A stretch of DNA of 63,127 nt, filler included, from Basidiobolus ranarum (taxonomy: Eukaryota): NCBI GenBank assembly GCA_040143965.1. It is 45 parts of 45 records of this genome, joined end to end, with 100 filler letters (N's around TTAATTAATTAA, not from the genome) between each part and the next. Parts side by side here need not be neighbours in the genome. Positions count along the whole stretch, not along the records: positions 36,599 to 37,901 come from JASJQH010012494.1; 44 more parts are not named here. One strand, 5' to 3'. The notes below the pieces were generated by a model, which worked only from the letters and a program-made list of their open reading frames with translations, was not told the DNA's origin and searched no databases. Shown here piece after piece: positions 1 to 63,127 of the stretch (its first letter is position 1; each line of letters opens with the position of its first letter). The translations under genes and the position numbers were made by a program.

Positions 1-305
1 AGTGATTAGCTTTGTGAGATAATTTTTTATTGTCCAGAAATAAAGCATTTATACTTTTTGGTGGAAATACAGAAAACTAACACTGGGGTTGTGTTCAGAA
101 CATCTATGGGAGTAAACTGAGCTATCATTGGGGTAATTTGCATTAGTTTGAAATTTCTAATATAGAATTGCTAATTCTCACATTATTCACATATGTATAA
201 AATATCAGTTCCAATATCAGTTAATTAATATTTCACTAAGCAATGTTAACTTACTTGTATGTGCTATTAGAAATAGTTAGGTGTATAGAGGTAGAGATAA
301 CAAAT
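1..305 (-). repeat. LTR family A fragment (Ty1/copia LTR)
   Basis: Matches the full copy at 30984-31394 (gttcagaacatct.tgggagtaaa.tgagctatc ... aatagttaggtgtata). Confidence 0.85.
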
Positions 306-479
306 AGAATTCTTGTGGACCCTTGAAACCGAATTTTGCCTACTGAAGTGCCCAAAACAATGTCAGAAGTTGTGGTACCTTTATCCCAAACCTGTCTCAA
401 TAAGGAACTGGACAAGGACTGTAAAATGAGCTATCTTTGGGGCAAAAAAGAAGGCCATAGGGCTGATGTCTTGGAGTCT

Positions 480-1312
480 TCACTCAAGCACAAGTTTTGC
501 AGGTAGAAACATAAATCTTGACAAATGCAAACATTTTGGGCCACCAATAATCCCTGGATGCCAACATATATGATTTGGCAATACCAAAATGTCCTGCAAG
601 GGGTGAGTCATGTCTTTGCTGCAAGATTTTGAGTCTGGAAGTGTGGTCTGGCATGTAAAGGTGCTTCTTATAAAACAAGAGATCATTGATGATAGAGAAA
701 TGCCCATAGAAGTTCAAGCTTGAGAGGCCTTTGGGTCTATCCTGGGCTTTCTTGATTAATATTACCAATGAGTCTTCAGATTGAAGTTTGTGGATGTATT
801 TGTGGAATGTACTTGAACTAGGCAGAGAAAGAGCAGTTGCACCAATTCAAAGTAGGTGAGGCTTCAGTAAAGATGTATTTTGCTGGCCACAGGCCTCATC
901 CCCTTCTTTAGGCTGATATTCTGCTCTACATATTATGGCATCAGGTATTTCTTGCTGGTTACCTGGTTGATATGTAATCACAAAACCAAAACTGGCAAGA
1001 AATAATCACCATCTTGCTTGATGGTGGTTGAGAACTTTGGTTGTGCTAAAATACCAAAGATTCTTTTGATCACAATAAACTGGGATCTTCTGATTTGCTC
1101 CATCTAAGTATTGTTGCCATTGTTGGAATGCAGCAATAATTGTTAATAGTTCCTTGTCATAGATGTCATAGTTAATTTCTACTGCAGGGACCTTTCTTGA
1201 GTAAAACACAACAGGGTGCAGTAAGTTGTCATCACCATACTGTGATAGTACTGCTCCTGAAGCAAAGTTGGATGCATCAGTTTCAACAATAAATTGCTTG
1301 TCTAGCTTGGGA
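480..1312 (-). pseudogene. Ty3/gypsy pol remnant: RNase H followed by integrase HHCC zinc finger
   Basis: FIVETDASNFASGAVLSQ...HPVVFYSRK...NYDIYDKELLTII...QARW, then HDSPLAGHFG...YWWPKM...CKTCA. RH-before-IN order is gypsy type. Contains stops and frameshifts. Confidence 0.93.
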
Positions 1313-1412
1313 NNNNNNNNNNNNNNNNNNNNNNNNNNNNNNNNNNNNNNNNNNNNTTAATTAATTAANNNNNNNNNNNNNNNNNNNNNNNNNNNNNNNN
1401 NNNNNNNNNNNN

Positions 1413-1639
1413 TATGGTGACTTATATAGTAGAAAAGTAAATCAATTGTTTGAGATATTCAGGAGTTTGTGTAATAAGATATAATAGATAAGTGGGGGTA
1501 ATAAGACATACTTGTTATATAGAAATAGAGATATGCCTATTTAGAATATAGGGGCTATAGATACATTGCTTTCTGTTTCTGATATATGTATCATATCTAA
1601 AGTTACCTATGATGTTAAATAAGGATTAATTATCCAACA
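1413..1639. repeat. LTR-like family G fragment ending ...TATCCAACA
   Basis: Homologous to ~52880-53054 (ends ttatctaaca) and, inverted, to 52027-52070 and 52490-52545. Confidence 0.65.
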
Positions 1640-1653
1640 GAGAAGCTATCTAT

Positions 1654-2001
1654 TGTTAAAGTATTTGTGAGCCTGTTAGAAGTGGTTTTGAGAATTAGAG
1701 GAATTGGTGGTTTTCACTAAGTGATTTATTGAGTAGAAAGTTGACATTCATAGTTTTGTCAAGATGTAAACAAACTAATGTGTAGAGTGTGTTAAGGAAG
1801 GTCCCAGGAACAAGTGTGCAAAGTTTGGGGCTTCTAGCACAAGTTTGAAAAATCTTCAAATCTGAGAATCTTTAAGTTGGTAAAAATATTCTAAGTAAAT
1901 TCCAATTTAGAATAATTGATAATATCTTAGTGAATTATAAGATAACTAATTACTAAGTTATATATGACTATATAGATGTTTAAGCAATGCTAACTTCAAC
2001 G
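1654..2001 (-). repeat. LTR family B copy
   Basis: TGTTAAAGTATTTG...CTAACTTCAAC; homologous to 21968-22316 and 46577-46924. Confidence 0.85.
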
Positions 2002-2009
2002 GAAACAAG

Positions 2010-2724
2010 TCATGCACCTTCAGAGTAATGCCTGGTTTGTGGTTTTTCACAATTGGCTCAAATCCAGGTGATTTCGGGCAAGATTCCACACAGTTTTGAA
2101 AATTTTAAACCACTCATCATCAGAGCAAGTGATGGCAACTCTGATGTTCAGAGTGTTTAGGTTTGCTGGTTTTCCTATGAGATTTCTATTTTCATGTGCT
2201 CAAGCAATTTCAGGTTGTTGTGTAGGCTTAATGGTCCAACACATACTCTGCTCTGCTAGATTGTCATGGTACCATTCTTATGTATGATGTGGGATTGATT
2301 GAAATCCTGTATCAGAATGGATGGAGGTAGCAGCATGTTCCTGTAGCTCAAGTACAGCATTCTGAAGATCTTGTATCATTGTTGAGTGACTCTCTAACTG
2401 TTGACTAGTTGCTTCAAAATGCTGCATTAATTGCAATATTGTGGCATTATTGCTTTTCATGGCCTGTATATCAACTTCATAGTTTTTACTTATGATTGCA
2501 TACAAATCATTATGGTGTTCTGCCTGCAATTCCCTTGTTGTAATAATTCTATCCAAACTCTCTACAGAGGGTTGTTCAATAGTGGGCAAAGTAGCCATTT
2601 TGGAAGTTGATGGTCTTGACGGTGTTTTGGTTGAACAATGCTCAACTATTTATTTACTATGTACTAGAGGGATTACAATCTCTTCACTTGCACTATTGCT
2701 GGCAAGGAACACATCTGGAGAATT
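2010..2724 (-). mobile_element. CMC/CACTA-like element, ORF2 remnant
   Basis: Near-identical to 47822-48140 and 59880-60329 (MATLPTIEQPSVE...QQLESHSTMIQDLQ). Confidence 0.9.
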
Positions 2725-2824
2725 NNNNNNNNNNNNNNNNNNNNNNNNNNNNNNNNNNNNNNNNNNNNTTAATTAATTAANNNNNNNNNNNNNNNNNNNN
2801 NNNNNNNNNNNNNNNNNNNNNNNN

Positions 2825-3406
2825 CTCTCTTGGGCTTCCTCTTCAAAGGTCTTGTAAGTGGTGGTGAAAATAAGGGGTGATCACAAGTAGTAATTGTTAG
2901 TTGAAAACCAAGATGATTTTTATTTGAAAAGATATAGCTCCTTTTTATACTTTTCTGGTGGTAGATATGATTACTAATGAGAATTTCCGGAAAGTTCCAG
3001 AGAATTCAATTGGTGGGGATCTGGGGTTATGATATCATCATAAATCATAAGATTTTTAACCCATGGAATGTTCCAGAAGGTTGTAGAATAATCCAGAAAG
3101 TGATGGAATTCTCTGGCAAAATCAAGTTTTGATTGGTCAAAACTCAATCAATCATCAAATATTCCAACAATATTGTGGAATGTTCTGGAAGATTGTAGAA
3201 TTTTCCAGAAAATAATAGGCCAATGTGGGTTTATACTGATAAATCTGAAGTAATAGGGGATAATATTAATAGTGTGACATGATTGGCTAGAAAATATGGG
3301 TAAGTCAATTAAAGATAATAAAATAGAAATTGTGTGATAGTAATGATATAAGCTTGGGGTGGAAATAAGTCAACTTGCCAGTGGGTAGCAATGCTACCCC
3401 ACTACA
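2825..3406 (-). repeat. LTR family E (starts TGTAGTGGGG), U3 region with HSE arrays and TATA box
   Basis: A second copy begins at the same TGTAGT at 44552, where it interrupts CMC sequence. TATAAAAAG on the minus strand at 2941-2949. Confidence 0.75.
2985..3210. promoter_or_regulatory. Three heat-shock-element-like (nGAAn) arrays in LTR-E
   Basis: 2985-3007 TTCcgGAAagTTCcaGAGaaTTC; 3066-3098 GAAtgTTCcaGAAggTTGtaGAAtaATCcaGAA; 3178-3210 GAAtgTTCtgGAAgaTTGtaGAAttTTCcaGAA. Confidence 0.75.
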
Positions 3407-3446
3407 CTGCCATCAGTTGACTTAGATGTTTTTGCAGGAACACTGC

Positions 3447-4135
3447 TAAAGAGGATCAGCCAGAGCCAGGGATTCCAATTAGATACTATGCTCTTACCAT
3501 TCAACAACATACCAATACTACTTATTTGGCTACAAAGGGGAAAATTCAATATGAATAAGCCATTTGAGATATGATCAAAGTTTAAATCAATTGCAAAATT
3601 GCTTGAACATGTCAAGATACCATCATATCTTACCAGGACTCCTATCAATATCCACTCATTTAGGCATTTATTCAAATGCAAAGACTGGAAGTATTAGATT
3701 CATATATGTTGAAGTGGAATGGTGAAAAGATTTCTGACTGATAAGTATTGGCAACATTGGGAGTTGTTTGTCAATATAGTTAATATATTCTTGTTGCATT
3801 AACTCATATTGGTAGATCTCAGGTAGATACAGCAACTATGCAAAGATTTTGTAATTGGATAAGAAAAGCTTTATCGCAGATTTAAAGAAGATGCACCAAC
3901 TATATGCTGGTATTTAATAAATGCCCTGCTGAATCTTTCTCAATGCTTAGAGATTATAGGCCCTTGCAATCCCTAACAAAAATAAAATCAATCTGATCCG
4001 GATCAGATCCACCCTCCAAATAGCAAAGCTGTCAGAGTACCATCACAATATTGGTGGCTTGCATTGTGCCAGGGATTTTGATGATATTTTGACAGTATTC
4101 ATACATGTTAAAATATTGATCCTCAAATTTGGCAT
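3447..4135 (+). mobile_element. CMC transposase remnant interrupted at 3971 by the right terminus (CCCTAACAAAAAT) of another copy
   Basis: Homology to 35580-36060. The terminus sequence recurs at 14990, 20081, 21289 and 49381. Confidence 0.88.
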
Positions 4136-4235
4136 NNNNNNNNNNNNNNNNNNNNNNNNNNNNNNNNNNNNNNNNNNNNTTAATTAATTAANNNNNNNNN
4201 NNNNNNNNNNNNNNNNNNNNNNNNNNNNNNNNNNN

Positions 4236-5546
4236 GATTAAAATTGTGATGGTTTTCCTACGATAACAATCCTCAAATTTCTGTTAGGGAGAAATGCAAC
4301 TTTGGTCAAACAAGTAAGTCCAGACAACTTTGAGGACATGCTGCTAGATGTTTACCTTGGTTATTCCAGTACTGATGGTAGTATTTTAGAAGTTGAAGAA
4401 GAAGACAATGGTTTTCTTATCAACTCTTTGCTATTGGCAAGCATTAGTTCACTCATAACACTTGCAGTAAAGGAAGCTGATTTGATTATTGAGGAGTGGA
4501 GAGTTCAATCCAATCTTAGCAACCAGGTGTTTATTGGTTTTCCTACACTCTTACTGCAGTTGATTGGCAACTGTTGCTTACCACAGACCTGGCACAAGTG
4601 GAAAACACCAGTTAATTCTATGACTTATAATCCTTCAGTAATGAAACTACCTTCATGTCCAAATGGTTGTTTGGCTTTCACCAGTGATCTGAAAAACCTG
4701 GAGTCATGTACTTTTTGCACACAATTGGCAATCACCAAATCAGGTAAATATTGTTCATATTTGGCTTACATACCATTGATTCCCTGTCTTAAAGTTTGAT
4801 GAAATCACCCAATTATAGATCATTAATCCAATACCGAAGTACTCACTGTAAAGCTGATGGTCTTACCAATATATTTGATAGATATCACTACCAGAATCTG
4901 AAAAGTCAAGGTTTCTTTGATAACATGTATGATCATGCATTTGGATTGGCTCTGGAAGATTTCTCACTAAACAAATAGACCATTGGAAAGGTTTGCTGCC
5001 CATAATTTTAATTTACTTAAATCTTTCTCCTTCTGATTGGTATAAAAGCCATAATATTTTGAAACTATCTATCATATCTGGACCTAAATCACCAGTACTT
5101 ATAGATAGCCTCTTGGAGCCTTTGATTGTGGAATTTGAATGGTTATTTAATGGGGTTCAGATGGGTGAATATTTTATTAAAAGCTAATATCATTGTATGT
5201 ATTGGTGACACTCCTGCCATCAACAAACTTGGAGGTTTTTGTGGCCACAATGCACTATCTTGCTGTAGATTTTGTCAAATCAATGGAGTGTACTCTATTA
5301 GGTGTACACATTATTACTATCCAAATACACAACTAAACTCCATGATTTTACCATCAAGAGCCTGGTCAGATTTCAACATGATCACTGATATTAATTCACA
5401 CAATAGTCAGTCTGACATCAAACTTGGTATTAGCCATAAGCCTAACATTATATTGCTAAAGGGGATCAACTGGAGCCAGAGCGCCCCATTAGGCACTATG
5501 CACTTATTATTCAACAACATTTCAAAACTACTTACTCAGCTAGATA
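4236..5546 (+). pseudogene. CMC left terminus (ends 4289, ...TTTCTGTTAGGG) abutting the core of a CACTA/Transposase_21-type DDE transposase
   Basis: CPNGCLAF..CTFC, YIPLIP, GLALEDF, SGPKSP..IDSLLEPL, GDTPAINKLGGFCGHNALSCCRFC, PLGTMHLLFNN motifs, with stops. Confidence 0.9.
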
Positions 5547-5646
5547 NNNNNNNNNNNNNNNNNNNNNNNNNNNNNNNNNNNNNNNNNNNNTTAATTAATT
5601 AANNNNNNNNNNNNNNNNNNNNNNNNNNNNNNNNNNNNNNNNNNNN

Positions 5647-6957
5647 AGGATATAACAGGGCAAGGAGTGGTTAGGCAACAAGTTAGCAAATTCCTCAATT
5701 TGTACCAATTGAATCAGATATGATGCCACTGTATAAGATATAAAGAATAGTCCACTGCAAGGTCTATAAATAGCTAGCAGAATTTATCAAAGCTAAGGGC
5801 TTGGAGTTTTATCCTGAAGGAGATACATTTACTTGCCATGTTCACAAAGCATAGCAGCTTAAGTATTAGTTAGGTTGTTTGTCATTTATTGATATAGTTA
5901 TCTTAGTATTAACCATACCTTTAGTTGTCTGTTATCTTGATATCAATTTGCATTGGGCAGCAGTCATATGCTCTTCCAGTAGTAAGATATAGTTGGTGAC
6001 ATGGGACATCTTATGAGCATTTGTCATGGAAGAACATGTTATCCTACCCCTTTGCTTCTATCAAATACACAAACCTATTGACTGTGCTACTTTAATGTTT
6101 ATCAGCTGATTGCAGTGCCACACCTTTTTAAAGTGCTAGAATCTTACTACCAAAGAATCATATGTATATCACAAGAGCTATGCAGGATTCAAGTTAAGAA
6201 GAGGCACACTATCTTCACAGGAGAGATATGAAAATAAACAATAGCTGAGTCTGGTTACTACCAAAGCTTGATAAGTGTATAACTCAACCATATGGGGAGA
6301 TTAAAGAAGCTAAAGCTCTCTTAGTACAGCATTTAGTTTTACCAGTTTGACAGAAGTTATCAAGCATAAAATCTACTTATTCAGAATGGCTAGAAGCTGA
6401 AACCATAAAGTGTTAAGAGTTCCAACATATAAATAAGGGTATCATATAATATCAGGCTAATACCAGAACAAGGCTAAGCCATAAATACAGTTACCAAGAA
6501 GTGAGAAAATGAGGGGCCAAACCTTTACTTTAAAAGTAAAGAGAATTAGCCATACATTGGATGCAAATATATAGAAACTTGTAAAAATCCAGATGCATGG
6601 TTTCAGAAATCCAAGTCTGATGAGTGAATTAATGCTATATATGATTGAGTAGAGGTATGGTTTTGAGAATATCAAGCAGTGAAAATCTGTATATGTTATA
6701 AACTTGTGTTACTCAAAATACCAGAAATTGGCTAGGAGTAGAGCCTCAAGACACAAGAGATATGGGATTTGCTGCATGTTAAGTTTATATAACTCTTTAT
6801 GAGCTAACATTTAACAACAGGTATCATGCTAAGACCTACCAACAAAAACTGCAGTGAAAAAAAATCAGAGATACAAAATAAACAAGGCTCAGGTTTCTAT
6901 CATATGATTTGAAGATCTAATTGTCATGAGCTATGATATATAGTTTATAGACTGATC
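5647..6957. repeat. Unidentified decayed, CpG-depleted sequence, probably a transposon remnant
   Basis: Essentially no CpG, like the repeat contigs. No family motif recognised. Confidence 0.35.
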
Positions 6958-7057
6958 NNNNNNNNNNNNNNNNNNNNNNNNNNNNNNNNNNNNNNNNNNN
7001 NTTAATTAATTAANNNNNNNNNNNNNNNNNNNNNNNNNNNNNNNNNNNNNNNNNNNN

Positions 7058-7530
7058 GATTAACAGGCCCAAAAGCAACCAAAAGCTATTCTATTCTGGC
7101 AAGTACAAAGCCCACTGTGTAAAGTTCCAGGCTTTGACAGATTTGCAAGGAAACATCATTTGGTTTAGTTGGCCACATCCAGGGAGACACCATGATAAAA
7201 GGCTTTCATTTGAGAGGGATGCATCATTAGTAAAATATGAGAAGACTATGGCTGATTTGGCAGTTGTTGGGGAAGAATGCAGAAGGCTAGGGTATGTTGC
7301 TGCTAACAATAGGCCCAGAGGAGGGATACTGACAGAGAGGCAAAAGCTTTATAATGCATTTTTTCCCATTTTAAAGAAAAAGTAGAACATAGCTTTGGTT
7401 TCCTAAAGAGATACAGCATTGTAGCAGAAAAGTATAGAGGAAAATCATTTTGTGGGCCTCTATCAAAGTTAGGTAAAGTAGTCAAAATCTTGATTAATTC
7501 TCAATACATTCATACTTGAAGATATCCATT
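7058..7530 (+). pseudogene. DDE_Tnp_4-type (PIF/Harbinger or ISL2EU) transposase C-terminal remnant
   Basis: RPKSNQKLFYSGKYKAHCVKFQALTDLQGNII...HPGRHHD...QKLYN, a frameshift, then KVEHSFGFLKRY. The downstream 7492-7740 recurs at 13243-13490. Confidence 0.82.
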
Positions 7531-7744
7531 GAGAGCCCTAGACTTAAGACACTATGAATAAAGCATTCATCAACTTTTGAATGTGCAATAATGTCTAAAA
7601 GTACTTTTCTTAAATAAACCACATAAGTAAAATAAACTGTTTCCAAAATGGTAAATAACACCATGCCAGATAGTGCCCAATCATGCCAATTTGTGCTGGC
7701 ATACTTTTTAGCTGGCCTGATCTGGCTCAATAAAATGGACTAAG

Positions 7745-8240
7745 TCAAATTTGATCTAGATTGCATCCACCCTTCTGGATTGCAAAACTGTCAGAGAACT
7801 GTCTCAATTTTGGTGGCTTGCATTCTGCCAGGGATTTTGACAGTAGGATGGTGGCTTCATGATGTTATTTTGATGATATTCTTATATGTTTAAATATTGA
7901 ACCTCATATTTGGCATGTGTGAATTATTTTATGGCAACTTTTGCAATAATCTAATTTTGAATGGCAAATTCCTGGGTTTTGTGCAGTAGAAATTTGAATT
8001 AATATGCAGGCCTTATTTAGATATCTTAGGCTTTGTATTCTAGCCATAATGAGAATCAGAAAATACATGAATCTTGTTGTGCTTAGTCTCTACATATGCA
8101 TATACTTGACTGATCAGATATAACTCAACAACATCAATATGCTTTACCAGCAAACTAATGGTAGAACAATTGCTCAACTTCTGAATTCCAAATAGCACTG
8201 ACACTTCACATATATGTCATGGCTTGAATTGATTACCGCT
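7745..8240 (-). mobile_element. CMC element right-end remnant (terminus deleted)
   Basis: Homologous to 20095-20590 and 15005-15413. Confidence 0.8.
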
Positions 8241-9877
8241 GTAGTTGTTTTAGGGCGTAAGCAGCAACTATAACTGCAATATCCTAAGGGTTTTGTGAGG
8301 TGTCCAAAGGGTACAATAACCACGGTTGAATAACTCTGGGATGTACTGTAATATGGGTCTGTCTCTTNNNNNNNNNNNNNNNNNNNNNNNNNNNNNNNNN
8401 NNNNNNNNNNNTTAATTAATTAANNNNNNNNNNNNNNNNNNNNNNNNNNNNNNNNNNNNNNNNNNNNGAATAGTTCATTTCAGTGTAGTAGTTTAGATAG
8501 TTCACTGTAAATGGAGCTGTTGAAGGGTCCCATTCAGTCAAGGCCAGGCTCAACTATAGCTGTGTCGAAACACACCTTGTTGACTGTAAGCAAGGAATGG
8601 AGTGTATACTTATCATACGCAAGATATGAAATAATGAGGGTAATTATCTCAGCTGATATTCAAAGTTGTAACGTTTCTAAAGCAACTTCAAAGCTGGAAG
8701 CAAGGAGAGTGAGAGGCATTAATAGTATAGTGCCATTGTAGTAGAAGAATATCTATATTAGAGATAACCTGTATTTTGATAAACTTAATGTATATACGTA
8801 CGCTGTATTAACACCATAGCAACCTGGAACCTGGTTTTGGTTACCACTAAGAACTGTCACTAGATTTGATGATTACCTACTATTCTCATCAGTAACAAAT
8901 TTACTCGTCGTTCTGCTAGTAATAAATAAATGATATGATTAGTGTCAAATAGAATGTAACAGTTTTGATGTAAACCACTAGTATTTTCGAATTGTCTCCG
9001 CTCCATACACCTTTCTAGTTCACTCAAATATACCTCAGTAATACTTTCATTATTACATTAAAGCAACCATTTGGTACACTGCAGTAATGCATTCTCTATA
9101 GGATAACGATCATGAAAAGCTTTATTATTTTACATTCCTGATCAGCTAATAAATATCTCTCAAATTCTAGCTTCATTTCTTAAACTTCCTACAATAAACT
9201 GCAACTTTAAACAATAGCTATTTTATTAAAATAACAAGTCATTTACATCTTAAATTAAAATTGGATTCTTCTATCAACACGAACATGGTTCATTGAAGTT
9301 GAAGAAGCATTTGACAAGCTATCTCTTATGCGTGGAACACATTCCATATTCTCTTCCTTATATCTGTGAAAATTTAACAATTATGATTAAGTGAAAGATA
9401 CCAACTTGGAATTCCGATTATTTCTGAGAGATGAAATATATTATGGCATGACTTTAGAGCGAAAGAACCAGTAATATTAGTAAAACTATAACACTCAGAG
9501 GGCTGCCTATCTTAAATTAAAATGGGACATAAAGCCAACTAGGTAGGAGTTTACATTAACAATTAAACCCTTTGGATTTATACAAAGACCTCTATTTTAT
9601 TACTCTAGTTCTAGCTTAGTGGGGTGAATGTCTCATAATATAGTTCACAGAGCCACACCTCCACCCTTTGCCATGATCCTTACATTCCACCGAATATATC
9701 TCATTTTGTCGAATATCCATATCCATCAAAGGTGACGTAGAGTGAACGTATCGAATATGAGGCAGTTTTTGAGTTGCNNNNNNNNNNNNNNNNNNNNNNN
9801 NNNNNNNNNNNNNNNNNNNNNTTAATTAATTAANNNNNNNNNNNNNNNNNNNNNNNNNNNNNNNNNNNNNNNNNNNN

Positions 9878-11187
9878 ATAATGTCAGAAACTGATTTTGA
9901 CAATAAATTGTTCATCAGTTTAGCATATAGTAATACTGACAACTTCACACTGAGCATCCTTTTACCACTGGTACACTTCATTGGGAACTCCTGGAATGCA
10001 CAATAAGGGTCTATAATCTCTAATCATTGTGAAAGATGCAGCAGGGAATGTATTGAACACCAGCACAGATTCAGTCTATCTTCTTCATACCTGTAATAAG
10101 GCTTTTTATATCCAATTATCAAATCTGTGCATAGTTACTGTATCTACCTGATATCTGCCAATTTGAGTTGTTGCCATAAGAATATATCAACAATTTACAC
10201 AAACAACTCCCAATATTGCCAATACATATCAGGCAGAAATCTTTTCAAGGTTCCACTTGAATATATATAAATCCAATACTTCCAGTCTTTCCATTTGAAT
10301 AAACACCAAGATGAGTTAAAACTTATGAGAGTCCTGGTAAATTATGACTTTATCCTGACAGTTTCAAGCATTTTGCCAAGCAATTCAAACTTTGATCACA
10401 TCTCAAATGGCTCATTCAGATTGAATTATCCACTATACAGCTGAGTAAGTAGTATTGGAATGTTGTTGAATTTCAAGTGCATAGTGCCTAATGGGAAGCT
10501 CTGGCACCAGCTGATCCCCTTTAGCAATATAATCTTAAGCTTATGGCTAATTCCAAGTTTGATGTCAGACTGACTGTTTGATGAATTGATATCAATGAGC
10601 ATGTTGAAATCTGACTAGGCTCTTGATGGTACAATTGTGGAGATTAGTGTTGTATTTGTATACTGGTAATTTGTGTGCCTGGTAGAATAAACTTCTTTGA
10701 TTTGACAAAATTAGCAGTAAGACAGTGATAAAAGTGTTTAGGAGATTTGAAAGTGTTTTGGACAAGATTTGGATTTGTGAATTAGACACATAAGTTTTAT
10801 TGAATTGAATATGTCCAATTTATAGTTTACTATGAAATAGAACTACTGGATGTGCTTAGCTCATAACAAACATGCCTGTTAAGCATTGGTGAAAATTTGA
10901 GGTGATTAGGAGAAGTTTTGAGAAAGTAGCAAAAATTGGTAAAAGTGATCTAATTGATAGTTCTATCAATTAGAGCAATAAACACACATTTTTGAATGAC
11001 AGAATTGAGTACTAAATAATCAAAATATGAATAAACTAACTACTAAATAATCAGTTGCTATTTACCTAATTTCAACAGACAGTGCATTGTGCCAATAAAA
11101 GCCTTGAAGTTAACTGATGGCAGGAGGGTCACCAATACACACAATTAAATTAGCCTTGAAAAATTTTCACTTGTTTGATCCCCATTA
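9878..11187 (-). mobile_element. CMC transposase remnant with nested solo LTR
   Basis: Reverse complement of the 5150-5546 and 35401-36180 transposase region. Confidence 0.88.
10726..11077. repeat. Solo LTR family F (352 bp) with 5-bp TSD GACAG
   Basis: gacag|TGATAAAAG...TTTCAACA|gacag. The flanks rejoin into CMC sequence. Partial copy at ~44806-44916. Confidence 0.88.
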
Positions 11188-11287
11188 NNNNNNNNNNNNN
11201 NNNNNNNNNNNNNNNNNNNNNNNNNNNNNNNTTAATTAATTAANNNNNNNNNNNNNNNNNNNNNNNNNNNNNNNNNNNNNNNNNNNN

Positions 11288-12596
11288 ATATTTCTTCAGT
11301 AATTAAACTACCTTCATGTCCAAATTGTTAAATAGGATCAAAGTTTAAATTGATTGCAAAAATGCTTGAAAACATCAGAATACCGTCTTATTTTACCAGA
11401 ACTCTCATCAATATCCACTCATATAAGATGTTTATTTAAATGCAAAGACTAGAAGTATTGGATTTGCATATATTCAATTGGAAACTTGAAAAGATTTCTG
11501 CCTGAGAAGTATTGGCAATCTTGGGAGTTGTTTGTCAATATTGTTAATATATTCTCACAGCATCAACTCACATTGGCTGATCTCAGGCAGATACAGTGAC
11601 TGTGCATAGATTTGTAATTGGATATGAAAAACTTTATTACAGGTTCAAAGAAGATAGACTTAATCTATGCATGTATTCAATACATTCACTGCTGCATCTT
11701 TTACAATGCTTAGAGATTATAGGCCCTTGCTATACATTCTGGGAGTTCACAATGGAGTACACCTATGTTGAAATGATGCTCTGAGGGAAATTGTCACTAT
11801 TAGCATATTCTAATCTGATTAATAATGTATCAGCAAAATCAGTGATGGATAATATACAATGGGTTTAGGTGACTCCAGAGTATATTAACCTTCCAACAAA
11901 GGACTCTTTTCAATGTGCTCATATGTTATTGCATTGTTTGAGCATGATAACATCAACAAAGCCCAATCTATGGACACAGAGTGAGTACCTCTATGATTTG
12001 GACTAATTTATTTGTGTAATAATATGACATTATTTCTTATTGTTCTAGTCTTGAGGTAATCAATTCAACCAATGAAACTTCAACTTGTGGCAGGACATTT
12101 GTTAACTGAAACTTGGGGATACTTGGGCTGAATTCTTTATGGAAATTTGCCAGAATCCATGAGCTTATTCTCATTGTGAATGGTAACAAAAGCTAGCTAT
12201 TTGCCAAGTGTCAGTGCTATTCAAAATATCAGATGTTTAGCCATTTTCTCTACTATTGGTTTGCTGGTAAAGCATATTGATGTTTTTAAGTTATATCTGA
12301 TAGGTTGAACATGTGCATATATAAAGACATAAAACAACAGGATTTTTGAATTTTTTGAGTCTCATTTTGGGTGGAATACAAACCCTAAAATGTCTAAATA
12401 GAGGCTTGCATAGTTATTCAAATCCCTACAACAGTAAGCCCAGAAATTTGCTATTTTAGTATTAATTGTTTGCACAAGTTGTTGGAAATTAAATAATGTG
12501 TGCAAAACATGAGGAGCAATATTTAACCATGTATGATTACTGTTAAAATACTGTTAAGAAGCCACCATCTGACCATCAAAATCCTTGTCAGAGTGC
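11288..12596 (+). mobile_element. Decayed CMC transposase 3' half with internal deletion
   Basis: SIHSLLHLLQCLEIIGPCYTFWEFTME motif; homology to 35700-36498 and 21290-22449. Confidence 0.88.
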
Positions 12597-12696
12597 NNNN
12601 NNNNNNNNNNNNNNNNNNNNNNNNNNNNNNNNNNNNNNNNTTAATTAATTAANNNNNNNNNNNNNNNNNNNNNNNNNNNNNNNNNNNNNNNNNNNN

Positions 12697-13240
12697 TACA
12701 GTAGTTTGTTGCTTAATTCCATGTTTGGAGCAAAAACTAGCAAAGTCTTTAGAGCGGAATTCTCCACTATTATCACTCCTTAGTACCCTTATTTTTTGTG
12801 CTGATTCTTTCTTTACTATTGCTTTGTAGTGCTTAAATGTAGCTAAGGCTTCAGATTTTAATTTGAGAAAGAATACCCAAGTATATCTGGTTTGGTCATC
12901 AATAATGGTCATAAAGTGCCTTTTCCCACCTAGTGAGATGCTTTTCATGGGCCCACATGGGTCAGAATGAATCAGCGCAAAATTCTGAGTGGATTTGATC
13001 TTGCCTGAGCTTGCAAATAGCTGTCTGTGATGTTTCCATATATGCAACCTTCATACAGATCCAATATAGTGATATTTCCAATTTCCAAGGCTGTAACAAG
13101 CTGATTTTGGATCATTTGGGTCTGTTTGTGTTCCCCAATGTGGCCTGATCTTCCATGCCACGTTTCACAGCTTATTTCACCAGTTTGTACCAAGTTTGCA
13201 TGCTCAGAATGAAATTTGTTGATTTCTAGCTTGTCAAAAT
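12697..13240 (-). pseudogene. Ty1/copia GAG-pre-integrase and integrase remnant
   Basis: WHGRSGH, IHSDPCGPM, IDDQTRYTWVFFLK, LRSDNSGEF. Confidence 0.92.
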
Positions 13241-13242
13241 AA

Positions 13243-13490
13243 TGATTAATTCTCAACACATTCATACTCAAAGATATCCATTGAAAGCTCTAGACTTGAG
13301 ACAATATGAATAAAGCTTTGATCATCTTTTGAATGTGCAACAATGACTAAAAGTACTTATTATACCACAAAAGTAAAATAAACTGTTGCTGAAATGGAAA
13401 ATAATATTATGCTGGATAGTGCCCAAATGTGCCAATTTGTGCTGCCTCACTTATTAGCTGGCCTGATTTGGCTCAATAAAATGGAACAAG
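13243..13490 (+). repeat. Second copy of the region downstream of the DDE_Tnp_4 transposase
   Basis: Direct homology to 7492-7740. Confidence 0.75.
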
Positions 13491-14105
13491 TCCTTTATTG
13501 ATCCTAAATACAGGATTCTTTTTTGGACAGGTTCTGGCTACATGTTGAGAAGCTCCACAATAAAGGCTTAGATTCTCTTGTTGGCATCAACACTTCTCCT
13601 CAGGGCTAAGCTTTCTGAATGGAGTTCCAACAATTTGCATTGGGTCATCTGCTTGAGCTGTATTTTGTGTTTGATTGAAGGGAGATCTGAAAGTAGATGA
13701 GGAAGGAGAGTAGAAAGGAGCAATATTTCTTTGTTGTTGTCTTTCAAACAACTGGTTGAACATTTAACTGCCTGATGGATAGCATCAATCAAGATCACTA
13801 GGTCAAGCTCCTTCTGTGGAAATATCAAGGAAAAATAAAAGTAACAGAGGCAAATCTGTATATACTGCTTCAAACCTACGCAACTGCTGAATATTCTTGT
13901 TAATACTTACATTATCCTCTCTTTACTATTTAGCACATCATGCAAAATCAATATGAATTACAGTTAAATATAGCATAAATTGCTTTAGTTAGATCACAAT
14001 TGCTTNNNNNNNNNNNNNNNNNNNNNNNNNNNNNNNNNNNNNNNNNNNNTTAATTAATTAANNNNNNNNNNNNNNNNNNNNNNNNNNNNNNNNNNNNNNN
14101 NNNNN

Positions 14106-15413
14106 TGACTCGTGTGACCATTCACAATGAGAATAAGCTCTTGAGCTTTGGAAAATTTCCATAAAGATTTTGGTCAATAAATCCCATATTTGCATTCAAC
14201 AAATGTCCTACCAAGTAGATGTGTCATTGCTTGAATAGATTACCCCATGGCTAAAACAAAAATACTGTGTATCTTGATCCATCTCAACTAAAAATATTCT
14301 CAGATTGTCACACACACAAATCAGTTCAAATTATAGAGACACACACTCTATGTCCATGGATTGGGCTTTGTTGCTGTTATTGAGCTCAAACAATGCAAAA
14401 ACCCACAAGCCCATTGTTAATATACTCTGGAGACTCCATAACCTATCTCATCACATCCATCACTGCTTTTGCTGATACATTGTTAATCAGATTAGCATAT
14501 GGTAATACTGACCATTTAACATGGAGCATCATTTCACCACAGGTGCACTCCATTGGGAACTTGCAGAATGTATAGCAAGGGCCTATAGTCTCTAAGCATT
14601 GTGAAAGATGCAGCAGGGAATGTATTGAATACTGGCATATATTCAGTCTATCTTCTTTAAATCTGAAATAATGTGTGTCATGTCCAATTACAAAATCTTT
14701 TACAGTTGCTGTATCTGCCTGAGACCTGCCAATGTAAGTTGATGCTATAAGAATTTTTTAACAATTTTGACAAATAACTGCCAATGTTGCCAATCCTTAT
14801 CAGGCAGAAATTTTTACATAATCCCATTTGAATATATACAAATCCAACACTTCCAGTCTTTGCATTTGAATAAATACCTAGATGAGTGGATATTGATGGA
14901 AGTCCAGGTAAAATATGATGGTATCATGATGTTTTCAAGCATTTTCCCAGTTGGTTTGAACTTTGATCCTATCTTAAATGGCTCATTCACCCTAACAAAA
15001 GGAAAATTGATTTGATCCGGATTGGATTCACCCTCCAAGATAGCAAAACTGTCAGAGAACCATCACAATATTGTTGGCTTGCATTCTGCAAGGGATTTTG
15101 ATGGTGTGGCGGTGGTTTCTTGACGGTATCTTAACGGTAATCATACATGTTAAAATATTGATCCTCAAATTTGGCATGCGTTATTCAATATCCAGCAATT
15201 TTTGCAAAAATATAATTTTTGAATGGCAAATTACTGGGTTTACTGCTGTAGGAATTTGAATTAATATGCATGCCTTTATTGAGATATTTTAGGCTTTGTA
15301 TTCCAGCCATAATGAGAATCAAAAAATACAAGAATCTCGTTGTGTTTAGTCTCTACATATGCACATATTTGACTGATTAGACATAACTCAACAACATCAA
15401 TATGCTTTACCAG
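14106..15413 (-). mobile_element. CMC transposase remnant interrupted at 14990 by the right end of another copy
   Basis: ggctcattca|CCCTAACAAAAG; both sides are homologous to other CMC contigs. Confidence 0.88.
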
Positions 15414-15724
15414 NNNNNNNNNNNNNNNNNNNNNNNNNNNNNNNNNNNNNNNNNNNNTTAATTAATTAANNNNNNNNNNNNNNNNNNNNNNNNNNNNNNN
15501 NNNNNNNNNNNNNAGATATGTTATCTTATCAGAGATCCGAATTGATCACTATAAATTGGGGTTACTCTAATGGGGTAGATTTAAAAAGATTTTCTTTTGG
15601 GATATGCTTGCATTCAATAAAGAGTTAATCTGTAAATTTATATCTTGGACCGAGCAAAATTCACATTTGATAGTATGTGACAGGCTCCACTCATTTCCTA
15701 ATGCGATGTTCAGTTGATGATTTT

Positions 15725-16780
15725 CTAAAACTGGTTAAAAGCCATTATACTTGGGGAAGGTGATGGTTCGGGCAATGATTTGGTTCCATCAGCTATGATC
15801 TTAACCAAGCGACATATAGATACTCTATGGTAAGCATATGTTCCAATCATATCTGGTCTCGTCAAGTATATTATCCCCGATTCACTATGTATAAATATAA
15901 TCACATTCAATTCAATCTTGGGTATTCCTATGAATGCTTTAATGATGATGAGGGGTTCTTCCCTTTTTTCAGTTTGGCTCTACTGTTGAGAATAGGCATC
16001 GCGCTTATTGTATATGGTTTCTTTTAATTCTGCGAAATCATCATCTGTATAGCCATATGTTCCTGATTGATACTCTGGCATGGATCGAAGAGAGACCTTG
16101 TCAAGGAAAGATGCATAATCCTCAACAATAGCATGAGTTTGGAAGGTATTACACCATTGAACAATATGAGGTGCAGGCGCTAATTCTATCGATGATAAAA
16201 AAGTATAGTTAGTTCACAGAATGTACGTCCAGTGTGAGGAGATATCATTACCTCCAACTCCGAATTTCCTAAACCAAATAAAAGGAAGTTTTAGCAATAG
16301 TATCATTTGTTTTAGCTTACAAATGTTGTTTACCATTTAGGATATGGCTTCATCGCGTTTCTTAGCGCAGACGGTACCGTATTCAGCAAAGGTGCAGGTG
16401 TTTTGACCGATAGTGATGGGAAATAAGCCACATCTTTAGATGGAAACAATGCGTTCCAATCCACCAATTCTTCACTAATCAATTCGGAGTATAGTTAACA
16501 TATACGTTGAAGTCAGTGTCAATTAAACAATAAAAACACTCACGAGGAGAGCAATTGAAGACCGCGATGCACTGAGATCTGTCCAAACAAGGAAGTGTTC
16601 TATTTGTCAATCGAGTAAAAGCTTAGCATGTATACAACTGTTATAATCCAAAGACCAAAATCAGTACATCTTGAATTTCTAATCCTGCTAAATTTATCTG
16701 CTTAGGCGAGGTGAGGGCCAGAGTGGATGAGAGTAGAGCAACATTCGAGGAGGATTCTGCTTGAAGTAGGCCAATTAAAT
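15725..16780 (-). CDS. Unidentified multi-exon host gene or pseudogene fragment
   Basis: Normal CpG content, several minus-strand GT..AG intron signatures, and an open stretch LAPAPHIVQWCNTFQTHAIVEDYASFLDKVSLR...; product not recognised. Confidence 0.35.
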
Positions 16781-16989
16781 CAGTTATTTGTTGGCTGGGT
16801 CCCTTCAAACTATATACACATNNNNNNNNNNNNNNNNNNNNNNNNNNNNNNNNNNNNNNNNNNNNTTAATTAATTAANNNNNNNNNNNNNNNNNNNNNNN
16901 NNNNNNNNNNNNNNNNNNNNNACTAAGAAGAGTCCTCATCTATATCTGTTTAGTTTGTCGTCAGTAATAACCAGTCACCTGACCTTATT

Positions 16990-18134
16990 CATATTGGGAA
17001 GATATGGGCCATTTGGAGGAACTTTACAAAAGTGGAGTTGTGAATAGTTTGTGAGATAATTATGCATTGTCCAGAAATAAAGCATTTATATATTTTGATG
17101 GAAAGATAGAAAAGTCACACTGGGGTTGTGTTCAGAACATCTGTGGGAGTAAAATGAGCTATCTTTGGGCAATATGGACAAGTTTTAAATTTCCAATATG
17201 GAATTGCCAACTCTCACGTTATTCACATATATATACAATGTATGTTCCAATTATCAGTTAAGTGTTATTTGACTAAGTAATGTTAGCTAACTTATATGTT
17301 ATATATGAAATAGTTAAGTGTATAAAGATAGAGATAACAAATATGATACAGACAATAAACTTCAACAGTCCCAGTCAACTAAATATTCATATATCTTAAT
17401 CCTAACTTAAATCTTAATTCTTCAAATTTAGGCTTGGGTAATGGTTTGGTAAGGATGTCAGCCATCATTTCCTCAGTTGGACAGTACTGCAGTTGGATGT
17501 GCATATTCTCAATAGCTTCCCTGACAAAATGATGTTGAATATCAATATGCTTACTTCTAGCATGAAATTTGGGATTTTTAGCTAAAGAAGTACAACTTTG
17601 GTTATCCTTGAAAATTATAGTGGGTGAACTTCAAATTATGCCCAAGTGTTTGAACAGTTTCCTTCACCACATAGCCTCCTTTGTTGTATCTGATGCTGCC
17701 ATGTAATCTACTTCAGTTGCTAAAAGTGCTACGGTGGGTTTTTTCTTGCTATTCCAAGATATGGCTTCTTCACTATAGAGAAAGGTATATCCAGTGATAG
17801 ATCTTCTGTCCTCAATATCACATCCCTAATATGCATCACTAAACCCAATTAGATCCTTATTCTCATAAGAATATGTGTATCTTAATCCCAGATCAATTGT
17901 CCCCTTCAAATCTCTGAAAATCTGCTTAACTGCTGCATAATGATCAGATCCTGTATTTTGCACATGTTGGCTGTCTACTCCCACTGAAACAGAAATATTT
18001 GGTTGGTATCCAGTCATAGCATAGATCAAACTATCTACCATAGATTGATAAGGGAGCTCAGGGCTTTTAAATGACATATTTTGAGCCATATTTGGCCAAT
18101 TTTCATCATTTTGGATGGGACTTTTGACTAGTTT
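16990..18134 (-). mobile_element. 3' end of Ty1/copia element: RT/RNase H, PPT-like tract, 3' LTR-A starting TGTTGAAG at 17367
   Basis: YQSMVDSLIYAMTG, LIGFSDA, SKHIDIQ motifs; AGTTGACTGGGAC lies immediately before the LTR on the minus strand. Confidence 0.88.
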
Positions 18135-18229
18135 TGTCACAATAAGGAACTGGACAAGGACTGGAAACAACAACAGGAAGCTAGAAGGCTGGAGAGTACT
18201 TGGGTGTAGACCACAAGACAAGACAAGAC
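18135..18229. repeat. LTR family C terminus (TGTCACAATAAGG...) inserted in copia RT
   Basis: Same terminus at 393 and, inverted, at 26938; overlaps 38002-38482. Confidence 0.82.
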
Positions 18230-19736
18230 NNNNNNNNNNNNNNNNNNNNNNNNNNNNNNNNNNNNNNNNNNNNTTAATTAATTAANNNNNNNNNNNNNNN
18301 NNNNNNNNNNNNNNNNNNNNNNNNNNNNNACAGAGGTCATAGATTACATGTCACTTCGGAACACACAAATATAATACAATTACATGAGACTCAATGTACA
18401 AGCAAACTTAGTATTACAATTTGAAACATCGCCAAACGCAGCTAGATATTGTTAGAGACATCTAATCAGTAGCCATGATCACTTGGCAACAGTGTGACGA
18501 TTTAATACGTGTTGAAGACATACGTGGGTAGATCAAGTGCAGTCGGAGAGGATAGGATCTCGCTCTCTAGCTTACGATTGCGCAAAGATGCCACTACGAA
18601 TAAAATCATGAGATATTGAGGTAAGATCAAAGTGAATTCAACTTGCTCTGGCAGCATATCCGAAGTAAGCGGACGATTAAACGCTGACAAGGCGCAAGCA
18701 GACGCGATCAGAGTCATAAGAGAAGCGTAAAGTCAGAAGCAATATGCGCCAAATATGCATACATAGAGGGGAACGGCAGGTTGTAAATCATTTCCTGAAA
18801 TCACAACTTGAAGTTACAAAATCAAATGGGATAGAAACCATACGATACAGATTCAACAGGGTCTAGACAGTTCAAAGCGACGAAGAAACTTTCCTAACGC
18901 AAATGAACATTAGCCACTAAATGGATAACTATGACGCTTAGCTGTAGCTGTGGATGGTCGTGAACGCCATTTCAAGGATCAAAAGAAAGCCTAAAGCTCC
19001 AGAAAATTATCAGTTGCCAAGGAATAATGGGAATACTTAGCTACCAGCATCAAGAAGATGGTCGAAAGGCGAATAAGTAAGCATCACTGCTGTGCTACGG
19101 ATTCAGTACGTTATCGCTTATATAGCTACAAGGCGTGCACCTGAGAGTCGAGTGATCATTTTGAGTCACACTTCAAACAACAGCTGTTACTGTAAGAGGT
19201 TCGCTCTGATACTAATGATGTTTGATAAATAAATAACTGAAAGCTATTGTAAATGGACGTGATCTAAGGGCCAGTGGCTAGAACACCTGTGTCGGAACCA
19301 AGTTCAATTGGGCACAGCGGCTCCAAAGAAGCTCTCTTAAGATGCCGCAGATATACAGTAGCTGATATACATTTATCTAGTCTGCACCAATATCCATCAA
19401 TGGGATGGGTTTTCAGAGCCTAGTACAATACTTCAGCCACAAGTGACCTATGCGTGACTGGTCCTGTGTTGGTTTTCAATTGGCCAAATGACCATGCAGG
19501 ATATATATTGTTCAGACGTTTCACAACCGAAACCTATATTGCTTCATTCCAATCAAATGAGGCACATTTGGGGTCGAATGAAGAATTCTGCATGGATGCA
19601 CCGTATCATTCGGATCAATGGGACACACATTCTCTGNNNNNNNNNNNNNNNNNNNNNNNNNNNNNNNNNNNNNNNNNNNNTTAATTAATTAANNNNNNNN
19701 NNNNNNNNNNNNNNNNNNNNNNNNNNNNNNNNNNNN

Positions 19737-19842
19737 GTGATATTTGACTAAGTAATGTTAAATAACTTATATGTGATATATGAAATAGTTAGGTGTATAA
19801 AGAATGAGGTAATAAATATGATGAAGACAACAAACTTCAACA
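19737..19842 (-). repeat. LTR-A terminus
   Basis: Ends ...AAACTTCAACA as in the other LTR-A copies. Confidence 0.8.
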
Positions 19843-20080
19843 AATATGTCACGAATATTATATGGGAATCAAGACCTGAAGAATGTATACTATTCACAAT
19901 CAAATGAGTTTTTGAATGCCACCATTAAACTTTTCTTTATGTATTTCATTCAAAAATCAAAGGCTAATATGTTTAAGCAAGAAGCATGCTGGGTAAGTAT
20001 AACCCTGAGTTTCATATTGGATATATACATTCTTGTTTGGTGGATAAAGCTGGGTCTGCCCACTTGAAGTCCATCCACAA

Positions 20081-21043
20081 CCCTAACAAAAATAAAATCA
20101 ATTTGATATGGATTGGATCCACCCTCCAGAATAGCAAAACTGTCAGAGAACCGTCACAATATCTTTGGCTTGCATTCTGCCAGGGATTTTGATGGTGTGA
20201 TGGCGGTTTCTTGACGGTATCTTAATGGTATTCATACATGTTAAAATATTGATCCTCAAATTTGGCATGCATTATTCAATATCCAGCAATTTTTGCAAAA
20301 ATATGATTTTCAAATGGCAAATTACTGGGTTTACTGCTGTAAGAATTTGAATTAATATGCATGCCTTTATTTAGATATTTTAGGCTTTCTATTCCAGCCA
20401 TAATGAGAATCAAAAAATACAAGAATCTTGTTATGTTTAGTCTCTACATATGCACATATTTGACTGATTCAACACAACTCAACAACAACTATATGCTTTA
20501 CCAGCAAGTTAACAGTGGAAAAATTGCTAAACATCTGAAATTTTGAATAGCACTGACACTTGGCAAATAGCTGACTCTTGTTACCATTCACAATGAGAAT
20601 AAGCTCTTGGATTTTGGCAAATTTCTGTAAAGAATTCAGCCAATATATCCCCAACTTGCAGTCAACAAATGTCCTGCCACAAGTAGATGTGTCATTGCTT
20701 GAATAGATTACCCCATGGCTAAAACAATAATACTGCATATCTCCATCTATCTCACCAAGAAGTCTGTCTTGCAGCTTTCCTAAAAATACCGTCAGATTAT
20801 CACACAAGCAAATTAGTCCAATTATAAAGGTACTTACTCTATGTTCATGGATTAGGCTTTGTTGCTGTTATTGTGCTCAAACAATGCGAAAACCTGTGAG
20901 CACATTAGAGGAGCCCTTTGCTGGCAGGTAAATATACTCTGGAGTCTCCTTAACCCATTCCATTACATCCCTCACTGATCTAGCTGACTCATTGTCAATC
21001 AGATTAGCATCTGGTAATACTGACATTTTTACACAGAGCATCA
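20081..21043 (-). mobile_element. CMC element right terminus and transposase C-terminal region
   Basis: Starts CCCTAACAAAAATAAAAT; ORF piece LQDRLLGEIDGDMQYYCFSHG. Confidence 0.9.
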
Positions 21044-21143
21044 NNNNNNNNNNNNNNNNNNNNNNNNNNNNNNNNNNNNNNNNNNNNTTAATTAATTAAN
21101 NNNNNNNNNNNNNNNNNNNNNNNNNNNNNNNNNNNNNNNNNNN

Positions 21144-22449
21144 CAAAATGTATAAATGCTTAATTTCTGGTCAATAAATAATTATCTCACAAAGCTATTC
21201 ACAACTCCACTTTTCTAAAGTTCCTCCAAACAGCCCATATTTTCCCAATAGATCCAGTCCAGATCAAATCAATTTTATTTTTGTTAGTGCACAGTGCTTA
21301 GAGATTATAGGCCCTTGCTATACATTCTGGGAGTTCCCAATGGAGCATACCTGCAGTGAAATGATGCTCCATGTGAAATTATCAGTATTACCATATGCTA
21401 ATCTGATTAACAATGTATCAGCAAAATCTGTGATTGATGTAATGCAATGGGTCAAGGAAACTCCAGATTATACTAACTTTCCAGCAAAGGGCTCTTTTCA
21501 ATGTGCTCATGGGTTTTTGCATTTTTTGAGCACAATAACAGCAACAAAGCCCAATTCATGGACAGAGAGTAAGTACCTCTATAATTTGGACTAATTTGTT
21601 AGTGTGATAATCTGATGGTATTTCTAGTAAAGCTGCAAGACAGACTTTTTGGTGAGATAGATCAACAGATGCAGTATTATTGTTTTAGCCATGGGGTAAT
21701 CAATTCAATCAATGGCTCATCTACTTGTGGCAGGACATTTTTTGACTGCAAGTTGGGGATATTTTGGCTGAATTCTTTATGAAAATTTGCCAAAATCCAA
21801 GAACTTATTCTCATTGTGAACAGTAACAAGAGTCAGCAATTTGCCAAGTGTCAGTGCAATTCAAAATTTCAGATGTTTAGCAATTTTTCCACCATTAGTT
21901 TGCTGGTAAAGCATATTGATGTTGTTGAATTATGTCTGATCTGTCAAATATGTACATATGTAGAGACTGTTAAAGTATTTGGGAGCCTGTTGGAAGTGGT
22001 TTTGGAGAATTAGAGGAATTGGTGGTTTTCACCTATTGATTTATTGAGTAGAAAGTTAACATTTATAGTTTTGTCAAGATGTAAGCAAACTAACATGTAG
22101 AATATATTAAGGAAGGTCCCAGGAGCATGTGTGCAAAGTTTGGGGCTTCTAGTGCAAGTTTGAAAAATCTATATATCTGAGAACTTCTAAGTTGGTGAAA
22201 ATATTCCAAGTAAATTCCGATTGCGAATAATTGATAATATCTTAGTGAATTATAAGATAACTGAGTACTAAGCTATATATGACTATGTAGGTGTTTAGGC
22301 AATGCTAATTTCAACAGAGACTAAACACAACAAGATTGTTGTATTTTTTGATCCTCATTATGGCTGGAATACAAAGCCCAAAATATCTCAATGAAGGCAT
22401 GCATATTAATTTGAATTCCTACAGCAGTAAACCCAGTAATTTGCCATTC
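21144..22449 (+). mobile_element. Nested mosaic: LTR-A piece, CMC right terminus (to 21289), CMC transposase 3' region with solo LTR-B
   Basis: IIGPCYTFWEFPMEH motif; junctions match other copies. Confidence 0.85.
21968..22316 (-). repeat. Solo LTR family B (349 bp) with 5-bp TSD GAGAC
   Basis: gagac|TGTTAAAG...TTTCAACA|gagac. The empty site atatgtagagactaaacaca is present (inverted) at 15341-15360. Confidence 0.93.
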
Positions 22450-22549
22450 NNNNNNNNNNNNNNNNNNNNNNNNNNNNNNNNNNNNNNNNNNNNTTAATTA
22501 ATTAANNNNNNNNNNNNNNNNNNNNNNNNNNNNNNNNNNNNNNNNNNNN

Positions 22550-23064
22550 AATAAATGAAAAATATCAGTCTTAGTTTTTATGGTTGATAGATAAGCTACC
22601 ACGGATAAATTGTAGCAATCTTTAACGGTATGAGATCCTAACATAGCAACTCCGGTATCCCTGACTGCCATTAAATCGGAATAATCGCCGAAAGGAGAAG
22701 CACCAAGAGACTCGCTGCTTTCAGCCGCAACATGAATAACAGCGGGAGTTTGTTCGGAAGAAAGCTGATAGAGGAAGGGAATCAATCTGAGAAGATTGCT
22801 CGAAGAGGTATACAAAGAAACTCTAGAATATTTCGTGCTCAAATTACGATAGGCGGCAGCAATATCTGAGTTAGATGGAATAACTACGACTTCGGGGACA
22901 ATACCAGCTACGTTAACCGCTTGTTTTTGAATTAAATCTTCGATACCAGCAAAGAAGCTCGATTTTTCCTTTGTATTTTGAACGATTAAGATGGCTTCAC
23001 TATAAGCATATGCAACGCGAGAGGCAGCAGATTCGCCACTGAATACATTTTCAAGGCTAGGCAT
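22550..23064 (-). CDS. N-terminal fragment of a probable sulfite reductase (NADPH) subunit with a pyruvate:flavodoxin oxidoreductase-like N-domain
   Basis: ASRVAYAYSE, YTSSSNLLRLIPFLYQL, PAVIHVAA, GDYSDLMAVRDTG, DIFH motifs. Normal CpG. Truncated by the contig end; alpha versus beta subunit not resolved. Confidence 0.7.
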
Positions 23065-23955
23065 TTTTGCTAGTTAAATTGGACCGATGTGTATGACGAT
23101 GAGAATTTGTGTAAGTTAATGCAAGTGTGTTAGGAATGTAGTAATATACAGATGCTAAATATAATAATGCGCTTTGAGAGCCAAAGAGTTAATCAATGAA
23201 AGGCTCACACTGATCTGTACTGAATAAGTTGAGGATGCGAGATGTATCTTTATATCAATCCACCCTCCTCTATTATTCCTAATCCAGTATGGAGTAGGTC
23301 TTCGAAATATAATCACGCCATTAATCGCTAGCATGGCAGAATGATGAAGTGCCCCCACTTAATTTTGAAAGAATAAATAGATCTTACATTTGCATAATAA
23401 ATTAGAATTAACTCTGTTACAGCCTTATACGAGGTTAATTTTAGTATAACTTGGATCTTATCTTCCATGCTAAAGCAGCTTTGAAACCCCGCAGTATTTT
23501 AATTTTGTGTCCTCCTTAGTATGGGCGATATTGTATGAATGAAACATGGAGAATGGAGCAAATAACCGATCATGTTGCTCTCTTTCGTGAGTATCATTGG
23601 ACAGGGAGCCTCCAGATCAATCTGAAGTAACATTACAGTTGACTCAACATCACGCAAGCACACACCATCTCCCAACATGATTGCACCATCGCTACTGGCT
23701 TATTTGGAGTTCGCTCAATTTCAAATCCAAAGGGTTTTGAGTTCAAATCACCATATATAGCTATTTCTGTGGATAGTTTTTCCATGACTGCCATATTAGG
23801 CTCCCTTCGAGCCTGGTTGCCGTAATTCGAAATAAAATGCTTATTAACCTTCAAANNNNNNNNNNNNNNNNNNNNNNNNNNNNNNNNNNNNNNNNNNNNT
23901 TAATTAATTAANNNNNNNNNNNNNNNNNNNNNNNNNNNNNNNNNNNNNNNNNNNN

Positions 23956-25261
23956 CTACAAAGCTTGATCTAGAGTCTATGGCTTGTCACAGAATGCTGC
24001 ATAAGCATATACATCATCATTGGAAGTATTCCTCCAGTTTCCTGGCTCATTTTGCCTTCTGGATGATCTTCTGGGTCCTGAATCATCCCTTGATGTAATT
24101 GGGACTGAAAATTTGGTTTAATAGGGCACAGATACAGCTCAAATTTTGTCAGACACCTCCTGTATAGTGCTGATTGTGTTTCTGGATCAAGAACTGTGAT
24201 TTGAGGTGAAAAATTTGCTTTTTCATAAAAAATCACATCTCTGCACTTAATTAACTTCTGATTTTTGGTATCAAACAGTCTGTAGGCCTTAGATCCATCA
24301 CAGTACCCAAGATATATACATTTTCTGCTTTTGGGTTCCAATTTTGAGCGTTTTTGAGCTGGAATTAGGCAATATGCTTTACAACTAAAGATCCTGAGAT
24401 GATCCACACTTGGTTTTGATCCATATAGGGCTTCAAATGGAGTAGAATTTTGTAGCAATCTAGTTGGGCATCTGTTTTTGATACAGACTGCAGTGGAGAC
24501 GGATTCAGCCCAATATTGGTAATCTAACTTTTGATCATGTAACATTGTTCTAGCCATCTCCACTATGGTCTTATTAGCATGTTCTGCAACTCCATTTTGC
24601 TGTGGAGTATAAGGAACAGTAGTTTGTTGCTTAATTCCATATTTAGAGCAAAAACTAGAAAAGTCTTTAGAGCAGTATTCTGCACTGTTATCACTCCTTG
24701 ATAGCCTTATTTTTTGTGCTGATTCTTTCTCTACCATTGCTTTGTAGTGCTTGAATGTAGCTAAGGCTTCAGATTTTAATTTGAAAAAGAATACCCAAGT
24801 AGATCTTGTTCTGTCATCAGTAAAGGTCATAATGTACCTTTTCCCACCCAGTGAGACATTTTTCATGGGCCCACATAAGTCAGAATGAATGGGGGAAAAA
24901 TTCTGAGTGGATTTGACCTTGCCAGAGCTTGAAAACAGCTATATGTGAAGTTTTCCATATATGAAACCTTCACACAAATCCAATTTAGTTTCATTTCTAA
25001 TTTCCAAGCCTGAAAAAAGCTGATTTTGGGTCCTTTGGGTCGGTTTTTGTTCCCCAATTTGGCCTAAGCTTCTATGCCATGTTTGACAACTTATTTCACC
25101 AGTTTTAGCCTAGTTTGCATGCTCAGAATGCAATTTGTTGATTTCTAACTTGTGTAAGTTTTGAGTTTTGACCCCAGTAGCTAATTTTTGGTATTATTCT
25201 GATCTGTGATAGTGCATCCAGCCTTACTGAACATGAAATTTATTCCTTGAGTTGCTGCTTG
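23956..25261 (-). pseudogene. Ty1/copia integrase region (long residual ORF 23970-24866)
   Basis: TFTDDRTRSTWVFF, SDNSAEY, PYTPQQNGVAE, KRSKLEPKSRKCIYLGY, YRLFD. Confidence 0.94.
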
Positions 25262-25362
25262 NNNNNNNNNNNNNNNNNNNNNNNNNNNNNNNNNNNNNNN
25301 NNNNNTTAATTAATTAANNNNNNNNNNNNNNNNNNNNNNNNNNNNNNNNNNNNNNNNNNNNA

Positions 25363-25970
25363 CTCCGATTAAACTTTTTAATATTAATTTGGTTTCCAGA
25401 GTTAAGATTCTAAGTTGGCCAGTTGTTTAAACTATATATTATCACATTTAGTAAATTAAAATTTTTCAAACCCTTGGAGAAACTTTTTGTTTTAAAAAAA
25501 TTTATTTCCAGAAGCCAAACTTGAATGCCAGGCACTAGTTTCCGCAATTAAACGCTATCACATTTAAAATTAAAATTTTTCAAACCTTACGAAAAAATAT
25601 TTTTTAAAATAATTTTATTTCTAAAAGTTAAATTAGGGTTGAACCCTAGTTGTTGGAACTACATACTATCATATTTAATTAATCAAAATTCGGATCCTCC
25701 GAAAAAACTTTTTTAAATTATTTTAGTTTCCAAAAGTTTAAATCGTGTTATATTTCAGTTGCTGCAATTAGACTATGTCATATTTAATAGTTTAAGTTTC
25801 GAATTCTCCGAAAAAACTTTTTGTTTTTTAATTTTTTTTAGTTTCCAAAAGTTTAAATCGTGTTATGCCCTAGTTGCCGCATTTAGACTATATCATATTA
25901 ATTACTTAAAATTCGGATCCTCCGAAAAAACTTTTTTATTTCTGATTTTTTGCATTATTAACTTCTAAAA
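25363..25970. repeat. Diverged AT-rich tandem repeat, ~110-bp unit, about 5.5 copies
   Basis: Units start near 25363, 25472, 25586, 25697, 25806 and 25920 (ctccgaaaaaactttt...tttccaaaagtt...agttg...tcatattt...aaattcggatc). Confidence 0.85.
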
Positions 25971-26043
25971 ATCGTAAATGTAGATAGAATGAACAAGCTA
26001 AATTGGTAATAAATAAATTATTATTTGTGGAAATCAAATTATC

Positions 26044-26667
26044 ATGGACGTATCAGACTTTGGTAACTCTGCTTCACAGTTTTCTCTCAAAGAAGAACTG
26101 GCGCTAAGAATAAATATCTCTGACGTTGATTGCATTAAAGATATTATAGGAACAACCGACGATGTCATAGATGATACTTCGTTTGCAAAATTTTACTTAC
26201 CTGGGTTTAACAAAGGAGAAATTATGACATTTGTCCCAACTAAACACCCAGAACTATTTAGTAGCCAAAAAAAATTTTTAAATAAACTTCGCATTGTCAT
26301 GGTAAATAACGATATAACTAGTGTTGGCATAAATTTCGAAAAATATATAGACGAATTCGTATCTTTCCTATATAGCGAAATGGAATTTGACGATGGAGAA
26401 GAACTTACTATGCAACCATGTCATCTCAGAATGGAAATTGGAGAAACAACGTTCGCCGCCTATGCCGACCGAGAAGGCAGACGCGGAACCGAAATCGTAT
26501 GGATCTTGAACGAAGACAAACACAGAGGATCTACAAGATATAAAAAGGGAGAGGTCCAAATGGTAGCGTGTATGATTGCTGCCATGCAATGGAATTATAG
26601 CATATCAGAAGATGCATGCCCTAAAAAAATTATAGGTATTCGAGTTATTGGTGATAAATTTTGCTTT
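26044..26667 (+). CDS. Intronless ORF (>208 aa, 3' truncated), probable PD-(D/E)XK restriction-endonuclease-like fold
   Basis: E(KYIDEF)...AYADREG...IVWILNEDKH...GEVQMVACMIAA...IIGIRVIG pattern; no stops; CpG retained. Confidence 0.6.
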
Positions 26668-26767
26668 NNNNNNNNNNNNNNNNNNNNNNNNNNNNNNNNN
26701 NNNNNNNNNNNTTAATTAATTAANNNNNNNNNNNNNNNNNNNNNNNNNNNNNNNNNNNNNNNNNNNN

Positions 26768-26938
26768 CCATGTATTCCTTGATCAGACCTCAGTCTGATC
26801 AATGCCAGTTATCAATAAAGATTCTTGCCAAAGTATCTTCCTTGTCCAGTCTTGTCTTGTGGTCTACACCCAAGTACTCTCCTGCCTTCTAGCCTCTTGT
26901 TGTTGTTCCCAGTCCTTGTCCAGTTCCTTATTGTGACA
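26768..26938. repeat. LTR-C terminus (...CCTTATTGTGACA)
   Basis: Reverse complement of 18135-18229 and 38002-38120. Confidence 0.85.
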
Positions 26939-28072
26939 AAAAAGGCCTTTGGGATTTGTTACAGGAGAAGAACTACAGCCAAATGGTGTGCCAGAAGCCC
27001 TCCTTGCCTTTAACAAGAAGAGGAAAGCACTCTCTACACTTTGTCTACATCTCAGCGACTCTCAATTGAGGCACATACACTCAACCAACAATTTCCAAAC
27101 TGCTTGGGAAACACTTGATGAACTTTATGAGGCTTAAGGTCTGACTAATAAGCTACTACTTTATGTACAGGTCACTCTCAATTCAGATGACCTCTGATGA
27201 TTTGATGGCTAATCATATATATCATACAAAAACTTTGGCAGATCAGCTTTCATCCATTGGAGCACCTCTAAATGGAAATGACTTAGTCATGACACTACTT
27301 GAGAGCCTGTCAGAGAGGTCTGGGAACCTCAAAATTGCCCTAGAATCAAGGTCAGCACCATTAATAATGGAATATGTTTGTGTTAGGCTTTGAATGAAGA
27401 ATTAAGAAGAGCTAATTTTTAGCAATGTAATGCAGATCAGGCATTTTTTGGGGCTGTAAAACTTCCAACAGGGTTCAATCATGATGTCCCTACTAGGAGA
27501 TCAATCATCTGCAAGTATTGCATGCGACCAGGTCATTTAATCAAAGATTGCAGACAAAGGATTTTTGCCACAAACCTATAATCAGAACAAGCAAATCAAG
27601 TAAGCATTGATAGGGACAATCTTTTGGTGTCCAACCTATCAGTAACAGCTATAGAATCCTCAGAAATGTGGTACATTGATTCAGGAGCCTCCCAGCATAT
27701 GTCAAACAAGAAAGATTGGTTTTTCAGCTTAAAACCCAAGATGCAAAATCTACTTAGATGCAAACTATGCACTGGATGCAGCTATTAAGGGTACTCAATT
27801 TAGACTGAAATTCTGATACACTATCTGAAAAATATAAGGATGTACCCTATGTACCAAACATAGCCAAGAATCTACTTGCCATAAACCAATTAACAACTAA
27901 GGTCTAAGTATCATGTTCAACAAGGCTGGATGTGCTATCACAAATCAGAATAATACCAAATTAGCTGCTGGGATCAATACTCAAAACTTATACAAGCTAG
28001 AAAGCAATAAATTGCATTCTGAGTATGCAATCATGGCCAATTCCAATACAAAATGCCATCAAATGTGGCATA
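26939..28072 (+). pseudogene. Ty1/copia gag-protease remnant
   Basis: KGLWGFVTG, AWETLDELYE, LADQLSSIGAP, CKYCMRPGHLIKDC zinc knuckle, WYIDSGASQHM protease motif. Confidence 0.92.
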
Positions 28073-28172
28073 NNNNNNNNNNNNNNNNNNNNNNNNNNNN
28101 NNNNNNNNNNNNNNNNTTAATTAATTAANNNNNNNNNNNNNNNNNNNNNNNNNNNNNNNNNNNNNNNNNNNN

Positions 28173-29368
28173 GTCCTGAATAGCCTGCCACATGAGTTTC
28201 AGAGCCTAGTAATGGCTCTAGAATCAAGAACTGAAAATTTGACCTTAAATTATGTATTTGGCAGACTTCTGGATGAAGATTTATGCAAATCAGGATCTAA
28301 CCAAAAGAATGAAGAAAATGCTTTAATAGGTTATGGGAAACCCAGTTATAAAGGTCACAAGCACTTTAAGAAGAAAAGTAACACATTCTGTGATTACTGT
28401 AAAAGAACTGGCCATTTAAACAAATATAGCTTTACAAGAATTGCAAAAGAAGAAAATATACTGAATCTGGAAATGTAGTTACAATAGAAGAACACTTGTT
28501 CATATTTGCTCTATCAACGACTACCAACAAGCATTCTCAGATGTGGTATATTGATGCTGGAACTTCCCAACATTTCCCAAATGAAAAACATTGGTTTGTG
28601 AATTATGAAGAAATCCCAATTAGAAAGGTTTTTGTAGGAGATGACTGCACATTGGATTCTATTGGAGTGTGTACAATTCAGGTAGGTTGAACTGGAGCTT
28701 CTGAAGAAAATGTAAATACTTTCAAGAATGTAATACATGTTCTACATATTGCCAAGAATTTAATATCCGTATGTAAGGCCACCTCAGAAGGACCAAAATA
28801 CAATTTTGATAAGTGAGGATGCACCATCACAGATCAAAATTGGAATTGTTTAGCTTTGGGAGAAAAATGATCAGAACTTATACAAACTTACATATAATCC
28901 CAGAGGTGTATGTCTAAACATAATTTATTCCAATCAAGACACTATTCAATTTTAGCATAAGAGATTTTGCCACATTGGATTTGATTATTTGAGCAAAATG
29001 ATCAAAAATTGCCTAATTTCTAGAATTCAAACTAGCTCCCCAATGAAAATGAGAATTTGTGAGAGTTGTATACATGAAAAACAAGCCAGCAACTGTTCAA
29101 GAGCTCTGGTTTAATCAAATTTGTCAAAAAATTGGGTCTAATTCATTCAGATTTGTGTGGACCTATGCAAAATTTATCTTTAGTTAGAAAAAGATATTTG
29201 ATCACATTTATTGATTATTATACAAGATATACTTAGGTCTACTTGATGGAAAGAAAAGAAGAAGCTCAGTCTATCTTTAGAGACTTTAAAACACTTGTGG
29301 AGACTGAAACTGGAACTAAAATCAAGAAAATACTCTATGGCTTAAAGCAAACTCATAGTGCTTGGAAT
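28173..29368 (+). pseudogene. Ty1/copia gag-protease-integrase remnant, deleted into RT
   Basis: CDYCKRTGH, WYIDAGTSQH, IHSDLCGPM, then directly LYGLKQ. Confidence 0.92.
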
Positions 29369-29477
29369 TGTCATGATTCTGATCTCGGCATACTGATCCA
29401 CTGCATATGGAACTCTTCTATTATTAGATTATGACATCATATCTACTGTGCCATCCCTTCTTGGCAATCTGGTGTCA
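29369..29477. repeat. LTR-C other terminus (TGTCATGATTCTGAT...)
   Basis: Reverse complement of 38375-38482. Confidence 0.82.
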
Positions 29478-29577
29478 NNNNNNNNNNNNNNNNNNNNNNN
29501 NNNNNNNNNNNNNNNNNNNNNTTAATTAATTAANNNNNNNNNNNNNNNNNNNNNNNNNNNNNNNNNNNNNNNNNNNN

Positions 29578-29700
29578 CGCAACATAGCCTGGGGTAGATC
29601 TGTTACCGTGGGCGTTGGCAATTCTCTCAACCCGATCATTTTGCCAGACACCAACGCAAGAGTAGGTGGTACCCAAATCAATTCCAACAGCTTTAGACAT
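29578..29700 (-). CDS. HSP70: Cytosolic Hsp70, N-terminal fragment (downstream tandem copy)
   Basis: [41 protein letters not shown]; absent from the ORF track. Confidence 0.93.
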
Positions 29701-29771
29701 AGTATTAACTTAGATTATAGATGTGAAATATACTCTAATTTGTTACTAATCATACCCGTTCCATCCAGTGG

Positions 29772-29835
29772 TATTTATACTGTGATAATGTCTTATTACG
29801 ATTCCATTTGCAAAACCTTCCAGTAGATTCCAGAG
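29772..29835 (-). promoter_or_regulatory. Hsp70 promoter: TATAAATA (29772-29779) and imperfect HSE (29818-29835)
   Basis: TTCcaGTAgaTTCcaGAG about 40 bp upstream of a TATA box that lies ~70 bp before the ATG. Confidence 0.55.
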
Positions 29836-30440
29836 GGTATCTATCACCATTGCCATATGCAGAAATACGGCGCATAATTTTGCTTTAATTAATTATTGGA
29901 CATTTCATCATTCTACGGATTTAGTCGCTCAATGGAATGTGCTAGAAGCATTGGATTGCATTATTTCAGAAAACATCAAGAAATAGTAATTGCTTGACAA
30001 TCCTGATATTGTCGTTGTGCGGAATGATGCTGCTACCCTATGGCAATCAATAGTGTAGGCTTACGATATGAGCACACTTAATGGTATTTTGTGAAAATGG
30101 TGCTACTTCAAAATTACTAGAACACCTTATTCTCATACGTCACAAAATAATTTACTTTTGATAATGAATAATTATCTTGCAATAGAATATTAAGTGTACC
30201 AGGTAATACTTGTACTAGTTGGGGAAGTAGGTCACGAAGTGATTTAGTAGATACGTGAGGTACAATGGATGCGCAAAGAATGTATTTTTCTTCAGAAATC
30301 ATTCGACACTCTGTAGTTAGAGAAAATATTTATTTCAGAAATTATTCATGGAAAATATACAATTTATCAACAGGGATAAATAATTTTAAAATACAAAAGA
30401 AGCAGGACTAAGTTGATCAGATGAGAATTTGAACTCGTTT

Positions 30441-30882
30441 TTAATCCAATTCCTCGACAGTAGGTCCATTACTATCACCAGCAGATGCCCCACCAGCTCC
30501 AGGAAATCCTCCAGGAGAAGCACCTCCAGCCCCGGGGTAGCCTCCTGGTGCTCCGCCAGCAGCTTGGTACATTTTGGTCATGATAGGGTTAGCAACACCT
30601 TCCAACTCCTTCTGTTTGTCGTCATACTCTTCCTTGGAAGCCTCTTGACTTCCATCCAACCAGCTAATGGTGCCGTTGATAGCTTCCTCGAGCTTCTTCT
30701 TGTCATTAGCATCCAATTGCCCAGCAACCTTCTCATCTTGAAGAGTATTACGGAGAGAATAGGCATAAGATTCGAGTCCGTTCTTGGCAGAGATACGGGA
30801 AGCAGCTTCCTCATCCTCAGCCTTGTACTTCTCGGCTTCAGAAACCATACGCTCGATATCTTCCTTGGAAAGACGTCCCTTG
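30441..30882 (-). CDS. HSP70: Cytosolic Hsp70, C-terminal fragment (upstream tandem copy)
   Basis: [24 protein letters not shown]...KNGLESYAY...GGAPGG...GPTVEELD*. Confidence 0.97.
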
Positions 30883-30983
30883 NNNNNNNNNNNNNNNNNN
30901 NNNNNNNNNNNNNNNNNNNNNNNNNNTTAATTAATTAANNNNNNNNNNNNNNNNNNNNNNNNNNNNNNNNNNNNNNNNNNNNC

Positions 30984-31394
30984 TGTAAAGGTTAGAACAT
31001 GTGGCTCATATCATATTGGGAAAATATGGGCTGTTTGGAGGAACTTAAGAAAAGTAGACTTGTGATTAGGGGTGTGAGAGTTATTATTTATTGTCCAGAA
31101 ATAAAGCATTTGTACATTTTGGTGAATAAACTACAAACTAACACTGGGGTTGTGTTCCTAACATCTGTGGGAGTAAAATCAGCTATCTTTGGGGCAATTT
31201 GGACAAGTTTGAAATTTCCAATATGAAATTGCTAATTCTCTCATTATTCATATATATATATATAATATATGTTCTGATTATCAGTTAACTGATGTTTCAC
31301 TAAGTAATGTTAACTAGCTTATATGTGATATATGAAATAGTTAAGTGTATATAGATAAGGATAACAAATATGATAAAAATAATAATCTTCAACA
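30984..31394 (-). repeat. Complete LTR-A (411 bp, TGTTGAAG...CCTTTACA) inserted in copia pol
   Basis: Both termini visible. The same CCTTTACA end is at 35400 and the TGTTGAA start at 17367, 39522 and 41059. Confidence 0.88.
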
Positions 31395-32286
31395 TTTATC
31401 TGATGCTTCTGAAGTGAAAGTATATACTTTTAAGGATTTATTACATGTTCCAGATATTGCCAAAAGTTTTATATCTGTATGCAAGGCAACCTCAGAAGGG
31501 CTAAAATTCAATTTTGATAAGTCAGTTTGCACCATCACTGATAAAAATGGGAATTATTTAACTTTGGGAGGAAAGGATCAAAACTTATGCAAATTTACAT
31601 ATAATTCAAGAGGTATATGTGTAGATATAAGTTATTCCAATCAAGAAACTATTCATTTATGGCATAAGAGATTTGGCCATGTTGGACTTGATTATTTGAG
31701 CAAAATGATCAAAAATTGCCTAATTTCTGGAATTCAAATTAACCCCCCAACCAAAATGGAAATTTGTGTGGATTGTATATATGGAAAACAAGCCAGGCAA
31801 CCATTCAAGAGCTCTGCTTTAATCAAATCTGTCAAAAAATTGGATCTAATTCATTCAGATTTGTGTGGACCTATGTAAAATTTATCTTTAGGTGGAAAAA
31901 GATATTTAACCACATTTATTGATGATTTTACAAGATACACTTGGGTCTACTTAATGAAAAGAAAAGAAGCTCTCTCTATCCTTGGGGATTTTAGAACACT
32001 TGTGGAGACTAAAACTGGAACTAAAATCAAGAAGATATGTACTGATAATGGTGGAGAATTTACTTCAACACTATTTAGGCACTTTTGCAAAGTTCATGGA
32101 ATTAAGCAAGAAACTACTGCCCCCTATTCAATTCAGCAAAATGGAGTTGCTGAAATTGCTAACAGGACTATAATAGAAATGGCAAGATCTATGAATAATG
32201 CACAAAATTTATCTCATAACATTTGGGTGGAATCTGTTGCTACAGCTATATATCTGAAGGATAGGAGTTTTACCATAAGTCTGTCT
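31395..32286 (+). pseudogene. Ty1/copia pre-integrase and integrase remnant
   Basis: LWHKRFGH, CVDCIYGKQ, IHSDLCGPM, TDNGGEF, QQNGVAE. Confidence 0.93.
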
Positions 32287-32386
32287 NNNNNNNNNNNNNN
32301 NNNNNNNNNNNNNNNNNNNNNNNNNNNNNNTTAATTAATTAANNNNNNNNNNNNNNNNNNNNNNNNNNNNNNNNNNNNNNNNNNNN

Positions 32387-33690
32387 ACACCATTACAAAG
32401 ATCTGCAATTTCAGAGTTGGATATACTGGCTAGTACGGTTATGATGGAATTAAACTTTACTACAGGGGCAAATATTTTATGGTAGTCCATCTCTTCCATT
32501 TGAGAGTATCCTTCAGCCACAAGTCTGGATTTAGATCTTTCTACAGATCTATCAGCTTGCTGTTTGACTTTAAACACCTATTTTCATCCAATTAATTTTT
32601 GGTCATCAGGTAACTTAACCAAAGTCCAAGTTTGATTATCAATGAGTGACTGATACTCCTCTGCCTTAGCAGCACTTCAAAACTTTGTGTTGGGACTTCC
32701 CATAGCCTTCTGTACTAATTTGGGCTCTTCAGAAAAGACTAAATTAGCACTATGCCCATTTTAGCTGGTTTGAGAGTAGTAACTTGATGGAGATCTCATC
32801 CAATTGGATCTCCTAAGATGGTAAGTTGGCACTGCAACTTTTGGTACCAGTTTAGGCAAAGAAACCATCTCAGGCTTGGTTGAGCAGACTGCAGATGAGG
32901 AATTTTCAATGTTTTCTTACTGATCAGGATCTGGTGAATGATAGAAGAATTTTCATCAATTATTGTTTGTTTTTCTTGATCCTGGATTGTTTTGATTGAA
33001 AATTTTTCTATTTCAACAAACTTCAAGTCCCTTGACTTGATTAGCCACTTATTCTCAGTGTAATATAGTCTGTACCATTTTGTTCCATCACAATATCCTA
33101 CAAAAAGACATTTCAGGCTTTTTTGGTCTAATCTTGCACTCTCCTGGTCTTGAATCATTGCATATATGATACTTCCAAAAACTCTGAGATTAGCCACATC
33201 AGATTTACTTTCAAACCAAGCTTGATTAGGTGTCATAGCCAATAGAGACCTAGAAGTACATCTTTTCCTAATATATACTGCACTTGCAAATGATTCAGCC
33301 CATAACTGTTTTAGTAAATCTTGATCATGAAGCATTGATCTTACCTTTTCCATTATTGATTTGTGTTCATGTTCTGCTACTCCATTCTGCTGTGGGGAAT
33401 ATGGCACTGTAGTCAGCTGCTTTGTTACATGTGTTGAGCAGAAGTTAGAGAAGAGTTATGAGGTATATTCCCCTTGATTATCAGTATGGATAATCTTAAT
33501 CCTTAGACCTGTTTCAGTCTCCACCATTGCTTTGAACTTCTTGAAGGTTTCAAAGGCTTCATGCTTACTGGCCAGAAAGTACGCCCAAATATACTTTGTC
33601 TTATCAACAATAAAAGTCATAAAATACCTTTTTCCACCTAAGGATTTTGTCTGCATTGGGCCACATAGATCTGAGTGTATCAGGCCTAAT
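32387..33690 (-). pseudogene. Ty1/copia integrase to RT remnant
   Basis: PYSPQQNGVAE, CLFVGYCDG, KSRLVAEGYSQ, FAPVVK. Confidence 0.93.
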
Positions 33691-33790
33691 NNNNNNNNNN
33701 NNNNNNNNNNNNNNNNNNNNNNNNNNNNNNNNNNTTAATTAATTAANNNNNNNNNNNNNNNNNNNNNNNNNNNNNNNNNNNNNNNNNNNN

Positions 33791-35094
33791 AGCTGAAAAT
33801 ATGAGAAATTTAATCAAAAACAAGATGGTTGTGGGACTAAATTTTGTTATTCCACCAGATCTGGAGCTATGTGAATGTTGTTTATATGGTAGGCAACCCA
33901 GACAGTCATTTGTGGGCTCTGCAATGAGCAAAATCAATCAAAAATTGGGCCTGATAAACTCAGATCTGTGTGGCCCAATGCAGACAAAAATGTTAAGCAG
34001 AAAAAGGTATTTTATGACTGTTATTAATGATAAGACAAAGCATACTTGGGGGTACTTTCTGGCCAGTAAGGATGAAGCATTTGCTACCTGCATGAAATTC
34101 AAAGCAATGGTGGAGACTGAAACAGTTCTAAAGATTAAGATAATCTGTACTGATAATGGAGGGGAATATATCTCAAAACTCTTTGCTAACTTCTGCTCAA
34201 TACATGGGATAAAGCAGCATACTACAGTACCATATTCTCCACCACAGAATGGAGTACCACAATGTGCAAAGAGATCATTAATGGAAAAGGCAAGATCAAT
34301 ACTTGATGATCAAGATTTACCAAAACAGTTCTGGGCAGAAACAGTTGCAACTGCAGTATATACTAGGAACAGATGTCCTTCTAAGTCTCTATTGGCTATG
34401 ACACCTTACCAAGCATGGTCTGGAAGTAAACCTGATGTGGCTAATCTCAGAGTTTTTGGAAGTACCACATATTCAATGATTCCTGACCAGAAGAGATCAA
34501 AATAGACTGAAAAAGCCAGAAATGTCTTTTTTTTGGGTTATTGCGATGGAACAAAAGGGTACAGACTGCGTTACACTAAAAGTAAGATGCTAATCAAGTT
34601 AAGGGATGTGGAATTGGCTGAAGAAGAAATATTTTCAATCAAAACAATCCAGGATCAAGAAAAACAGCCAAGAATTGATGAAAATTCTTCTTTCTCTTAC
34701 CAGATCTTGACCATTAAGAAAAACATTGAAAATTCTTGACCTTTGGTATTCTCTACTGAGCCTGAGGTGGTTTCATTGGCTAAATTGGTACCAGAAGCTG
34801 TAGTGCCATTTTCCCATCTTAGGAGATCCAATCAGAAGAAATCTCCACCTGATTACTACTTTTGCACTAGGTAATAGAAGACTAGTGCTAATTTAGCCTG
34901 TTCTGATGTGCCTAAATCAGTACAGGAGGCTATGGAGAGTCCTAACACAAAGTTTTGGAGTGCTGCAATGGCAGAAGAGTATCAGTCACTCATAGATAAC
35001 CAAACTTGGCCTTTGGTTAAGTTGCCTGATGTCCAAAAATCAATTGGATGCAAATAGGTGTTTAAGGTTAAACTGCTAGCCAATGGATCTGTAG
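33791..35094 (+). pseudogene. Ty1/copia integrase to RT remnant (same family as the previous contig)
   Basis: CECCLYGRQ, SDLCGPM, TDNGGEY, PPQNGV, LRVFGS. Confidence 0.93.
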
Positions 35095-35194
35095 NNNNNN
35101 NNNNNNNNNNNNNNNNNNNNNNNNNNNNNNNNNNNNNNTTAATTAATTAANNNNNNNNNNNNNNNNNNNNNNNNNNNNNNNNNNNNNNNNNNNN

Positions 35195-36498
35195 TGTCCA
35201 AATTGCCCCAAAGATAGCTCAGTTTACTCCCACAGATGTTCTGAACACAACCCCAGTGTTAGTTTTCTGTATTTCCACCAAAATGTATAAATGCTTAATT
35301 TCTGGTCAATAAATAATTATCTCAAAAAGCTATTCACAACTCCACTTTTCTAAAGTTCCTCCAAACAGCCCATATTTTCCCAATAGTTCTAACCTTTACA
35401 GCATAATCAATGGAGTCTACTCTATAAGGAATATGCATTACTACTATCCAAATACAAAACTAAACTCCATGATTTTACTGTCAAGAGCCTGGTCAGATTT
35501 CAACATGATCACTGATATCAATTCATCAAATAGTCAGTCTAACATCAAACTTGGTATTAGTCATAAGCCTCAGATTATATTGCTAAAGGAGATCAGCTAG
35601 AGCCAGAGCTTCCCAGTAGGCACTATGAACTTACTATTCAACAACATTCCAATGCTACATACTCAGCTATATAGTGGAAAATTCAATATGAATAAGCCAC
35701 TCAAGATACCATCATATTTTACCAGCACTCCCATCAATATCCACTCAGCTAGGTGTTTATTCAAATGTAAAGACTGGAAGTATTGAATTTGTATATATTC
35801 AAGTGAAATCTTGAAAAAATTTCTGCCAGATAAGTATTGGCAACATTGGGAGTTGTTTGTTGGTATTGTTAATATATTCTTATGGCATCAACTCACATTG
35901 GCAGATCTCAGGCAGATGCAGCAACTGTGCAAAGATTTTGTAATTGGATATGAAGAGCTTTATTACAGTTTGAAAGAAGATAGATTGAATCTATGCCAAT
36001 ATTCAATACATTCCCTGCTGCATCTTTCACATTACTTAGAGATTTTAGGCCCTTGCTATACATTATGGGAGTTCCCACTGGAGTGCACCTGCAGTAAAAT
36101 GATGCTCCATGTGAAATCATCAGTATTATTGTATGATAATCTGATTAACAATGTATCAGCAAAATCAGTGATGGATGTAATACAAAGGGTTATGGAGATT
36201 CCAGAGTATGTTAACCTGCCAACAAAGGGCTCTTTTCAACGTGCTCATGGTATTTCACATTGTTTGAGCATAATAACAGCAACAAAGCCCAATCCATGCA
36301 CATAAAGTAAGTACCTCTATAATTTGGACTAATTTACTTGTGTGACAATCTGATGGCATTTTTAGGAAAGTTGCAAGACGGACTTCTTGGTGAGATAGAT
36401 CAAGATACACAGTATCAATGTTTTAGCCATGGGGTAATCTATTCAAGCAATGACACATCTACTTGTGGCAGGACATTTGTTGACTGCTAGTCGGGGAT
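35195..36498 (+). mobile_element. LTR-A 3' part (to 35400) inserted in CMC transposase
   Basis: ...AACCTTTACA|gcataatcaatgg; ORF KYWQHWELFV...HSLLHLSHYLEILGPCYTLWEFPLE. Confidence 0.9.
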
Positions 36499-37191
36499 NN
36501 NNNNNNNNNNNNNNNNNNNNNNNNNNNNNNNNNNNNNNNNNNTTAATTAATTAANNNNNNNNNNNNNNNNNNNNNNNNNNNNNNNNNNNNNNNNNNNNTC
36601 AGAAGAAGAACATTCAACTTGACATTCAGTCTGGTGTTGACCATGCAGATATCTGGGAAGAACTTAATATAGAGTGGCACAATGTTGCAGGGTATCTGCC
36701 AGATAGCTGTAAGAATGTTGGTTCAGCAACATTATTACCATGGTGGGCTTTGATGGAGATATTGAAACAAACTTGTGTTGGGTATGAGCTAAACCTTGGG
36801 CATGAAGAACTCTATAAAAATATTCTGGAGAATATATTGAAGAGACTAGGGATTTTGAAGGTGACAAATTAGCATTCACATGGTAATTGTGTAAAATTTG
36901 AGACATATTTTTCACACATGTGTTGATCCATAGTTCTTTGAGATTTTAGCCAATCATGAGCAACTATTTTGTGAGATCTTGAAATTTCACTCCTGAAACT
37001 GAAAAATTGATTAAAATCAAATCTAACTTGATGATTTTATGACAGTAAGTAAATGGTCAATCCCAAATGGATTAAAATTGTGACAGTTTTCCTACAATAT
37101 CAATCCTCAAATTTCTGTCAGGGGGAAAGGAACACATCTGGTAAATTGATTAATGCTTCATCATTACTTGGGCTAGTTTCTGGCATGTTAA

Positions 37192-37473
37192 TATTGAAAT
37201 TATTTAGGGAGAAATATTGGTCTGGCCAGGATTTGAACCTGGGACCTCCTTCACTCTTGCAAGGTGCTCTAACCACTGAGCTACCAGTCCTTGTATGCTA
37301 TGCCTATATTGCCAGGGAACCTTAACCTGGTCTGTCAATGTATGGTACTTTGGTATTTCAGCTATAAAAGCAACTGATTGGCCTTAGACTTTGTGTTCAG
37401 ATGTAGTCACCATACTCCATATTTTCCTCTTTGGGAATTACTGCTTGTACCGCAAGTCACCAGACTTTCAACA
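37192..37473 (-). mobile_element. 282-bp solo-LTR/TRIM-like insertion carrying a tRNA-like sequence, 5-bp TSD GTTAA
   Basis: gttaa|TATTGAAA...TTTCAACA|gttaa. The empty site ggcatgttaatgcc is at 48179-48192. Confidence 0.88.
37218..37290 (-). ncRNA. tRNA-like cloverleaf (73 nt) with Pol III A and B boxes and a degenerate anticodon arm
   Basis: GGACTGG TA GCTC AGTGGTTA GAGC A CCTTG CAAGAGT GAAGG AGGTC CCAGG TTCAAAT CCTGG CCAGACC A. Confidence 0.85.
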
Positions 37474-38001
37474 GTTAATACCATCAAAGTGGATAGTGGA
37501 TAGCTAGACTGCTCACCAATTAAGTCCTCTGTTCTTGCTGGTTTTTTCCTTTTGTGCCAGCAGGCTTTGGCTTGGAAGCCAATTTTGACTTAGATTTTAA
37601 ACGCTTTTTGAATGGCATTGAAATTTTCAGATGGTAGACTTAGTGCAATGAAATTGCTTAGAAACAGCTTATAATAAACCAAAATTGCCATCCATTACCA
37701 GAAATATCTTGTAAATCCCCTGATGACTCATCTGTGACACCATCTCAGAAACAGCTGATGATATTGATGGGCTGTACCTAAAATACCACCCATACAAGGG
37801 AGGTGTTTTTTTTTCTACAATATCCTTTTCATGCCGCAACACAATTGTTTAAAGAAGCCCTGCTATTATTGTTGCAAATTCTTGTGCTATGAAAGCCAGA
37901 GNNNNNNNNNNNNNNNNNNNNNNNNNNNNNNNNNNNNNNNNNNNNTTAATTAATTAANNNNNNNNNNNNNNNNNNNNNNNNNNNNNNNNNNNNNNNNNNN
38001 N

Positions 38002-38482
38002 GTGTAGACCACAAGACAAGACAAGACAAGACAAGACTGACAGGGAAGATACTTTGGCAAGAATCTTTATTGATAACTGGCATTGATCAGACCTCAGTCT
38101 GATCAAGGAATACATGGGGCTTATATAGATATTGCAAGGTGAAACATAATATACAGAATAGGGAATACATTGTGGCAAGTTTGAGAGTTGAGGTGTTAGG
38201 GACTACAAGGACCAATACAAAGAGGGATGATGTAAGGATGATGTAAGGATGATCAGATGACCTTCCATGGAAGGTCTTGGCAGAAATACACTAAGTGTAG
38301 GATGACATGATTGGGTAGGTTTCATGAAATGTTCCAAAGAACTTGACTTTTATATAAGATAATCTGGATGAACTAACACGAGGTTGACAAGAAGGGATGG
38401 CACAGCAGATAGGATGTCATAATCTAATAATAGAAGAGTTCTATTTGCAATGGATCAGCATGCCAACATCAGAATCATGACA
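38002..38482. repeat. Most of LTR-C (total ~560 bp, TGTCA...TGACA termini, gypsy-like)
   Basis: Overlaps both terminus fragments; contains a (GACAA)n microsatellite. Confidence 0.8.
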
Positions 38483-39304
38483 ACAAATATTATATATCTT
38501 AATCCTAACTTCAATCTTGATTCTTCATATTTTGGCCTGGGTAATGGCTGGTAAGGATGTTGTCAATCATGTCCTCAGTTGAACAGTACTGTAGTTGGAC
38601 ATGCTTATTGTCAATAGCTTCCATAACAAAGTGATATTGAATGTCAATGTGCTTACTTCTAGCATGAAATTTGGCAATTTTAGCTAAAGAAATACAACTT
38701 TGATTATCCTTGAAAATTTTGATGGGTGAGCTTTGAATAATGCCCAAGTCCATGAACAGTTTCCATAACCACCTAGCCTCCTTTGTTATATGTGATGCTG
38801 CCATGTACTCTGCTTCACTTGTTGAAAGTGCTACAGTGGGTTGTTTCTTGCTATTCCAAGATATGGCTGCTTCCCTATAGACAAAGGTATATATGGTGAT
38901 AGATGTTCTGTCCTCAATATCATGTCCCCAATCTGCATCAGTTTTCTCATAAGAATTTGTGTATCTTAATCCCAGATCAATTGTCCTCTTCAAATATCTG
39001 AAAATCCACTTAACTGCTGCATAATGCTCAGATCCTGGGTTTTGCACATGTTGGCTGACTGCTCCCACTGCAAAAGAGAAATCTGGCCAGGTTCCAGTCA
39101 TAGCATAGATCAAACAACCTACCATAGATTGATAAGGGAACTCAGAGCTTTGAAATGACATATTTGGAGCCATATTTGGCCACTTTTTAATGTTTATGAA
39201 GGGATCTTTGACTAGTTTCACACCTGGATCCATGGGAGTTGCTACTGGCTTGCAATTCACCATCCGGTAACATCTGAGAATGTCAGAGATGTATTTAGAT
39301 TGAT
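38483..39304 (-). pseudogene. Ty1/copia RT C-terminus and RNase H
   Basis: YQSMVGCLIYAM, TDADWG, SWNSKKQPTVALSTSEAEYMA, DNQSCI, RSKHIDIQYHFV. Confidence 0.95.
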
Positions 39305-39404
39305 NNNNNNNNNNNNNNNNNNNNNNNNNNNNNNNNNNNNNNNNNNNNTTAATTAATTAANNNNNNNNNNNNNNNNNNNNNNNNNNNNNNNNNNNNNNNN
39401 NNNN

Positions 39405-40707
39405 ATTTTCAGCTAAGTGATATTTGACTAAGTAATGTTAACTAACTTATATGTGATATATGAAATAGTTAGGTGTATAAAGGTAGAGGTAATAAATATG
39501 ATAAAGACAATAAACTTCAACAAGTCTAGCCTTGTACCTTTCTATATTGCCATCAGAGTTGTATTTAACTTTAAACACCCATTGGCAGCCAATTGATTTT
39601 CTATTATCAGGTAAGTTGGTTAAAATCCAAGTTTGATTATCAATCAAAGCCTGGTATTCATCAACCAATGCAGATCTCCAAAATTTTGTGTGAGGGCCAT
39701 TCAGGGCCTCTTTTACAGTCTGGGGCACTTGTATTTGAGCTGTGCAGGCATAGGCCTATTTTTTATACTCATTGATATAGTAATAAGGGCTATTTCTGAT
39801 CCAATTTAATTTCCCGGTCTGGGATTAAGGTACTACAACTCCTGGCATTGTATTGGGCACTTCAGTAGGCTAAATTTTGGTTGAAGGGTCCACAGGAATA
39901 CTATTTTCTTTATTGTTTTGGTTTGAATCAATTTGAATGAATGGATCAGGAGAAAATTGATTTTCATAATCATCTGAGTTCACATTGGGTGAAAATTTTT
40001 CATTTTCGTTAAACAAAACAACCCTGGACTTGATTAACTTGAACATTTTGGTATCATAGAGTCTGTAGGCCTTAATTTGAGTACAATAACCCAGAAATGT
40101 GCATTTCTTACTTTTTGGATCAAATTTAGACCGAATTTGGTCATAATTTTGACAAAGGCAATGCATCCAAAGATCCTCAAATGTTTTACATCAGGTTTAA
40201 CTCCAAACCAAGCTTGATATGGTGTAGAGTTAGAGAGACTACTAGTAAAACTCCTATTCTTCAGATGTACAGCTGTAGCAACAGATTCCACCCAAAACTT
40301 ATGAGATAAATATTGTGCATTTATAATAGATCTTGCCATTTCTATTATAGTCCTGTTAGCTCTTTCAGCAACTCCATTTTCTTGAGGTGATTAGGGGGCT
40401 GTAGTTTTGTGCTTAATTCCATGAACTTTGTAAAAGTGCTCAAATAGTGTTGAAGTATATTATCCACCATTATCGGTATGTATTTTCTTGATTATAGTTC
40501 CAGTTTCAGTTTCCACAAGTGTTTTAAAATCTCTAAAGATAGAGCAAGCTTCTTCTTTTCTTTCCATAAAGTAGACACAAGTGTATCTTGTATAAGCATC
40601 AATAAATGTGATTAAATATCTTTTTCCACCTAAAGATAAATTTTGCATAGGTCCACACAAATCTGAATGAATTAGATCCAATTTTTTGACAGATTTGATT
40701 AAACCAG
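39405..40707 (-). mobile_element. Copia integrase-RT remnant (39523-40707) interrupted by LTR-A (to 39522)
   Basis: IHSDLCGPM, HTDNGG, IGCQWVFKVK, RYKARLV, then TGTTGAAG. Confidence 0.92.
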
Positions 40708-40807
40708 NNNNNNNNNNNNNNNNNNNNNNNNNNNNNNNNNNNNNNNNNNNNTTAATTAATTAANNNNNNNNNNNNNNNNNNNNNNNNNNNNNNNNNNNNN
40801 NNNNNNN

Positions 40808-42110
40808 ACACTGGGCTTGTGTTCAGAACATCTGTGGGAGTAAAATGAGCTATCTTTGGGGCAATTTGGATGAGTTTGAAATTTCCAATATGGAATTGCT
40901 AATTCTCACATTATTCACTTATATATATAATATATGTTCCAACTTTCAGGTAAGTGATATTTAACTATGTAGTGTTAACTTGCTTATATGTGATATATGA
41001 AATAGTTAGGTGTATAAATATAGAGATAACAAATATGATAAAGACAATAAATTTCAACATGATTGGATTGAACTCTCCACTCCTCAATAATCAAAGCTGC
41101 TTCCTTTGCAGTAAGTGTTATTTGAAGACTAATGTTTGCAATAACAAAGAGTCGATAACAAAGCCGTTGTCTTCTTCTTCAACTTCTGATATACTACCAT
41201 TGGTACTGGAATAACCAAGGTCAACATTTAGCTGCAAGACCTCAAAGTTATTTGGACTTATTGGTTTGACCAAAGTTGCACTTTGACCTACATCATTCTG
41301 GTCGTATACCTGTGGTAACTCCACAGTGTCTTGACTCTTGGCAGTGTTACCATAACTTTGAGGCAAACTACAGTCAGTGGACTCAATGGGCAAAAATAAA
41401 GTCAATTTAGTGCACTTATTACTGTTCTTATACACCAGGCTTTGCGCAGCTGGTGGCTTTGTACAGTGACCATGCTTGTGATTATTTTTTCTATGAAGCC
41501 TCTGGCTTTCATAGCTTAAGAATTTGTGACATTGATATCAGGGCTTCTTTGAATATTTGTGTTGCGGTATGAGAAGGATTTTATAGAAAAAAGAATACCT
41601 CCCACATAAGGGTGGTATTTTAGGTATAGCCTATCAATATCATCAGCTGATTGTGAGACAGTGTCACAGATCAGTCATCAGGGGATTTACAAGATATTTC
41701 CGGTAATGGATGGCAATTTTGGCTTATTATAGCTGTTTCTGAGCAATTTCTTTACATCAGGTTTACCATCTGAAAATTTCAATGCCATTGAAAAAGCATT
41801 CAAAATCCAAGTCAAAATTGGCTTCCAAGCCAAAGCCTGCTGGCACAAAAGGAAAAAAACCAGCAAGAACTAAGAATTTAATCGATGAGCAGTCTAGCAA
41901 TCAACTATCCACTTTGGAAGGCATTAACATGCTGGAAACTAACTCAAGTAATGATGAAGCATTAATCTTTTACCAGATGTGTTCCTTTCCAGCAATAGAG
42001 CAAGTGAAGAGATTGTAATCCCCCAATTATGTAGTAAATCAATAGTTGAGCAAAGTTCAACCAAAACACCATCAAGACCATCAACTTCCAAAATGGCTAC
42101 TTTGCCCACT
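40808..42110 (-). mobile_element. LTR-A (to 41059) inserted in the CMC central region (ORF1 and ORF2 starts)
   Basis: Reverse complement of 48000-49050; MPLKKHSKSKSK on the + strand. Confidence 0.9.
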
Positions 42111-42210
42111 NNNNNNNNNNNNNNNNNNNNNNNNNNNNNNNNNNNNNNNNNNNNTTAATTAATTAANNNNNNNNNNNNNNNNNNNNNNNNNNNNNNNNNN
42201 NNNNNNNNNN

Positions 42211-43513
42211 AGTAGGCGTTGGCTTGGAAGCCAATTTTGATTTAGATATTGACCCTTTTTGAATGGCATTGAAACTTTCAGATGGTAAACTTGGTGTAAT
42301 GAAATTGCTTGGAAACAGCTTATAATAAACCAAAATTGTCATCCATTACCGGAAATATCTTGTAGATCCCCTGATGACTCATTTATGGTACCGTCTCAGA
42401 ACCTGCTGATGATATTGATTGGCTATACCTTAAATACCACCCTTACATAGAGGTGTTCTTTTTTCCACAATACCTTTCTCATGCTGCCACACAAACCTTT
42501 TACAGAAGCCCTGCTATAGTTGTCACAAATTCTTGTGCTATCAAAGCAGGAGTCTTCATCAAAAAAATAACCACAAGCATAGTAACTGACACAAATACAC
42601 CAGCTGGACAAAGCCTGGTGAATGAAAACAGTAATAAGTGCACAAAATCCACTATACTTTTGCCCACTGAGTCTACTGACTGTACTTAGCCTCAAAGTTT
42701 TGATAACACTACCAACAGTCTGGATACCATGCAGTTACCACACTAATATGACCAGAATGATGTAGGTAGAAATGCAACTTTGGTCAAACCAGTAAGTCTG
42801 GACTAACATCAAACTAGGTATTAGCCATAAGCCCAAGATTATATTGCTAAAGGGGATCAGCTGGAGCCAGAACTTCCCATTGGAAACTATGCACTTACTA
42901 TTCAACAACATTTCAATACTACTTACTCATCCTAACAAAAAAAATTTAGAGTTGCATTTCATACTATTTTCTTACTATTTTGTAATGGTATTATACTGGT
43001 ATTAAAACAATTATCTTATGGTTTCTCTACCAATTTTTTTTCCTCCAATTTTCTTATGGTGTTACTATCCCTATATTTGTGTTTTCTCTGGTTTTCCTCT
43101 GGAATTTCTTCCCATATTTTTCATAGGGTCAGCTATATAGTAGTAAATTCAATCTGAATGAGCAATTTGAGACAGGATCAAAGTTTGAATCAATTGGGAA
43201 AATGCTTGAAAACATCAAGATACCATCATATTTACCAGGACTCCCATCAATATCCACTCATCTAGGCATTTATTCAAATGGAAAGACTGGAAGTATTTGA
43301 TTTGTATATATTCAAGTGCAATTTTGAAAAGATTTCTGCTTGATAGGTATTGGCAACATTTGGAGTTGTTTGTTGATATTGTTAATATATTCTTACAGCA
43401 TCAACTCACATTGGCAGATCTCAGGCAGATACAGCGACTGTGCAAAGATTTTGTAATTGGATATGAAAAACTTTATTACAGGTTTAAAGAAGATAGACTG
43501 AATCTATGCCAGT
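42211..43513 (+). mobile_element. Internally deleted CMC copy with nested MITE
   Basis: Homology to 48275-48860 then jumps to the 5410 region. Confidence 0.85.
42930..43128. mobile_element. 199-bp non-autonomous CCCTA-type MITE with 3-bp TSD TCA
   Basis: cttactca|TCCTAACAAAAAAAAT...ATTTTTCATAGGG|tcagcta; empty site cttactcagcta at 5531-5542. Confidence 0.78.
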
Positions 43514-43613
43514 NNNNNNNNNNNNNNNNNNNNNNNNNNNNNNNNNNNNNNNNNNNNTTAATTAATTAANNNNNNNNNNNNNNNNNNNNNNNNNNNNNNN
43601 NNNNNNNNNNNNN

Positions 43614-44916
43614 GTTTACCAACTTCCTGCTCCTTGAGTACATCTTTAGCTGCTTTTCTTTCTTTTTCAAGTTGATAAATGTGTACACTTTTGAGATGTT
43701 TCATAAATAGGCCTATACTAGCAAAATTGCCATTTGCATGCAAAAACCCAGGATAAGGCACATGATATAAGTCAAGAACCTTCAGAGTAATGCCTGGCTT
43801 TTGATTCTTCCACAATTGGCTCAAATCCAGGTGATTTTGGTCAAGATTCCGCACCATTTCCAAAATGCTAAACCACTCATCATCAGAGCAAGTGACAACA
43901 GCTGTGACATTCGTAGTCTTTTGGCTTGCCAGTTGTCCTATGAAATTTCTGCTTTCATGTACCCCAGCAATTTTGGGATGTTGTGTGGGCTTAATCGTCT
44001 AACACATATTCTTCTCAGCTACATTGTCACGGTGACATTCATATGTATGATGTAGGATTGACTGAAATCTTGTAGTTCTGCCTACAATTCCCTTATTGCA
44101 ATAATGCTATCAAAATTCACTATGGAGGGTTATTCAAGAGTGCGCAAAGTAGCCATTTTGGAAGTTGATGGTCTTGATGGTGTTTTGGTTGAACCTTGCT
44201 CAACTATTGATTTACTATGTAATTGGGGGATTACAATCTCTTCACTTGCACTATTGCTGTAAAGGAATACATCTGGTAAATTGATAAATGCTTCATCATT
44301 ACTTGAGTTAGTTTCCAGCAAGTTAGTGCCTTTCAAAGTGGATAGTGGATTGCCAGACTGCTCATCAATTAAGTCCTCTGTTCTTGCTGGTTTTTTTCCT
44401 TTTGTGTCAGCAGGCTTTGGCTTGGAAGCCTATTTTGACATGGATTTTGAACACTTTTTGAATGGCATTGAGATTTTCAGTTGGCAAACTTGGTGTAATG
44501 AAATTGCTTAGAAACAGCTTATGATAAACCAAAATTGCCATCCATTACCAGTGTAGTGGGGAGCATTGCTTCCCACTGGCAGGTTGACTTATTTCCACTC
44601 CAAGCTCATACCATTACTATTGCACAGTTTCTATTTTATTATCCTTATTTGACTTACCCACAATTTCTAGCCAATCATATCACACTATCAGTTTTATCCC
44701 CTATTACTTCAGATTCATCAGTATTAACCCACATTAGCCCTATTATTTTCTGGAAAATTCTACAATCTTCAAGAACATTCCATAAGATTTTTGAAATATT
44801 TGATGCAATAGTTCTATTTCATAGTAATCTATAAACAGAACATATTCAATTCAACACAACTTAAGTTACTAATTCACACCTTCAAATCTTGTCCAAAACA
44901 GTTCTAAATCTCCTAA
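43614..44916. mobile_element. CMC ORF2 remnant, then LTR-E (from 44552) fused to an LTR-F fragment
   Basis: catccattaccag|TGTAGTGGGG; HSE array retained at ~44748-44780. Confidence 0.82.
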
Positions 44917-45016
44917 NNNNNNNNNNNNNNNNNNNNNNNNNNNNNNNNNNNNNNNNNNNNTTAATTAATTAANNNNNNNNNNNNNNNNNNNNNNNNNNNN
45001 NNNNNNNNNNNNNNNN

Positions 45017-45153
45017 CTCTTAAATTTACACGGTTCATCCAGTTTAAGAAGAACTCGGCCCCTTAGCACCGAGCCAGCCGACTCGTGTGGTGCTCCATGC
45101 AATATGAGGTAATCTTCAGCAAGTCGAATCTCGAAGCGGGAGATCTTTACCAT
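45017..45153 (-). CDS. Alpha-arrestin (ART family) N-terminal fragment
   Basis: MVKISRFEIRLAEDYLILHGAPHESAGSVLRGRVLLKLDEP matches the arrestin_N start pattern of fungal ART proteins. Confidence 0.82.
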
Positions 45154-45905
45154 TATCTTGAACTTCTTTAATACTAATAGTGAATGAACAATTGGTAAGA
45201 AAGAGGATGATGGTCGTATTTGCTATATATATATATATACATCCAAGGACACCACACCCTATGATTAGTCCGAACATGAACGAATAAAATTTTATTCCTC
45301 CCGAGTCATTTTATTTACGAAATCTCGTCGAGATGATAAAGCTTCAAAACATCCAAATTGGGTCAAAGTTCAATCATATCCAGTTGAAAACAATGCTGGC
45401 TTCTGAGATGTTATGACGCACTTAGCTGTCTGAACTACATAACATAATGTCTAATACGATAATTATACCATTACTAGTGCCCTCTAATCTCGTCAATAAC
45501 CCTAATCTTACCAGTGCATAATAATTCCAAACTTGCTAGAAAGGTGATAGGTTTAGGCACAACGTATTAATGTTAAGCATCTCGACTTCAAAGCTTACCC
45601 GTCAGGTGGGGTCTGCGCGATGGGAATCACAACTCAAAAATAGCAAGTAAAATGCATGACTTATACTGGAATTTCTTAATCGGACTAAAGCCTGGATATG
45701 TCGGTTTATCATTTTCTTGATGCTACTAATCATGGGATTTCCAATATTCATGTTCTTTTAAAGTTAAATTATCCGGAATTTTTCGAAAAGATCTATTGAG
45801 AGAGTAAACACGAATCATATATATCCCCCAATTTGTGACTAGTTTATGCACCTAAGTAGGAAGAACAAAATACCTCCAAAGTGTAGTTTGCTCTAATTCA
45901 CCATA

Positions 45906-46319
45906 ATGGAGTATGGAGCTCAATTCAAGGACTTCTCTTATTGCTTGACAAAAGACATCGACTTACTACTTGTTTTAAGAGTGTACGTTTTACTACCTTT
46001 TAGAAAGTTCTCTTTTGTCTTGTGAAGTTCACTCTTATACTTCAATCCTTTAGTTCTTCTTTAGAAGGAACCAAAGAGCAAAGACCCATAAATGAAGTTC
46101 CCATAGATCCATCGTTGTTACTTTCAAAATTAAATTTGAGGTTTGACATCCATCTTTTTCAAAGCTAAATATTGATTTTGTTCCATATATATTCATCTTG
46201 AGATTATATTTATTTCCAACTCCTAGCTTACCAAGTCAACGTTCGGATCTCTACGTAACTTGTCAACTATTTGCCGATAATAAACCCTTAACAGTAGCTG
46301 TAAGAACGCCCTATAAGCA
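45906..46319 (+). CDS. VPS34: Class III PI3-kinase Vps34, 5' fragment; exons 45906-45982, 46054-46140, 46227-46319+
   Basis: Spliced: MEYGAQFKDFSYCLTKDIDLLLVLRVSSLEG...SDLYVTCQLFADNKPLTVAVRTPYK (Vps34 C2 domain); intron phases consistent. Confidence 0.9.
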
Positions 46320-46419
46320 NNNNNNNNNNNNNNNNNNNNNNNNNNNNNNNNNNNNNNNNNNNNTTAATTAATTAANNNNNNNNNNNNNNNNNNNNNNNNN
46401 NNNNNNNNNNNNNNNNNNN

Positions 46420-46924
46420 TACAATAGTGTCCCAAAGTCCTTTTTCTTGCAGCAGCATTTTCACTTTAATTTTCTAAACTTGATATTTGGTTCCTTCCAA
46501 TTTTTCAGAAGAGGGAAAATTTCCATAAATTTGAGAAGTAGACATTACAGAGAGTGCAAGCTTGGGGCTCATAACCTGTTAAAGTATTTGGGAGCCGGTT
46601 GGAAGTGGTTTGGACAATTAGAGGAATTGGTGGCTTTCACTTATTGATTTATTGAGTAGAAAGTTGACATTTATAGCTTTGTCAAGATGTAAGCAAACAA
46701 ATGTGTAGAATGTGTTAAGGAATTTCCCAGGAACAAGTGTGCAAAGTTTGGGGCTTTGAGCACAAGTTTGAAAAATCAATATATCTGAGAACTTCTAAGT
46801 TGGTAAAATTATTCAAAGTAAATTCCAATTGAGAATAATGGATAATATCTTAGTGAGATATAAGATAACTAAGTACCAATCTATATATGACTACATAAGT
46901 GTTTAGGCAAAGTTAATTTCAACA
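46420..46924 (-). mobile_element. 5' end of Ty1/copia element: LTR-B (46924-46577), PBS (46576-46565), gag start (ATG 46545)
   Basis: ...CTTTAACA|GGTTATGAGCCC, then MSTSQIYGNFPSSEKLEGTKYQV*KIKVKMLLQEKGLWDTI. Confidence 0.92.
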
Positions 46925-47721
46925 AAGGAAGCTATCAGAAATCTTGATGGAGATAACCTTGATTACAAATAAGCTGGAAAGAGTAGAGGCCCAGAGTCAC
47001 ACAGTCATTAATGAACTGTTTACACACTGCTTATCCTGGATTTCTCAGGGCTAATGGCACTAGGCAACCATTGGTTTTTTTATGTAGCATAGGATGAATG
47101 TGCAAGGATATAAGCAAGCAGAACAAAGCCCCTGACTAAGGTTAAAACCCTACCATCAAATGAGCTACAAGAGGATATAGCTCCTGAGCCTATCCAGGCA
47201 GGATGCTGCACTAATACTGCCAAGAAGCCTGCTGCTGAAGCAAGCCCACAAAATTCAACTAGATAGCAAAAGAAACCATACCTAACATCTCAGTCTAAAA
47301 AGAAAACTCAATCCTGCCAGGAAGCTAGAGGAAAATTACAAGCTAAGTCAAAGTTGCCAGCTAGCATTTTGCACTCTCAGTTTTTAGAAAGCATAGATAT
47401 TTATACTACTGCTGATGAAAGTAGTGCAACTGCCAGTAAATTAAAAGCAACCATCCATGGTGTCAGTTTCAAAATCAGCAATGAGTATTCAGAAGCTATT
47501 GAGGAGTATTTCACTTCCAACATAGGTCAGCAAGCAGAACAAGCCTGTTTTGCTTTTTGAAGGAACTGGCAAGACTTGTAAAAGGAACCTATTAAGTTTG
47601 TACTAAAACTCATGTCCAAACTCCACAAAGAGTCCAATCTTCATCCAATTAGCTTGGCTAAAAACAACATTGATTTTTGAACTACTGAGAGTTCTTAGCA
47701 AGTAGCTATTGCTATGGACAA
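46925..47721 (+). pseudogene. Decayed ORF distantly related to CMC ORF2 (possible second family)
   Basis: AYPGFLRANG, then after a frameshift ATIGFFM*HRMNVQ, versus ORF2 AYPGFLQANGNWASIGLLIKHLKNV. Confidence 0.55.
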
Positions 47722-47821
47722 NNNNNNNNNNNNNNNNNNNNNNNNNNNNNNNNNNNNNNNNNNNNTTAATTAATTAANNNNNNNNNNNNNNNNNNNNNNN
47801 NNNNNNNNNNNNNNNNNNNNN

Positions 47822-48330
47822 TGACTAGTTGCTTCCAAATGCTGCATTAATTGCGATATTGCGGCATTATTGCTTGTCATGGCCTGTATAGCAACTTCAT
47901 AGTTTTTACTTATGATTGCATACAAATCATTACGGTGTTCTGCCTGCGATTCCCTTGTTGTAACAATTCTATCCAAATTTTCTACGGAGGGTTGTTCAAT
48001 TGTGGGCAAAGTAGCCATTTTGGAAGTTGATGGTCTTGACGGTGTTTTGGTTGAACTTTGCTCAACTATTGATTTACTACGTAATTGGGGGATTACAATC
48101 TCTTCACTTGCACTATTGCTGGAAAGGAACACATCTGGTAAATTGATTAATGCTTCATCATTACTTGAGTTAGTTTCCGGCATGTTAATGCCTTCCAAAG
48201 TGGATAGTGGATCGCTAGACTGTTCATCAATTAAGTCCGCTGTTCTTGCTGGTTTTTTTCCTTTTGTGCCAGCAGGCTTTGGCTTGGAAGCCGATTTTGA
48301 CTTAGATTTTGAACGCTTTTTGAATGGCAT
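47822..48330 (-). CDS. CMC element ORF2, intact N-terminal part (basic NLS-like start, coiled coil), function unknown
   Basis: Open frame MPFKKRSKSKSKSASKPKP...; CpG-retaining copy. Confidence 0.8.
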
Positions 48331-48542
48331 TGAAATTTTCAGATGGTAAACTTGGTGTAATGAAATTGCTTAGAAACAGCTTATAATAAACCAAAATTGC
48401 CATCCATTACCGGAAATATCTTGTAAATCCCCTGATGACTCATCTGTGACACCGTCTCAGAATCAGCTGATGATATTGATGGGCTATACCTAAAATACCA
48501 CCCTTACGTGGGAGGTGTTCTTTTTTCCACAATATCCTTCTC

Positions 48543-49123
48543 ATGCCGCAACACAAACGTTTAAAGAAGCCCTGCTATTATTGTCGCAAATTCTTGTGCT
48601 ATGAAAGCCGGAGGCTTCATAGAAAAAACAATCACAAGCACGGTCACTGTACAAAGCCACCAGCTGCACAAAGCCTGGTGTATAACAACAGTAATAAGTG
48701 CACTAAATCAACTTTAGTTTTGCCTATTGAGTCCACTGACTGTAGTTTGCCTCAAAGTTTTGGTAACACTGCCAAAAGTCAAGATACCGTGGAGTTACCA
48801 CAGTTATATGACCAGAATGATGTAGGTCAAAATGCAACTTTGGTCAAACCAGTAAGTCCAGACAACTTTGAGGACTTGCTGCTAGATGTTGACCTTGGTT
48901 ATTCCAGTACCGATGGTAGTATATCAGAAGTTGAAGAAGAAGACAATGGTTTTGTTACAGACTCTTTGTTATTGGCAAACATTAGTCCACTCATAACACT
49001 TACAGTAAAGGAAGCAGCTTTGATTATTGAGGAGTGGAGAGTTCAATCCAATCTTAGCAACCAGGTGTTTATTGGTTTTCTTACACTTTTACCACAGTTG
49101 ATTGGCAACTGTTGCTTGCCACA
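48543..49123 (+). CDS. CMC/CACTA-like transposase ORF1, intact N-terminal part
   Basis: CYYC...H...H zinc-finger-like start; overlaps 4290-4585, which continues into the DDE core. Confidence 0.85.
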
Positions 49124-49223
49124 NNNNNNNNNNNNNNNNNNNNNNNNNNNNNNNNNNNNNNNNNNNNTTAATTAATTAANNNNNNNNNNNNNNNNNNNNN
49201 NNNNNNNNNNNNNNNNNNNNNNN

Positions 49224-49381
49224 TGTATGAATACCGCCAAGATACCGTCAAGAAACCGCCGTCACACCATCAAAATCCCTGGCAGAATGCAAGCCAACAA
49301 TATTGTGACGGTTCTCTGATGGTTTTGCTATTTCTGAGGGTGGATCCAATCCGGATCAAATCAGTTTTATTTTTGTTAGGG
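49224..49381 (+). mobile_element. CMC right terminus (...TTTTTGTTAGGG), CpG-retaining copy
   Basis: Reverse complement of 20081-20240. Confidence 0.88.
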
Positions 49382-50649
49382 GGACTAGCACAGCAACTTT
49401 GGGATTAAATTCACATTTTCTATCAAGGATTTCTTGTGGTAATGCCTCAATAGAGCCATTTATCTATTCATCAGTGATTTGAAAATAAAAAGGATATGAT
49501 AAAGCCAGAACAAAGGCTCTGACTGAAGGCAAACTTCCATGCCCATTGAGATATACCACACATAGCTCTGAAGCCTATCCAGTCCAGGAGCTATACAGCT
49601 CCTTGTAAGAAGCATGCAATTGAAGCAGACACATGCACTCTGACTGTATATTTTAATAAGCTGTAACTCATACCTCAGTCTATAAAGAACCAAGCCTTAC
49701 TATGGAGCAAAAGAAAAGTCATAAGTTAAAGTTGTATAAGTAGCTAGCACTTTAAATTCATAAGCCTTTGAGAGTGTTGCCTTAAATACTTCTATAGACA
49801 AAAGTCAAGAACAACAGATAAGCCACAAGAAATCATTAATGCTGACACTAGCAGAATATGAACCATGTAAAGTTCAACAAGTGCACTTTCCAAAGAAATA
49901 CAATGACAAATGGCTTCTTATCATTAGACATTTTCATTCATTTGGTCCAAAGATTTCAAAGGCACCTTGCCAATCCACTGATAGACTTGTCATAATCCTA
50001 ACTAAAAAACAATTTATATGATTGGGATTGGATTGCCCCTCTTTGTTAGGTATTCCATTGGATAACCTTTGCAAAACTGTCATAGGGCATTTATCCAGAA
50101 CTCATGATAGACACAATGTGCTATCATAGAGGCAATCTGTTAGTATTTAAACACGTTGAAGCTTTGATCCTAAGAATATGGCATGCATTCTTTATATTGT
50201 AAAAATTTAACCAAAATACAGTTTTTGGTCAGTACTTTAATTGGTTCACTGCATTACAGACTTGTTCCATCGGACCAGGTCAGATTGTGCTGCTTGATCC
50301 AGCCTGCTAGTACACCATCTGGCACAATTTGTCAATTACCATGGCTGGGTCCTATAACACTCAATTGGACACTATAAGGAACAATATGGCACTATCCCAC
50401 CACAATCGGACACAATGATTTTTTTGGAGATATTGTGCCAGCCCGTACCAAGTTACCCGATTTAGTATTGCCGAATTACAATTTTGGGTAACTGACAAAG
50501 TAAATTCATCTCCTAGTTTGTAACTNNNNNNNNNNNNNNNNNNNNNNNNNNNNNNNNNNNNNNNNNNNNTTAATTAATTAANNNNNNNNNNNNNNNNNNN
50601 NNNNNNNNNNNNNNNNNNNNNNNNNTTTATTAAATTTCTTATGTAATAG

Positions 50650-51926
50650 GAATGGAAACGTCATCGTAAAGTGATAAATTCAGCGTTTGTTGGTAAATGG
50701 CCTACAGAAGTATTTGGTGAATGTACGACTCAATTAATTCATGCTATTGAGAGAGAAGTATTTCACCCCAAAGATGTTCACTCACTTATGCAACGATTAA
50801 CTTTGGATGCACTTGGTAAAATTGGGTTTGGCTTTACATTCAATTCTTTACCAGATCCTGAAGGACCATATGTCACTTTATATGAAAGATTGAATGTAGC
50901 TCTGGGGAAGATTCTCTACATGTATATTCCATTCTTAGATCATCCAACCAATCCAATTCGAAGTTCGGATTTTGAAAGTGTTGAAGAATTTGAGAAATTA
51001 CTCTTAGAAGTAGTGAAGAAACGAATGAATCAATTTGAATCCGATCAATCATTTAATGAGAATTCCGATATTTTAAGTTCGATGATATTGGCTTCAAAGG
51101 AAGAGAATGTTCATGATTTTAGTGAAAGGGATTTATTGGTAAGTAGATTTATGAATGTATAGATGATTGTTTATATATATATACCTTTAGGTTAATATGT
51201 TGGTTCTTTAGGAGGATTTAAAGATCTTCTTCTTAGCTGGTCATGATACTACCGCTAATTCCTTGACAAGTGCCATATACTATCTTGCTAAACACCCGGT
51301 AAATTCATTCTCTAATAACACTTGATTGTGATATGTTCTAACCTCGATTGATCAGGATGTTCAACAAAAAGCACGTGAAGAAGTCATGGGTACTTCTAAA
51401 ATGCCAACCCATTCGGAGCAACAAAACATGACATACTTAACGCAAGTGATCAAAGAAGTTTTACGCTTATGTCCATCAGTAGTATATCTTCCAGATCGAT
51501 ACACCAAAGAAACCACTCAATTTGATGATTTCAAAGTACCTCCTAATACTCCTTTATTAGTTCATATATATGGAATTCATCGAAATCCACAATATTGGAA
51601 AAATCCCGATCATTTCGATCCTAGTAGATTCGATGAAGGGAATGAAATCGTTCCTGGTACTTGGATGCCATTTGGTGGTGGTGTAAGACAATGTAAGAAA
51701 CTTTTGTTTACTCCCATATCCTTTCCTACTTTAAAATTTTCTGTGATTGCTCTAGGTGTTGGTATCAATTTTTCTTTGGTGGAACAAAGAGTGGTTCTTT
51801 CTATGCTTTTGAAACATTTCGAATGGTCCTTACCTATGGATAGTAAACATCAAGATGGTCTAATAGTGAATCAAAAGACTATGCTAATGTCCATAGTAGA
51901 CTTGGGAATCATCTTTAAGGAACGCA
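50650..51926 (+). CDS. Cytochrome P450, partial; exons 50650-51138, 51212-51298, 51356-51692, 51756-51926+
   Basis: WKRHR, AGHDTT (I-helix), EVLR (K-helix), FDPSRF, FGGGVRQCVG heme motif after splicing. Confidence 0.96.
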
Positions 51927-52026
51927 NNNNNNNNNNNNNNNNNNNNNNNNNNNNNNNNNNNNNNNNNNNNTTAATTAATTAANNNNNNNNNNNNNNNNNN
52001 NNNNNNNNNNNNNNNNNNNNNNNNNN

Positions 52027-53327
52027 TCAAACAATTGATTTACTTTTCTACTATATAAGTCACCATATACTCTTAAGAATAAAGTAACTAAAACACACTA
52101 TCATAAGTTGCTTCTAATACTCAAAGTCTACCCCCATAATGTCAAGATCCTCCAACAATAAGCCATGGAAGTGTTTTGAGGTTTGGAGAATCAGAGAAAT
52201 TGGTGGCTCTCACTTGTTGATTTATTGAGTATTCAGTTAACATTTATAGTTTCATCAAGATGCAAACCAACAAACATGTACAATGTGTTAAGGAAGGTCC
52301 CAGGAGCCCGTGTGCAAAGTTTGGGGCAACTTTGAGAAATCTATATATCTAAGATTGGTGAAATGAATTCCTGTTGAAAATAGTTTGTGATATCTTAGTT
52401 CAATATAGAATAATTAAATACTGGGCTATATATGACTATGTAGATGTTTATATATATAGGTGTTTAGGTCATGCTAATTTCAACAACAACAGCCCCTATA
52501 TTAAAATTAGGAATATCTCTGTATCTCCTTGAATAGCATGTCTGTATCACAAAGTGTCTCTAGGTAGCAAGGTATATCTGCATTTTGCATAGGCCTTCAA
52601 AGAACTTTCAAACTCATCCAAAATTCCCCAACCCTCTGAAATATTGGGTGTATTTGGGATGGACTCCAAGTATATAGAATAATTAGAAGATATATGTGAT
52701 TTGCACTTGTTGTTTAATTCAATTGAAAATAAGTATTTATACATATGTTAAAAGTAAATACGATAATGTGTTTCTGTTATATGATATAGTCATAATCAGG
52801 ATAGACATTGTTATTTAGAGACAATCTGTGGTACTGCTTTAGTCGCTGTATTCCTTACAAAATATGCTGACTAGTATAGCAGAGTAAATCAGTTGTTTGC
52901 AATAATCAGCAGCTTGGGTACCAAGATACAAAAGATAAGTGGAGGTAATAAGACATACTGGCTATGTGGAGATATTCCTAATTAGAATATAGGGGCTACA
53001 GATACTTGTAGCTAAAATAAACTATGATGTCGAATAAAGGTTAATTATCTAACAGTTTCTAGAGTGTTGACAAGATTGGGGCTAAATCGTGTGGAGTTTA
53101 AATGAGTTTGTGTTAAAGTATTTGGGAGCCTGTTGGAAGTGATTTGGAGAATTAGAGGAATTGGTGGTTTTCACTTATTGATTTATTGAGTAGAAAGTTG
53201 ACATTTATAGTTTTGTCAAGATGTAAACAAACTAACATGTTGAATATGTTAAGGAAGGTCCCAGGAACATGTGTGCAAAGTTTGGGGCTTCTAGCACAAG
53301 TTTGAAAAATCTATATATCTGAGAACT
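52027..53327. repeat. Mosaic of LTR-G and LTR-B copies
   Basis: LTR-B at ~52165-52485 and from ~53112; LTR-G pieces in both orientations. Confidence 0.75.
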
Positions 53328-53427
53328 NNNNNNNNNNNNNNNNNNNNNNNNNNNNNNNNNNNNNNNNNNNNTTAATTAATTAANNNNNNNNNNNNNNNNN
53401 NNNNNNNNNNNNNNNNNNNNNNNNNNN

Positions 53428-54728
53428 TTGGGCAAGATTCCACCCAGTTTCCAAAATGTTAAACCACTCATCATGAGAGCAAGTGACAGCAGCTCTGACA
53501 TTCAGAGTCTTTTGGTTTGCCAGTTTTCTTATGAGATTTCTACTTTCATGTGCCCAAGAAATTTTGGATCAGTGTGTAGGCTTAATGGTCCAACACATAT
53601 TCTGCTCTGCTAGATTGTCACAGTGACATTCATATGTATGGTATGGGATTGATTCAAATCTTGTATGAGAATGGATGGAGGGAGCAGCATGTTGCTGCAG
53701 CTCAAATACAGAATTCTGAAGGTCTTGTATCATTGTTGAGTGCTCTATTGCTGGAAAGGAACACATCTGGTAAATTGCTTAATGCTTCATCATTACTTGA
53801 GTTAGTTTCCAGCATGTTGATGCCTTCCGGAGTGGATAGTGGATTGTTAGACTTCTCATCAATTAAGTCCTCTGTTCTTGCTGGTTTTTATCCTTTCATG
53901 CCACCAGGCTTTGACTTGGAAGCTGATTTTGATTTAGATTTTGAATGCTTTTTGAATGGCATTGAAATTTTTGGATAGTAAACTTGGTGTAATGAAATTG
54001 CTTAGAAACAGCTTGAAATTAGCCAAAATTGCCATTTGTTACTAGAAATATCTTGTAAATTCTTGATGACTCTTCTGTGACACTGTCTCAGATTAAGCTG
54101 ATTATTATTGATGGGCTATACCTAAAATACCACCCTTATGTAGGAAGTCTTCTTTTTTCTACAATATCTTTCTAATGCCACAACACAAATGTATAAAGAA
54201 GCCCTGCTATTATTGTCCCAAATTCGTGTGCTATGAAAGCTGGATGCTTCATAGAAAAATAATCACAAGCATGGTCACTATACAAAGCCACCAGCTGCAC
54301 AAAGCCTGGTGTATAACAACCATGATAAGTACACTAAATAAACTTTTATTTTGCCCATTGAGTCCACTGACTGTACATTGCCTCAAGGTTTTGGGAACAT
54401 TGCCAAAGATACAAAGGAGTTATCACAGTTATATGTCCAATACAATGTAGGTCAAAATATAACCTTGGTCACACCAGTAAGTCGTGTCAACTTTGAGGAC
54501 TTGCTGCTAGATGTTGACCTTGGTTATTCAAGTACCAATGGTAGTATATCAGAAGTTGAATAATAAGATGTTGGTTTTGTTATGGACTCTGTGTTATTGG
54601 CAAACATTATTCCACCCATAACACTTACTGTATAGGGAGTAGCTTTGATTATTGAGGAGTGGAGAGTTCAATCCAATCTTGGCAACCAGGTGTTAAGTGG
54701 TTTTCTTACACTTTTATCACAGTTGATT
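53428..54728. mobile_element. Decayed CMC central region (ORF2 and ORF1 starts) with deletion
   Basis: Homologous to 59948-60265 and 48112-49105. Confidence 0.9.
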
Positions 54729-55173
54729 NNNNNNNNNNNNNNNNNNNNNNNNNNNNNNNNNNNNNNNNNNNNTTAATTAATTAANNNNNNNNNNNNNNNN
54801 NNNNNNNNNNNNNNNNNNNNNNNNNNNNATCTTGGCACTGACTAATTCTCTTTGCTATCAAAAAGTATAAATAAAGCTAACTGAACCTTTTGTTTAGTGT
54901 GTGTCTCAACAAATATAGGATCAAAACACTTCTCAGTGTTCCTCAGCAAATTCAATATTCCCCTCTCATTTCTATCCAAGCCTAGTATCCACTAGCATCT
55001 ACAGAACACCAAGCCTAGCTGCCTAGCAAACCTACTCTCTACCATAACATAGCAACCCACTGCTATTCCCAAGACATACATTAGTTTGATCTGCTCTGCT
55101 CATATATCCTGCTTAAACAGTTCTAAGATTCTGCACTTATCTGTTTCTTTGGTTCAGTAAAGTTCAAGACTTT

Positions 55174-56129
55174 TTATCCACTTTTCTCTTGGACACAACA
55201 GTAATCAGGGCTATTTCTGATCTGATTCAATCTCCGGGTTTGGGCTGAAGGCACTACAACCTCTGGCATTGTATTGGGCACTTCAGTAGGCAAAATTTTG
55301 GTCAAAAGGTACACAGGAATGCTATTTTCTTCAATGTTTTGGTTTAAATCAATTTGAATTTTGGGATCAGGTGAAAATTGATTTTTTTCATCTTCTGGGG
55401 TCATTTTGTGTAAATATTTTTTGTTTTTATTGAAAAGAACATCCCTGGACTTTATTAACTTGGATATTTTGGTTTAATAGAGTCTGTAGGCCTTAGTCTA
55501 AGTACAGTAAACCTGAGATATGCATTTCTTACTTTTTGGGTCTAATATAGACCAATTTTTTGTCATAATTTTGACGTAAGCAATTTATCCAAAGTCCCTC
55601 TAATGTTAAAAATCAGGTTTAACTCCAAATCAAGCTTGATATGATTTAGAGTTACACAGACTTGTATCAAAACTCCTATTCTTCAGATATACAGCTGAAG
55701 CAACAGATTCTACCCAAAAGTTATGAGATACATTTTGTGTATTTATCATAGATCTTGCTATTTCTATTATAGTTTTGTTAGCTCTTTGAGCAACTCCAAT
55801 TTGTTGAGATGAATAGGGGGCAGTAGCTTCTTGCTTAATTTTATGAACTTTGCAAAAGTGCTCATATAGTGTTGAGGTATATTACCCTAACAGAAATTTG
55901 AGAATTGTTATTGTGGGAAAACCATCTCAATTTTAATCTATTTGGGATTGACCATTTACTTACTGTCATAAAATCATCAAGTTAGATTTGATTTTAATCA
56001 ATTTTTTCAGTTTCAGGAGTGAAATTTTAAGATCATGCAAAATAGTTACCCATGATTGGCTACAATCTCAGAGAACTGTGGATCAACACATGTGAAAAAA
56101 TGTAACTCAAATTTTACACAGTTACCACT
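55174..56129. mobile_element. Copia integrase remnant (minus) interrupted at 55885 by the CMC left terminus CCCTAACAGAAAT
   Basis: Homology to 39780-40460; terminus matches 4236-4289 inverted. Confidence 0.88.
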
Positions 56130-56229
56130 NNNNNNNNNNNNNNNNNNNNNNNNNNNNNNNNNNNNNNNNNNNNTTAATTAATTAANNNNNNNNNNNNNNN
56201 NNNNNNNNNNNNNNNNNNNNNNNNNNNNN

Positions 56230-56930
56230 GAAGGTATACACTTTTAAGGATGAACTATATGTTCCAGATTTTACCAATAACTTAATATCTGTATGCTAGG
56301 CCACCTGAGAAGGACTAAAATTAAATTTAGATAAATCAGGATGCATCATCACTGATTAAAATGGGAATTATTTAGCTTTGGGAGAAAAGGATATGAACTT
56401 ACACAAATTTACATATAATCCAGGAGGTTTATGTGTAAATATAAGCTATGCTAATCAAGAAACTATTCAATTATGGCATAAGAGATTTGGCCGTAATAGA
56501 TTTGATTATTCAAGCAAAATTAACAAAAATGGCTAATTTCTGGAATTCAAATTAACCTCTAACCAAAATGAAAATTTGTGAGGGTTGTATTTTTGGAAAT
56601 TAAGGCAGGCAACCATTCAAGAGCTACAGTTTAATCAAATCTCTCAAAAAACTGGATCTAATTCATTCAGATTTGTGTGGACCTATGCAAAATTTATCTT
56701 TAGGCAGAAAAACATATTTAATCACATTTATTGATGATTATACAAGATACACTTGGGTCTACTTTATATAAAGAAAAGAAGAAGCTCTCTCCATCTTAAG
56801 AGATTTTAAAACACTTGTGGAGACTGAAACTGGAACTTAAATCAAGAAAACATGTACTGATAATGGTGGAGAATATACTTCAACACTACTTAAGCACTCT
56901 TTCAAAATTCATGGAATTAAGCAAGAAACC
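56230..56930 (+). pseudogene. Copia pre-integrase/integrase remnant
   Basis: Homologous to 31415-32120; WHKRFG, IHSDLCGPM, TDNGGEY. Confidence 0.9.
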
Positions 56931-57629
56931 CCTTCCAACAGGCTGCCAAATACTTTATCAGTTTCTCTCATCTTTGATGAAAGCAAGCAGTCAATGAAAA
57001 ACCATAAAGGGGATGGCCTGCATACTCATGAATCATAGTGCATGATTGACCTGATTCAACCAAACCAATCAGTGAGCTTTTTATATCTGGAGAGGAGTCA
57101 GCTCCAAGGAGCATACCACCAGAGAGACATACTGGTTTAACTTGTACTACCACACAACAGCAACAAAGGCCAACTGCAAGAATTCTTGGACCTTCCACTT
57201 TGTTGGATGAAGATCTGACACCTGAGAGTATTCTACTAAGACAGCAATTGATTACAATGCATACCCCCATGAGACCAAGACAACAGGTGTTTGAGAGAGA
57301 TAGTGAAGCTCTTACTGGGCTTGACAAAACCACAACCATCAAACATGAACCTCAAGGTAGACAATATTTCTAATATGTTCCAACATACAACAGAGGTCAC
57401 AGTGGCCAGTCAAAAAAGATGAAGCTTCTACCATGGTTAAAGAGGCAAGAACTGCCAAATGCCAACCTCAAGATAGCGCCCTGGCTTGACACAGACCGGA
57501 ATATGACCATGACGATGGCCCGTCAAAAGNNNNNNNNNNNNNNNNNNNNNNNNNNNNNNNNNNNNNNNNNNNNTTAATTAATTAANNNNNNNNNNNNNNN
57601 NNNNNNNNNNNNNNNNNNNNNNNNNNNNN

Positions 57630-58929
57630 TTGGAGGAACTTTAGAAAAGTGGAGTTGTGAATAGCTTTGTGAGATAATTGTTTATTGTCCAGAAATAAAG
57701 CATTTATACTTTTTGGTGGAAATACAGAAAACAAACACTGAGATTGTGTTCAGAACATCTGTGGGAGTAAAATGAGCTATTTTTGGGGCAATTTGGACAA
57801 GTTTGAAATTTCCAATATGGAATTGCTAATTCTCACATTAAGTTGCCATTTATAGTTTTGTCAAAATGTTAGAGAACAAATGTGTAGAATGTGTTAAGAA
57901 GGTCCCAGGAACATGTGTGCAAAGTTTGGGGCTTCTAGCACAAGTATGGAAAATCTATATATCTGAGAACTTCTAAGTTGGTAAAAATATGCTAAGTAAA
58001 TTCCAATTGAGATTAATTGATAATATCTAATGAATTACAAAATAACCAAGTACTAAGTCATATATGACTATATATGTGTTTGGGTAATGCTAATTTCAAT
58101 ACTGTCCCTCAAGTAAATAGTCATACAAACTGATCCTAATAAAGGTCTAAATTTCTCAAATTTCTGTTTAGCTAATGGTTTGGTTAAGATATCAGCAATC
58201 ATGTCTTCTGTAGAGCAATAAGTTAGTTCAATAAACTTATTCTCTGTTGTTTCTATAATGAAGTGATGCTTAATATTTATATGTTTGCTTGTATTTGAAA
58301 TGTGGGATTTTTAGCTAATTTGATACAACTTTGATTATGTTGAAATATTGTAGTTGGTGAAGTTTGAGAATAACCCAAATCTGTTAGGAGTTTTCTTAAC
58401 CATATTGCTTCTATGTAGCTTCACAGGTAGCAATGTATTCAGCTTCTGTTGTTGAAAGTGCTATGGTAGGTTGTTTGTGTGAATTATAAGAAATAGCTCC
58501 ATTACCACAAAGAAATAGGTATCCTGTTGTAGATCTCCTATCTTCAATATCTCTTCCCCAATTTGCATCTGGATATCCTATCCGATCAAAGTTTGATGCA
58601 AAATATGTGTCATTGAAACATATATCCATAGTACCTTTCAAATAGCTAAAAATCTGCTTAACTGCTACAATTTGATCAGATCCATAATTTTGAAGATATT
58701 GGCACATCACTCCCACAGAATATGCAATACTTAGCCATGTTCAACCATGATATACATGAATCTGCCAACCATATATTGATAAGGAAATTTCTGGCTTTTA
58801 TTTAATCCCAAAAACATATGATTTGAGCCATTTTTGGTCAAGTTAAGATTTGTCTCCATTGGGGTAGATACTGGATTATATTCTTCCATTTTAAACTTCT
58901 TTAGTATATCTAGGATATACTTAGACTGG
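57630..58929 (-). mobile_element. 3' end of copia element: RNase H, PPT (58102-58112), 3' LTR-B from 58101, fused to an LTR-A piece
   Basis: GYPDANWG...RRSTTGY...ALSTTEAEY; TTGAGGGACAG|TATTGAAATTAGC. Confidence 0.88.
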
Positions 58930-59029
58930 NNNNNNNNNNNNNNNNNNNNNNNNNNNNNNNNNNNNNNNNNNNNTTAATTAATTAANNNNNNNNNNNNNNN
59001 NNNNNNNNNNNNNNNNNNNNNNNNNNNNN

Positions 59030-60329
59030 ATTGGCTAAAGTCTCAGAGAACTATGGATCAACACATGTGCAAAAAATTTAACTCAAATTTTACACAATTA
59101 CCACTTGAACACTAATTTGTCATCTTTGAGATCCCTAGTCTCTTTGATATATTCTCCTGAATATTTTTATAGTGTTCTCCAAACCTAAGGTTTAGCTCAT
59201 ACTGACCACAAGTTTATATCAATATCTCCATCAAAGCCCACCATTGTATTAACGTTGCTGTATCAACATTCTTCCAGCTATCTGGCAGTTACCCTGCAAT
59301 ATTGTGCCACTCTGTATTAAGTTCTTCCAAGATATCTTCAAAGTCAACACCAGTCTGAATGTCAAGTTGAATGTTCTTTTTCTGAAGCCACTTTCTGCAT
59401 ACTTGCACTGCATTTTTCCCTTCATACTTTTGAAAATACTCTTCATGCACTTTTACTATTTTTGTATTTCCTTGTAATGTACCAGTTGAGGTTGGAGAGC
59501 CATGAGCAATCTTTGCTGGTGTTTTGGCTTGTTGAGAGATACCAGGTGTTAGATAAACTTCAAAATTTAGCACTCTTCCAACTGGTGTACCTGGTTTCAT
59601 GGTGAAATTAAGCTTTTTTGCCGGTATATCTGACTCTAGAATTGCATATCTTTGTAATGCTGTGAAGAATTTGGTAAGTGGGACAGTAGAGGCTAAACTC
59701 ACTGGCTCCATTGCTTTTCCCTTGAGTTTACTAACTTCCTGCTCTTGCAGTACTTCTTTAGCTGCTTTTCTTTCTTTTTCAAGTCAATAATTGCATACAT
59801 TTTTGAGATGTTTAATCAATAGGCCTATACTAGCCCAATTGCCATTTGCTTGCAAAAACCCAGGATAAGCCACATAAATAAGCCAAGGACCTTCAGAGTA
59901 ATGCCTGGTTTTTGGTTTTTCCATATTTGGCTCAAATCCAGGTGATTTTGGGCAAGATTCCACACAGTTTCCAAAGTGTAAAACCACTCATCAGCAGAGC
60001 AAGTGATGGCAGCTCTGACATTCAGAGTCTTTTGGTTTGCCCATTTTCCAATGAGGTTTTTACTTTCATGTGCACACACAATTTTGGGTCATTGTGTAGG
60101 CTTAATGGTCCAACACATATTTTGCTCTGCTAGATTGTCATGGTGACATTCATATGGATGGTGTGGGATTGATTGAAATCCCATATGAGAATGGAAGGAG
60201 AGAGCAGCATGTTGTTGAAGCTCAAGTACAGCATTCTGAAGGTCTTGTATCATTGTTGAGTGACTCTCTAACTGTTGACTAGTTGCTTCCAAATGCTGCA
60301 TTAATTGCAATATTGCGGTGTTATTGCTT
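59030..60329 (-). pseudogene. CMC ORF2 central and C-terminal region, next to the left end
   Basis: Overlaps 47822 at one end and 56050-56129 at the other. Confidence 0.88.
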
Positions 60330-60429
60330 NNNNNNNNNNNNNNNNNNNNNNNNNNNNNNNNNNNNNNNNNNNNTTAATTAATTAANNNNNNNNNNNNNNN
60401 NNNNNNNNNNNNNNNNNNNNNNNNNNNNN

Positions 60430-61728
60430 AAGGAGTGGACTACAAAGAAAGATTGGCTTCTGCAGCAAAGTTTAAATTCATCAGAACCATACTGGAAGTA
60501 GCAGCAAAATATAGCTTAAAAATCCATCACATGGATTTTAAAACTTCTTTTTTAAATGTGGACTAGGAAGTGGATAAATTCATGCATCCACCAGACATTT
60601 TTGGGGATCCTGATCACTCTGAGGAAATGTGTAAGTTACAATAATCACTTCATGGATATAAATAATAACCCAGGGCCTGGTAAACCAAGATAGACACATA
60701 CTTGGAATCACTTGATTTCCAAAACAGTATGGCTGATTATGGGATCTACTTTAAGACCAATAAGTACAGTGAGGTAATACTTGCCTTATAATTAGATGAT
60801 TTGATTATAGCTACCAATAATGATGGAGCTCTCAGGAACACCAAAAGAGATCTAACATTCCAATTCAAGATGACCAATTTGGATGAATTTGTGTATTTTT
60901 TGGGCCTTTGGATACATGCAGATGTATTGAGCAACTATATTACTTTGAATCAATCTAAAAAAAAACTCAGACATTCTCAGACTTTACAGTATGAATAGTT
61001 GTAGGTCAGTAGCAACTCCCATGTATCCAGGTCTGAAAGCAGTCAAAAATCCAATCAAAAACAATGCAAATTGGTCAAAGATGGCTAAAAATATGTCATT
61101 TGAAAGCCCTGAGTTCCCTTGGCAATCTGTGGTAGGTAGTTTGATCTATATTATGACTGGTATCTGTCCAGATATCTATTTTGAAGTGGGAGTAGTTGGT
61201 CAACATGTGCAAAACCTGGGATCTGAGCTCTAACAGAAATATGAGAATTGTTATCACAGAAAAACTGTTACAATTTTAATCCATTTGGGATTTACTGTTT
61301 ACTCACCATCATAAAATTGTCAAGTAAGATTTGATTTTAATCAATTTTTTCAGTTTCAGGAGTAAAATTTCAAGATCTGGCAAAATAGTTGTGCATGATT
61401 GGCTACAATCTCAGAGAACTATGGAGCAACACATGTGTGAAAAACATAACTCAAATTTTACACAATTAACACTTGAACACTAATTTGTCACCTTTGAAAT
61501 CCTTAGTCTCTTTGATATATTCTCCAGAATATTTTTATAGTGTTCTTCATACCAAAGATTTAACGCATACTTAACCAAAATTTGAGGATTGTTATTATCG
61601 GAAAACCGTCACAAATTCAATCCATTTGGGATTGATTGTTTACTTATGTCATAAAATCATCAAGTTAGATTTAATTTTAATCAATTTTTCAGTTTCAGGA
61701 GTGAAATTTCAAGATCTTGCACAATAGT
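60430..61728 (+). mobile_element. Copia RT remnant (to 61227) interrupted by two successive CMC left ends (61228 and ~61570)
   Basis: HMDFKTSFLN, LDDLII, SVVGSLIY, then CTCTAACAGAAAT. Confidence 0.85.
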
Positions 61729-62004
61729 NNNNNNNNNNNNNNNNNNNNNNNNNNNNNNNNNNNNNNNNNNNNTTAATTAATTAANNNNNNNNNNNNNNNN
61801 NNNNNNNNNNNNNNNNNNNNNNNNNNNNTGATTATCTATATCATATTACTAATTTAATCTCATAAAATTTGTACAGATGAATTCTGAAAAGACGTGAATT
61901 CATTTAGAATACGATTCTCAAACAAAATAATGACCACATTGCTTCATAAGATAAAAACGTTCAAGATAGTCTAACGATGCAAAGGAATTATTCAGCAATG
62001 ATCT

Positions 62005-62854
62005 TCACTGTCCATGAACACCTCTCTGATGTCTTCTTAATCGTGTACGATCAGCAAAACTTTTGGCACACCCATCCAGACCACAGAAAAATGTTTTGGG
62101 TCCATGAACTATCATATGTTTAGTGAGGCCACTTTGGTCAGTAAAGTTACGGTTACATCCAGGATAAACACAGGGTACCGGACGGGCAGAGTCGACAATT
62201 GGGTGTGGGGAGTTAAACTTTTCAATAGTGGCGGGACGCTTGAGTAAAGGCGGGCCATCTACGTTATGGGAGACCCGGATTAAGGCTAAATTCAAATATG
62301 GTATAGTTTTTACAAGTATAGTTTACCTGGACGCCACGAAGTAAAAGATACTTCCCCTGTCAAGGTACGAATCACCAAAGAACGTTTTTGCCATTTTCGT
62401 GGAATTTCCATTCCCTCATGTTTCGTATCTTTCGGTGTAGTAGCTGGTACCATAATAAAGAGTTAATTCGGATATTTGTAAATGGAAAATATTTTCTTGA
62501 GCGTTGCAAGTGAAGAAAGTTACTTACTTTCAGAAGAAGGAACCTCAATGTGATTTAGCTCAGAGCTGATGGAAGAAAAGTTAACCTTTGTAAAAGAGAT
62601 CCAATTCGTATTTGAAGTATTAGGACGTACTCATTATAACGAGGCTTCTTAGTAGGTGCGCTATCGAAATTTGAGCTCAACTTATCTTTGCGTTCTTGCT
62701 CAGTAGTATTGATAAGATCCTGTCCAAGAATCTCTGGAGAAGAATCTGTTTGAGGTACGGATGAAGAGAGGGAAGGACTCTTGGGATTTGAAAACCTCAA
62801 TTTAACTTTAAGTCCAGTGGCAGGTGTTGAGGCAGGAGATACTAAAGTAGTCAT
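62005..62854 (-). CDS. Four-exon C2H2 zinc-finger gene, YY1/Iec1-like, with a REPO/2W-hairpin-like motif
   Basis: Splices in frame to ...PRKWQKRSLVIRTLTGEVSFTSWRP...CVYPGCNRNFTDQSGLTKHMIVHGPKTFFCGLDGCAKSFADRTRLRRHQRGVH. Confidence 0.8.
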
Positions 62855-63127
62855 CACGTTTATATATGGAAAACTGTTTAAGGTAGTCGAAGGTGAGGAT
62901 CTCTAATGAAAGGGAAGAGATTTATCAACACAAATGAAGAGCAGGTTCTCACAGTGATATCTAGAACGAGGTCAACAGAAATAAGGAATAACAGGAGAAA
63001 GGTGTTTAGTTCGAGACAAGTTTATTTTAACGTTTTGAAATTTTTATCTATGTTCCCGTGAGTTCCAGTGGGTCAAATAAAAATCGATAGAGGGGGTTGG
63101 GTACATTGATGGTAAGGAAAAATCTTG

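Follow-up and report, generated by a model that had tools for sequence, protein, structure and literature searches.

The question raised by positions 37192-37473 is what kind of mobile unit carries a tRNA-like cloverleaf within 282 bp, and whether the tRNA part belongs to that unit or came to lie in it later. The window, that is, the whole stretch of 63,127 nucleotides analysed here, consists of 45 separate contigs sorted by falling length (1312 down to 1299 bp) and joined by 44 spacers, each of which reads N44 + TTAATTAATTAA + N44 (1313-1412, 2725-2824, and so on to 61729-61828). Because the contigs are unlinked, distances and neighbourhoods across the spacers are meaningless, and retroelements found in other pieces are "same assembly" elements, not local ones. 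The insertion and its surroundings are made up of the following features.

37192..37473, minus strand (sense = minus): 282-bp insert, read as a solo LTR, in the 1303-bp piece 36599-37901
37187..37191, no strand: GTTAA, left copy of the target-site duplication (read off the sequence; script check)
37474..37478, no strand: GTTAA, right copy of the target-site duplication (read off the sequence; script check)
48184..48188, no strand: single GTTAA; empty site of the most similar host-repeat copy (flank alignment)
37474-37901, 48184-48613, 41500-41928, 44333-44551 and 53831-54240: copies of the host repeat (at least five; 86-94% identical)

The stretch 37192-37473 is a real insertion flanked by a perfect GTTAA duplication. 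Across it, the plus strand reads gcatGTTAA / TATTGAAA...CTTTCAACA / GTTAAtacc, which corresponds to minus-strand termini of TGTTGAAA...TTTCAATA. Both copies of GTTAA are followed by a T, so that the sequence equally allows an insert of 281 bp with a duplication of 6 bp (GTTAAT). When the insert and one GTTAA were deleted in silico, the flanks aligned unbroken with four of four related copies of the host repeat from the window, all of which lack the insert (near 48184-48188, at 41.9 kb on the reverse strand, at 44.3 kb, and at 53.8 kb). The right flank of the closest sister copy is 93.7% identical over 430 bp. A duplication of 4-6 bp together with an empty site in a paralogue, as expected of solo LTRs of the Copia superfamily, is thus present. 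The initial annotation had proposed a 282-bp insert with a perfect 5-bp duplication, copia-like inverted termini (minus strand) and one sister copy with the site empty (48179-48192); direct reading bore out the insert and its termini as described, with the 6-bp alternative added, and extended the empty site to four of four copies. Its assignment of the host repeat to the CMC group is backed by a weak lead only: the protein atlas returned hypothetical proteins of Mucoromycota and a weak lead to Plavaka (CMC transposase; rank 27, score 0.80, 14% of members), but the ORFs of the repeat gave no Pfam family, and the second ORF gave no lead in the atlas either.

No second copy of the insert was found in the 63 kb (blastn, word size 7), and exact patterns taken from the anticodon region and from the junction of the tRNA with the U5-like segment gave 0 matches in the metagenome collection. 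Internal LTR-like direct repeats were also not found in the 282 bp, and the notion that the insert is a complete miniature element was therefore dropped.

The tRNA-like part of the insert comprises the following features.

37218..37290, minus strand: 73-nt tRNA-like cloverleaf, decayed (ARAGORN; Rfam RF00005, 53.9 bits)
37273-37283, minus strand: box A, TAGCTCAGTGG (sequence and ARAGORN drawing)
37229-37239, minus strand: box B, GGTTCAAATCC (sequence and ARAGORN drawing)

The only tRNA that ARAGORN reported for the entire window was typed as Ser(aga) and covers 73 nt of the minus strand (37218-37290). The Rfam tRNA model gave 53.9 bits for the same segment, compared with a gathering score of 29 (E 2e-10), and this was the sole tRNA match across the 63 kb, even at E ≤ 1. 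In the cloverleaf drawn by ARAGORN, the D stem (4/4) and the T stem (5/5) are fully paired, the acceptor stem is paired at 6/7 positions with an A.A at 3-70, and both box motifs, TAGCT...TGG and GGTTC, can be recognised. At its foot, the anticodon stem has a G.G, and the loop (c-a-a-g-a-g-t) has an A at position 33 and, hence, no U33. Behind the module, the insert has no stretch of at least four T; the first T4 lies 115 nt into the flank, 141 nt after the end of the tRNA. In all these respects (perfect D and T stems, 6/7 acceptor stem, both boxes, non-canonical anticodon loop, and no T run behind it) the module is as first described from the sequence, to which a TTTT upstream of the tRNA, not mentioned at that time, has to be added (insert positions 105-108 in minus sense; window 37366-37369). 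A T-arm-like hairpin further upstream was considered as the relic of a second tRNA and discarded, as 562 of 1000 shuffles reached its score.

Serine tRNAs have a long extra arm. A Ser(aga) call on a 73-nt molecule without such an arm thus indicates a decayed tRNA copy, and U33, completely paired stems, an isotype-consistent shape and a T-run terminator, as expected of a functional tRNA gene, are all missing from the module. It is not a working tRNA. That the insert carries a working tRNA gene which the retroelement has spread genome-wide would be in line with the strong Rfam score (53.9 bits) and with the intact D and T arms and boxes, but the lack of U33, the G.G at the foot of the anticodon stem, the A.A in the acceptor stem, the serine anticodon call without a long extra arm and the lack of any T run within 140 nt downstream make this explanation barely credible.

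The identity of the insert was assessed by comparing it with two copia LTR families, A and B, from the same assembly, for which the following features were used.

46577..46924, minus strand: 5' LTR of LTR-B (TGTTGAAATTAAC...CTTTAACA), candidate helper family (sequence comparison)
46565-46576, minus strand: PBS GGTTATGAGCCC after the LTR-B 5' LTR, pairing with the anticodon loop of initiator tRNA-Met
21968..22316, minus strand: 349-bp solo LTR of LTR-B between two perfect copies of GTCTC (5-bp duplication); precedent from the same assembly
16990-17367, 31010-31394, 40808-41059, 35195-35385 and others: LTR-A, ~380 bp (estimate), at least six partial copies

LTR-B is 348-349 bp long, opens with TGTTGAAATTA in three of five visible starts (CGTTGAAG and TATTGAAA are found in the remaining two), and closes with ...CAAATACTTTAACA in all four visible ends. 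LTR-A closes with ...TTTTCCCAATA (CCCAATA) in all three visible ends, and its termini, TGTTGAAG...CCCAATA, are thus of the non-canonical type TG...TA. The insert has the same kind of ends, TG at the 5' side and TA rather than the canonical CA at the 3' side; as LTR-A ends in TA (...CAATA) in 3/3 cases, ends of this kind appear to be normal for this genome. The octamer TGTTGAAA was counted 16 times in the window, compared with 6.8 occurrences expected, and 0 of 100 shuffles reached 16. Taken together, the insert shares with both families the 5' TGTTGAA (found in 5/6 LTR-A copies and in 3/5 visible LTR-B 5' ends) and the 3'-terminal motif (C)TCCC...AA(Y)A, with LTR-A the TG...TA ends, and with LTR-B the 5-bp duplication. 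A likeness of the termini to those of autonomous copia LTRs from the same genome was therefore found. The initial annotation was right in that the insert shares its termini (TGTTGAA) with copia families of this genome, but not in calling these families local, as they lie on separate contigs. The likeness is confined to the ends: whole-length homology between the insert and LTR-B was rejected, irrespective of the orientation, because 180-237 of 300 shuffles reached the score. The insert is also shorter (282 bp) than LTR-B (348-349 bp) and LTR-A (~380 bp, estimate), and it has the tRNA-like module where LTR-B has a cassette of TATAAAT and AATAAA.

One LTR-A copy (about 31000, minus strand) is followed by a related ...TATGAGCC... 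sequence. Both this and the LTR-B PBS point to half-tRNA priming as known from Ty5, Drosophila copia and rust copia elements (as cited in PMC10886601). Fragments of copia integrase were observed among the pieces of the window, with matches of ~50% identity to sequences from plants and oomycetes, which gave no guide to the taxon.

Since the ends of the insert are near-palindromic (TGTTGAAA / TATTGAAA), its orientation was tested, not assumed. An alignment of the last 20 nt of the minus strand to the 3' end of LTR-B contained 16 matches, 2 mismatches and 2 gaps, and its score was reached by 1 of 3000 random 20-mers from the window. When the 8-nt core was set aside, 26, 44, 94 and 221 of 4000 random pieces reached the score for the four LTR-B copies, compared with 238-3922 of 4000 for the other three pairings of insert and LTR-B ends. 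The last 30 nt of the minus strand also resembled the LTR-A 3' end (12, 21 and 76 of 3000 random pieces reached the score), which was not the case for the 3' end of the plus strand (1174, 1194 and 2882 of 3000). These end statistics are modest, amounting to about 0.01 after conditioning and with several pairings tried. A solo LTR read in the plus sense would be an ordinary LTR of copia type driven by Pol II, with TATAAAA ~110 nt from the 3' end. In that case the tRNA, an antisense passenger close to the U3 start, would play no role in transcribing the element. Its start, TATTGAAATTA, is identical over 11 nt to that of one LTR-B copy (B58), its end (...CAACA) has the canonical CA, and the TATAAAA lies 111 nt from the plus-strand 3' end, comparable to the TATAAAT of LTR-B at 99 nt. 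Beyond the 8-nt core, however, the plus-strand 5' end is unlike the LTR-B 5' ends (959-2577 of 4000 random pieces reached the score), whereas its 3' end is unlike that of LTR-A (1174-2882 of 3000) and not convincingly like that of LTR-B (238-1705 of 4000), and in 282 AT-rich bases, counting both strands, a heptamer resembling a TATA box has about an even chance of occurring (rough estimate from base composition). We consider the plus-sense reading unlikely; judged from the end sequences, the minus-strand sense, with the tRNA in sense, appears to be favoured by about three to one.

The same inverted ends could also belong to a MITE with imperfect terminal inverted repeats of 8 bp, a 5-bp duplication and a tRNA-derived core that is there incidentally. 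The size of the insert would fit, and TGTTGAAA and TATTGAAA match as inverted repeats at 7 of 8 positions; against this, the repeat is just 8 nt long, both ends match copia LTR ends from the same assembly beyond what an inverted repeat would need, and 5 bp is the duplication that copia LTR-B makes in this genome, so that a MITE is quite improbable. The locus is an integrase-type insertion with copia-like ends, and very probably a copia-type solo LTR with a tRNA-derived module in sense. A solo LTR is also what the initial annotation had taken it for, and the 5-bp duplication, the empty sites, the copia-like ends and the precedent of the LTR-B solo LTR all support this.

Read in the minus-strand sense, the insert can be divided into four parts.

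37466..37473, minus strand, insert positions 1-8: 5' terminus TGTTGAAA, common to the copia LTR families A and B
37291..37465, minus strand, insert positions 9-183: unique U3-like part with GGCCAATCAG and one TTTT (sequence)
37218..37290, minus strand, insert positions 184-256: tRNA-like module (ARAGORN, Rfam)
37192..37217, minus strand, insert positions 257-282: 26-nt U5-like 3' segment ...CTCCCTAAATAATTTCAATA, resembling the LTR-B and LTR-A 3' ends

The U3-like part, which has no homologue in the window, LTR-B included, also contains TTTTATAG; at the place of the TTTT the plus strand reads TATAAAA. The last ~100 nt of LTR-B hold its TATA box and AATAAA; the tRNA module, therefore, occupies the normal place of the Pol II promoter/R cassette. 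The U5-like segment begins exactly where the tRNA ends, and neither a tail nor an A run nor a separate duplication accompanies the tRNA, which argues against a later SINE-type insertion into a single copy. Such an event, by which a tRNA copy or tRNA-derived element would be nested in an otherwise ordinary solo LTR, in this copy or in a small sub-lineage only and in a family otherwise without tRNA, would agree with the single copy in the window. One-off intermediates of this kind must even exist if Helenus elements arose by SINE insertion into an LTR, as proposed in PMC10886601. However, the tRNA piece lacks not only tail, A run and target duplication but also a SINE body, it stops exactly at the start of the U5-like segment shared with LTR-A, and the 6-nt CAATAT repeat flanking it is what chance would yield in 282 nt (estimate). 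Nesting is, thus, an improbable origin of the module.

Elements with a comparable layout were described under the name Helenus (Kojima, 2024; PMC10886601), as the initial annotation had noted, and the features of the insert fit them. In that paper, Helenus elements are TRIMs with a tRNA-like sequence in the LTR (TRIMp3). They comprise 113 families from rust fungi and a few from Agaricomycetes, the hosts given being Pucciniales, two Agaricales (Table 1 of the paper) and Amylostereum (in its text), and examples are LTR-1_PTrit and the Helenus-n families of Puccinia, Uromyces and Cronartium (PMC10886601). The fungal members make 5-bp duplications and have copia partners; Helenus often occurs as solo LTRs, and tRNA-Thr, Ser-AGA, Ala and other tRNA genes are wrongly called in many copies (PMC10886601). 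Their transcription by Pol III is, according to the paper itself, unvalidated, and an insertion of a SINE into an LTR is proposed as their origin (PMC10886601). The insert agrees with Helenus, as described in this source, in having within the LTR a tRNA-derived sequence that retains TRGCY...YGG and GGTTC, in the non-functional state of the tRNA part (several rust families are likewise miscalled as Ser-AGA), in the 5-bp target duplication, and in being a solo LTR, which is frequent in Helenus. It shows every listed Helenus feature that a solo LTR can show, a likeness in described features.

There are also differences from Helenus as the paper describes it. The host here is a Basidiobolus-like, early-diverging fungus; the insert is known from a solo LTR alone, whereas a TRIM is defined by two LTRs, a PBS, a PPT and the lack of a coding part; and the LTR ends of the insert are like copia ends, whereas LTR-1_PTrit and Copia-9_PGr are without LTR likeness (PMC10886601). 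The Helenus screen, as described there, started from Repbase seeds and went on to relatives of the seed genomes (PMC10886601), and the lack of early-diverging fungi in the list is, therefore, no evidence of absence from them. The insert is best regarded as a probable new element of Helenus type, from a lineage of fungi for which none is recorded. In a literature search, TRIMp3 was used in this sense by Kojima (2024) only, no paper after 2024 was found that links Helenus to other fungi, and the titles and abstract openings of the Basidiobolus retrotransposon literature contained nothing on tRNA-bearing LTRs.

A small-RNA module in the LTR is also found in the plant TRIM Cassandra, where it is a gene with an internal Pol III promoter, and in the nemertean TRIM Ajax, which has part of a 5S promoter within its LTR (both according to PMC10886601). 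The module of these elements is derived from 5S rRNA and their hosts are plants and nemerteans, whereas that of the insert is tRNA-like and its host a fungus; Rfam gave a tRNA only and no 5S match in it. The insert is like tRNA-derived SINEs (SINE2) in being a short mobile unit that does not code for protein and has a tRNA-derived part with both boxes, A and B. SINE2 elements begin with a tRNA-related head and finish in a tail of A or of simple repeats, neither of which was found: the tRNA part of the insert occupies positions 184-256 of 282, away from the 5' end, the last 26 nt do not form a tail, whether A-rich or repetitive, and the insert has, in contrast, LTR-type ends and a fixed 5-bp duplication.

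The best explanation of the locus, to which we assign a probability of roughly 0.6, is that of a solo LTR of a copia-mobilised LTR retrotransposon that lies in a copy of the host repeat and has the Helenus-type (TRIMp3) layout with the tRNA module in sense. In a Basidiobolus-like fungus, the parent element would have landed in one of the copies of the host repeat, and recombination between its two LTRs would then have removed the interior and one LTR, leaving the 282-bp solo LTR behind. This parent may have been a short element and, as the initial annotation had proposed, a non-autonomous one; its PBS would pair with the anticodon loop of initiator tRNA-Met, and integrase and reverse transcriptase may have been supplied by a copia family such as LTR-A or LTR-B. 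As only a solo LTR is at hand, however, a miniature element and a full-length copia element with the same LTR are indistinguishable.

While the element was active, boxes A and B of the tRNA module may have served as an internal Pol III promoter. A transcript starting at the +1 of the tRNA would make the last 99 nt (positions 184-282) the R-U5 for the first strand transfer, and even if the transcript ended in the flank, it would retain the repeat on which this transfer depends. Two observations weaken the case for Pol III: the LTR lacks a terminator behind the tRNA, and the TTTT in the U3-like part of the 3' LTR would require read-through. Four T act as a weak stop in yeasts.

A further-reaching interpretation is that the Basidiobolus lineage has a Pol III-driven miniature LTR family of its own, independent of the Helenus elements of rusts, in which a tRNA promoter replaced the Pol II/R cassette. 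In such a family, the tRNA promoter would abut the very U5 end that integrase reads. We regard this interpretation as tentative, and a little more doubtful than not.

If the full genome confirms paired copies, TRIMp3 elements would occur in a third, deeply separate fungal lineage, which would support a repeated origin of such elements, and the join would be a clear one, with the tRNA module ending exactly at the copia-like U5 end. Such copies would then be mistaken for tRNA genes, and masking them ahead of any tRNA gene count in this genome would be advisable. If the family is indeed an independent one and abundant, the predicted number of tRNA-Ser(AGA) genes would be inflated, as it is by Helenus in rusts. 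This kind of element has been known since 2024, and no long-standing question is opened by the present case.

Most of the other pieces of the window are also repeats, among them several LTR families. Protein-coding fragments were observed as well, and two of them place the assembly near Basidiobolus, with a Basidiobolus-like, early-diverging fungus as its source provided that all pieces stem from one organism; an origin from a rust fungus was rejected on the same proteins. A P450 fragment (51332-51982, plus strand) is 65% identical to a protein of Basidiobolus meristosporus, with other Basidiobolus and Mucoromycota sequences next, and a second P450 piece is present at 50650-51162 (plus strand). 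A fragment of sulfite reductase beta (22552-23073, minus strand) is 84% identical to that of Basidiobolus ranarum.
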